From Nemertoderma westbladi (Eukaryota > Animalia > Xenacoelomorpha): a DNA stretch of 64,000 bases. Position numbers and translations under genes: made by a program. The notes below the pieces were generated by a model. The model was given only the letters and a program-made list of their open reading frames with translations. It did not search any database and was not told the origin of the DNA. How positions within the stretch are numbered: position 1 is the stretch's first letter; each line of letters starts with the position of its first letter. The stretch lies in the NCBI GenBank assembly GCA_032718475.1, contig JAUCBJ010002510.1, forward strand, positions 1 through 64,000, read 5' to 3'. Positions 1 through 64,000 of the stretch are shown here, one piece after another.

Positions 1-150
1 GCTCGGCGTACCAACGGGTTAGTCGCATAGGGTCCTGAGGAATGGCGGGTGTAGTAGCCACTGCTGGACGGCGAAGAGGTGCCGGGGTTTTAGACGGAGG
101 GATACCGAGGAGATCGTCGGGGGTCGGCGCATCGCTGGGGCCCTCCTCGA

Positions 151-1734
151 TCAGTATCGCTGCGCGGGTCCGTTGGTGGCTGGTACTCGGAATCTCCGAC
201 GACCAATCTTCGCCACCCGGGAAAGGATACGGGGATAACCTAACCGTTGGCATATGTCGCCGAAATCGCTCAATGCAGCTGTAGTGGCTACCTCCCTCGC
301 GGGGCTACCGGAGCCGCGTGGGGTGTAAACGCCTGCTCTCTTCATCGGTTCGGCCGAGGCAACCCGTTTGGCGGCCGGTCCATACGCGGCCTCCGGCTCG
401 AGTTGTCGCTTCGGGGTGGAGAGTAGAACACCCTCGTTTAGCCATATCTCTTCCCCTTCCGAAGAGATCAGAGGCTCCTCCGCACCGAGAAGTTCGGTAA
501 TCGTAGGGATGTCGTAAGGCCCGCTCTCGTCCCAGGAATCGATAACGGCGAGCGTTTTAGTCTCTCCCGGTGCGATGTTCTCGACCGCTTTGAACGCGTG
601 GTGTATGACCTCGTTCCAGTCGTAGTCGACGAAGGAAAGGGGGACCGCCGTAATAAGGTTATCGAGAGTTCTACAGATAAACTTAGCGACGGTGTAGCAC
701 TCCATAACAACGTAAACGTAGTTCCGTCGATCGGGATTCTCCCACCTTTGGTGTATCGTCCATTTCCGATCAACGTCCTTCCATCGACCCTCTCGCTCGC
801 TCTTTATTTCTAATCCCGGGTATCCACCGTATATTTTATTATAGTCCCGGAATTTCTGGGGTTTGAAGTCGATACCGCCGTTGAGCACAGCGAGGTAGCC
901 GATCCCTGATTTCGTCGGTCTCACCTCTTGGAATCCTCGCATGAACTCGGCGAATCGTAACCAGGCTAGTAGCGTTTGAGTGTCGATGCAATGGCTAAGG
1001 GCGTTGAGGTCGTCTCGTCGGTTTCTTCCTGCAGGAGCGTTCGCGTAGTCGTTCCGGACGTCCGCCTTGATATCCGACCCGATTTTAATGACGTCGAAGT
1101 CGAAGAGGATCTTTTGGATTTCCGGAGGCAGCAACCAGATCGCTCCGGCTGCCTGCACTTCCTGTCTGGGTGTCGGGAATATTCGGCACACCAGTACCAA
1201 ACCGTCCAGGGTTCCGAGGACGACGACTAAGGATCGACCGTATTCTTTCGCCCCGTACTTTTCCTGGTAGTCGTCGCGGTTTTGGATAATCGATACGCGT
1301 TCCTCTCGAAGCGTCGCCGTACACTCCGACAGGTTTCCCCAGTGGGCGAGGTACGTACTCTTGTCGTCGACGAAACTTTGACATCTCGCCAACGTAATCG
1401 CTTTCGAGGTGGGCGTCGCGTTTCCCTCGTTGTCGTAGATCAAACATCGGGATCTGTAGACGCTCTGCCGGAACGTTTCCCAAAACGACGAATCGTCCCC
1501 TCCGGTTGCCTTTGCGTTCCGAGTTCTTTTCAGTCTCGTACTAGCATCGGCTAACCGGAGGGCTCGTAGATTCTTAGAATCCGGTCCCTCTCGCCCGGTG
1601 AATTTAATGACTCGCACATTCTCATTTAGCAGGGTGCTCCAATTTGTATCAAAGTCAGGGGATCCGGGTTGCGAATATTCCAGTAGATCTATCGTGTTAC
1701 GTAATTCGCCGATAATTTGGCGATTTGGGTCCAT
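151..1734 (-). CDS. Accessory ORF2 (527 aa): WRN/EXD2/Mut-7-like DEDDy 3'-5' exonuclease domain
   Basis: ExoI-like CLIYDNEG (D101, E103). LPPEIQKILFDFDVIKIGSDIKADVRND resembles the WRN-exo LPxxLxxLLxDxxIxKVGxxIxxD segment. Then CIDTQ, SGIGYLA and ExoIII-like RWENPDRRNYVYVVMECY (YxxxE in place of YxxxD). Candidate acceptor CTAATTTGTAACAG 14 nt upstream of the ATG. An alternative frame stays open from about 239 to base 1, so the C-terminus may be frameshifted. Confidence 0.75.
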   Translation of the reverse strand: MDPNRQIIGELRNTIDLLEYSQPGSPDFDTNWSTLLNENVRVIKFTGREGPDSKNLRALRLADASTRLKRTRNAKATGGDDSSFWETFRQSVYRSRCLIYDNEGNATPTSKAITLARCQSFVDDKSTYLAHWGNLSECTATLREERVSIIQNRDDYQEKYGAKEYGRSLVVVLGTLDGLVLVCRIFPTPRQEVQAAGAIWLLPPEIQKILFDFDVIKIGSDIKADVRNDYANAPAGRNRRDDLNALSHCIDTQTLLAWLRFAEFMRGFQEVRPTKSGIGYLAVLNGGIDFKPQKFRDYNKIYGGYPGLEIKSEREGRWKDVDRKWTIHQRWENPDRRNYVYVVMECYTVAKFICRTLDNLITAVPLSFVDYDWNEVIHHAFKAVENIAPGETKTLAVIDSWDESGPYDIPTITELLGAEEPLISSEGEEIWLNEGVLLSTPKRQLEPEAAYGPAAKRVASAEPMKRAGVYTPRGSGSPAREVATTAALSDFGDICQRLGYPRILSRVAKIGRRRFRVPATNGPAQRY

Positions 1735-2291
1735 ATTTACGATTATATCTGTTACAAATTAGATCAGTTAATTATAAGTCCAGAAAGTCTGAAACTATAG
1801 CGATAGCAGAATAATTCAGCTTTTTATTTAATTCAGTTTATTAAATAATATTGCTATATAGACATCTATCATCTTATTGCTAATACATTCAGCATTTACA
1901 GTTACTATAGCTATACATAATATCCAACCAGTTTTTTATGACTTTTTTGTCCTTTTCATTTTTCTAATTCTTTTCTTTAGACCTTTTTATACCTTTTTTT
2001 TTGTCTTTTTTCATTTCATTATTATTTCACCACATTTCATTTATTTCCACATATTTCAACACATTTATTTCCACCATTTATTTCACATTTATTTATTTCC
2101 ACATCATCATTGGGTTTATAGCCCCCCGGCTATCATCATTGGTTATAAGCGCAGCACCAGGGTGCGCATCATTTCATTTTCATCATCATACGCGTCATCA
2201 TTCAGGTTTATAGTAGAGTTGTCTGATCCTTTTCATCGTTTCCAACTATATTCAATCATTTTCTTTGGCTAATCTTTGTCGTGGAAGGGGT

Positions 2292-2713
2292 GTTACGCGG
2301 CAATCTGGGATCTACAGCTGGACTCGTTACACCGCCTACGCCCCAAACTGCGCACGTAACGGACAATGAAGACGCTGGGAGTGAAGTCACGTGGATGCAC
2401 CATGGACCCACCAGAATAACACTCCCAACAACATAAAGCTCAGTCGACGAAGTCATGTGGGATGGGGTTACGCAACATTCTGGGATCTACAGCTGGACTC
2501 GTTACACCGCCTACACCCCAAAATCCACGTAACGGTCCCACCAGAATAACGCGACTGAGAAACATAAAACCCTCTATCATCGAAGTCATGTGGATGCACC
2601 ATGGACCCACCAGAATAACGGGATAGAGGGGGTGTTGCGCGGCAATCCGGGATCTACAGCTGGACTCGTTACACCGCCTACGCCCCGAACTGCGCACGCA
2701 ACGGACAACATAA
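2292..2713 (-). ncRNA. Intergenic array of structured RNA motifs (three A hairpins, three B hairpins, UUAUGUU linkers)
   Basis: A copies at 2292-2360, 2467-2533 and 2634-2702 show compensatory changes. B copies are closed by three unrelated but complementary stems. G-U pairs favour the minus strand. Confidence 0.65.
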
Positions 2714-2981
2714 CATACTGCGATGAATACAATGAATTCCACTTCAAATCTTTTCCATTTCCAATAATCCAATATCGTAGGTCCTGATGACCAAAATCAG
2801 GGTAAACAAAACATAAACGACCCTGCGTCAGCCGAAACATCTGCAGGGTGACGCTGGACTCCACATAACACACGAGGAAACACAAATACCATTGCGTGGT
2901 TACAGTTGGTTTAAGGGGGGTCCATAACTCATTGTCAGTAAATCACAGTTTTATAAGAGTTTGTCAACATGATGAGAAGGG

Positions 2982-5900
2982 TTACACGGGTTTGTAATTG
3001 TCACCAATGTCCGCAGCAGGATCTTGAGTAGGGAACTTATCACCTCTCGTAGAGTCACCGCTATCATTGCCTTCAAGAAGGCACAGCCTCTGGATAGGGC
3101 GTTGGTAGTGGCCCTTTGCCGTTCGTATCATCACAGTCCTCGCAAGTCCGTCTTTGCTTGGGTGTATGGTCACGACCCGCGCCACAGGCCAGTAAACGCG
3201 GTCTTTGAGATCTTCTTTAACTCGTACCATGTCGCCAACTGCGACGTTCCGGTAGGTGTTGTTCCATTTCCTCCTGGTCCGGAGGGTTATGAGGTACTCC
3301 CGGGCCCAAATTCTCCACCAATGCGCTGCCAACGCTTGGGCCTTTTTCCAGTTTGTATGTTTCGCGATCTCGTTGGGATCCGGGAACATGGTTTCCGGGA
3401 GAACGTGGGTTTTGGGTCTCCCCAGTAGGTGGTTAGGAGTGAGGGACTCAACTGAGGCGTTTGCCATCCGGGTATTACGGCAGATTAGTCCGTGCTCTCC
3501 CGTTAATGGTGTCAATGTTATCAACGTCATTATTATCATCAACAACCTTATTAGCCACCAAAGCATGGGCAAGCGCCAATGTCCGTCTTTGGACGTTGCC
3601 TGATCAAAAATGTCGGTACAATATTGATCTTCCTCGGACGGATTCTCGTCCTTCTCGGCAAACTCTCGGGTCTCCACATTAAAGCATCCGGTTATCTCCC
3701 GCTGGGTTCTCTCAGTCTGAAGGAAAAAATCCTCGTCCAGGTCTGTAGCTGAGCAATAACCCATGGAGGTTACATTTTCTTTAATCTGACATTTAGGAAG
3801 ATATGTATAGGTGTCAGTAGTTTCTTCCTTGATGCCGCAGAGGGTCCATCCCATTATGGTTCGTTCAGCGTAAAAGCCGTCATCTTTCTTTATGGATCGG
3901 GCGATATCTCCGGTAGGTATGTGTAATTCCGGTGTATCAAGTCCGATCAGTAGGGTGATGCGGTTTACGTCCAACTGCGGACACCTCAGATCTACATCGT
4001 CTCGGTCCAATTGTATGAGGGGGGCGTACTCGGCTGATTGTCGGAACCGCACTCGGAGGTCTGTGTGTACCAAGGCGTTTTTGATGGTTAGCTTGACCGT
4101 CTCGTAGCCCTTCATTACTCCTTCCATTTGGAGTTGCACCTCCCCAGACTCTACCTCTCGGTTATCGGTGATGGTTTGTATGGGCCGTTTACAAGGTTCG
4201 TATTCTAGGCCGAGTTGCTCGAGGAAATCCCGGTCGATGATGGTTCCGTCAGACCCATTATCAAGGAACGTGAGCGTCGTCAGGGATTTGCCGACTCCCT
4301 GAATCCTTACCAGGATTACCTTTGCGAAGACCATGTAGCGGCGATTTATAAGATTAATCGTGGCTGAAATGTTGGTTACTTGTGGTTTATCGGTGGAGAT
4401 TTTAAACGGATTGGTTTCTCTCCGTTGGGTAATCCGGGTTCCTTTGGAAACGTGGTTCGTTTCTCCTCTTCGCTTGGCTTCGATCCGAAAGGGGAGGGTA
4501 GTGAAGTCGAAGTTCGCGGGGATGTGGAGGAGCGTGTGATGACGTAGGTCGTTACAAACCGCACAACACGACCTTTGGTCGCAATCCCGAACGTAGTGAC
4601 CTGTTCCAAGACACCGGAAGCATCCTCGGTGTTTCATCATCGCCTCGAAGCGTGGGACGAGTTCAGCAAACTGGAACTTTCCGCAGAATTCCAACTTATG
4701 TTTCTCTCCGCAGAAGAGACATATAGGGGAGGCTGTGGTGCCTTCCCTTTCGGGTGCCCAATTCGCTAGGTAGCATGCCCATTCTTCTGCTAAGGTCGGT
4801 TCCTCGTAATCCTCGTCATCCGAGTCCTCAGCCATACTGATGGCCATCGCACTCACAGGAGTAGGGCGGAATCTTGGGTTTGGAGTGGGTGCCCTGCTCT
4901 GGTAATTGCTCTCCATTGCGTCCAACTTGGCGAGACTCTGTTTCGAAAACATCGAGTCATTCATGGCTTCGGAGATATCGTCCAGGAATGCCGACATTTC
5001 GAGGAAGCTGGGATCTCGATCTGGATGTCTGTGCCGGAGATCTACGCATTTATAGGCCCACTTACTTTGCAGCCATCCGGGGAACTTCCGGGCGATCTGT
5101 CGGAGGTTTAGAATGTTGTTCACCTGGTCCTCCTTATTTAAGGGTTTCAGAGTGTAGTAGGCATCCTTCATGGAATCTGAAAATTCCTGGAGGTTCTGTG
5201 GGTCCCCTAGTGATCCCGCGTGTTGTATAAGTTTCTCTAGAGTTTTATTAATTATAGTCCCGGTATTTCCGTATCTTTTGTCTAGAGTCTTCCATGCGTC
5301 GTAGTATGCTTCATGAGAACCTCCCTCAAAACAAGCGATGATTCGGCGTGGTTTGTCACCCAGGTATTGCGATAAATATACCAGTTTCTGTGCATCGGCT
5401 ATGTCCGTTGATCCAATCTGCGCAAAGAACCGTTTCTTGAATCTGAGGTAATCGACGGGATCTCCTTCGAAGGTGCGGATCTCCATCTTGGGCATGGAGA
5501 GGCGGTTTTCCAATGCCCGGATAATGCCGATGTTGTCCGAACTGGAGTGGTTCGGAGGGTTATAGTTATTGGCACTCTCTCCCATACTCGATGGATCAAT
5601 GGTAGGTGGAGTTTTAATGATGACGCAACTACGGGTTTGTGGTGTGGATGTGAACGGGTTGTTGGATCGAGGAGTGGCGTCCCGTTCTGAGTCCCTTTCA
5701 GGCTCGTACTTGGGTACACTCGTTGCTGTGGGGTTGGATGAGAAATACGGTTCCTCATTTTTAAGCGTAACCGGTGGGGGATGGAACACCGGTGCTTGTG
5801 CCGATAAGGTGGACTGTATGGTAGGCGGGATCTCGGGTTTCGGAAGTTTCGCCGCTGTTGGTGAAAGTGACTTCTCTAGTTCCGGTACCGGGATTGGTTC

Positions 5901-6800
5901 ATATTCCTGATCTATATCCCTTTCCCAGTCCTCGTATAGTTGAATATCTCGTTCTATAAGTGCGGCTTCGTATTCCGCGAGTTTCGCAATATCCGCATTC
6001 TTTTTGTGGGTGAGAATTGCTTGGGCCTCGGCGTGTTGTTTACGCATTTCTGCTTCCCATTTACGTTGTTCGATCTCTTGTTTGGCCTCTCGTTCACGTT
6101 GTTCAGCCTCCTGTCTATGTTGCTCGGCCCGCCGTTCGACCTCTTGTTCGGCCTCCCGTTTTTGCATTTCGGCGGCTAATATATCTTGCTCGGCTTGCAG
6201 TTGAATATACTCATCTTCCATCCGAGCTTTGAGGGCTAATGCCTTCCGTTCTCGCAGTTGGTCTCGGAGTGGCGGCGCCCCTTGAGAACTGCGCGCTGAG
6301 CCGGATATCTCGCTCCTAGCGCTGGAGTGCTGATTTCTAGCGGACCCCGTTCTCTTTCGATGTACTGCTGTCCTGATGCTGGAGGATCGTACTGATTCCG
6401 CGTCTGTTCTTTCAGCCCTCTTGTAATACTGTTCTTCATAGCCTCTCACAAGGCTGAGGGTCCTCCGGTGTTGTTTGCGGAACCCATCTAGATGTACAAC
6501 GTGTTCTTCCAACTTGGGGTAGTTTTCCTGATCGGTGGAGGGAACGAGCTCTTGGTACGCCTGTATCATTCTTTCGTACCGCTGTAGGATATTTCGGATA
6601 CTTTGAAGCTGAGTTTGTACCTCATTGAGGGGGGTTTTGAATCACTTGAGTTGTTTCTCCATCCGTTGATACGCTCGGGTTACTCCGCCTTTGAGAGCCC
6701 CTAGCCGACGGGTCATGTTCTTGACGTTTGGTACCTCGTCGGCTTCCGAGTCTGTGTGGTGATCCATCTCGTCGGTATCGGATACGTTATTTGTCGTCAT
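2982..6800 (-). pseudogene. BEL/Pao gag-protease ORF fused to the DUF5641-type C-terminus; RT/RNase H/integrase core absent; in-frame TGA at 6642-6644
   Basis: In-frame ATG at 6800 (MTTNN...RRLGALKGGVTR) and DUF1759-like MPKMEIRTFEGDPVDY. Three knuckles: CLFCGEKHKLEFC, CFRCLGTGHYVRDC, CAVCNDLRHHTLLH. Protease FLDNGS and AERTIMGWTLCG, then a jump after GHWRLPMLW to LTPNHLLG...WWRIWAREYL...YQRPIQRLCLLE. Confidence 0.9.
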
Positions 6801-7397
6801 TGTAACGCCTCGTCGATAGCTAGATACGCGATGTCATAAAACAGTTCCTCGTAGGTATTGTACTCAGCTTGGACCACCCGAACGGTAATCCTGAATCGTC
6901 CGACTTCAACTTCGACGTGCCAGATTCCTGGCTCAACTTGGATTATATCAATGGGTGTGATCGATACTTCCATTCCCTGTTAACAACTCTCCAAATATGT
7001 GATCTGCCGACTACGAGTTGGTTAGATCGAGTTTGTTGATTAATTAAACCACGACTTCGTCTCAACTCAAATACCAGAGTTTCCTCGTAGTGGGTGCTGG
7101 CAAGCACGTAGAGAGTTTTGAAGAGTATTGAAGGATTCTCAACTTCCACCAGTTGAAGTTGACCGTAATTATTCTTAATTTTGACACCCTGTCAAAATTA
7201 ACCGCATTAATTATTCTTAATTTTGTTGCCGTTATCCCAACACCAGGGGGGAAAAACGCTGATGCTGGAGACGTGACTGACTTTACAGACCACTGAGCCC
7301 CGGCCAGTCACCGGATATTGATTTTGGAGAAGGAATGTTTTCTGAGATGCAAGTTTGCGGTTGATAAAAAGCTGCATTAGTTGGATATACTCTTTAA

Positions 7398-9158
<1,761 letters not shown>

Positions 9159-9408
9159 TTAATGTAACTTCCTATAGTTGAAACCTGTTCAACATCATTG
9201 AAACCTGATTAAGAATAATTTTGGGCTTCCCCAAATCAATATACACCAAATATTCACAATAATTATACACGATAATATAAATCCCTACGGTATATTATTT
9301 AATAACCCACTGTTCGCTCAGATTTTAGCCTACCTAATGTTCCCCAGATTTTCCCTCGGTCCTAGTCTTAGTGCCGTAGTGTCGGTGTCGGTCGACCCTG
9401 TCGCGTGT

Positions 9409-9653
9409 CCGTTCCACCCCTCACGAACCCCGAAGGGAACGATCATCGAGAACCAGCACGGCTTGGCTAAGGGTCAGTCCAGTCGGTGGACTCTGTCGCG
9501 TATCCGTACCACCCCTCTCGAACCCCGAAGGGATCGGTCATCGAGAACCAGTACGGCTTAGCTCAGGGGGCAGTCGTTAGTCGGCCGCCCGTTCGCGTGT
9601 CCGCTCCACCCCTCACGAACCCCAAAGGGTTCGATCATCGAGAACCAGAACGG
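9409..9653 (-). repeat. Three tandem 95-97 bp units, each containing a 53-nt hairpin with a cUUCGg/cUUUGg loop and a k-turn-like motif
   Basis: Hairpins at 9409-9461, 9504-9556 and 9601-9653. Basal stems vary while keeping pairing (CCGUAC/GUACGG, CCGUUC/GAGCGG). Confidence 0.75.
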
Positions 9654-9864
9654 CTTGGCTACTAAGGGGCTGTCGTTTCCCGTCGCAAATCCCTGACACA
9701 AGCAGTCAGCGTTCCGAGTTCTTTTCAGTCTCGTAATAACTGCTGTTGGCCAGGGACCGCTAAGGGCAGTCCTTGTCCTTTAGGCCTGGCGCATTACCAA
9801 ATCCACCCCTACAGGCAGCAGGAAGTTGGCCAGGGCCTAATAGTACTCAGGCTAACCTGAATAC

Positions 9865-9898
9865 TGCTTGCATTTTCCATCCCCCCCTGGCCCTTATA
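9865..9898 (-). promoter_or_regulatory. Candidate LTR core promoter (TATAAG at 9898-9893; Inr-like GCAGT near 9865)
   Basis: Spacing is about 30-33 nt, and a 10-bp hairpin begins at the predicted start site. Motif match only. Confidence 0.4.
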
Positions 9899-10480
9899 AC
9901 TATGAAATTATTCCCGTACCCTGTAAGTTGCCCCAAAGTTCGCCCATAAATCGCCCCCAGTTTATTGAATGTGCCCAAAACCCATGGTCCCGCACCCAGT
10001 AGTAATATCGGAATAATCAATTTAAAATAAATACAAAAATATTCAACTCGCGTTATGGAAAGTTGAAATACCGCGAACAGTCACTGTCATGATCCTAGGC
10101 TGTCTTCGCTAGCTGCTTGTAAAATCTTCCGATATCGAATATTTATTGATAAATGCATTTCATTTCGGTCGCAGGTGCACTCTCCTGCAACAAATTCTGA
10201 TTGTAATATAATATATCGACGGCTTATTTTCAAAGGGGCCCAAATGCCAAACCTACTGAAAACATAATTATGAGCCAATTTGAAGCTACCCAACATTCTA
10301 AGGCTGTCAATCATTGCGGTTTTAACATATCTCTATTAGTTCATAAGTTATATAAAATAATATATATCAATTGTATATAATATCAATAATATATCATATA
10401 TCATATATATGATATATATCAATAATAATATCAATTGTATATATAAATATAATATTTTGAACGTAATATAATATAATATA

Positions 10481-11100
10481 TTTTATTCCAAAATTGTAAC
10501 ATTACTCAACGCCGTTAGTATTCAGTGAGTTGTTATATAGCACTTTACAACTTTAGAGGACATTACGGCATTGTATTAGCCTGTACATTTAGTATTGTAT
10601 TTGGTGTTATTGTTTACGTGGTAACCATGACGGCGTTAAGTAATGTCCCCCTTGTGTATGGACATTACTTAACGCCGTCATGGTTAACAGGTAAAAAATA
10701 GGTGGAAATTTACCTGACAGCCAAATAGGCCTACTGCATTACCTACCGGTAGGCGGGGTATAGCTATTAATAACCAGTAGGGCCTAGCTATATTATTATA
10801 ACATGGCTCCAAACGCCGCGATAAATATAAGCTAACTTATTTATAACATAATTTATGTCATTTTTACAATTATTTATAAAGCAACTAATTTAATTTGTGC
10901 AGTTTCTATCACTTATAATGTATATGTACAATCATTTCGTAATGTTAAAATTTTGGAATAAAACTACATACATACTTGTTACAAAGTACTTTACAGTGTT
11001 CTGATCCTCGTGGCTTTATTTTCACTCACTCACTAACGTTCGTTCGTGTAACAAAGCAACAATCTTTACACACAAGTATGTAAATAGTTATTATATAATA
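10481..11100. mobile_element. Foldback/non-autonomous DNA element with a perfect 27-bp internal palindrome; possibly Crypton-type
   Basis: Inverted arms TTTTATTCCAAAATT(G/T)TAACATTAC near 10481 and 10962. Perfect hairpin 10622-10648 / 10660-10686. The family assignment is weak. Confidence 0.5.
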
Positions 11101-11285
11101 CATGTATGTAATAATAGTATTGGTGCGTGAAAAAATGTTGGGCTGGAAACAATTGAATAGGGGGTAAAAAGGTGCCCTATAATTAATAGATGTTAATGAG
11201 TCTGAGAAATAGCATTAATTGATTTTGTATGCTTTACATTTTTCTCAACATAATAATATTAAAATGCCTTCTCAAATTTCTACTC

Positions 11286-13480
11286 ATTTAATTAATATGA
11301 ATTTTGCTGCAGATATAAATGAATGTTCTATCAATACTGATGATTGCCACAGCAATGCAACATGTACAAATACAAATGGCGGATATTCTTGCGAATGTAA
11401 TTCAGGATATAATGGTGATGGTGTTTTGTGCACTGGTATGTAATTATGATAAGTCTCGCAAACAATAAAATATTCAATATTAAAAAGTGTTACAAAGAAT
11501 CATTAATGGATATTGCACGTGAGAAAGATTATAATTTTTGTGAATCTAATATAAAAATTATACTTATTTAATTAATATGAATTTTGCTGCAGATATAAAT
11601 GAATGTTCTATCAATACTGATGATTGCCACAGCAATGCAACATGTACAAATACAAATGGCGGATATTCTTGCGAATGTAATTCAGGATATAATGGTGATG
11701 GTGTTTTGTGCACTGGTATGTAATTATGATATGTCTCGCAAACAATAAAATAATCAATATTAAAAAGTGTTACAAAGAAGCATTAATGGATGTTGCACGT
11801 GAGAAAGATTATAATTTTTGTGAATCTAATATAAAAATTATACTTATTTAATTAATATGAATTTTGCTGCAGATATAAATGAATGTTCTATCAATACTGA
11901 TGATTGCCACAGCAATGCAACATGTACAAATACAAATGGCGGATATTCTTGCGAATGTAATTCAGGATATAATGGTGATGGTGTTTTGTGCACTGGTATG
12001 TAATTATGATAAGTCTCGCAAACAATAAAATATTCAATATTAAAAAGTGTTACAAAGAAGCATTAATGGATGTTGCACGTGAGAAAGATTATAATTTTTG
12101 TGAATCTAATATACAAATTATACTTATTTAATTAATATGAATTTTGCTGCAGATATAAATGAATGTTCTATCAATACTGATGATTGCCACAGCAATGCAA
12201 CATGTACAAATACAAATGGCGGATATTCTTGCGAATGTAATTCAGGATATAATGGTGATGGTGTTTTGTGCACTGGTATGTAATTATGATAAGTCTCGCA
12301 AACAATAAAATATTCAATATTAAAAAGTGTTACAAAGAAGCATTAATGGATGTTGCACGTGAGAAAGATTATAATTTTTGTGAATCTAATATAAAAATTA
12401 TACTTATTTAATTAATATGAATTTTGCTGCAGATATAAATGAATGTTCTATCAATACTGATGATTGCCACAGCAATGCAACATGTACAAATACAAATGGT
12501 GGATATTCTTGCGAATGTAATTCAGGATATAATGGTGATGGTGTTTTGTGCACTGGTATGTAATTATGATAAGTCTCGCAAACAATATAATATTCAATAT
12601 TCAAAAGTGTTACAATGAACCATTAATGGATATTGCACGTGAGAAAGATTTATAATTTTTGTGAATCTAATATAAAAATTATACTTATTTAATTAATATC
12701 AATTTTGCTGCAGATATAAATGAATGTTCTATCAATACTGATGATTGCCACAGCAATGCAACATGTACAAATACAAATGGAGGATATTCTTGCGAATGTA
12801 ATTCAGGATATAATGGTGATGGTGTTTTGTGCACTGGTATGTAATTATGATAAGTCTCGCAAACAATAAAATATTCAATATTAAAAAGTGTTAAAAAGAA
12901 GCATTAATGGATGTTGCTCGTGAGAAAGATTTATAATTTTTGTGAATCTAATATAAAAATTATACTTATTTAATTAATATGAATTTTGCTGCAGATATAA
13001 ATGAATGTTCTATCAATACTGATGATTGCCACAGCAATGCAACATGTACAAATACAAATGGTGGATATTCTTGCGAATGTAATTCAGGATATAATGGTGA
13101 TGGTGTTTTGTGCACTGGTATGTAATTATGATATGTCTCGCAAACAATAAAATATTCAATATTAAAAAGTGTTACAAAGAAGCATTAATGGATGTTGCTC
13201 GTGAGAAAGATTTATAATTTTTGTGAATCTAATAATATTATAATATCATTAAAAATTATACTTATTTAATTAATATGAATTTTGCTGCAGATATAAATGA
13301 ATGTTCTATCAATACTGATGATTGCCACAGCAATGCAACATGTACAAATACAAATGGCGGATATTCTTGCGAATGTAATTCAGGATATAATGGTGATGGT
13401 GTTTTGTGCACTGGTATGTAATTATGATATGTCTCACAAACAATAAAATAATCAATATTAAAAAGTGTTACAAAGAATCA
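11286..13480 (+). repeat. Tandem array of about 280-bp exon+intron units (8 copies)
   Basis: Periods are 280, 280, 280, 280, 281, 281 and 296 bp, and the introns are almost identical. Confidence 0.95.
11313..13413 (+). CDS. Eight 123-bp calcium-binding EGF exons of a mucin-like gene: 11313-11435, 11593-11715, 11873-11995, 12153-12275, 12433-12555, 12714-12836, 12995-13117, 13291-13413
   Basis: Each is flanked by ttgctgcAG and GTatgt, is phase 1-1, and encodes DINECSINTDDCHSNATCTNTNGGYSCECNSGYNGDGVLCT (cbEGF consensus, six Cys, NAT sequon). Confidence 0.93.
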
Positions 13481-13586
13481 TTCTATCTCTCATACAATAA
13501 ATAATAGATATTACAGAGTGTTATTACCAAATGTTGTGTTATAAATTGTGTTATAGTTACCAACAATGTAATGTAATTATTATGAT

Positions 13587-14849
13587 AAAAAAGTTGGGCT
13601 AGAAACAATCGAATAAGGGGGGACAGCTCCTGAATGGAGTGGCGGGTGTGTTTTTTGTAAAAGCATGTGGAAACGGTCGAAATTGCGGGTTTAAGTATGC
13701 GCGGGAAGCCAATTTTAAAAATCGGCAGTGATTGGCTGCTACATATTTGACGTCATTACGCAGTGCTCTGATAATTTATTATCTTGGATTCTATGGATAG
13801 AGATTTTCTATCGATTTAAATACATATTAAATCTCAATTATTTCACACGTGGCCTATATCAATTGAAAGCGGAGAGTCTTGCGCGTCTTTTGACACTACA
13901 ATTATATAATTTAATTATTGTGATGTTCATTGATAAAATGAATCAATTCATAATTATAAACCCGTAGATTGCCTGACCGGAATGCAATTAGTATGACTGA
14001 ACCACTCAGCCCTACCCACCTATTGCATTGCAGTATCGGAGTATTGCTGTATTGCAGCTTAAGTTCATTAAGTTGAAATGTTTAGCGGTCAGCGGTAGCT
14101 TGAGAGTGATAAAGCGGTAGGTTTACTCAACTTAATGAACTTAAGCAACAATACAGCAATAGGCCTACTATGGGCGCCAAAAGTCAATGAAAACTCGGAC
14201 TATGAACTATGGCATATAACTATAGCCATATGGCTATACTCGGCTCGGACTCGGACTCGGACCCGGACTCGGACTACTAACTTAGAACTATGACTGATAG
14301 CTCGGAGCGAGAACTCGGACTGATAACTAAGAACGAGAACTCGGACTGAGAATTTTCAATGACTTTTGGCACCATTTCCTACTCCGATATTGCAATGCAA
14401 TAGGTGGCTATAGTTGGTGAGTGCTGCTTGCATACGGGGTCAGGCAATCTACCAAGTTTGCAAAATTGCAAACAGTATTTTATCAATGTTCATGATCATG
14501 AATTTAAGTTATTGCAGTGTTAAAAGACTTAACTTTCCGCTTTCATTTGATATAAGCCACGTGTAAAATGATTGAGATTAAATGTGTGTTTGAATGGATC
14601 TAAAATCCCCCTCCATAGAAACCAAGATAAGAAATTATCAGAGCACTGTGTGCCTAGTGACATAAAATATGTAGCAGCCAATCACAGCCGATTTTCAAAA
14701 TTGTAATCCCGGGCTTACTTAAACCCGCCATTTCGACCGTTTCCACATGTTTTTACAAAAAAAACACACCCCGCCACTCGATTCAGGGCACTTTGTTACC
14801 CCTTATTCGATTGTTTCTAGCCCAACAATTTTTTAGCGCACCAACCCTA
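13587..14849. mobile_element. Intronic foldback MITE with long imperfect inverted arms and a nested small TIR element holding (CTCGGA)n
   Basis: GTTGGGCTAGAAACAATCGAATAAGGGG... is mirrored by ...CCCCTTATTCGATTGTTTCTAGCCCAAC. Inner inverted termini lie near 14170-14197 and 14348-14375. A short fragment of the same family is at about 11120-11180. Confidence 0.8.
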
Positions 14850-15162
14850 TTATAAACAGTATTTATAGTTACCAACAATGTATTGTAATTATAAACAGTA
14901 TTGTGTAGTTAACAACTGGTAGATCAAATTAATGATTTATTGTATGGCTCTATTATAGTGGTGTACAAAGTTGATTTGATATATAATAATTAAATATTTT
15001 AAGAATAATACTGGACGAATTGAAATGGAATAATGTGTTCTCAGAAATTTTGGAGCCGATACTTTGTATTTATGACATAAACAATTGTTTTTCTTACGGA
15101 AAAATGCATTAAGGTGAATCCAAAGAAAGCATTCTGAAAATATGAATAGATAATATTCCAAA

Positions 15163-15712
15163 GGTGTACGGACAATACCGACCCGGACAATTCCGACCCA
15201 CTCAGAGCTCGAATGACATTTTCATGGGTCGGAATTGTACGGATCCAGCATTGGACAATTCCGACCCAAATAATTAAAAAAAATAAAAATAATAAATAAT
15301 CATTATATTTAACATCACATTGTATTATTATTCAACATAAGATTGCTGTATCCATGGATATTCTTCGTTCGAGACACGTTTGCTATGTAATTTTATAGTT
15401 TCTTAGTACTTTTCGAATTGAGTGTATTCGGTACTAGTGTGTTTTGGGAACACCCCCACAATTTTAATAATAGCTAGATTTTGACACTGTTGTTGAAAAT
15501 GTTCTAAAACATATCAGCTATCAATTAAGAAAAGCATTAGTGTTCTAGAACACAGATTTTTATTATTGATTACCGGTAATTTATATTAATTACTTTTATT
15601 TATTTGATTCCGGACAATTCCATCCCGGACAATTCCGACCTAGGACAATTACGATCCGGACAATTACGACCCATGCTTGGAATTGTCATTCCGGCTCGGA
15701 ATTGTCCGGATC
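15163..15712. mobile_element. MITE-like element with direct and inverted GGACAATTCCGACCC subrepeats
   Basis: Clusters of the 15-bp motif at 15170-15270 and 15610-15712 in both orientations. Confidence 0.6.
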
Positions 15713-15810
15713 CTGCTCCTATTCAAACGTTAAAAAAAGTTATCTGAAAATTTAATGTTCATTTTTTCTAATAATATACACATAATCAAATATGATTCTA
15801 ATCGTTATAG

Positions 15811-18800
15811 AAACAACAACACCTGGACAAACAACAACCCCTGAAGAAACAACAACCACTGGACAAACAACAACACCTGGAGAAACAACAACACCTGGAC
15901 AAACAACAACACCTGGAGAAACAACAACCCCTGGACAAACAACAACCCCTGAACAAACAACAACACCTGAACAAACAACAACACCTGAACAAACAACAAC
16001 CCCTGGACAAACAACAACACCGGGAGAAACAACAACACCGGGAGAAACAACAACCCCTGGACAAACAACAACCCCTGGACAAACAACAACACCTGGAGAA
16101 ACAACAACCCCTGGACAAACAACAACACCTGGAGAAACAACAACACCTGGAGAAACAACAACACCTGGACAAACAACAACACCTGGAGAAACAACAACCC
16201 CTGGACAAACAACAACCCCTGAACAAACAACAACACCTGAACAAACAACAACACCTGGAGAAACAACAACTCCTGGACAAACAACAACACCTGGAGAAAC
16301 AACAACACCTGGACAAACAACAACCGCTCAACAAACAACAACCCCTGGACAAACAACAACACCGGGAGAAACAACAACACCGGGAGAAACAACAACACCG
16401 GGAGAAACAACAACACCTGAAGAAACAACAACCTCTGGACAAACAACAACACCTGGAGAAACAACAACCCCTGAAGAAACAACAACACCGGGAGAAACAA
16501 CAACCCCTGGACAAACAACAACACCTGGAGAAACAACAACCCCTGGACAAACAACAACACCTGGAGAAACAACAACCCCTGGACAAACAACAACCCCTGA
16601 ACAAACAACAACACCTGAACAAACAACAACACCTGGAGAAACAACAACCCCTGGACAAACAACAACACCTGGAGAAACAACAACACCTGGACAAACAACA
16701 ACCGCTCAACAAACAACAACCGCTCAACAAACAACAACCCCTGGACAAACAACAACACCGGGAGAAACAACAACACCGGGAGAAACAACAACACCTGAAG
16801 AAACAACAACCTCTGGACAAACAACAACACCTGGAGAAACAACAACCCCTGAAGAAACAACAACACCGGGAGAAACAACAACACCTGGAGAAACAACAAC
16901 ACCGGGAGAAACAACAACACCTGAACAAACAACAACACCTGGACAAACAACAACCCATGGACAAACAACAACACCGGAAGAAACAACAACACCGGGAGAA
17001 ACAACAACCCCTGGACAAACAACAACCCCTGGACAAACAACAACCCCTGGACAAACAACAACACCTGGACAAACAACAACCCCTGAAGAAACAACAACAC
17101 CTGGAGAAACAACAACACCTGAACAAACAACAACCCCTGGACAAACAACAACATCTGAAGAATCAACAACACCGGGAGAAACAACAACCCCTGTAGAAAC
17201 AACAACACCGGGAGAAACAACAACACCTGGACAAACAACAACCCCTGAAGAAACAACAACACCTGGAGAAACAACAACACCTGAACAAACAACAACACCT
17301 GAACAAACAACAACCCCTGGACAAACAACAACATCTGAAGAATCAACAACACCGGGAGAAACAACAACCCCTGTAGAAACAACAACACCGGGAGAAACAA
17401 CAACACCTGGACAAACAACAACCCCTGGAGAAACAACAACACCTGGACAAACAACAACACCTGGAGAAATAACAACCCCTGGACAAACAACAACACCTGG
17501 AGAAACAACAACACCTGGACAAACAACAACCCCTGAACAAACAACAACACCTGAACAAACAACAACCCCTGGACAAACAACAACACCGGGAGAAACAACA
17601 ACACCGGGAGAAACAACAACCCCTGGACAAACAACAACCCCTGGACAAACAACAACCCCTGGACAAACAACAACACCTGGACAAACAACAACCCCTGAAG
17701 AAACAACAACACCTGGAGAAACAACAACACCTGGACAAACAACAACCCATGGACAAACAACAACACCGGAAGAAACAACAACACCGGGAGAAACAACAAC
17801 CCCTGGACAAACAACAACCCCTGGACAAACAACAACCCCTGGACAAACAACAACACCTGGACAAACAACAACCCCTGAAGAAACAACAACACCTGGAGAA
17901 ACAACAACCCCTGGAGAAACAACAACACCTGGAGAAACAACAACACCTGGACAAACAACAACACCGGGAGAAACAACAACACCTGGACAAACAACAACAC
18001 CTGGAGAAATAACAACCCCTGGACAAACAACAACACCTGGAGAAACAACAACACCTGAACAAACAACAACACCTGAAGAATCAACAACACCGGGAGAAAC
18101 AACAACCCCTGTAGAAACAACAACACCAGGAGAAACAACAACACCTGGACAAACAACAACCCCTGGACAAACAACAACCCCTGAAGAAACAACAACACCT
18201 GGAGAAACAACAACCCCTGGAGAAACAACAACACCTGGAGAAACAACAACACCTGGACAAACAACAACACCGGGAGAAACAACAACACCTGGACAAACAA
18301 CAACACCTGGAGAAATAACAACCCCTGGACAAACAACAACACCGGAAGAAACAACAACCCCTGGACAAACAACAACCCCTGGACAAACAACAACCCCTGG
18401 ACAAACAACAACACCTGGACAAACAACAACCCCTGAAGAAACAACAACACCTGGAGAAACAACAACCCCTGGAGAAACAACAACACCTGGAGAAACAACA
18501 ACACCTGGACAAACAACAACACCGGGAGAAACAACAACACCTGGACAAACAACAACACCTGGAGAAATAACAACCCCTGGACAAACAACAACACCTGGAG
18601 AAACAACAACACCTGAACAAACAACAACACCTGAAGAATCAACAACACCGGGAGAAACAACAACCCCTGTAGAAACAACAACACCAGGAGAAACAACAAC
18701 ACCTGGACAAACAACAACCCCTGGACAAACAACAACCCCTGAACAAACAACAACACCTGAACAAACAACAACCCCTGGACAAACAACAACACCGGGAGAA

Positions 18801-21800
18801 ACAACAACACCGGGAGAAACAACAACCCTTGGACAAACAACAACCCCTGGACAAACAACAACCCCTGGACAAACAACAACACCTGGACAAACAACAACCC
18901 CTGAAGAAACAACAACACCTGGAGAAACAACAACACCTGGACAAACAACAACCCATGGACAAACAACAACACCGGAAGAAACAACAACACCGGGAGAAAC
19001 AACAACCCCTGGACAAACAACAACCCCTGGACAAACAACAACCCCTGGACAAACAACAACACCTGGACAAACAACAACCCCTGAAGAAACAACAACACCT
19101 GGAGAAACAACAACACCTGAACAAACAACAACACCTGAACAAACAACAACCCCTGGACAAACAACAACATCTGAAGAATCAACAACACCAGGAGAAACAA
19201 CAACCCCTGGACAAACAACAACCCCTGGACAAACAACAACACCTGGACAAACAACAACCCCTGGAGAAACAACAACACCTGGAGAAACAACAACACCTGG
19301 ACAAACAACAACACCGGGAGAAACAACAACACCTGGACAAACAACAACACCGGGAGAAACAACAACACCTGGACAAACAACAACACCTGGAGAAATAACA
19401 ACCCCTGGACAAACAACAACACCTGGAGAAACAACAACACCTGAACAAACAACAACACCTGAAGAATCAACAACACCGGGAGAAACAACAACCCCTGTAG
19501 AAACAACAACACCAGGAGAAACAACAACACCTGGACAAACAACAACCCCTGGACAAACAACAACCCCTGAAGAAACAACAACACCTGGAGAAACAACAAC
19601 ACCTGGACAAACAACAACCCCTGGACAAACAACAACCCCTGAAGAAACAACAACACCTGGAGAAACAACTACACCTGGACAAACAACAACCCCTGGACAA
19701 ACAACAACACCTGGAGAAACAACAACCCCTGAACAAACAACAACACCTGAACAAACAACAACACCTGAACAAACAACAACCCCTGGACAAACAACAACAC
19801 CGGGAGAAATAACAACACCGGGAGAAACAACAACCCCTGGACAAATAACAACCCCTGCACAAACAACAACCCCTGGACAAACAACAACTCCTGGAGAAAC
19901 AACAACCCCTGGACAAACAACAACACCTGGAGAAACAACAACATCTGGAGAAACAACAACACCGGGAGAAACAACAACACCTGGACAAACAACAACCCCT
20001 GGACAAACAACAACCCCTGGACAAACAATAACACCTGGAGAAACAACAACCCCTGGACAAACAACAACACCGGGAGAAACAACAACTCCTGTAGAAACAA
20101 CAACACCGGGAGAAACAACAACACCTAGACAAACAACAACACCTGGAGAAACAACAACCCCTGGACAAACAACAACCCCTGGACAAACAACAACACCTGA
20201 ACAAACAACAACCCCTGGACAAACAACAACACCTGGAGAAACAACAACCCCTGGACAAACAACAACCCCTGGACAAACAACAACACCTGGACAAACAACA
20301 ACCCCTGGACAAACAACAACCCCTGAAGAAACAACAACACCTGGAGAAACAACAACACCTGGACAAACAACAACCCCTGAACAAACAACAACCCCTGAAG
20401 AAACAACAACACCTGAAGAAACAACAACACCGGGAGAAACAACAACTCCTGTAGTAACAACAACACCGGAAGAAACAACAACACCTGGACAAACAACAAC
20501 CCCTGGACAAACAATAACTCCTGAAGAAACAACAACACCTGGAGAAACAACAACACCTGGACAAACAACAACCCATGGACAAACAACAACACCTGGAGAA
20601 ACAACAACCCCTGGACAAACAACAACCCCTGGACAAACAACAACACCTGGACAAACAACAACCCCTGGACAAACAACAACCCCTGAAGAAACAACAACAC
20701 CTGGAGAAACAACAACACCTGGACAAACAACAACCCCTGGACAAACAACAACCCCTGAAGAAACAACAACACCTGGAGAAACAACAACCCCTGGACAAAC
20801 AACAACCCCTGGACAAACAACAACACCTGGAGAAACAACAACCTCTGGACAAACAACAACACCTGGAGAAACAACAACCCCTGGAGAAACAACAACCCCT
20901 GGACAAACAACAACCCCTGGACAAACAACAACACCTGGAGAAACAACAACCCCTGGACAAACAACAACACCTGGAGAAACAACAACCCCTGGACAAACAA
21001 CAACCCCTGGACAAACAACAACACCTGGAGAAACAACAACACCTGAACAAACAACAACACCTGAACAAACAACAACCCCTGGACAAACAACAACATCTGA
21101 AGAATCAACAACACCGGGAGAAACAACAACCCCTGTAGAAACAACAACACCGGGAGAAACAACAACACCTGGACAAACAACAACCCCTGAAGAAACAACA
21201 ACACCTGGAGAAACAACAACACCTGGACAAACAACAACACCGGGAGAAACAACAACACCTGGACAAACAACAACACCTGGAGAAATAACAACCCCTGGAC
21301 AAACAACAACACCTGGAGAAACAACAACACCTGAACAAACAACAACACCTGAAGAATCAACAACACCGGGAGAAACAACAACCCCTGTAGAAACAACAAC
21401 ACCGGGAGAAACAACAACACCTGGACAAACAACAACCCCTGGACAAACAACAACCCCTGAAGAAACAACAACACCTGGAGAAACAACAACACCTGGACAA
21501 ACAACAACCCCTGGACAAACAACAACCCCTGAAGAAACAACAACACCTGGAGAAACAACAACACCTGGACAAACAACAACCCCTGGACAAACAACAACAC
21601 CTGGAGAAACAACAACCCATGAACAAACAACAACACCTGAACAAACAACAACACCTGAACAAACAACAACCCCTGGACAAACAACAACACCGGGAGAAAG
21701 AACAACACCGGGAGAAACAACAACCCCTGGACAAACAACAACCCCTGCACAAACAACAACCCCTGGACAAACAACAACACCTGGAGAAACAACAACCCCT

Positions 21801-24800
21801 GGACAAACAACAACACTTGGAGAAACAACAACACCTGGAGAAACAACAACACCTGGAGAAACAACAACACCGGGAGAAACAACAACACCTGGACAAACAA
21901 CAACACCTGAAGAAACAACAACCCCTGGACAAACAACAACCCCTGGACAAACAACAACCCCTGGACAAACAACAACACCTGGAGAAACAACAACCCCTGA
22001 AGAAACAACAACACCTGGACAAACAACAACCTCTGAAGAAACAACAACACCTGGGGAAACAACAACACCTGAACAAACAACAACACCTGAACAAACAACA
22101 ACCCCTGAAGAAACAACAACACCTGGAGAAACAACAACACCTGAACAAACAACAACTCCTGAAGAAACAACAACACCTGGAGAAACAACAACACCTGGAC
22201 AAACAACAACCCATGGACAAACAACAACACCTGGAGAAACAACAACCCCTGGACAAACAACAACCCCTGGACAAACAACAACACCTGGACAAACAACAAC
22301 CCCTGGACAAACAACAACCACTGAAGAAACAACAACACCTGGAGAAACAACAACACCTGGACAAACAACAACCCCTGAACAAACAACAACCCCTGAAGAA
22401 ACAACAACACCTGGAGAAACAACAACACCTGAACAAACAACAACACCTGGACAAACAACAACCCCTGGACAAACAACAACCCCTGAAGAAACAACAACAC
22501 CTGGAGAAACAACAACACCTGGACAAACAACAACCCCTGGACAAACAACAACCCCTGAAGAAACAACAACACCTGGAGAAACAACAACACCTGGACAAAC
22601 AACAACCCCTGGACAAACAACAACACCTGGAGAAACAACAACCCCTGAACAAACAACAACACCTGAACAAACAACAACATCTGAACAAACAACAACCCCT
22701 GGACAAACAACAACACCGGGAGAAACAACAACACCGGGAGAAACAACAACCCCTGGACAAACAACAACCCCTGCACAAACAACAACCCCTGGACAAACAA
22801 CAACACCTGGAGAAACAACAACCCCTGAACAAACAACAACACCTGAACAAACAACAACACCTGAACAAACAACAACCCCTGGACAAACAACAACACCGGG
22901 AGAAACAACAACACCGGGAGAAACAACAACCCCTGGACAAACAACAACCCCTGCACAAACAACAACCCCTGGACAAACAACAACACCTGGAGAAACAACA
23001 ACCCCTGGACAAACAACAACACCTGGAGAAACAACAACACCTGGAGAAACAACAACACCTGGAGAAACAACAACACCGGGAGAAACAACAACACCTGGAC
23101 AAACAACAACACCTGAAGAAACAACAACCCCTGGACAAACAACAACCCCTGGACAAACAACAACCCCTGGACAAACAACAAGCCCTGGAGAAACAACAAC
23201 ACCTGGAGAAACAACAACACCTGGAGAAACAACAACACCGGGAGAAACAACAACACCTGGACAAACAGCAACACCTGAAGAAACAACAACCCCTGGACAA
23301 ACAACAACCCCTGGAGAAACAACAACCCCTGGACAAACAACAACACCTGGAGAAACAACAACCCCTGAAGAAACAACAACACCTGGACAAACAACAACCC
23401 CTGAAGAAACAACAACACCTGGAGAAACAACAACACCTGAACAAACAACAACACCTGAACAAACAACAACCCCTGAAGAAACAACAACACCTGGAGAAAC
23501 AACAACACCTGAACAAACAACAACACCTGAAGAAACAACAACACCTGGAGAAACAACAACACCTGGACAAACAACAACACCTGAACAAACAACAACACCT
23601 GAAGAAACAACAACACCGGGAGAAACAACAACTCCTGTAGTAACAACAACACCGGGAGAAACAACAACACCTGGACAAACAACAACCCCTGGACAAACAA
23701 CAACTCCTGAAGAAACAACAACACCTGGAGAAACAACAACACCTGGACAAACAACAACCCATGGACAAACAACAACACCTGGAGAAACAACAACCCCTGG
23801 ACAAACAACAACCCCTGGACAAACAACAACACCTGGACAAACAACAACCCCTGGACAAACAACAACCCCTGAAGAAACAACAACACCTGGAGAAACAACA
23901 ACACCTGGACAAACAACAACCCCTGAACAAACAACAACCCCTGAAGAAACAACAACACCTGGAGAAACAACAACACCTGAACAAACAACAACACCTGGAC
24001 AAACAACAACCCCTGGACAAACAACAACCCCTGAAGAAACAACAACACCTGGAGAAACAACAACACCTGGACAAACAACAACCCCTGGACAAACAACAAC
24101 CCCTGAAGAAACAACAACACCTGGAGAAACAACAACACCTGGACAAACAACAACCCCTGGACAAACAACAACACCTGGAGAAACAACAACCCCTGAACAA
24201 ACAACAACACCTGAACAAACAACAACACCTGAACAAACAACAACCCCTGGACAAACAACAACACCGGGAGAAACAACAACACCGGGAGAAACAACAACCC
24301 CTGGACAAACAACAACCCCTGCACAAACAACAACCCCTGGACAAACAACAACACCTGGAGAAACAACAACCCCTGGACAAACAACAACACCTGGAGAAAC
24401 AACAACACCTGGAGAAACAACAACACCTGGAGAAACAACAACACCGGGAGAAACAACAACACCTGGACAAACAACAACACCTGAAGAAACAACAACCCCT
24501 GGACAAACAACAACCCCTGGACAAACAACAACCCCTGGACAAACAACAACACCTGGAGAAACAACAACCCCTGAAGAAACAACAACACCTGGACAAACAA
24601 CAACCCCTGAAGAAACAACAACACCTGGAGAAACAACAACACCTGAACAAACAACAACACCTGAACAAACAACAACCCCTGAAGAAACAACAACACCTGG
24701 AGAAACAACAACACCTGAACAAACAACAACACCTGAAGAAACAACAACACCTGGAGAAACAACAACACCTGGACAAACAACAACCCATGGACAAACAACA

Positions 24801-27800
24801 ACACCTGGAGAAACAACAACCCCTGGACAAACAACAACCCCTGGACAAACAACAACACCTGGACAAACAACAACCCCTGGACAAACAACAACCCCTGAAG
24901 AAACAACAACACCTGGAGAAACAACAACACCTGGACAATCAACAACCCCTGGACAAACAACAACCCCTGAAGAAACAACAACACCTGGAGAAACAACAAC
25001 CCCTGGACAAACAACAACCCCTGGACAAACAACAACACCTGGAGAAACAACAACCCCTGGACAAACAACAACACCTGGAGAAACAACAACCCCTGGAGAA
25101 ACAACAACCCCTGGACAAACAACAACCCCTGGACAAACAACAACACCTGGAGAAACAACAACCCCTGGACAAACAACAACACCTGGAGAAACAACAACCC
25201 CTCGACAAACAACAACCCCTGGAGAAACAACAACACCTGAACAAACAACAACACCTGAACAAACAACAACCCCTGGACAAACAACAACATCTGAAGAATC
25301 AACAACACCGGGAGAAACAACAACCCCTGTAGAAACAACAACACCGGGAGAAACAACAACACTTGGACAAACAACAACCCCTGAAGAAACAACAACACCT
25401 GGAGAAACAACAACACCTGGACAAACAACAACACCGGGACAAACAACAACACCGGGAGAAACAACAACACCTGGACAAACAACAACACCTGGAGAAATAA
25501 CAACCCCTGGACAAACAACAACACCTGGAGAAACAACAACACCTGAACAAACAACAACACCTGAAGAATCAACAACACCGGGAGAAACAACAACCCCTGT
25601 AGAAACAACAACACCGGGAGAAACAACAACACCTGGACAAACAACAACCCCTGGACAAACAACAACACCTGGAGAAACAACAACCCCTGGACAAACAACA
25701 ACCCCTGTAGAAACAACAACACCTGAACAAACAACAACACCTGAACAAACAACAACCCCTGGACAAACAACAACATCTGAAGAATCAACAACACCGGGAG
25801 AAACAACAACCCCTGTAGAAACAACAACACCGGGAGAAACAACAACACCTGGACAAACAACAACCCCTGAAGAAACAACAACCCCTGAAGAAACAACAAC
25901 ACCTGGAGAAACAACAACACCTGGACAAACAACAACACTGGGAGAAACAACAACACCTGGACAAACAACAACACCTGGAGAAATAACAACCCCTGGACAA
26001 ACAACAACACCTGGAGAAACAACAACACCTGAACAAACAACAACACCTGAAGAATCAACAACACCGGGAGAAACAACAACCCCTGTAGAAACAACAACAC
26101 CGGGAGAAACAACAACACCTGGACAAACAACAACCCCTGGACAAACAACAACCCCTGAAGAAACAACAACACCTGGAGAAACAACAAAACCTGGACAAAC
26201 AACAACCCCTGGACAAACAACAACCCCTGAAGAAACAACAACCCCTGGACAAACAGCAACCCCTGAACAAACAACAACACCTGAACAAACAACAACACCT
26301 GGAGAAACAACAACCCCTGGACAAACAACAACACCTGGAGAAACAACAACCCCTGAAGAAACAACAACCTCTGGACAAACAACAACACCTGGAGAAACAA
26401 CAACCCCTGAAGAAACAACAACACCGGGAGAAACAACAACACCTGGAGAAACAACAACACCGGGAGAAACAACAACACCTGAACAAACAACAACACCTGA
26501 ACAAACAACAACCCCTGGACAAACAACAACAACTGAAGAATCAACAACACCGGGAGAAACAACAACCCCTGTAGAAACAACAACACCGGGAGAAACAACA
26601 ACACCTGGACTAACAACAACCCCTGAAGAAACAACAACACCTGGAGAAACAACAACACCTGGACAAACAACAACCCATGGACAAACAACAACACCGGGAG
26701 AAACAACAACACCGGGAGAAACAACAACCCCTGGACAAACAACAACCCCTGGACAAACAACAACCCCTGTAGAAACAACAACCCCTGGACAAACAACAAC
26801 ACCTGGACAAACAACAACCCCTGAAGAAACAACAACACCTGGAGAAACAACAACACCTGGACAAACAACAACCCATGGACAAACAACAACACCGGGAGAA
26901 ACAACAACACCGGGAGAAACAACAACCCCTGGACAAACAACAACCCCTGGACAAACAACAACCCCTGGACAAACAACAACACCTGGACAAACAACAACCC
27001 CTGAAGAAACAACAACACCTGGAGAAACAACAACACCTGAACAAACAACAACACCTGAACAAACAACAAACCCTGGACAAACAACAACATCTGAAGAATC
27101 AACAACACCGGGAGAAACAACAACCCCTGGACAAACAACAACCCCTGGACAAACAACAACCCCTGGACAAACAACAACACCTGGACAAACAACAACCCCT
27201 GGAGAAACAACAACACCTGGAGAAACAACAACACCTGGACAAACAACAACACCGGGAGAAACAACAACACCTGGACAAACAACAACACCTGGAGAAATAA
27301 CAACCCCTGGACAAACAACAACACCTGGAGAAACAACAACACCTGAACAAACAACAACACCTGAAGAATCAACAACACCGGGAGAAACAACAACCCCTGT
27401 AGAAACAACAACACCAGGAGAAACAACAACACCTGGACAAACAACAACCCCTGGACAAACAACAACCCCTGAAGAAACAACAACACCTGGAGAAACAACA
27501 ACACCTGGACAAACAACAACCCCTGGACAAACAACAACCCCTGGACAAACAACAACACCTGGACAAACAACAACCCCTGAACAAACAATAACACCTGAAC
27601 AAACAACAACACCTGAACAAACAACAACCCCTGGACAAACAACAACACCGGGAGAAACAACAACACCGGGAGAAACAACAACCCCTGGACAAACAACAAC
27701 CCCTGCACAAACAACAACCCCTGGACAAACAACAACTCCTGGAGAAACAACAACCCCTGGACAAACAACAACACCTAGAGAAACAACAACATCTGGAGAA

Positions 27801-30800
27801 ACAACAACACCGGGAGAAACAACAACACCTGGACAAACAACAACCCCTGAAGAAACAACAACACCTGAAGAAACAACAACACCGGGAGAAACAACAACTC
27901 CTGTAGTAACAACAACACCGGAAGAAACAACAACACCTGGTCAAACAACAACCCCTGGACAAACAACAACTCCTGAAGAAACAACAACACCTGGAGAAAC
28001 AACAACACCTGGACAAACAACAACCCATGGACAAACAACAACACCTGGAGAAACAACAACCCCTGGACAAACAACAACCCCTGGAAAAACAACAACACCT
28101 GGACAAACAACAACCCCTGGACAAACAACAACCCCTGAAGAAACAACAACACCTGGAGAAACAACAACACCTGGACAAACAACAACCCCTGGACAAACAA
28201 CAACCCCTGAAGAAACAACAACACCTGGAGAAACAACAACCCCTGGACAAACAACAACCCCTGGACAAACAACAACACCTGGAGAAACAACAACCCCTGG
28301 ACAAACAACAACACCTGGAGAAACAACAACCCCTGGAGAAACAACAACCCCTGGACAAACAACAACCCCTGGACAAACAACAACACCTGGAGAAACAACA
28401 ACCCCTGGACAAACAACAACACCTGGAGAAACAACAACCCCTGGACAAACAACAACCCCTGGACAAACAACAACACCTGGAGAAACAACAACACCTGAAC
28501 AAACAACAACACCTGAACAAACAACAACCCCTGGACAAACAACAACATCTGAAGAATCAACAACACCGGGAGAAACAACAACCCCTGTAGAAACAACAAC
28601 ACCGGGAGAAACAACAACACCTGGACAAACAACAACCCCTGAAGAAACAACAACACCTGGAGAAACAACAACACCTGGACAAACAACAACACCGGGAGAA
28701 ACAACAACACCTGGACAAACAACAACACCTGGAGAAATAACAACCCCTGGACAAACAACAACACCTGGAGAAACAACAACACCTGAACAAACAACAACAC
28801 CTGAAGAATCAACAACACCGGGAGAAACAACAACCCCTGTAGAAACAACAATACCGGGAGAAACAACAACACCTGGACAAACAACAACCCCTGGACAAAC
28901 AACAACCCCTGAAGAAACAACAACACCTGGAGAAACAACAACACCTGGACAAACAACAACCCCTGGACAAACAACAACCCCTGAAGAAACAACAACACCT
29001 GGAGAAACAACAACACCTGGACAAACAACAACCCCTGGACAAACAACAACACCTGGAGAAACAACAACCCCTGAACAAACAACAACACCTGAACAAACAA
29101 CAACCCCTGAAGAAACAACAACACCTGGAGAAACAACAACACCTGAACAAACAACAACACCTGAACAAACAACAACCCCTGAAGAAACAACAACACCTGG
29201 AGAAACAACAACACCTGAACAAACAACAACACCTGAAGAAACAACAACACCGGGAGAAACAACAACTCCTGTAGTAACAACAACACCGGGAGAAACAACA
29301 ACACCTGGACAAACAACAACCCCTGGACAAACAACAACACCGGGAGAAAGAACAACACCGGGAGAAACAACAACCCCTGGACAAACAACAACCCCTGCAC
29401 AAACAACAACCCCTGGACAAACAACAACACCTGGAGAAACAACAACCCCTGGACAAACAACAATACCTGGAGAAACAACAACACCTGGAGAAACAACAAC
29501 ACCTGGAGAAACAACAACACCGGGAGAAACAACAACCCCTGAACAAACAACAACACCTGAAGAAACAACAACCCCTGGACAAACAACAACCCCTGGACAA
29601 ACAACAACCCCTGGACAAACAACAACACCTGGAGAAACAACAACCCCTGAAGAAACAACAACACCTGGACAAACAACAACCCCTGAAGAAACAACAACAC
29701 CTGGAGAAACAACAACACCTGAACAAACAACAACACCTGAACAAACAACAACCCCTGAAGAAACAACAACACCTGGAGAAACAACAACACCTGAACAAAC
29801 AACAACACCTGAAGAAACAACAACACCGGGAGAAACAACAACTCCTGTAGTAACAACAACACCGGGAGAAACAACAACACCTGGACAAACAACAACCCCT
29901 GGACAAACAACAACTCCTGAAGAAACAACAACACCTGGAGAAACAACAACACCTGGACAAACAACAACCCATGGACAAACAACAACACCTGGAGAAACAA
30001 CAACCCCTGGACAAACAACAACCCCTGGACAAACAACAACTCCTGAAGAAACAACAACACCTGGACAAACAACAACCCCTGGACAAACAACAACCCCTGG
30101 ACAAACAACAACACCTGGACAAACAACAACCCCAGGACAAACAACAACCCCTGAAGAAACAACAACACCTGGACAAACAACAACCCCTGGACAAACAATA
30201 ACCCCTGGACAAACAACAACACCTGGACAAACAACAACCCCAGGACAAACAACAACCCCTGAAGAAACAACAACACCTGGAGAAACAACAACACCTGGAC
30301 AAACAACAACACCTGGACAAACAACAACCCCTGAAGAAACAACAACACCTGGAGAAACAACAACACCTGGACAAACAACAACACCTGGACAAACAACAAC
30401 CCCTGAAGAAACAACAACACCTGGAGAAACAACAACACCTGGACAAACAACAACACCTGGACAAACAACAACCCCTGAAGAAACAACAACACCTGGAGAA
30501 ACAACAACCCCTGGACAAACAACAACACCTGGACAAACAACAACCCCAGGACAAACAACAACTCCTGAAGAAACAACAACACCTGGACAAACAACAACCC
30601 CTGGACAAACAACAACCCCTGGACAAACAACAACACCTGGACAAACAACAACCCCAGGACAAACAACAACCCCTGAAGAAACAACAACACCTGGAGAAAC
30701 AACAACACCTGGACAAACAACAACCCCTGAACAAACAACAACCCCTGAAGAAACAACAACACCTGGAGAAACAACAACACCTGAACAAACAACAACACCT

Positions 30801-33800
30801 GGACAAACAACAACCCCTGGACAAACAACAACCCCTGAAGAAACAACAACACCTGGAGAAACAACAACACCTGGACAAACAACAACACCTGGACAAACAA
30901 CAACCCCTGAAGAAACAACAACACCTGGAGAAACAACAACACCTGGACAAACAACAACCCCTGGACAAACAACAACACCTGGAGAAACAACAACCCCTGA
31001 ACAAACAACAACACCTGAACAAACAACAACACCTGAACAAACAACAACCCCTGGACAAACAACAACACCGGGAGAAACAATAACACCGGGAGAAACAACA
31101 ACCCCTGGACAAACAACAACCCATGGACAAATAACAACACCTGAACAAACAACAACACCTGAAGAAACAACAACACCTGGAGAAACAACAACACCTGGAG
31201 AAACAACAACACCGGGAGAAACAACAACACCTGGACAAACAACAACACCTGAAGAAACAACAACCCCTGGACAAACAACAACCCCTGCACAAACAACAAC
31301 CCCTGGACAAACAACAACACCTGGAGAAACAACAACCCCTGAAGAAACAACAACACCTGGAGAAACAACAACACCTGGACAAACAACAACACCTGGACAA
31401 ACAACAACCCCTGAAGAAACATCAACCCCTGGACAAACAACAACCCCTGCACAAACAACAACCCCTGGACAAACAACAACACCTGGAGAAACAACAACCC
31501 CTGGACAAACAACAACACCTGGAGAAACAACAACACCTGGAGAAACAACAACACCTGGAGAAACAACAACACCGGGAGAAACAACAACACCTGGACAAAC
31601 AACAACACCTGAAGAAACAACAACCCCTGGACAAACAACAACCCCTGGACAAACAACAACCCCTGGACAAACAACAACACCTGGAGAAACAACAACCCCT
31701 GAAGAAACAACAACACCTGGACAAACAACAACCCCTGAAGAAACAACAACACCTGGAGAAACAACAACACCTGAACAAACAACAACACCTGAACAAACAA
31801 CAACCCCTGTAGAAACAACAACACCTGGAGAAACAACAACACCTGAACAAACAACAACACCTGAAGAAACAACAACACCTGGAGAAACAACAACACCTGG
31901 ACAAACAACAACCCATGGACAAACAACAACACCTGGACAAACAACAACCCCTGGACAAACAACAACCCCTGAAGAAACAACAACACCTGGAAAAACAACA
32001 ACACCTGGACAAACAACAACCCCTGGACAAACAACAACCCCTGAAGAAACAACAACACCTGGAGAAACAACAACCCCTGGACAAACAACAACCCCTGGAC
32101 AAACAACAACACCTGGAGAAACAACAACCCCTGGACAAACAACAACACCTGGAGAAACAACAACCCCTGGAGAAACAACAACCCCTGGACAAACAACAAC
32201 CCCTGGACAAACAACAACACCTGGAGAAACAACAACCCCTGGACAAACAACAACACCTGGAGAAACAACAACCCCTGGACAAACAACAACCCCTGGAGAA
32301 ACAACAACACCTGAACAAACAACAACACCTGAACAAACAACAACCCCTGGACAAACAACAACATCTGAAGAATCAACAACACCGGGAGAAACAACAACCC
32401 CTGTAGAAACAACAACACCGGGAGAAACAACAACACCTGGACAAACAACAACCCCTGAAGAAACAACAACACCTGGAGAAACAACAACACCTGGACAAAC
32501 AACAACACCGGGACAAACAACAACACCGGGAGATACAACAACACCTGGACAAACAACAACATCTGAAGAATCAACAACACCGGGAGAAACAACAACCCCT
32601 GTAGAAACAACAACACCGGGAGAAACAACAACACCTGGACAAACAACAACACCTGGACAAACAACAACACCTGGAGAAACAACAACACCTGAACAAACAA
32701 CAACACCTGAAGAATCAACAACACCGGGAGAAACAACAACCCCTGTAGAAACAACAACCCCTGGACAAACAACAACATCTGAAGAATCAACAACACCGGG
32801 AGAAACAACAACTCCTGTAGTAACAACAACACCGGGAGAAACAACAACACCTGGACAAACAACAACCCCTGGACAAACAACAACTCCTGAAGAAACAACA
32901 ACACCTGGAGAAACAACAACACCTGGACAAACAACAACCCCTGGACAAACAACAACCCCTGGACAAACAACAACACCTGGAGAAACAACAACCCCTGGAC
33001 AAACAACAACACCTGGACAAACAACAACCCCTGGAGAAACAACAACCCCTGGACAAACAACAACCCCTGGACAAACAACAACACCTGGAGAAACAATAAC
33101 CCCTGGACAAACAACAACACCTGGAGAAACAACAACCCCTGGACAAACAACAACCCCTGGACAAACAACAACACCTGGAGAAACAACAACACCTGAACAA
33201 ACAACAACACCTGAACAAACAACAACCCCTGGACAAACAACAACATCTGAAGAATCAACAACACCGGGAGAAACAACAACCCCTGTAGAAACAACAACAC
33301 CGCGAGAAACAACAACACCTGGACAAACAACAACCCCTGAAGAAACAACAACACCTGGAGAAACAACAACACCTGGACAAACAACAACACCGGGAGAAAC
33401 AACAACACCTGGACAAACAACAACACCTGGAGAAATAACAACCCCTGGACAAACAACAACACCTGGAGAAACAACAACACCTGAACAAACAACAACACCT
33501 GAAGAATCAACAACACCGGGAGAAACAACAACCCCTGTAGAAACAACAACACCGGGAGAAACAACAACACCTGGACAAACAACAACCCCTGGACAAACAA
33601 CAACCCCTGAAGAAACAACAACACCTGGAGAAACAACAACACCTGGACAAACTACAACCCCTGGACAAACAACAACCCCTGAAGAAACAACAACACCTGG
33701 AGAAACAACAACACCTGGACAAACAACAACCCCTGGACAAACAACAACACCTGGAGAAACAACAACCCCTGAACAAACAACAACACCTGAACAAACAACA

Positions 33801-36800
33801 ACACCTGAACAAACAACAACCCCTGGACAAACAACAACACCGGGAGAAACAACAACACCGGGAGAAACAACAACCCCTGGACAAACAACAACCCCTGCAC
33901 AAACAACAACCCCTGGACAAACAACAACACCTGGAGAAACAACAACCCCTGGACAAACAACAACACCTGGAGAAACAACAACACCTGGAGAAACAACAAC
34001 ACCTGGAGAAACAACAACACCGGGAGAAACAACAACACCTGGACAAACAACAACACCTGAAGAAACAACAACCCCTGGACAAACAACAACCCCTGGACAA
34101 ACAACAACCCCTGGACAAACAACAACACCTGGAGAAACAACAACCCCTGGACAAACAACAACACCGGGAGAAACAACAACTCCTGTAGAAACAACAACAC
34201 CGGGAGAAACAACAACACCTAGACAAATAACAACAGCTGGAGAAACAACAACCCCTGGACAAACAACAACTCCTGGACAAACAACAACACCGGGAGAAAC
34301 AACAACACCTGGACAAACAACAACCCCTGAAGAAACAACAACACCGGGAGAAACAACAACATCTGGACAAACAACAACCCCTGGACAAACAACAACCCCT
34401 GAAGAAACAACAACACCTGGAGAAACAACAACACCTGGACAAACAACAACACCGGGAGAAACAACAACACCTGGACAAACAACAACCCCTGAAGAAACAA
34501 CAACACCGGGAGAAACAACAACACCTGGACAAACAACAACACCTGGAGAAACAACAACCCCTGTAGAAACAACAACACCTGGAGAAACAACAACCCCTGA
34601 AGAAACAACAACACCGGGAGAAACAACAACACCTGGAGAAACAACAACCACTGCACAAACAACAACACCTGGAGAAACAACAACACCGGGAGAAACAACA
34701 GCACCTGGAGAAACAACAACCCCTGAAGAAACAACAACCCCTGAACAAACAACAACACCTGAACAAACAACAACACCTGACCAAACAACAACCCCTGGAC
34801 AAACAACAACACCTGGAGAAACAACAACCCATGAAGAAACAACAACACCGGGAGAAACAACAACACCTGGAGAAACAACAACCCCTGAAGAAACAACAAC
34901 ACCTGGAGAAACAACAACACCTGGACAAACAACAACCCCTGAAGAAACAACAACACCGGGAGAAACAACAACCCCTGAAGAAACAACAACACCTGGAGAA
35001 ACAACAACACCTGGACAAACAACAACCCCTGAAGAAACAACAACACCGGGAGAAACAACAACACCTGGAGAAACAACAACCCCTGAAGAAACAACAACCC
35101 CTGAACAAACAACAACACCTGGACAAACAACAACCCCTGAACAAACAACAACACCTGAACAAACAACAACACCTGAACAAACATCAACCCCTGGTCAAAC
35201 AACAACACCTGGAGAAACAACAACACCTGGACAAACAACAACACCTGGAGAAACAACAACCCCTGGACAAACAGCAACCCCTGAACAAACAACAACACCT
35301 GAACAAACAACAACACCTGAAAAAACAACAACCCATGGACAAACAACAACACCTGGAGAAACAACAACCCATGAAGAAACAACAACCCCTGAACAAACAA
35401 CAACACTTGAACAAACGACAACACCTGGAGAAACAACAACCCCTGAAGAAACAACATCACCGGGAGAAACATCAACCCCTGAACAAACAACAACCCCTGG
35501 ACAAACAACAACTCCTAGACAAACAACAACACCTGGAGAAACAACAACCCCTGGACAAACAACAACCCCTGGACAAACAACAACACCTAGACAAACAACA
35601 ACCCCTGGACAAACAACAACCCCTGGACAAACAACAACCCCTGGACAAACAACAACCCCTGGACAAACAACAACACCGGGAGAAACAACAACACCGGGAG
35701 AAACAACAACACCGGGAGAAACAACAACACCTGGAGAAACAACAACACCTGGACAAACAACAACACCTGAACAAACAACAACCCCTGGACAAACAACAAC
35801 ACCTGAAGAAACAACAACACCTGAACAAACAACAACCCCTGGACAAACAACAACACCTGAAGAAACAACAACACCGGGAGAAACAACAACCCCTGTAGAA
35901 ACAACAACACCGGGAGAAACAACAACACCGGGAGAAACAACAACACCTGGAGAAACAACAACCCCTGTACAAACAACAACACCTGAACAAACAACAACCC
36001 CTGGACAAACAACAACACCTGAAGAAACAACAACACCGGGAGAAACAACAACCCCTGTAGAAACAACAATACCGGGAGAAACAACAACACCTGGAGAAAC
36101 AACAACCCCTGGACAAACAACAACCCCTGTACAAACAACAATACCTGAACAAACAACAACACCTGAACAAACGACAACACCTGGAGAAACAACAACCCCA
36201 GAAGAAACAACAACACCGGGAGAAACATCAACCCCTGAACAAACAACAACCCCTGAACAAACAACAACCCCTGAACAAACAACAACACCTGGACAAACAA
36301 CAACACCTGGAGAAACAACAACCCCTGAAGAAACAACAACACCTGGAGAAACAACAACCCCTGAACAAACAACAACACCTGAACAAACAACAACACCTGG
36401 AGAAACAACAACCCCTGAAGATACAACAACACCGGGAGAAACATCAACCCCTGAACAAACAACAACCCCTGGACAAACAACAACACCTGGACAAACAACA
36501 ACACCTGGAGAAACAACAACCCCTGGACAAACAACAACCCCTGAACAAACAACAACACCTGAACAAACAATAACCCCTGGACAAACAACAACCCCTGGAC
36601 AAACAACAACACCTGAAGAAACAACAACACCGGGAGAAACAACAACCCCTGTAGAAACAACAACACCGGGAGAAACAACAACACCTGGAGAAACAACAAC
36701 CCCTGGACAAACAACAACCCCTGGACAAACAACAACACCTGAACAAACAGCAACACCTGAACAAACAACAACCCCTGGACAAACAACAACACCTGGAGAA

Positions 36801-37500
36801 ACAACAACACCTGGACAAACAACAACACCTGGAGAAACAACAACACCTGGACAAACAACAACACCTGAAGAAACAACAACCCCTGGACAAACAACAACCC
36901 CTGAACAAACAACAACACCTGAACACACAACAACACATGAACAAACAACAACCCCTGGACAAACAACAACACCTGGAGAAACAACAACCCCTGAAGAAAC
37001 AACAACACCTGGACAATCAACCACACCTGGAGAAACAACAACCCCTGAAGAAACAACAACACCGGGAGAAACAACAACCCCTGGACAAACAACAACCCCT
37101 GAACAAACAACAACACCTGAACAAACAACAACACCTGGAGAAACAACAACCCTTGAAGAAACAACAACACCTGGAGAAACAACAACACCTGGACAAGCAA
37201 CGACCCCTGAACAAACAACAACACCTGGACAATCAACAACCCCTGTAGAAACAACAACACCGGGAGAAACAACAAAACATGGACAAACAACAACACCTGG
37301 AGAAACAACAACACCTGGACAAACAACAACACCTGGACAATCAACAACACCTGGAGAAACAACAACACCTGGACAAACAACAACACCTGAACAAACAACA
37401 ACACCTGGAGAAACAACAACCCCTGGACAAACAACAACCCCAGAACAAACAACAACCCATGGACAAACAACAACCGCTCAACAAACAACAACTCCTGGAA
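15811..37500 (+). repeat. Coding minisatellite: 18-bp unit, about 1,200 copies, with higher-order duplications
   Basis: Consensus G(G/A)A (C/G)AA ACA ACA AC(A/C) CC(T/G). The register is identical at 15841 and 37441 (21,600 bp = 1,200 x 18). Confidence 0.97.
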
Positions 37501-37587
37501 GAGCGACTACTCCTCCAGAAACGATTTCAAATGGAGAATCAACCATAAGAACGGGGGAATTACCTTCATCTACAACATTTATAACTG
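15811..37587 (+). CDS. Giant mucin PT-domain exon (21,777 bp, 7,259 codons)
   Basis: Acceptor atcgttatAG at 15809-15810 and donor ACTG/GTAAGT at 37587/37588. Both are phase 1, matching the EGF exons and the frame of the stop-free 7273-aa ORF. About 50% Thr and 1/6 Pro. Confidence 0.92.
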
Positions 37588-38198
37588 GTAAGTGTTTGGT
37601 TGCTATCAAGTGAGTTAATGTAATGGAACGAGGCCTTTCGTGGCGTAAGCATACTCAAATTATAAATATTCATGACGAGTAAGGGTCTTGAGCCACAGCT
37701 AATATAAAATATTGTTAGTTTACCATATAGCTATTTCACGCTTCCCGCGCGTCTTCACTGGTATATTATTTTAAACACAATATTAATAAAATTTAACTAC
37801 AAAAACCAATTCAAAGCCTAAAAAGATATATACAAAACTGATACCGTTATGATACTGTATAGTAGTTATGACTATTTTAATAAAGATATTAGCTGTGTAA
37901 AGTGGCAGACCGGTAGAAGTTGAGCATGGTTAGAAATTATATCGGAAATTCATAATGCACTAAAACTAACTCAAAGCAAAATTTAAAATAAAATTGTTAA
38001 AATGTTAAAAACTTTTTTTAAAAAATTTAAAATAATAATAGTAAATAAAAACTAAACCAATGGTGTACCCTATCCTGCTATTAAGTATAATATCTATAAA
38101 AACTTATCAATAAAGGCTAATAAAATAATAAAACAACAGTGATATAGTGTATACGAATCACATGTATATAAAAATATAAAAAAAAACATCAGAAATAA

Positions 38199-38347
38199 CA
38201 ACAGAACAACAGAACAACAGAGCAACAGAACAACAGAGCAACAGAACAACAGAGCAACAGAACAACAGAACAACAGAGCAACAGACACACCGATTGAGTT
38301 AGTGGTACCTGTATGCTAAGCTCGCTTACTTTCGTCGCTCGCCCCAC
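38199..38347 (-). mobile_element. Short HINE/Helentron-like or retroposed repeat with a (TTG(C/T)TCTG)n tail, flanked by an exact 25-bp direct repeat
   Basis: ATATAAAAAAAAACATCAGAAATAA at 38174-38198 and 38348-38372. The same element head occurs on the plus strand from 40291. Confidence 0.6.
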
Positions 38348-38631
38348 ATATAAAAAAAAACATCAGAAATAAAAGCAGTAATACAATCTTTAAAATTAAT
38401 GAAATAAAACTAACAGAATGATTGAGTAATACTAACTACGCCATAGGGTAAATATCCAGATGGGCCAGCTATGCCAAAAGCAAATAGCAGCTGTATGACT
38501 GGAGTTGAAATTATCATTAAGGCGGGCATGTGGGGCGAGCCACATAGTTAGCAAAACAATAACCTATAAAATAAAACAAACTGACTAATACAAAATCCTA
38601 AGTAGAATATACAAAACAAAGTTCACATGTT

Positions 38632-40292
38632 TTAGTACAGTCCAATACGGGGAACTAGAGTGTTAAGTGGGGGGCGATGCAAGTTAATTAGAACCGCTTC
38701 AGAATGAATCCTACGCTCGTGGTTAGGAAACCTTTTAGAACATGTAATATTGAGCGCACCGATCCCACAAATAGCAAAGTGCTGCAGTAGCAAGACTTCA
38801 GGACTCGATAGATCGACTCCTAGTCCCTTGCCAGCTGCGTCATTTATGGCACTACGGTGACCTCGGAGGCGCTCATGTAAACGCTGTTCTGTCTGGCCGA
38901 GATACCACAAGTGTGGATGCAGTTTACATTTGATAAAATAAATCACATTAAATGATTTGCAGTTAAATCTCCCATGGATGGGGTCACCCCATGGTGTCCG
39001 GCGCTGGTCTAGAACGGCCGAGCAGCATTTGCAACGAGGCCCATTGCAAGAGTGGTTACCAGAGGCAGAGTTGGCTCGGACTTGGTGATCAACAGTTTTC
39101 CTAACGTTGGGAGGTTACGCGGCACCGTTTGGACTCTAATACCTAGCGAACGCAAGTCAGCATTATATTTGCGGATAACGGGCGCTCGGACAGGCAGGAA
39201 CTGTGGAGTCGTAGGGAGATATATAGAGGTGTATTTTGGCCCATTCGATGTAGTCTTATTTAAATTTAGGGGTGCTGATGGACCCATCCCCCTCCGTTGG
39301 TAAAGACGGCTGCTGCGTGATCAGCACTGGACAAAGACATGTTGGGTTCTACGCATGGAGGGATAGGAGGAAATCCAGCGGATAGTCTCGGTTCTCACAC
39401 AACTTGTGGTACTGGTGTTTATAACATGTGAACAAATGGTTTGAGTCAGTTAAACGACGAATACGCAAAATTTCAGATTTCACCACTGCCCGTAACGTAG
39501 GTTTATGGTGGAAACTAGAGTACATAATAGGTAGTTTATTAGCCATTGGTTTTCTAAATAAACGAGTTCTAAGGGTGTAGGCATTAGCAGCAATCGTTAG
39601 ATCGAGGCAGTCGACACTAGCATGTGAGTACTCCATAGTAAATTGGATGGCATCACTATTATAAAGATTCCGACAAGCTGAGTTGAATGCGGTCTTCATT
39701 AACTCGAAATGCTCATCAGTTAGTCGCTCATCGTAAATGGCGAAACTATCCTATCAGCACCCCAAAATTTAAATAATTTCTACATCGAGTGGACCAAAAT
39801 ACACCTCTATATATCTCCCTACGACCCCACAGTTCCTGCCTGTCCTTACGCCCGTTATCCGCAAATATAATGCTGACTTGCGTTCGCTAGGTATTAGTGT
39901 CCAAACGGTCCCGCATAACCTCCCATCGTTAGGAAAACTGTTGATCACCAAGTCCGAGCCAACTCTGCCTCTTGGTAATCACTCTTGCAATGGGCCTCGT
40001 TGCAAATGCTGCTCGGCCGTTCTAGACCAGCGCCGGACACTATGGGGTTACCCCATCCATTGGAGATTTAACTGCAAATCATTTAATGTGATTTATTTTA
40101 TCAAATGTAAACTGCATCCACAGTTGTGGTATCTCGGCAAGACAGAACAGCGTTTACATGAGCGTCTCCGAGGTCACCGTAGTGCCATAAATGACGCAGC
40201 TGGCAAGGGACTAGGAGTCGATTTATCGAGTCCTGAAGTCTTGCTAGTGCAGCACTTTGCTATTTGTGGTATCGGTGCGCTCAATATTAAAT
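38632..40292 (-). mobile_element. 5'-truncated Penelope-like retroelement (RT C-terminus + GIY-YIG endonuclease) with an inverted partial copy
   Basis: RT thumb FTMEYSHASVDCLDLTI...LFRKP...SFHHKPTLRAVVKSEILRIRR; linker CNGPRCKCC; GIY-YIG NVIYFIKC...YLGQTEQRLHERLRGHR...EAVLI...PPLN. Arms about 38745-39281 (minus) and 39752-40292 (plus). Confidence 0.88.
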
Positions 40293-41975
40293 GTGGGGCG
40301 AGCGACGAAAGTAAGCGAGCTTAGCATACAGGTACCACTAACTCAATCGGTGTGTCTGTGTGTTCTGTTGATCTGTTGTGTCCAATTTTAAACGTTAATA
40401 ACTCAGCCAAATGTTAATGAAATTTAACCAAACTTGGTACACATATAGTCTGGCCAAAGTTTATAAATTTTCCAAGTTGAATTTCCGCGTGGCCTTCGAG
40501 AAGCTAAGATAATAGCAGTTAATTAGTTAATTAAGTTGATTAGGGTAAAAACAGCAATTTCAACCTGCCTCCTTAAAGGATATTAATTATTTTCTAGTAT
40601 AAGATTTAAATAATTATACTTAAAAGTTATACAGCTGTATTCCCCATACCCCATTCCATTATAGTTTTTAATTAGTTCAAGAGATTTGCTTTAAGAAATG
40701 TGTTTTTAATTGATCTAAACGTAATTAAGTTATCAAAATGCCACCGTATCTCTATACTTCGAGCTCCCTCATTCATATTGCCTAGCCTATCTGCTGGCGC
40801 TGCTGGGAACCATAGTCCAACCACCTCAGCACTACTTGGCAATGGGTAATTACATCAATAGGACATAGCCACTACACACGTTCGTGGGGCCATCGCGCAG
40901 GACGAGGCTCAGTTATTAGATACAGATTAAAATTGAGCAATTCTATCCCAAAATCGGTACTTAAGAAATTTAAATAAATAATTAAGAAAATTTAACCAAA
41001 ACGCCATAAGAATAAATCAAAGAAGAGAGGAAAGTCCCCCCCCCCCCCCCCCCTTGCTTCAACCGCCCTCTTAATCTGCACCATCCCCAACCCAAAGGAG
41101 CACAGAGGATTAATGAAAGGCAGATAAAGACAAGCTGACTTTACACCTTACACTACTGTAGTGGCTATGTCCTATTGATGTAATTACCCGTTGCCAAGTA
41201 TTGCTGATTAGGTGGTTTGACTATGGTTCCCAGCAGCGCCAGCAGATAGGCTAGGCAATATGAATGAGGGAGCTCGAGAAGTATAGAGATACGGTGGCAT
41301 TTTGATAACTTAATTACGTTTAGATCAATTAAAAACACATTTCTTAAAGCAAATCTCTTGAACTAATTAAAAACTATAATGGAATGGGTGTATGGGGAAT
41401 ACAGTTATATAATTTTGAAGTATAATTATTTAAATCTTATACTAGAAAATAATTAATATCCTTTAAGAGGCAGGTTGAAATTGCTGATTTTACCCTAATC
41501 AACTTAATTAACTAATTAACTGCTATTATCTTAGCTTCTCGAAGGCCACACGGAAATTCAACTTGAAAATTTCTAAACTTTGGCCAGACTACATGTGTAC
41601 CAAGTTTGGTTAAATTTCATTAACATTTTGCTGAGTTATTAACCAACTTAATTAACTAATTAACTGCTATTATCTTAGCTTCTCGAAGGCCACGCGGAAA
41701 TTCAACTTGGAGAATTTCTAAACTTTTGCCAGACTACATGTGTACCAAGTTTGGTTAAATTTCATTAACATTTGGCTGAGTTATTAACCAACTTAATTAA
41801 GTAATTAACTGCTATTATCTTAGCTTCTCGAAGGCCACGCGGAAATTCAACATGGAAAATTTCTAAACTTTTGCCAGACTACATGTGTACCAAGTTTGGT
41901 TAAATTTCATTAAAATTTTGGCTGTGTTATTAACGTTTATAATTGGACACAACAGATCAACAGAACAACAGAGCA
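40291..41975. mobile_element. Two oppositely oriented copies of a HINE/Helentron-like repeat forming a large foldback
   Basis: 40361-40876 is the reverse complement of 41157-41967. The right arm has three tandem copies of an about 145-bp subunit. Confidence 0.7.
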
Positions 41976-42234
41976 ACACGTTCGTGGGGCCTTCGCGCAG
42001 CACGAGGCCCAGTTATGAGATACAAATTAAAATTGAGCGACTGTATCACAAAATCAGGTTTTGAGAAATTTACCCACACCACCAATCAATCAAAGAAAGG
42101 GGGACAGTACGTGTTCACCCCTTTTAATCCCCCCCCCCCCCCACCCTTCCCAACCACCAATACATAACCGCGACATCTACCACCCACGGAAGGGTAGCAC
42201 GAACTTATTTCCAATCGCACGTTCAATATGCAAA

Positions 42235-42530
42235 GCCAGGTGGTTTATAGGAATATAATAAACGCAGTACTCGTATTCATTATAAGCCTCGTTGCGTTCG
42301 TCCTGTTTTGTATTTAAATATATTTCTTAAACGCAGGCTAGGACGTTCTTTATAATAATAATAACTAGGGATGCGATCAATATGTGAAGCCAGGTGGTTT
42401 ATATAATAATTTAGTCAACGCAGTACTCGTCTTCATTATATGCCTCGTTGCGCTCGTCGCTTGTCCTGTTTTGTTATAAAATATTTTTCCTAAACGCAGA
42501 CTGACGATCTTTATACAGTTATAACTATGC
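42235..42530. repeat. Diverged tandem duplication (about 155 bp x 2)
   Basis: GCCAGGTGGTTTATA...AACGCAGTACTCGT...GCCTCGTTGCG occurs twice. Confidence 0.7.
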
Positions 42531-43669
42531 GAAGTTTCGAAACTGTGCGAGTAACTGTTGATACATCTATGTGGATATGTGTGATATGTGGAGATGTGTG
42601 ATACAACGCCAACGCATCTTATGCCGATGTAGTAATATGGGTATTGAAATAATATTAAATTAATGTACACTCTTAAAGCTGCAGCGAAAAAATGTAGCTA
42701 ATTTCCTAGGTTACATATAAAATAATAATATTATTTTTAAGAACATTAATTTTACTACTTTGCAAAAATTCAATTAAAAAATAACCAGACATATACATTG
42801 TGGAATAAACTATTTCAGAAGCCTACACAACAGCCATGCCATGGATAGTATTTATGTTATGATATCTCGATATCTGTCATTCACCTGAGATAGCAATACA
42901 ACATTTATAGTGAATTTAAAGAATGCTGTCTGGGCTGGAATAGCAATACTGGTTGCTATTACTATTCCTCTCTGGTTAGTCTTAGCAACAACTCCCAGCC
43001 AGCAGCAGAGACTTGACCAATAATCATTCCCAGCAACTGGGAATGACACACACATCCCATCTATGTACCAGCATGTTGGCCAATAAATGAGCAGTATTTA
43101 ATGAGAATAAATTTTTTTTGCCGTTTTAATTACTTTAGATCAATTAAAGACACAATTATTAAAGCAAATCACTTGAACTACCTTATTGACCTGAATATAC
43201 AACTTAAACAAAAAATTAGAGAACTGGGTGGGTCTATCCCAACATCTGCATTAGATATTGAGGAGATTATTAATAATGCTGTGGACAAAAAACAAGACCA
43301 TCTTGCAGTTTAACGATTAGAAATGCAAAAATCAATTTTAAAAACTTGAAGACCGATCGATCACCTGTTATTTCAATAACCTGGCATATCAATTGATGAC
43401 AAAACAAACTTAAAGTTACGCTATGGTGACCACCATGAAGGCCGTAATTATAACATAATATTTATTATTGTTTTATAGTAAATTTTACAGCAGTATTGTA
43501 AATAATTTATTTTACTTGCAAAATCATGAGACGAATTTAAACCTCTTATGTTTGTCAAAAGAGTACCAATCCAAAAGTTTTCCTGTTTACCAAAAACAAC
43601 CAAATCAGAACTGTCTGTTTTATCAATCAATGTGAAAGTTAAAGTAGAAATATCAGCCCATGGCCATGG

Positions 43670-43937
43670 TCATCACAATTATATATTGGTTAAATTTCTC
43701 AGCAAAAACAGTTTAGCAGTAGTATCAAGCAACTGGATCCAAGAAAATACTAATATAAATGCTTTGCAACTATGTGCCTGGCCTCCAAAGAAAAGCAATG
43801 AAAGTGAAAAACGTTTCCTACTAAGCCATTTGAGGCCCAGAACAAATTGGGAAATTTTTTCCATTGAAATTATGTACCTGCATGTGGAATATTCAAAAGT
43901 GCGGGGTGAGCTCAGTGAGGCGGAGGCTCCCTTATGA
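43670..43937 (+). pseudogene. Remnant of a transposon-associated ORF N-terminus (DUF4806-associated / CACTA accessory type)
   Basis: YILVKFLSKNSLAVVSSNWI...CAWPP...PRTNW motif. Confidence 0.55.
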
Positions 43938-43977
43938 GTATAAAGGTAACAGAGTATCAAAGCAAAAAAAATCATTA

Positions 43978-44705
43978 TCAATTAAATACATTTAGAGACT
44001 TGTCTGGGAAATAGTTCACTACTCCACGTCTGGCTTTCTTTATATTTTTATTGGTGTTGACACCTTTCCTCTTGCCTGAATTAACCGCAACCTCTGCAGA
44101 CCCATATTTAGCTAATTTGCGACGGAGGTTACTCATCTTACTTTGGAGATGGATAACCCATACTTCGATACCAGCTGTATCCAAAGGATCTTGAGATTTA
44201 AGTTGTGGGAATCGCGTTATCAATTCTTTGAGCTACAAGTCTGAAGTCCATAAGTGTAGGATATGCATTAATCTCATGCATTGGCTGGACAAGTGGGGTT
44301 AGAAGCAAACCCTTCGGTTTCTTCTGAGTGACTAGATTAGTGGGGGGATACAATGTATTTCATTCGTTGTTCTATATCAACGCCATATTGTGGCATAACG
44401 AAACTGTTAGCGAATGTTGTGGTGTTACAACGAAGAATAGGAGCTGCAGACATACTCGACCCAGGAATTGCTTGAATACCAGAAACAGTATCTTGTCCAT
44501 GAAACATACTAGAGATATCATTTTGAACCTTCTTTACAAGATTTACTTGCCCAATTTGAAATTTGAGGGAAGATAATTCCTCAAATGGTGTCAATTGAAG
44601 AGCAATGGTCGAATTAATTCCACCTTCTTTAAATTTTTGATTTGTTTCCTCTGTAAACGAGTACTTTGATAAAAAGGCAATCCATTCTGACTCTGCAGAT
44701 GTCAT
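43978..44705 (-). pseudogene. SAM-domain SAMD3-like ORF remnant of the type carried by animal EnSpm/CACTA elements
   Basis: SAM-like WIAFLSKYSF...KFKEGGIN...EELSSLKFQIGQ, then after a frameshift FPQLK...W...SKMSNLRRKL...EVAVNSGKR...IKKARRGVVNYFP. Confidence 0.65.
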
Positions 44706-45009
44706 CCTAGATCACAATCATATATAATATATATACAGATGTCGTTTTGTAGTATATAGACTAATAATAATAATATTTCAGTATTATCTGTATCTGTTAT
44801 ACTGTCTATGACTATCTGATATAGAAACTTTACATATTAATATATATATATCTAATATAAAATATACTGTGCTTCCAGTGAAATTATAGTTTAGAAATTC
44901 TCTAAATTGTTATTTAATTATATAGTTTTAATTTTATATTTTTTGCTCTAAGGTGTTCTGTTCATCAGTGGCACATATATTGAAAGTAGTGATGAAAGAA
45001 AACTGGTCT

Positions 45010-47580
45010 GTGCTTTAAAGGAACATAAACAAAACAACATTAGAATCAACGCCGCTAATATATGAAACCAAAGGCATTAAATAAAACTCTTCAGTAAATA
45101 ATCCAGATTCGCAAATACGAAATGTCTTATATTGGACAAAGTAAGTGATAACAGAAAGATGAAATCTAGACCTAATACCTGCCCGTTTTCTTAAGGATGG
45201 TGCTGAAGTACTTAAAGTTCCTATTTTTTTTATTATTCATTACTCTATCATAGATAATGTAGTACCAGACGAACTGAAATTAGCTAAGGTTGTTCCTCTG
45301 TATAAAAAGAATAGTAAAGTAGAACCCTGTAATTACAGACCTGTTAGTATCTTAAGTATATATTGTATCTAAAATTCTAGAACGTTGTGTTTTTCTACAG
45401 CTGGAGGCACTTCTTAGTAGGCTAAATCTGATCTATGAACTTCAGTCCTGTTTTCGTAAATCATATTCTACAGACACCTGCCTTATTAACTTAACTGATA
45501 CAATTCGATGTAATAACGCACAGGGTTTATATATACTGGTATGGTAATGTTGGACCTACAAAAGGCTTTCGATACTGTAGATCACGAAATTCTGCTTGGT
45601 AAATAAGTTAGGCCTGATGGGTGTAGGTTCTATAGACTGGTTCAAGTCCTACCTGTCAGACAGTGGTCAAACTGTAGTCATTAGCAAATCGCAGTCTACT
45701 GTACAAGAGATTACCTGTGGTGTACCGCAAGGTAGTATATAGGTCCTCTGCGTTTTGTATGCTATATAAATGATATGATAAGTAGTATAGATCCCGATTT
45801 TAAACTCATTTTATATGCCGACGACAGTGCTCTTATTTTCTCCCATAAAGATCCTATCCATATTTCCCAAATGTTAAGTGCAGTCCTGTAATCCTGTAAT
45901 AAGTGGTTGGTTGATAATAAGCTATCCATTCACTACGGTAAGACTGAAAGCATTTTGTTTGGTTTCAAAAGAAAGTTAAAGAAGGTAACTAAGTTTGAAG
46001 TCACTAGTAATGGACATACGATTGAAAATAAAAAGGAAGTTTAATATTTAGGCGCCACATTGGATAACTGCTTTATCAGGAAGACATCATCCACGCAACC
46101 CCCCCACTGCCTTCAACTCCACCACCACCGGCATCGTCGCCGACCTTAGCTCGCCGTTAAAAGGCACTGGAACCTAAAGGCAGCTCCTTTGAAAAGAAAA
46201 ATAAATAAAATATTGCATTGTATCACATTTAATCATTCTCAATCCTCATCCTATCCCATTTACCAACAATTACGTTATGTTTGAAGTCCATAATAATTAA
46301 TCTCACACCTCTTTACTAAAGCCTCTTCGGTTCACTCATAATCCTCGCTCTGCTTCCTCTGTCCTGTACCATTTACCTCCGGCCTGTTCGGATATTCGCC
46401 ATCTTTCATTATCTATGCAAGGGTCACTTTTGTGGAACTCATTATCACAACTTATTAGGGACAGTCGAAGCCTGGCGATATTTAATAAAAAATTAAAAAA
46501 CCACTTACTGCAGATATGATTAAACCATTTCAATTTTAATAGCGTACATATATTTTGTATTTTTTTTTCATATACATTCTCCCCAATTGGTTATCAACAA
46601 CTTGAGTTATATAAATATATTTTCCTTTACATATTTTGCGTCATATATATAGTTTCATACTTTTTTTCTTTACATATACAATCTCCCCTATTGGTTATCA
46701 TCAGTTTGATATGCAGTCTTGTATACCACAAATTTATTTTTTACATGCAGGAAAAAACAAATATTTATAAATTTCCAACAGCAGTCAACCACACCGCACG
46801 CACCTATCTGTATAATTAGATTTACATTTAAACATTATAGAAACTCTCCAGATGCAGGGGTGAGCTAAAAGTACAATAGCTATGCTATAGCGGAAGCTCA
46901 CACCAATCAACCCAGCAATCAATTTTGTAGGGTATTTATTGTGCATTATTTTTATTTTATATTTTGGAGGAAATAAATAAGAATACATCATAGATGATAA
47001 TGATGAAAGAATATAATGAAAGAATACATAAGAATAACTAAGATTGAAATTAAAAAGGAAGTTAAATATTTAGGCGCCACATTGGATAGCTGCTTATCCG
47101 GAGAAAGCACAGGTGAAAAATATTTTTTCGAAAGTTAACAGTAGGCTTAGGTTTCTATACAGAAATAAAAATAGTTTAAGTTACTTTGCTCTTCTTTAAT
47201 ACAGTGTCACATGGACTATGCCTGCTCTTCTTGGTATGAAGGCTTAACCAAACAGCTTAAATGTAAATTACAAGTACCTCAGAATAAAGTAGTACTATTT
47301 ATTAAAGACTACAAACCTAGGCACCACCTAACTCCAGATGACTTTTCTGAATCTGGACTACTTAACTTAGATAGTAGAGTTAAGCAGCTACGCCTTAACC
47401 ATGTGCGTAAAGTGTATAATGGTAAATGTCCCAATTACTTAAAACTAAAATTCAACAGAGTGCGCAATACACACACTCTTACAGTACCAGAGAAAGTGCT
47501 TCAAACTTTTACCTCCCTAATTGTAAATACTTCGAATCTGATACTTTCTTTTTTAATGGTAATAAAAATTGGAACGATAG
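45010..47580 (+). mobile_element. Degenerate CR1/L2-group non-LTR retrotransposon RT (45010-46081 and 47042-47580), interrupted
   Basis: KLAKVVPLYKK, NYRPVSILS, MLDLQKAFDTVDH, GVPQGS, ILYADDS, KYLGATLD, DYACSSW, with multiple stops and frameshifts. Confidence 0.9.
46210..46560 (+). mobile_element. 3' end fragment of a second CR1/L2-group LINE
   Basis: HNPRS...QGSLLWNSLSQLIRDSRSLAIFNKKLKNHLL* is the typical C-terminus. Confidence 0.65.
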
Positions 47581-49019
47581 AATTCAGATCCCCTTTGGGT
47601 CACACACTGCGCTGGTCTGTCTTTTATCTGATGTTCTCTCTTTGGTCTGGCTTAAGCACGTTTTCTGTGACACAATTAAATTAGCAGGTAAACCCCTTGG
47701 GGACCGCATCATACATGGTAAGTCATCACCAACTGTCCACTGTCCAGCATTATTCATGGTATGTCATTGACTTGCTTAAAGAGCTAAATGGTTTGGAAAT
47801 GTTCAGGACTGTAAATGCAGTGCTTCTTGTGGCTTCCGGACACTTCCTGATACAGTAGATGTAGGCCTATTACATTATCTGTCAGCAGGTCAGTAGTACT
47901 GTAGTAGCCTAGCTAGCTGTTAGGTGTACACAGTGTAGGTTTTACTAGGTTCACATGTTTCTTCAGCTGAACAGTAGGCAATAGATATTGTCTAAATCGA
48001 TGGTGGAGGATCATTAATATCCGAGGCGACAGCACAACAAGTTATGGTGGTATGGCTACGATGACAGAGGAAGTAGACGACTCGGATTCAGATGATATAT
48101 CTAATGATAGCGGTTCCACCGATGATGGTGACATCAGTGGTTCAGACTCAGGTGACGACTCTGATTGTCTTTATTCATTGCACAGTAAAGGCCATAATTG
48201 GGAGTTTGTAACTGGGGTGTCAGATGCTTGTGCGAATTAACTATTTACCAGTATGCCAGGTTGGCAAAATTTCAAAATCAGTTAGGAACACAACGCCCAA
48301 TTTTGTCCTTTTGAACGCCAAAATTTGGCATCGCCAAAATTTGGCATCGCCAAAATTTGGCATCGCCAGAATCAATCTAGCTGCATTTCCCCCATAGACT
48401 AACATAGGAATCTGAATGCTGAATGCTAAATGTAATCTGAATGCTAAGCGCGTTCAATACACAATTATCGCATTTCAAAATTTATACCACTGAATTCCTT
48501 GCAAAATATAGTGACATTTCACCTCATAAGAAAAAAAAATTGTTTACGGAATGAGAAGTTATCTAACTTTTAAAATATTATCAGAATTAGGCATAATGGA
48601 ATGCCAAATTATGTCCTTGGAGGGTTTATTAATTGACAAGTCAGACAGTAGGTATCCTGTGCTGAGCTGTAATAGGAGGTGCGAGACAGATCTAGGGTAA
48701 TTATAAAGGGAAGGCTGGTGCTGGGTTGACTATATGTGGCTGGCCACGAGAAAAGGGACCTTATGTCGCAAAACCTGATTCTGAGATAATCGCGTTTAAA
48801 GTTTCCCTCTAATTTTGAACAAATTTAATTGGATTATCAATTTAGAAATGTATAAAACGATGAGGGAAATTCAAATTGGTTCTGATATTCAATATACCTA
48901 GGAAATAACTAATTACAGGAAGCACATGTTGCAGTATTGTATATCCCACTGTTTTAGGTTTTTCATGTCTGAATTTAGGACTAATAAAATTGTACTAGGA
49001 GGTACTGTAGGCCTACAGT

Positions 49020-49375
49020 TATTTTTTAAATGCAATATGGCTGGCTGTCATTTTGTTAATATCTGTTCGTTAGTTCTGAAATTTTGTAAGCACCCACTGC
49101 GATATTAAGTGACACTGAAGAATCCCAGACTGTAATATTCAATAGTATACCGCTAGGGGGTGATAATGTTATAGAATGTAAATTGCTTGTCATTTTCTTA
49201 ATTCCTGTCTGTTAGTTTTGAAATTCGGTAGACACCTACAATATAAAATTATGCTGGAGAATGAATCCTAGACTGTAATATTCAAATGTCTGCCGCTAGG
49301 GGGCGATAATATTCTAGAATGTAAATTGCCTGTCATGTTGTTAATTCCTGTCCGTTTGTATTGAAATTTTCTAAA
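49020..49375. repeat. Diverged tandem repeat (about 140 bp x 2-3)
   Basis: GAATCC(C/T)AGACTGTAATATTCAA...CCGCTAGGGGG...TAGAATGTAAATTGC...TTAATTCCTGTC is repeated. Confidence 0.65.
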
Positions 49376-50041
49376 GACTTTCTACAATATGGGTGGGACA
49401 AGGTGGACAAACATCCACAACACTCCGAATAATGAATTCAATATAGGAATAATTTTAAATTTTGTAAAAAAAAAATTTTTTTGAAAAAAAAATTTATTTT
49501 TTTGGAAAAAAATTTAAATAAAAAAAAAACTTTTTGGTTACATGTTGTTTTTAAACATTTAAGGACACTGGCCTTGAAGATGCGGATGATCTAGCAAATG
49601 TCATGGGTGATAGGGAGTTGTGGCGGCGCAATTTTGTCGACAAGCCATCACAGCATTCTTAAAAATGCAGCTGCAATGCAGCATGCCGATCATAGTAGTA
49701 GTAGTAGTACTACTACAGTACTAATGTAGCAGTAGTACCTGTGTAATAAACTGCCAAATTTGTACTGTAATTTACACAAAGATAGTATTGGGTATCTGAA
49801 TGTTGATATCAATGGGATCGTGTACAGTGACGTCACGACCAATCACAGATCATTTTCAAATTTTGAATAATTTTTAAACTGAAAACACCAATATCTCGGC
49901 TATTTTAGCATCTTATTGAATTCTGTAAATCTACATAATAGTCGAATGTGCCTACCGGTACTTTTACTGCTTAATGATTTAGTACAGATGTTCTCGTAAT
50001 CAATATAATTGTAAATACTCCAGATTGTCAACGTCAAAGAT

Positions 50042-50885
50042 TTGATCTTAGCTTACGCCCAAGTCAATATGAAAAGAAGTGCATCAGCATCAGGATTGCC
50101 TAGATGCGAACAATCCACATCCAGGCAACGGGAGTCGAATGTGTTGTGCGTCTCGTCCTGTCCAGGAAAATATGGGCGGGACAACTTGAATTGTATGTGC
50201 GCCTCAATGAAAATACTCTTGAATAATTTCTTCGTAGTCGGATTGGAAGTGATCGATATATGGGACACGCAATCATATTTTATCGACCACAATGGCAAGC
50301 ACCACGGACATCTGAAATCCCAAGTCGGGAAGACCTTGAAACAATCTGTAGAATAAATATGTCTTTCGAAACGCAGACGTGACCACCAAAGCCCATAATA
50401 TCAGCAACTACAAGTTGAAGTACCGTTATAAATTCGCAGATGCAGCTTGTGTAACACCAACGAATTCAGACACCTTCATGGAGATCATCAAGCTGTGTTT
50501 TGCTCGAAATTTGAGCGCATCAATTTCTTTGGATTCGGAGCAGATCCCTGAGATCGTCAAGACTGTAATACAATGGGTCTTGCCAGGTGGAATTCCTGTC
50601 GAAGTGACATTTCCGATAATGCGGTACTACCACATGTGCCTTCCACTGGTACCCTTGGATCCGGAAGAGGAAATAAAAGTCATTGAATTGAGAGCAGAAC
50701 CCGGCATGAATTCTGAAACTGGCTTCAGAACAACAATTTCCACTGCAGCTGAAGTCTTGGAGCGAGAAAAAATTAATATGAAAATAAATAATTGTTATTT
50801 AATGGGACAGAACGAAAAAGGGATTGATGCACCAATGGCTCTATACAGATTTTCAAGGTGGGAAAAAACACAGGAAGACCCTTGA
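50042..50885 (+). pseudogene. Disrupted ORF of unrecognised family
   Basis: Two adjacent ORFs (104 and 168 aa) with coding-like composition in an AT-rich background; no motif recognised. Confidence 0.35.
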
Positions 50886-51301
50886 AGGACCCCTAAATTT
50901 TTATCTGGGATTCGTTTTGATACAAAATAATAATAATATAACATACAACAGCAGCAATGCTGATATTAAATTTATCAAAATTAGGGGAGATAATTATAGC
51001 CCCACTATGCAGGGCTAACCTACAATATTATGTTTTGGATAGTGAGCTATAGGACAGCTACAAGCCTATAAGTCAGATAGGCGTAGTAAAGGATATTAAA
51101 TAGTTTTTGATCTTTAATTTTAAAATAATCTTAAGAATAGATTCCATGACAGCAGGATCTAAAGCTGTGTAACAGCAATTATCTATGCAAAACTAAACAG
51201 AGGCTGACAGTTTGTTGGCTTGTTTAGGACCACGGCCAAAACATTGTAAACTGCAGAGCTATACAGTACTCTACCGGTACTGGTGTATGAAATTAAAAAT
51301 A

Positions 51302-51686
51302 CCCTTTCACGACATGAGGGACACTGGTGTCCCATGATCAAAAGATGAGAATAATTTTTGAAACATAGCAATAAAATGTAAAATAAATTTATTTGAAAAA
51401 TGTAATATAGTTACTGATTCAAATTAGAAGTGTAATTATGACCCATTTTATTTTTGGTTCAAATATTTAGATACAAAGTGCCACTTTTAAAAATCACAAA
51501 ATTACTTGATTTATACTCAAAAAAACGGTAACAAAAATAACCAAAAATATTACAAATGTGACAATTTCCGAAAATCTAACATCTCTTTTCCCAATAAACA
51601 GTAAAACCAACACCAGACAATAAAAATTGTAAAAGTTACAGTCGCTTTAAGTTATGGGACACTGGTGTCCCGCTGTCGTGAAAGGG
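51302..51686. mobile_element. piggyBac-type MITE
   Basis: TIR CCCTTTCACGACA / TGTCGTGAAAGGG followed by TTAA; subterminal GGGACACTGGTGTCCC palindromes at both ends; left TSD is mutated. Confidence 0.8.
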
Positions 51687-51690
51687 TTAA

Positions 51691-51942
51691 TGAAATGTAA
51701 TTTTCAAAAAACGTCTCAAAAAAAGTGCCAAAAGTAGGGTTAAAAAATGGTGCTATAACTCGAAAAGTACCCAATATTTTTGAAAACGGTTTTAACTACT
51801 AGGAAGACAATAGATTTTTAGGAAAAGTCATAAAATTTCAGATTCCCAACTGCGTTTGTTTCAGAATTATAATAAAAAACACCACGGGGGGGGGGGGGTC
51901 ATATTGACCCCCCCCCCCCCCCCCCCCCCGGGTTTAATAGGG
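51691..51942. mobile_element. Terminal fragment of another piggyBac-type MITE
   Basis: G-run GTCATATTGAC C-run palindrome, then ...AATAGGG followed by TTAA. Confidence 0.55.
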
Positions 51943-52819
51943 TTAATTATATGCATATCATTTTAATACTTTTAACTGTTAATTATAATACCCATTAATT
52001 ATTTTAAATAGGACTACTATTTAACCTCCAATCGCTATTATACATAGATTATCGCCTGTCCCAGAATGTGATATACAGTTATACATATAGAACAATAAAT
52101 TAGTAGAATATAAATTGACATCAGTAGTTAAGTTATACAAGGTTTATTTGCAGAAGCTTCTGTATACTGTTCATCATACTAATATATAGTATAAAAAACT
52201 ACGATTATTTTGAACATACAGCACTAAATTAATGCGGGATATTGTTTGTCTTACTGTAATTTTGTGCTATTCTTTCTCCCTTCGCGTTCAAGAGCAAGAC
52301 GTTCCGACGTTCGAACATATGTGATAAACAAGATATCAGATATCACCTGTTCTAGAATTGCTACCGGTATGCGAAATACCAGTGCTAGTTCACAGTCCTC
52401 CAATCGTTAATATTGTCTTTATTGTTGCAAAATTAAATCAATTACTTTATTAAGTTATTCTACTATTTTTAAATATATGTCATCCTCATCATCACTTCTT
52501 ACAAAGCAAATATAAACCAAACATAATTTTAAGAATAAGTTGTTCAATATATTTGTTTTGAAGTTTTTACGTTACTAGAACATTAATTGTTACATAGTAG
52601 GAACTCTGATCCACCTATTCTAAAGTAGTCAAGATAGACATATTGTTTATGTAATTTTGTAATAAAGGTAAATTAAATAGCCTTTTCATAAAAGATATTT
52701 CATTAAGACTTAACAACACTTAGTGTTGTTTGTATGTTATTGTGAAATAAGTCTAATTTTAATGAATAATTATTATCATATAATAAAACAACTTGGCCTT
52801 TTCGTTCAGTTGCAGTCAT

Positions 52820-52892
52820 GGGCCGAAACGTCCGGACCGAAATCGTCCGGGCCGAAACGTCCTGGACCGAAACGTCCTAGGCCGAAACGTCT
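52820..52892. repeat. (GG(A/G)CCGAAACGTCC)-type 15-bp tandem repeats, probably a DNA transposon end
   Basis: Five copies are visible. Confidence 0.6.
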
Positions 52893-53659
52893 GTATACCA
52901 TTTTAACATTATTACCATCCCAGCATACTTATTGCTGTAGCCTCTTTCTAGCCTAAACCAAACCCAGCCAATCAAAGCCATCCAACTCTTCCTTCCCTCT
53001 TTGCAATGTAGTTAGCAGCCCGCCAACTGGGTGATTGACAGCTTAAACAAGGTGCCACTTCCTCAGAAAGCGGCACACATCAATAGAATTACAGGAAAAC
53101 AATTAAAATGTGCCTGGATTGAAAATTATACAAGAATTTTCATTAATAGAAAGTACCTTCCCGCGTTAAATTTTAATGCGGTTTTAATGAGCTATTATTT
53201 ATTCAGTTCTTGTTGGGAGAACCATGTGAACGTCCATCTAAATTTGTATAAAATTTCGGATAATAATTTATCAATTTAACAATCGCATTTTTTGAAATTG
53301 TTCTGCTCTACTAGAAAATAGACATGTTGAACATGTAATTATTACACTTCTTATGCATTTTTGAACGAATTTACAAGAATGCGAGGTGGGGTTCAAGTCT
53401 CCCACCCTAGGTGTCAAGTCTCCCTTCATTGAGGGAGACTTGACGCTTTTTCGAAAATACGAATAATTGGTTTAATTAAAAAAGTTTAAGCGTTGAAATT
53501 CTCAAACTCTCACATAATGATAGCAATCATAAATGTAATGTGAAAAAGTTAAAACGGCATTGAAAATTCATTTATCTCTTCTTTAGAGCGATTATAACTT
53601 TTGGGGTTCAAGTCTCCCTCACTCACCCTAGGGTTAAATGCCACACAGTCTTAAATGGT

Positions 53660-54180
53660 CTAAATAGGGACCCCACTGCGCAGACACCCAAGGATGTTAT
53701 CTCTAAATTAACAGACATTGAACAACAGCTAATTAAACGGAATATCACAATAACAAGATTGGGAAAAGAAGGGAGACCTGTTCCAATTCAAATCACACCA
53801 CGAGTATGAATTCTGTGTTGTCATATGTCTTCAATTGGCTGAGCCGGCATTTAGGGCACTCACCCATGATACACCAACAAATTTACAGACTCCACGACAA
53901 TGTCATTGAAATCAGCAAAATATCGAAAGTCATGCTCGCCATTAGTAAAGGCAAACCAAACAAATCCGCTGGTATAAAGGTGACAGAAATTTAATTACAA
54001 GATGTTTTGACCGATATAGAGGATGAAGACGAACAGGTGCTAAATGGAGAAGAGATACCTGATGAAACTGGAGATGTTCCTAATATAGCTCAAAGTACGG
54101 ATCACGAGGAAGATGGAAAGATAAACGTAGTTGAATATTATGTCCTAAACGAATTGGAGAGGGATGTTGGTAATAAATAC
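53660..54180 (+). pseudogene. Internally deleted tyrosine-recombinase-like ORF remnant
   Basis: RLGKEGRPVPIQIT followed by WLSRHLGHSPMIHQQIYRLHDNVIEISKISKVM (LGH...Y catalytic box pattern) and an acidic tail. Confidence 0.6.
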
Positions 54181-54969
54181 TAACATAATTGGTGCACTGT
54201 CAGAAAGATTGTATCAAATAAGATAATAGAAATTGATAGAACATTTAAGTAGAAAATATTTGAACCTAATACAACACGATCTCAGTCAGTAGCAATTGCT
54301 TATTGATAAATTTAAAACCAGACAAAAATTTACTTCAGTTCAAAAATATTACAATTTTGGAGCCCATAATTGACCTTGTCTTGCATAGCATACCTTTGAA
54401 AATAATATAATATAATTTCGCACAATGCGAATCTTACAATGCTATTAAGGATAACGTTTAGTATTGCTTTTGATTTTGAATTAGATTCTAATCATCTGAT
54501 TTTTTTTATAAATAGGTTGGTGCTTCCAGTGGAGTCGGCAAAGAAAATATATCCCCCATGTTGTGTGATGGTTGTCAAAACGTGAAGTTGTCTAGGTGTA
54601 CGATACATGGACAATACATGGAAATTATTGTTTATTTAATTAATTGAATTGGACTAATTTTTAGGTTTGCGAGACACTTTATTAAAATAATTAATAGAAC
54701 ACATATAATTAGTGAAAAATATGCAAATTTGTCATTGTTCAATATTCCAAATACTCAACATTAAAATAATAATTAAGTTCAACATTAAAATATAGGACTG
54801 TATAGATTTGTTTTGGTGTTTATTTTAGTTTGTTCGTTTTTCGAACATCAGTCAGTAGGCCTACATTGCATGTGTGAGTAGGTTTATTAGATTTCTTATA
54901 ATAGAAGTTTAGAATATTAGGCTCATTCCAGTATTGGAAATTATATAGGCCTACAATGAATTATATTCA

Positions 54970-56040
54970 GACTCGGAAATTTTATAGCTTAAGTGAAGCG
55001 AGGGATATAATTATGGAGCGCAATGATGATATGGATGTGCGGATTGTCGTTATAGTTCCACCGGACAATATGGGAAATGTCACCGATGAGGATGAATTCG
55101 AGGAAAGCAACATTTAGCCATATGATGTACCAGGGCAAATCGAGGTTGATTTTGTCGAATTTGGAACTCTCAATGACTCAGGTAGTGAAGATGTTGATGA
55201 ACCACTAGTATCAACCTTTGAGCCCCCTACTAAAAAATCAAAAATCGATTATAGTAGTCGGGATTGTATTGGAGGTAAGGTGGGTCTACAACAGTGCCTA
55301 TTGGTCGAACTGCTGCGCAGTCTAGTACTAAGTCAACCAAGAAGCAAACTGTACCACATAGAGGTAAGTTGACGAATAAGACAATGCCAACAAAAGCCAC
55401 CATAAAGCCATTATGCAAACATAAAGACAATAAAACGAATAAGAACTGGATTAAAGATTCTGAGAATATTCATGATCCTATTACACAAATATGTCCAACT
55501 CCACTCCAGGAACGTCCAAGTGCTTTTAACTTAACAAGATAAAAATCCATATGAATTATTCGGTTTGTATTATACACCAGAAATAAACCGTTTCATTGTC
55601 ACTGAAACTTACCGCTTTGCAGCTCAAAAAAATCTGCATAACTTAAATGTTTCCGAGCACGAGATGACTCGATTTAGTGGTATTCATGTACTCTCAGGGT
55701 ACCATACTTTACCAAATCAGCGTATTTATTGGAGTCATGATGAAGATGTTTCTGTACCTATTGTACAAAATGCCATGTCCCGCAATCGATTTATGGAAAT
55801 AAAGCGTCACTTACATTTAGCAAACAATGAAAGCATCGACTTAAATGATACGTTCGCAAAGATTCGACCACTATACGACTCCTTGAATAACAAATTGCAA
55901 CAGTTTGGGATCTTTGATAACGATTTGAATATTGATGAGCAAATGATACCATATTTCGGGAAACATTCAGCTAAGATGTTTGTGAGAAATAAACCAGTAA
56001 AATTTGGATATAAGCTATGGGTGTTAGCTTCCAGTACTGG
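54970..56040 (+). pseudogene. piggyBac transposase (PGBD2/3-like), 5' half with stops and frameshifts
   Basis: IVPPD...VTDED...DVPGQIEV; IVTETYRFAAQKN, LSGYHTLP, YWS, MSRNRF, KIRPL, IDEQMIPYFGKH, NKPVKFGYKLW. Homology ends at ASSTG. Confidence 0.9.
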
Positions 56041-56554
56041 ATTATGGTGGTGCAAAACAGTCAGGAAGTCCACAAACGCCACTGGGATCTCGTGTTGTTT
56101 TAGAATTATTGTTAGTCTGCTCACCCTTTCTAGTCCATGGGCCAGTCAGCATAGGGGATACTTTTTGGTAACCACCCGGAACTTATATTTTTGGGAAGAC
56201 CTAGCTTCTGGCCATTCATTCTGATATGATAACAAATCTGAATCGGTAGCTGACTTGGTGTTATCACCGGTTGTCATGGAAATGGTAAAACAACAAACAT
56301 GCTGTAGTATTCTAATAACTCAATATAAATTCATCGCATCTTTTGAAAAAGATAGTTTGATATAGAGCACTTATATTATATAGAGTGGCGAGCGAAGCGA
56401 GCAGAGAAAAATTTTTCCACATTTTCGCTTATAACATATGTCCTGTAAATACTGTATCACAATCCCTGAATTTTCACTGATTTGTCGTGTTTTTTTTTAA
56501 AAATGACCTGACATTTTTCCTGACATTTCAGCGCCCCTCAATAAACATATTTAA

Positions 56555-58173
56555 GGGGAGATGAACACTTTTGGGGGGCCAAAAAATCGAAAATTTTTTT
56601 TTTGCGGAAATCAAGTCTTCTACAACTCCTGAAAACACTGTAAAAATTTTAAAGTAAAATATTGATCTGAACATATAAAATTTGGCAATTAAAAATGCAA
56701 TGTCTGTTAGACAATGGCCTCTAAATTGGGGATTTTTTTCGAAAAGTACGTTTAAACTAAACAATATGTGAACGCTGTTGTTACTGCACTTTGACAGAAG
56801 TGTAGAGGCACCTATAATACAGGAGGGAAATTTAAACTCCGATTGGCATAGTATTAGAAGAATGATTGCACTACTACTGTTTGATTGCACTGTACTGTAA
56901 TAGTGGTATTTTATAATTAGATAATAATCAGAGAGTCATTCAGATGGTTTCATGTTCAGTCTATTCACTTTTCAATCAGTTTTTATGAGAGATTAGGCCT
57001 ACTCAACTATTCCCGTGCTGCAGTGTCTGGCAATTAATTTTTCCGGCAGCAAGACTGGTCGGTAACGGTAACGTACCTGTACCATTACTATAGTACCAAT
57101 TACAGTTAGCAGTTAGTAAATTCAACGTCAAAAGGTCAGTTAGTCAATTATCATACAAATTGGAGATTTTTACTGTTTATTATTTGATACTGTACCTGGA
57201 AATGCCTCGGAGCAAACCCTTTGGTAAAAGGAGGGGTACCTTCCCTCCAGCTAATAGGCCTACTTCCAAACTGCCAACCCAGAAGAGTGCTTCGAATAAG
57301 AAACTCTCGAGTAATGGTACGCCTAAACTACCAGTATCTTCTCCAACCGAAACTTCGCACCAATTCCATGTTATCGACATGGACCTGGTCAATGACGCTT
57401 TGGCTTCATCTGTGTTGTGTAACTGGTGCAATAGTTCCTCGGTTCAACTAACCGTCAATAGCTCCTACGGGATTGCAATGAACTTCTTGATAACTTGCCA
57501 AAATGAAAACTGTTAAGCCAATCCTGGAACATTTTGGTCTTCCGCTAGAGGAAATACAAGACTGTTCGAATCAAATATTCGTTATGTCTATGGTTTGCAG
57601 TGTGTTGGATTGGGTCGTGAACAGGGGAGATTGCTTTTGGCTATAATGAATATACCTCCTCCACCTCAAATATTTGGTCGATATACATCGGTGATCAACA
57701 CAACTATTAAATCAGTGGTGAAGGAGTCGATGGTTAGAGCTACAATGGAGGCAATTGAGACTAATACTTTGGAACCAAAGGAACATCTGGCCGTGAGTTT
57801 AGATGGTTCCTGGCAGAAACGGGGCCACACTTCTCTCAATGCTGTAGTAACTTGCATTAGTGTTGATACTGGAAAAGCCCTGGATGTGGAAGTCGTTTCG
57901 AAATACTGTGCTGGGTGTAGAAGTCCCTCTGTAGAGAACCAACTTGAACATGAACCTCGCTGTGTCAAAAATTTTGAGGGAACCAGCGGCGCTATGGAGG
58001 CAGCAGGTGCGACGGCAATCTTTTCTCGTTCTGAATTGGAACGGGGAGTGAAGTACTCCCACTACCTCGGCGATGGAGACTCTAGTAGTTTTCGGAAAGT
58101 GGCAGACTCAGATCCTTACAAGGGTGAGCCTGAAATAGCCAAGCTTGAGTGTGTTGGCCATGTCCAGAAGCGG
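56555..58173 (+). mobile_element. Kolobok-type DNA transposon: 5' end plus truncated transposase (ATG 57202, premature TAA 57514-57516)
   Basis: TTAA/GGGGAG terminus; motifs CNWC...CQNENC, LDGSWQKRGHTS, SKYCAGC, NFEGTSGAME, YLGDGDS, KLECVGHVQKR. Confidence 0.82.
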
Positions 58174-58277
58174 ACATGGCTGCTTGCGCTTGTATGTTCA
58201 CTCATCTGACTATATATTTGATATTATACACCCGACATTATTCCGGCTCTATCATGTATAGACATGACATCCATACA

Positions 58278-58708
58278 TTCTCCCCCAAACAAACCCTTTT
58301 AGAACAGTGCGAATAGCTAGTCAGTTATTTAGAACATATAACAATGATAACATCCCTAGGGTTAAATTAACCCCAAAAAATCCATGCCCCATTTTTTTCT
58401 TCTCTCCCCCAAACAAAACCCTTTTAGAACAGTATGGATAGCTAATCAGTTATTCTAGAACGTATAACAATAATAACATCCCTAGGGTTAAATTAACCCC
58501 AAAAAATCAATGCCCCATTTTTTTAATCTCTCCCCCAAACAAAACCCTTTTAGAACAGTGTGGATAGCTAGTCAGTTATTCTAGAACATATAACAATAAT
58601 AACATCCCTAGGGTTAAATTAACCCCAAAAAATCCATGCCCCATTTTTTTATTCTCTCCTTCAAACAAAACCCTTTTAGAACAGTGTGGATAGTTAGTCA
58701 GTTATTCC
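58278..58708. repeat. Tandem repeat, about 125-bp unit x 3.5
   Basis: TCTCCCCCAAACAAAACCCTTTTAGAACAGT...CCCTAGGGTTAAATTAACCCC is repeated. Confidence 0.9.
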
Positions 58709-59815
58709 AAAACAAAATTATGAACAAAATTAATGGGTAACAACAGATTTATTACCAGGGTTTTTTGTTATCTTACCAGTTATATTACCCTTGGAGTAAA
58801 GATAAATGCGTATATCTTTACTCCGCGGGTAATATAACTGGTAAGATAACAAAAAAACCTGGTAATAAATATAGTTGCTTTCTTTCCCTAACGTATATGC
58901 CCTAGAGTGGTAGAACAGGCAGAGCAAAATTATAGAAACAAAAATCTTATTTTTGTAAAACAATAACAATCGAAAGATCTGTTTTAATTTTCCAACACAG
59001 AAATGCATATATGTCAAAACCATGGCATAAAAAATTTCACCACAATCTATCTATCCAAAACCACTTGAACTCGAAAAGTAAGATAAGATAAGGATTAGCT
59101 AGTTTCAGATTCAGATGCGGGATCAAATTTGAGTCTAGAATCGGCAAAGAAAAAATTCAGTTTTTGTAACTTGGCAGCGCCAATCCCGCCGAATATTATT
59201 AATTACCAGTGCTGTATGTAGAGATATGAGCTTCTGATTCTGTTATTCCATTTGTCTGATAATCAGATACATGACATATACCGATACTTGCCTAACAACT
59301 CAACCCTACCGGATCTGAAATGAAAAATCATTGTTATCAGGACTGATATGCATAGCACCTACATGTAGTTCAAAATACCTATACATAGTTTAAAAACACC
59401 TAGGCATAGTTGTTAAAAAGGCAGTAAGTCTGGCCCTACCGGTAAATTACAGGAATGGAAGTTACAAACTACGCGTAGCTATGTGTAGGCCTATGCGCAG
59501 GTCGAAAAGATTTACCCTATAATAGTAATGATACTGTGCAGATAATGACACACAACTGCTAAAATGTGAGATAAGGGGAGAGGGGGGTGAGCCCTGGACG
59601 CACTTCTCATCTCGGCGCATCAATATTTCGTATCAATGTTAAATTATCAAGTTAGGAAAAGGAGCAGGTACGTAAAGTGCATGTTATTCCAACCAAAAAC
59701 AATAAACAAAAGTCAATATAACAGGTTACAGTTCTATTTTTAGGAATAATCAGCTGTTCTTTGCAACGATTTTCCCCTGGAGATGGATGCATTTTGTTTG
59801 CATCGAAAGGTTATT

Positions 59816-61191
59816 TTACATGCCTAACTCTGAGCGAATTGTCGATACTTTAGAGGATTGTTGCATCGGTCGCACACCATAAATGTGATCCAGGAGCAAC
59901 CATGCCTGAATACTCGCTTTCTGATACTCAAGATTGCAAACATGCAACAGCTGAAAGGCAAAGTCTATTGCCTGAATCACATTAGGGCGGACAAACCGAT
60001 GTTCATTGAAGATAACCACACCCTGCCTACTATCCTGCAGGAAAACAACAAACGGGTTGGAATCTTCTTAATTATATAGTCATCCACCATTACGTTCGTC
60101 AAGGTATTTATAGTCCTTAACAGAAGGCCTCCATACCTTCCAAAGGGCACCTTTTGGAAGGTGCACAGATACCTTGTTGCACGACCAAGATGTTATTTCT
60201 ATAAGGGCCTTCATTAGAATAGCTTCATTAGAGTCAGATGGTGGTGGTATTTTAAGAATGGAAGCAGCTATGTTAAGAAAATTATCCTCAAATAAAGCAT
60301 TTGGGTTGACCATATCCCATTTACTTATCAATACGAGTGTATTAAAATCTACATTAAGGCCATCATAAATAACGTTGTTATCAATGAGATAACATGGCAA
60401 GTCTGAAAACAGTAATTCGTTGTGGTGACTGTAAATTGACGATTTGCCATGGTGTTCCTTTGTGTAACTGAGATGATTCAGGCTAGACTCACATTCTAAC
60501 TTGAGTTCCTTCAAATCACAGTCTTATAATAGTGAAGTTAGTGGTATTTGCCACTAGCAGATGGCTTTCACACTGAGCTGGCTACTGCTTTCATTCCCTT
60601 TTTGACTGTAAGCCAACAGTGGTAGAGTTTACCCGATGAAACAACAGTTTCATACATATTTCCAGATGTCTTACATATCTTCTTAAAAGTTACCTTCTTG
60701 AAGAAATAGGTATCAGCATGTTCAAATAGAAATGAATTACTGATGTTTAAAGCCGCAGTATTTAATATAATATGTGAAACACCATCTGCTTCAGCCAGAC
60801 TAGATGATGAAGTTAGTCCAAAAATGACAAGACTTACAAGAGCATTTCGTTGACTTTCTCCAAGTCGCACGTTTCTCGCTGACCTCTTGTGAACAATTAA
60901 GGAATTGTTCAAAATTGAATGATATTGCAGGCATGGCTCAAATTTTGCGTTTAGGGGTAGTTGTTGGTGATATTATGATAGTAATGGTGTTGTTATTTGT
61001 GGTTGGTTGCAATGGTCAAGTACAATAACTGAATGTGAACGTGTTGATGATATGGAAGTTGAAGGAGGTATTGTTATATCCGATGACAATATATCTGTTG
61101 TAATGGCCACTTCGATTTCTGTGGTTTCTATATTCAGTACCTCATATTGCGTCGTAGGTGGGCAGTTACAGAATGTGCACAACTGTATCAT
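59816..61191 (-). pseudogene. Degenerate SAMD3-like transposon accessory ORF
   Basis: Collinear fragments: QRNALVSLVI...EHADTYF...SGKLY; WRPSVKD; C-terminal AIDFAFQLLHVCNLEYQK...WLLLDHIYG. Confidence 0.55.
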
Positions 61192-61214
61192 AGATATATC
61201 CTAACGTACTCCTA

Positions 61215-61335
61215 GCAAAGCTATAAAATATCTACAAGTTTTAGAATCATACTCCTTTGAACAATTAATTAAAGTGCCTACAAGAATAACCTCCCATTCC
61301 AAAACTCTACTTGATCACATTTCAACAAATTTACG
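61215..61335 (+). pseudogene. LINE apurinic-endonuclease C-terminal fragment
   Basis: YSFEQLIKVPTRITSHSKTLLDHISTN. Confidence 0.7.
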
Positions 61336-61976
61336 AAATAAATAATTCAAAAATACTCATGTTTTTTTAACCCACCTGAAACCCGTTATACTTCAGTACT
61401 TACAACTATTCTAAATTTAACAAATAAATTTAGCTCGATGTACTGTACAGTCCACCACACAGCTGCATTGATACATGGATAGAGCAGCAATGTAAATGCA
61501 TGGCTTCCATGGACCTGTAACAAATTGAAGAAATTTTACACTTTTTTAAATTTTTCTTTGAAATTCAAGGAAAAAATTTTGATAAAACCAAAAATTACAA
61601 AATTTTCAGCCACCATACAGCATACAGGTACAGCATACAGGTAGAGTCCCAATCCCAATAAGCATTAACTTGTTCATTTTGGCGGCCAAAATGACCAAAC
61701 AAATGTAGTGTCCCTATGGGCTATTTTGGTCATTTTGGCAAAGCGATTTAACTCGACTCAGCTAAGTCCAGACTCTTCGTCTCCTTGGCCGTCCATTTGG
61801 TTGATCTGAGTAAATGTCGGCACGCTTTCATTTTTATTATTGACAGATTGTTAACTTACCCGGAGCTGAGCCTTGTAGTACTGGAGACCACCCACTGAGG
61901 CATTGATACAGCACACAGGCTATTAAGGGAGTTGAATGCGGCTTTGTTAAAGGAGGAGAATGTATAATAGTCTGAT

Positions 61977-62140
61977 TGTGTGTGTTAATTTAGATAATCC
62001 CTTCTCACCATATCCTTTGTGTGTAGCTTCAGTATAGCATCATTATGTAATGGCGGCATGTGTGTGTTAATTTAGATAATCCCTTCTCACCATATCCTTT
62101 GTGTGTAGCTTCAGTATAGCATCATTATGTAATGGCGGCA
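61977..62140. repeat. Perfect 82-bp tandem duplication
   Basis: TGTGTGTGTTAATTTAGATAATCCC...AATGGCGGCA occurs twice. Confidence 0.9.
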
Positions 62141-62918
62141 CTCTCCTGAAGAAGTGTTAGTTCTATAGTTCGAACGAGTTCGGTATACTGCTGAGATTCA
62201 CAATACTGTAGGCGGTGCAGCCTAATTCTAGTAGCTGGGTCTGAATTAGAGGGTGATGGGATAGTAACTGATTAATTACAATATTAGGCTCTGGCTCTGT
62301 GCTAACAGAGCCGATATGTTTAGGGATAAATGTTGGCAATTTGTAATCCATTGTAAAGTAAATTACCTTGTAATAATCAAGGTTTGTATCATTCAGTTAA
62401 TACTATTTCAGTTAAGAATAAATATTGAGATAGACATGACACGAGTTGTCCAGACACTGTTGTCGTGCTGCATAAAAGTTATGTTTAAATTAAATCAACA
62501 AAGCATAGTGCAGTGCCGTATAATAATTGCAATACAATTAAACAGAATTAAACCGAAGTAGTATTATTACAATAACAATAATTTACATACCGTATTTAAA
62601 ACTCGAATAAGCAGATACGGGGGGACTTTCGACGCAAATAACATACAATCAATTAACATACATAAGATATTAATTCGCCAAGATGTGTTTGCGTCCGATT
62701 TCCTGTCTCCGAATATGAGCCCGGGCGTTTACGTTTTTAAATTGCCGGGGGGGGAGGGGGGAATGGCAGAAAAAAATGATTGACTTACCAGAAATATTTT
62801 TAACAAGTTTCATCGTGAACAGCGACCTCGAAAATCCATATACCTTCAGAATTATCAAAGCAAACACAACATTTTTTTGTGTTCTAACCAATTACATATT
62901 AAAACTAGCCAGGCTAGA

Positions 62919-64000
62919 TGTTACTGCCAGCTAGGCAGTACTTATGAATTTGAACTTGGCACCTATATATATATATTAGAGCTAATTTAATCGTTGCTCT
63001 TTGTAGGATATTGTTTTTTGATGCATTCATGTGATTGCTGTGATACAGCTGTAGCTTTGCATTTTGGCTGATTTTGTTGTTACAATTAATAGTTTATTGG
63101 TTTGCCTATAATAGGTAAGCTACAGTAACATTAGTACGATCATTCAAATTCGTTTATTAGTTTTTTACTCAGTCAGTTTTGTAGTTATATTGTTTTACTG
63201 TACAATTTGCTTGTACACGTTAAGTATTTATTAGCTGCAAATGTTTAGTTTTGCATTGTGTCAATTAGTTTTAAAGTTATACATAGCCATTCTAGTTATA
63301 TATTGTAGATTATGTAGTATCATTATTGATTATCTTGGATTTGAATATCTCGATATATTTGATGTGGAGACAAGGTATGTATTTAAACTTATTAGCAGAT
63401 CCGTATATATATTATATATAATGTTACTCGTACTACTAGTTCTATATTTAGATGAAAGCCTTAAATATATATAAGTATTAAAATATTTGTCATCGTATCT
63501 ATTCAGCCTATACATTTCAATCGTGGTTTATTTTCAGTTATTTTATATACAGTACAAATCATATGCTATAATTATTTGACTTGTAGTTTAGTATAACTCT
63601 GAACACTGATATCATTTGTTTGTTTTAGTTTCGACGTGGCAATATACCGAGATTTGTTAATACATGAAATATATGTATATATATATTGTCTCAGTCGTTA
63701 TTCTCCTAAACTTTAATATCCCTGCCTAAGTTAAAAGTTGATTTGCGGCAGTTCAAGTCGAAACTTGTTGTTACAACATTAAAAAGTCATCAAAAGGGAT
63801 AAAAAATAATATTTTAAACAAAATGGACAAATAGAAAACAATTAACATGGATTGGGATTCAGCACCCTTTAATAAAGAGAACCCTATAGGCAAAGAGGGA
63901 ACAAAATAGGCTAGAGTAGTACGTCCCAAACAGTTAACTGCAGAAGGAAAACAATATCGTCTAGGCTTAATCCACAATGAGCGAAACTCTGCAGCCAGAG
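62919..64000 (+). mobile_element. Probable 5' LTR (62919-63778) and gag start of a second BEL/Pao element
   Basis: TGTTAC...TTACAACA followed by TTAAAAAGTC; downstream RVVRPKQLTAEGKQYRL resembles the BEL gag N-terminal RxLTxKGxxY motif; one in-frame stop. Confidence 0.45.

What the first reader, a model, noticed from the sequence alone, without database searches (positions are those of the whole stretch)
9691..9755. Exact 27-nt copy of the exonuclease coding sequence displayed at the tip of an LTR hairpin
Seen: GCGTTCCGAGTTCTTTTCAGTCTCGTA occurs identically at 1514-1540 (inside ORF2, codons S65-A74) and at 9709-9735, in the same orientation, with unrelated flanks. In the LTR it occupies the apex of a stem (minus strand CCCUGGC/GUCAGGG and AGCAGUUA/UGACUGCU). 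A chance 27-mer match within 10 kb is negligible, and it links ORF2 to this LTR. Inference, not resolved: (a) a piRNA-sized self-targeting guide or decoy, since an antisense LTR transcript would be perfectly complementary to ORF2 mRNA; (b) a shared protein-binding hairpin (CGAG-11nt-CUCG); (c) a template-switch site producing subgenomic forms; (d) a one-off RT capture.
Basis: partly seen in the sequence, partly recalled or inferred. Interest (0 to 1): 0.8.

Follow-up and report, generated by a model that had tools for sequence, protein, structure and literature searches.

The report
Shared RNA hairpin module in retrotransposon
The same 27 letters sit at the tip of two predicted RNA hairpins in an animal jumping gene, one inside an extra gene and one in the terminal repeat, and the way the repeat copies vary suggests a folded RNA shape that likely docks a protein, not a small-RNA guide.

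Summary
The exact 27-nt match is real. The two hairpins have unrelated lower stems but the same top: a 5x4 internal loop with the sarcin-ricin/loop E (S/R) pattern, a 4-bp stem and a GAAA tetraloop. The ORF2 hairpin is not a by-product of the protein (2 of 3000 synonymous recodings fold as well). The element is a high-copy BEL/Pao family. The module is present across LTR copies but is not sequence-frozen: 3 of the 27 positions vary, and only about 22-39% of summed depth is ORF2-identical. The common variants keep the fold, and the loop variants are swaps known from natural S/R motifs. The LTR hairpin is one unit of an array of hairpin modules whose number varies. Best reading: a cis-acting RNA module, likely copied from ORF2 into the LTR and likely protein-bound. 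Variable spacers are not supported, and guide and switch-site ideas gain no support. Variation at the ORF2 site, expression and the binding partner are untested. No look-alike stretch was found in earlier scan notes.

The parts
9709..9735 (-). 27-nt shared apex, LTR copy
   Evidence: exact match; variants across LTR copies
1514..1540 (-). 27-nt shared apex, ORF2 copy (codons 65-74, a basic stretch N-terminal to the exonuclease-like domain)
9691..9755 (-). LTR hairpin module M4: 17-bp lower stem with three single 3'-side bulges; S/R-pattern 5x4 loop (9738-9734 opposite 9714-9711); 4-bp stem; small internal loop; GAAA tetraloop. A basal extension runs to about 9676/9766
1498..1562 (-). ORF2 hairpin: unrelated lower stem, same 5x4 loop (1543-1539 opposite 1519-1516, with the canonical bulged G at 1541) and same top
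   Evidence: (lower-stem pair probabilities 0.97-1.00)
9385..9676 (-). Three related hairpin modules M1-M3 (about 96 nt each) with a kink-turn-like loop (consensus recalled) and a UUCG/UUUG tip; they share a linker and basal motif with M4
   Evidence: unit-length skips in other copies
9778..9865 (-). Hairpin module M5 (shares an 11-nt stem start with M4) and a 10-bp hairpin before it
9198..10079 (-). 5' LTR, first part (starts TGTT at 10079)
   Evidence: depth about 3-4 times the internal region and a contig joint 7397 to 9198
7398..9197 (.). Low-depth insertion with inverted repeats (likely a DNA transposon) that splits this LTR copy
   Evidence: joint skipping 1800 nt in run X4 and depth drop; 18-nt inverted repeat at 7567/9082
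7152..7397 (-). 5' LTR, last part, followed by TGG at 7151 (likely primer-binding site; tRNA not identified)
2982..6569 (-). ORF1: BEL/Pao gag (DUF1759), zinc knuckle, protease, then directly DUF5641; no RT, RNase H or integrase core in this copy
   Evidence: Pfam; homologues carry Peptidase_A17, RT and integrase families; depth dip at 3401-3740
2280..2720 (-). Second hairpin array between ORF1 and ORF2: two motif types, one nested in the other, with conserved tips and stems that differ by paired changes
151..1734 (-). ORF2: likely DEDD/WRN-type exonuclease fold at about residues 150-345; the frame appears broken near 230-240 in this copy
   Evidence: Atlas (lead: PF01612, score 0.94); three distant homologues; Pfam and PDB gave nothing

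Best explanation
The 27-mer is the shared top of two predicted sense-strand RNA hairpins that likely form the same S/R (bulged-G, loop E) motif under a GAAA tetraloop, and it likely works as a protein-docking signal on the retrotransposon's own RNA. Shown: the exact match; a predicted hairpin at both sites with the same loop geometry; presence across LTR copies; structure-neutral variation at the LTR site; membership of an LTR hairpin array whose unit number varies. Inferred origin: the top was likely copied once from ORF2 onto the tip of an existing LTR array hairpin by a template switch during reverse transcription. In ORF2 the letters are also held by coding. In the LTR they drift, for example an A.A mismatch becoming a C-G pair, a change that would alter residue 67 in ORF2. 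Inferred job: handling of the element's RNA (export, localisation or packaging), as for U3/R response elements of retroviruses. The single most likely ligand is the ORF2 protein itself (about 0.3 given this reading), binding both its own message and the LTR; host export or transport factors and Gag are the alternatives.
For:: z -5.84 (ORF2) and -3.45 (LTR) on the sense strand; the same 5x4 loop in both minimum-energy folds; 2 of 3000 full and 0 of 3000 flank-only synonymous recodings fold as well; best of 93 ORF2 windows (z -4.5, next -3.2); 0 of 2000 random LTR placements of the 27-mer give 17 cross pairs or the observed energy; of 12 substitutions in the hairpin, 7 are unpaired, 2 keep the pair and 3 break it; the breakers are rare (summed frequency 0.10 against 0.90 expected, P = 0.022). 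Loop variants are AA to AC at the position of the trans-Hoogsteen pair, UC to CC at the next pair, and G/U/C at the bulge; all are described for natural S/R motifs (PMC8450098, section 14 read, passages). The three core loop bases and all 34 G/C positions do not vary at 2% or more (P about 1e-4 against the element-wide mix; about 0.005-0.009 for the 6 commonest sites). The same design, conserved tip on a re-paired stem, recurs in two arrays of the element.
Against: By count alone, 3 pair-breaking variants of 12 is not significant (P = 0.28), and copies are related, so neither P value is a clean probability. The LTR copy lacks the bulged G, which destabilises S/R motifs. In the window's own LTR allele the non-motif register is favoured, 0.63 against 0.37. 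The LTR flanks fold into a hairpin without the 27-mer (-19.9 kcal/mol), and 52 of 2000 random LTR placements reach 14 cross pairs, so a neutral capture at a hairpin tip can mimic part of the picture. The module is no less variable than the element (6 of 65 sites near or above 10% against 5.3-5.6% element-wide). Deletions of 1-2 nt at 9694-9697 occur at up to about 6% of depth and were not evaluated. No binding partner or probing data exist, and the exonuclease fold of ORF2 is only a lead (model pLDDT 37, no fold hit).
Confidence: 0.55

Rival explanations
1. Neutral passenger: a one-off template switch put 27-30 nt of ORF2 on the tip of an existing LTR hairpin in the family's ancestor. The ORF2 hairpin may be functional, but the LTR copy does nothing of its own.
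For: The LTR flanks pair without the 27-mer. The LTR copy lacks the bulged G and varies at 3 of 27 positions. The count-based test is not significant (P = 0.28). Hairpin tips are known pausing and switching points for reverse transcriptase (own knowledge).
Against: High-frequency variants either keep pairs or add one, and one shifts the register to the ORF2-like loop. The linked AA-to-AC and UC-to-CC changes match natural S/R variation. No G/C site varies.
Confidence: 0.22
2. Programmed template-switch or recombination site that makes subgenomic forms or keeps the two copies homogenised.
For: 27 nt of identity in direct orientation is enough for copy choice (own knowledge). About 22-39% of LTR depth stays ORF2-identical, which recurrent conversion could explain.
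Against: None of the 15 of 30 joints shown links the sites. One search lists no joint, and none of the 14 of 40 loose ends shown carries ORF2 flank. Most LTR depth has diverged from the ORF2 letters.
Confidence: 0.08
3. piRNA-sized self-targeting guide or decoy, possibly with variable spacers.
For: The length is in the piRNA range, and an antisense transcript would match ORF2 perfectly in a minority of copies.
Against: The gain is nil, since the LTR is itself in the element's RNA (logic from LTR replication). 56-57% of LTR depth mismatches at 9729. No alternative apex of unrelated sequence was seen. The target site is buried in a strong hairpin, and the LTR fold is significant only on the sense strand.
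Confidence: 0.05
4. The module is a domain of a catalytic or tertiary-folded RNA: an unknown ribozyme, or a GNRA loop docking into a receptor elsewhere in the array.
For: S/R motifs and GNRA loops are common tertiary modules (PMC8450098 passages; own knowledge). Unchecked scan notes describe many ribozyme repeats in this genome.
Against: Rfam gave no ribozyme match in 1-11000 at E up to 5. Self-cleavage inside ORF2 would be costly. The loop is smaller than loop B of the hairpin ribozyme (recalled).
Confidence: 0.1

Closest known systems
Sarcin-ricin / loop E (bulged-G) RNA motif (PMC8450098; section 14 and passages read)
   Same: 5x4 asymmetric loop with the canonical letters at ORF2; LTR variants match described AA/AC, UC/CC and bulged-base substitutions.
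   Different: Here it sits in a retrotransposon RNA, twice, under a longer tip with its own GAAA loop. The LTR copy carries U or C at the bulge. No 3D or probing data.
Retroviral response and transport elements: HERV-K RcRE bound by Rec, MPMV CTE (PMC11379458; passages read)
   Same: A structured RNA in the LTR region of an element that also has an accessory ORF with a basic stretch.
   Different: BEL/Pao retrotransposon, not a retrovirus. The accessory ORF is exonuclease-like. The motif is duplicated inside that ORF. No sequence homology was tested or found, and export activity is untested.
Egalitarian-bound localisation stem-loops, including the I-factor ILS (PMC13186709; passages read)
   Same: Long bent hairpins with bulges on the 3' strand, one lying in a retrotransposon coding region, read in part by an exonuclease-homology domain.
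   Different: No S/R loop is mentioned in the passages seen. Here 27 nt are identical.
Bdelloid Juno/Vesta LTR retrotransposons with DEDDy ORF3 (PMC5408684; part 1 of 5 and passages read)
   Same: An LTR retrotransposon with an extra 3' ORF of DEDD exonuclease type; the authors note that inactive DEDD derivatives (Maelstrom, EXD1) bind RNA.
   Different: Those belong to other LTR clades and keep intact catalytic residues; 'hairpin' and 'stem-loop' occur 0 times in the paper. Here the host is BEL/Pao, and the first acidic motif reads D-x-Q where three homologues have D-x-E.

Membership tests
S/R (bulged-G, loop E) motif | 5x4 asymmetric internal loop between Watson-Crick helices | tested here: met
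   minimum-energy folds of both sites; the LTR window allele has a competing register; definition
S/R (bulged-G, loop E) motif | Conserved U-A and A-G core with allowed AA/AC and UC/CC pairs | tested here: met
   U9735, A9734, G9714, A9713 and A9737 show no variant at 2% or more; 9712 and 9738 vary only to allowed letters
S/R (bulged-G, loop E) motif | Bulged G in the base triple | tested here: inconclusive
   met at ORF2 (G1541); the LTR has U or C, a rarer and less stable described variant
S/R (bulged-G, loop E) motif | S-turn geometry shown by structure or probing | not testable with these tools
   no experimental data
BEL/Pao LTR retrotransposon | DUF1759 gag, CCHC knuckle, protease, DUF5641; LTR starting TG; PBS-like TGG | tested here: met
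BEL/Pao LTR retrotransposon | RT, RNase H (Peptidase_A17) and integrase core in pol | tested here: not met
   absent from this copy; the depth dip and loose ends at 3401-3740 suggest other copies differ there, so likely an internally deleted copy
Rec/Rex-type response element | Binds an element-encoded accessory protein and confers export of unspliced RNA | not testable with these tools
   no binding or reporter data
Rec/Rex-type response element | Lies in the transcribed U3/R part of the LTR | tested here: inconclusive
   candidate TATAA at 9898 and 9267, and candidate poly(A) signals at 9966 and 9303, allow U3, R or U5; start and end of the RNA are unmapped
DEDD/WRN-type 3'-5' exonuclease (ORF2) | Fold and Exo I-III acidic residues | tested here: inconclusive
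   Atlas 0.94 to PF01612 clusters; Exo II-like segment conserved; Exo I reads D-x-Q; Pfam none; model too poor
CRISPR-like variable spacer or guide array | Apex replaced by different sequences in different copies | tested here: not met
   one search shows point variants and one single-base insertion inside the apex, and no joints; 14 of 40 loose ends shown, all LTR-type variants or flanks
Known Rfam ribozyme, miRNA or snoRNA family | Covariance-model match | tested here: not met
   four matches in 1-11000 at E up to 5, all below gathering score, none at either site

The most novel reading that the evidence does not exclude
A BEL/Pao retrotransposon has built a Rex/Rec-like circuit from a captured, probably non-catalytic DEDD exonuclease. 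The ORF2 protein binds an S/R-GAAA hairpin that is encoded in its own basic N-terminal codons and was copied into a modular LTR array of 3D RNA motifs (kink-turn-like and S/R units). That couples autoregulation of ORF2 to export or transport of the element's RNA.
Probability: 0.18. Interest if true: 0.82.

Novelty: new variant of a known kind. Interest (0 to 1): 0.5.

Why it matters
Cis-acting RNA signals of BEL/Pao elements are poorly described, and the role of exonuclease-like extra ORFs in LTR retrotransposons was left open by the paper that reported them (PMC5408684). This family offers a small, defined RNA motif that occurs twice, with natural variants that already mark the tolerated positions, next to a candidate RNA-binding ORF. 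That makes the question directly testable with short RNAs. Five literature searches (listings only, open-licence library) showed no report of S/R or kink-turn hairpin arrays in a retrotransposon LTR; this is not proof of absence.

Tried and rejected
Own genome: none held. Relatives with DNA context: none in viral contigs (protein; pattern) or metagenome contigs (protein: 124 pattern hits, 0 confirmed; pattern: 0). Genome contigs, phages and plasmids were not searched. ORF2 homologues: 0 of 3686 candidates; 3 distant proteins, each a singleton without a name; the profile search returned only one of these three. ORF2 structure: two poor models (pLDDT 36 and 37); the PDB fold search was uninformative; PDB sequence searches gave no meaningful hit. 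Expression: no RNA holder listed; run X5 is only guessed to be RNA, so it is used as a second organism label and not as expression evidence. Variation at the ORF2 site: one search showed only 40 of 788 substitution rows, none at either 27-mer, and even the 57% LTR variant was not among them, so it says nothing there; the second and last lay went to the LTR site. The 13-nt inverted match between 9685 and 4279 is at chance level for 11 kb (about two expected, my estimate). An HDV-like reading of the plus strand of M1-M3 and a hammerhead-like reading near 2780-2850 were dropped by eye: the segments fold as plain hairpins and Rfam is silent. SECIS was rejected by eye for M1-M3 (short upper helix, no apical adenines; consensus recalled). 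The first motif scan was badly written and missed both sites; it was redone (2 hits on the minus strand, the two sites, and 1 unrelated hit on the plus strand in 64 kb). That pattern and the kink-turn pattern (3 minus, 0 plus in 1-10100) were written after seeing the motifs, so these scans are descriptive only. Supplements of the four papers were not read.

Full report
OBSERVATION. The 27-mer occurs identically at 1514-1540 and 9709-9735; about 4e-9 such matches are expected in 10.2 kb. Apart from the tandem units at 2280-2720 it is the longest direct match in the first 11 kb. It covers ORF2 codons 65-74.

THE ELEMENT. The minus strand carries a BEL/Pao retrotransposon. ORF1 (6569-2982) has DUF1759, a CCHC knuckle, a protease and then DUF5641, with no RT, RNase H or integrase core; its homologues are full BEL/Pao polyproteins. 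ORF2 (1734-151) has no Pfam hit. The Atlas places residues 135-365 near PF01612 3'-5' exonucleases (0.94, 170 of 256 features, a lead only). Three distant unnamed proteins align with it, with D-x-E where ORF2 has D-x-Q, so catalysis may be impaired (inference). Contigs of four public runs show a high-copy family: internal depth is 86-113 times that of the insert at 8501-8840 and LTR depth is 3-4 times internal in X1 and X3 (summed contig depth is not a copy number). A contig joint from 7397 to 9198 shows that the 5' LTR (10079 to about 7152) is split here by a 1.8-kb insertion. Whether the hairpin lies in U3, R or U5 is open; in each case it would be in the genomic RNA.

BOTH COPIES CAP A HAIRPIN. 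On the sense strand the ORF2 site folds at z = -5.84 (0 of 200 shuffles) and the LTR site at z = -3.45 (1 of 200); on the plus strand the values are -5.19 and -1.29. In a 400-nt context the ORF2 lower stem has pair probabilities of 0.97-1.00. Both minimum-energy folds give the same top: two pairs, a 5x4 internal loop, four pairs, a small internal loop, two pairs and a GAAA loop. The 27-mer starts right after the third base of the 5-nt loop strand and ends two pairs below the loop, so the identity covers the motif and stops where plain pairing takes over. The ORF2 hairpin is not forced by the protein: 2 of 3000 synonymous recodings, and 0 of 3000 with the 27-mer codons fixed, fold as well, and it ranks first of 93 ORF2 windows.

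THE LOOP HAS THE S/R PATTERN. PMC8450098 (section 14 read; passages) defines the sarcin-ricin/loop E motif as a 5x4 loop. Its trans-Hoogsteen pair is AA or AC, its next pair can be UC or CC among others, and its bulged G can become U, A or C at a cost in stability. ORF2 has the canonical letters with G1541 bulged. The LTR copy has U at the bulge. I assigned the positions by sequence; no 3D data exist.

VARIATION AMONG LTR COPIES (9660-9790, 2% threshold; 13 substitution rows, 12 of them in the hairpin; 5 indel rows; no joints; 14 of 40 loose ends shown). In RNA sense, with ranges over X1, X3 and X4: bulge U9736 to C 34-49%; U9739 to C 38-69%, turning U-G into the C-G that ORF2 has; A9729 to C 56-57% and A9720 to G 29-38%, which together would close an A.A mismatch into a C-G pair (phasing assumed); A9712 to C 5-21%, seen with U9738 to C 3-19%, giving AC and CC; A9744 to G 22-36% (A-U to G-U). 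Pair-breaking changes are rare: 9744 to U 4-7%, 9708 2-6%, 9746 0-3%. In the ORF2-like register 7 changes are unpaired, 2 keep the pair and 3 break it; P = 0.022 by frequency weight but 0.28 by count. None of 34 G/C positions varies, against about 55-59% of variable sites expected at G/C (P about 1e-4 for 11 sites, 0.005-0.009 for the six commonest). Copies are related, so these P values are indicative only. The single X5 contig (second organism label) spans the stretch with 7 differences and shows the 9712/9738/9739 type. So the module is family-wide, is not a variable spacer, and is not frozen: about 22-39% of depth is ORF2-identical.

IT IS ONE UNIT OF AN ARRAY. Between 9385 and 9865 the LTR holds three related hairpins with a kink-turn-like loop (consensus recalled), the 27-mer hairpin, and two more. 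The first four share a linker and a basal motif. The three-copy alignment has only 2 of 27 pairs with two-sided changes and a positive covariation term, so it is weak support. Other copies skip 96, 99 or 194 nt or repeat 199 nt here. A second array at 2280-2720 repeats two motif types with conserved tips on re-paired stems. The 27-mer thus fits a general design of this element.

HOW IT LIKELY AROSE AND WORKS. The LTR flanks pair on their own (-19.9 kcal/mol), and the basal scaffold is that of the neighbouring modules. The top was therefore likely copied from ORF2 onto an existing array hairpin by a template switch. The commonest LTR change, at 9729, would alter residue 67 if it occurred in ORF2, which fits ORF2 as source, but ORF2 variation was not measured. 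Random placement of the 27-mer in the LTR never gave the observed 17 cross pairs (0 of 2000) but gave 14 or more in 52 of 2000, so position alone does not prove function. I judge a functional, protein-bound module at 0.55, a neutral passenger at 0.22, a catalytic or tertiary RNA domain at 0.10, a switch site at 0.08 and a small-RNA guide at 0.05. The guide idea adds nothing that antisense LTR RNA would not already do. No joint between the sites was among the 15 of 30 shown.

COMPARISON. It would work like LTR-region response elements (RcRE with Rec, CTE; PMC11379458, passages) or like bent, bulged localisation hairpins read by Egalitarian's exonuclease-homology module, one of which lies in the I-factor coding region (PMC13186709, passages). 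Membership of either is untested. Exonuclease ORFs in LTR retrotransposons are known from bdelloids (PMC5408684, part 1 of 5 and passages), with no hairpin mentioned. Searches (listings only) showed no such array in a retrotransposon. The basic helix coded by the hairpin recalls arginine-rich RNA-binding motifs; this is from memory and untested. Earlier scan notes had no look-alike stretch; one search listed 8 notes on this genome, about ribozyme repeats and an insert in a BEL/Pao pol gene, all unchecked.

VERDICT. The feature is real and better explained as a duplicated RNA 3D module than as a guide. It is a new variant of a known kind; interest 0.5. The partner, expression and ORF2-site variation remain open.

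Noticed in passing
window 9385-9676 (-): Three tandem hairpins with a kink-turn-like loop (3-nt bulge, tandem G.A pairs; consensus recalled) and UUCG-type tips in the LTR; unit number varies among copies. They might bind an L7Ae-family protein.
   Followed up: partly
window 2280-2720 (-): Second hairpin array before ORF2: motif A (33-38 nt identical tips, stems with paired changes) and motif B, with A nested in the tip of one B. Could be a translation or export element for ORF2.
   Followed up: partly
window 1750-2260 (-): Very A-rich, weakly structured leader between the second array and the ORF2 start.
   Followed up: no
window 9842-9898 (-): TATAA at 9898 followed about 33 nt later by a 10-bp hairpin; with ATTAAA at 9303 this would put the whole array in a long R region, at both ends of the RNA.
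   Followed up: no
window 7398-9197: Low-depth insertion with inverted repeats in the LTR, absent from a contig of run X4 that has 15 other letters at the joint.
   Followed up: partly
window 7161-7225: Duplicated 18-nt segment around a hairpin at the LTR 3' end; some copies skip 44-48 nt here.
   Followed up: no
window 3401-3740: Depth dip and loose ends where pol is missing; the segment here is rare in the family and may be a filler at the deletion point.
   Followed up: no
window 15667 to about 37600: About 22 kb satellite with an 18-nt period (1206 copies in register) and strong strand skew.
   Followed up: no
window 11300-12000 and onward: Tandem units of about 270 nt, each holding what reads by eye as an EGF-like exon; likely the host gene.
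   Followed up: no
window 10481-10963, 13587-14832, 38281-41967: Nested long inverted repeats (foldback or MITE-like); the 10608-10700 arm pair gave a sub-threshold Rfam miRNA hit.
   Followed up: no
P0001: The closest ORF2 homologue joins the exonuclease-like domain to several C-terminal Cys/His knuckles, which hints at a wider family of RNA-binding accessory proteins.
   Followed up: no
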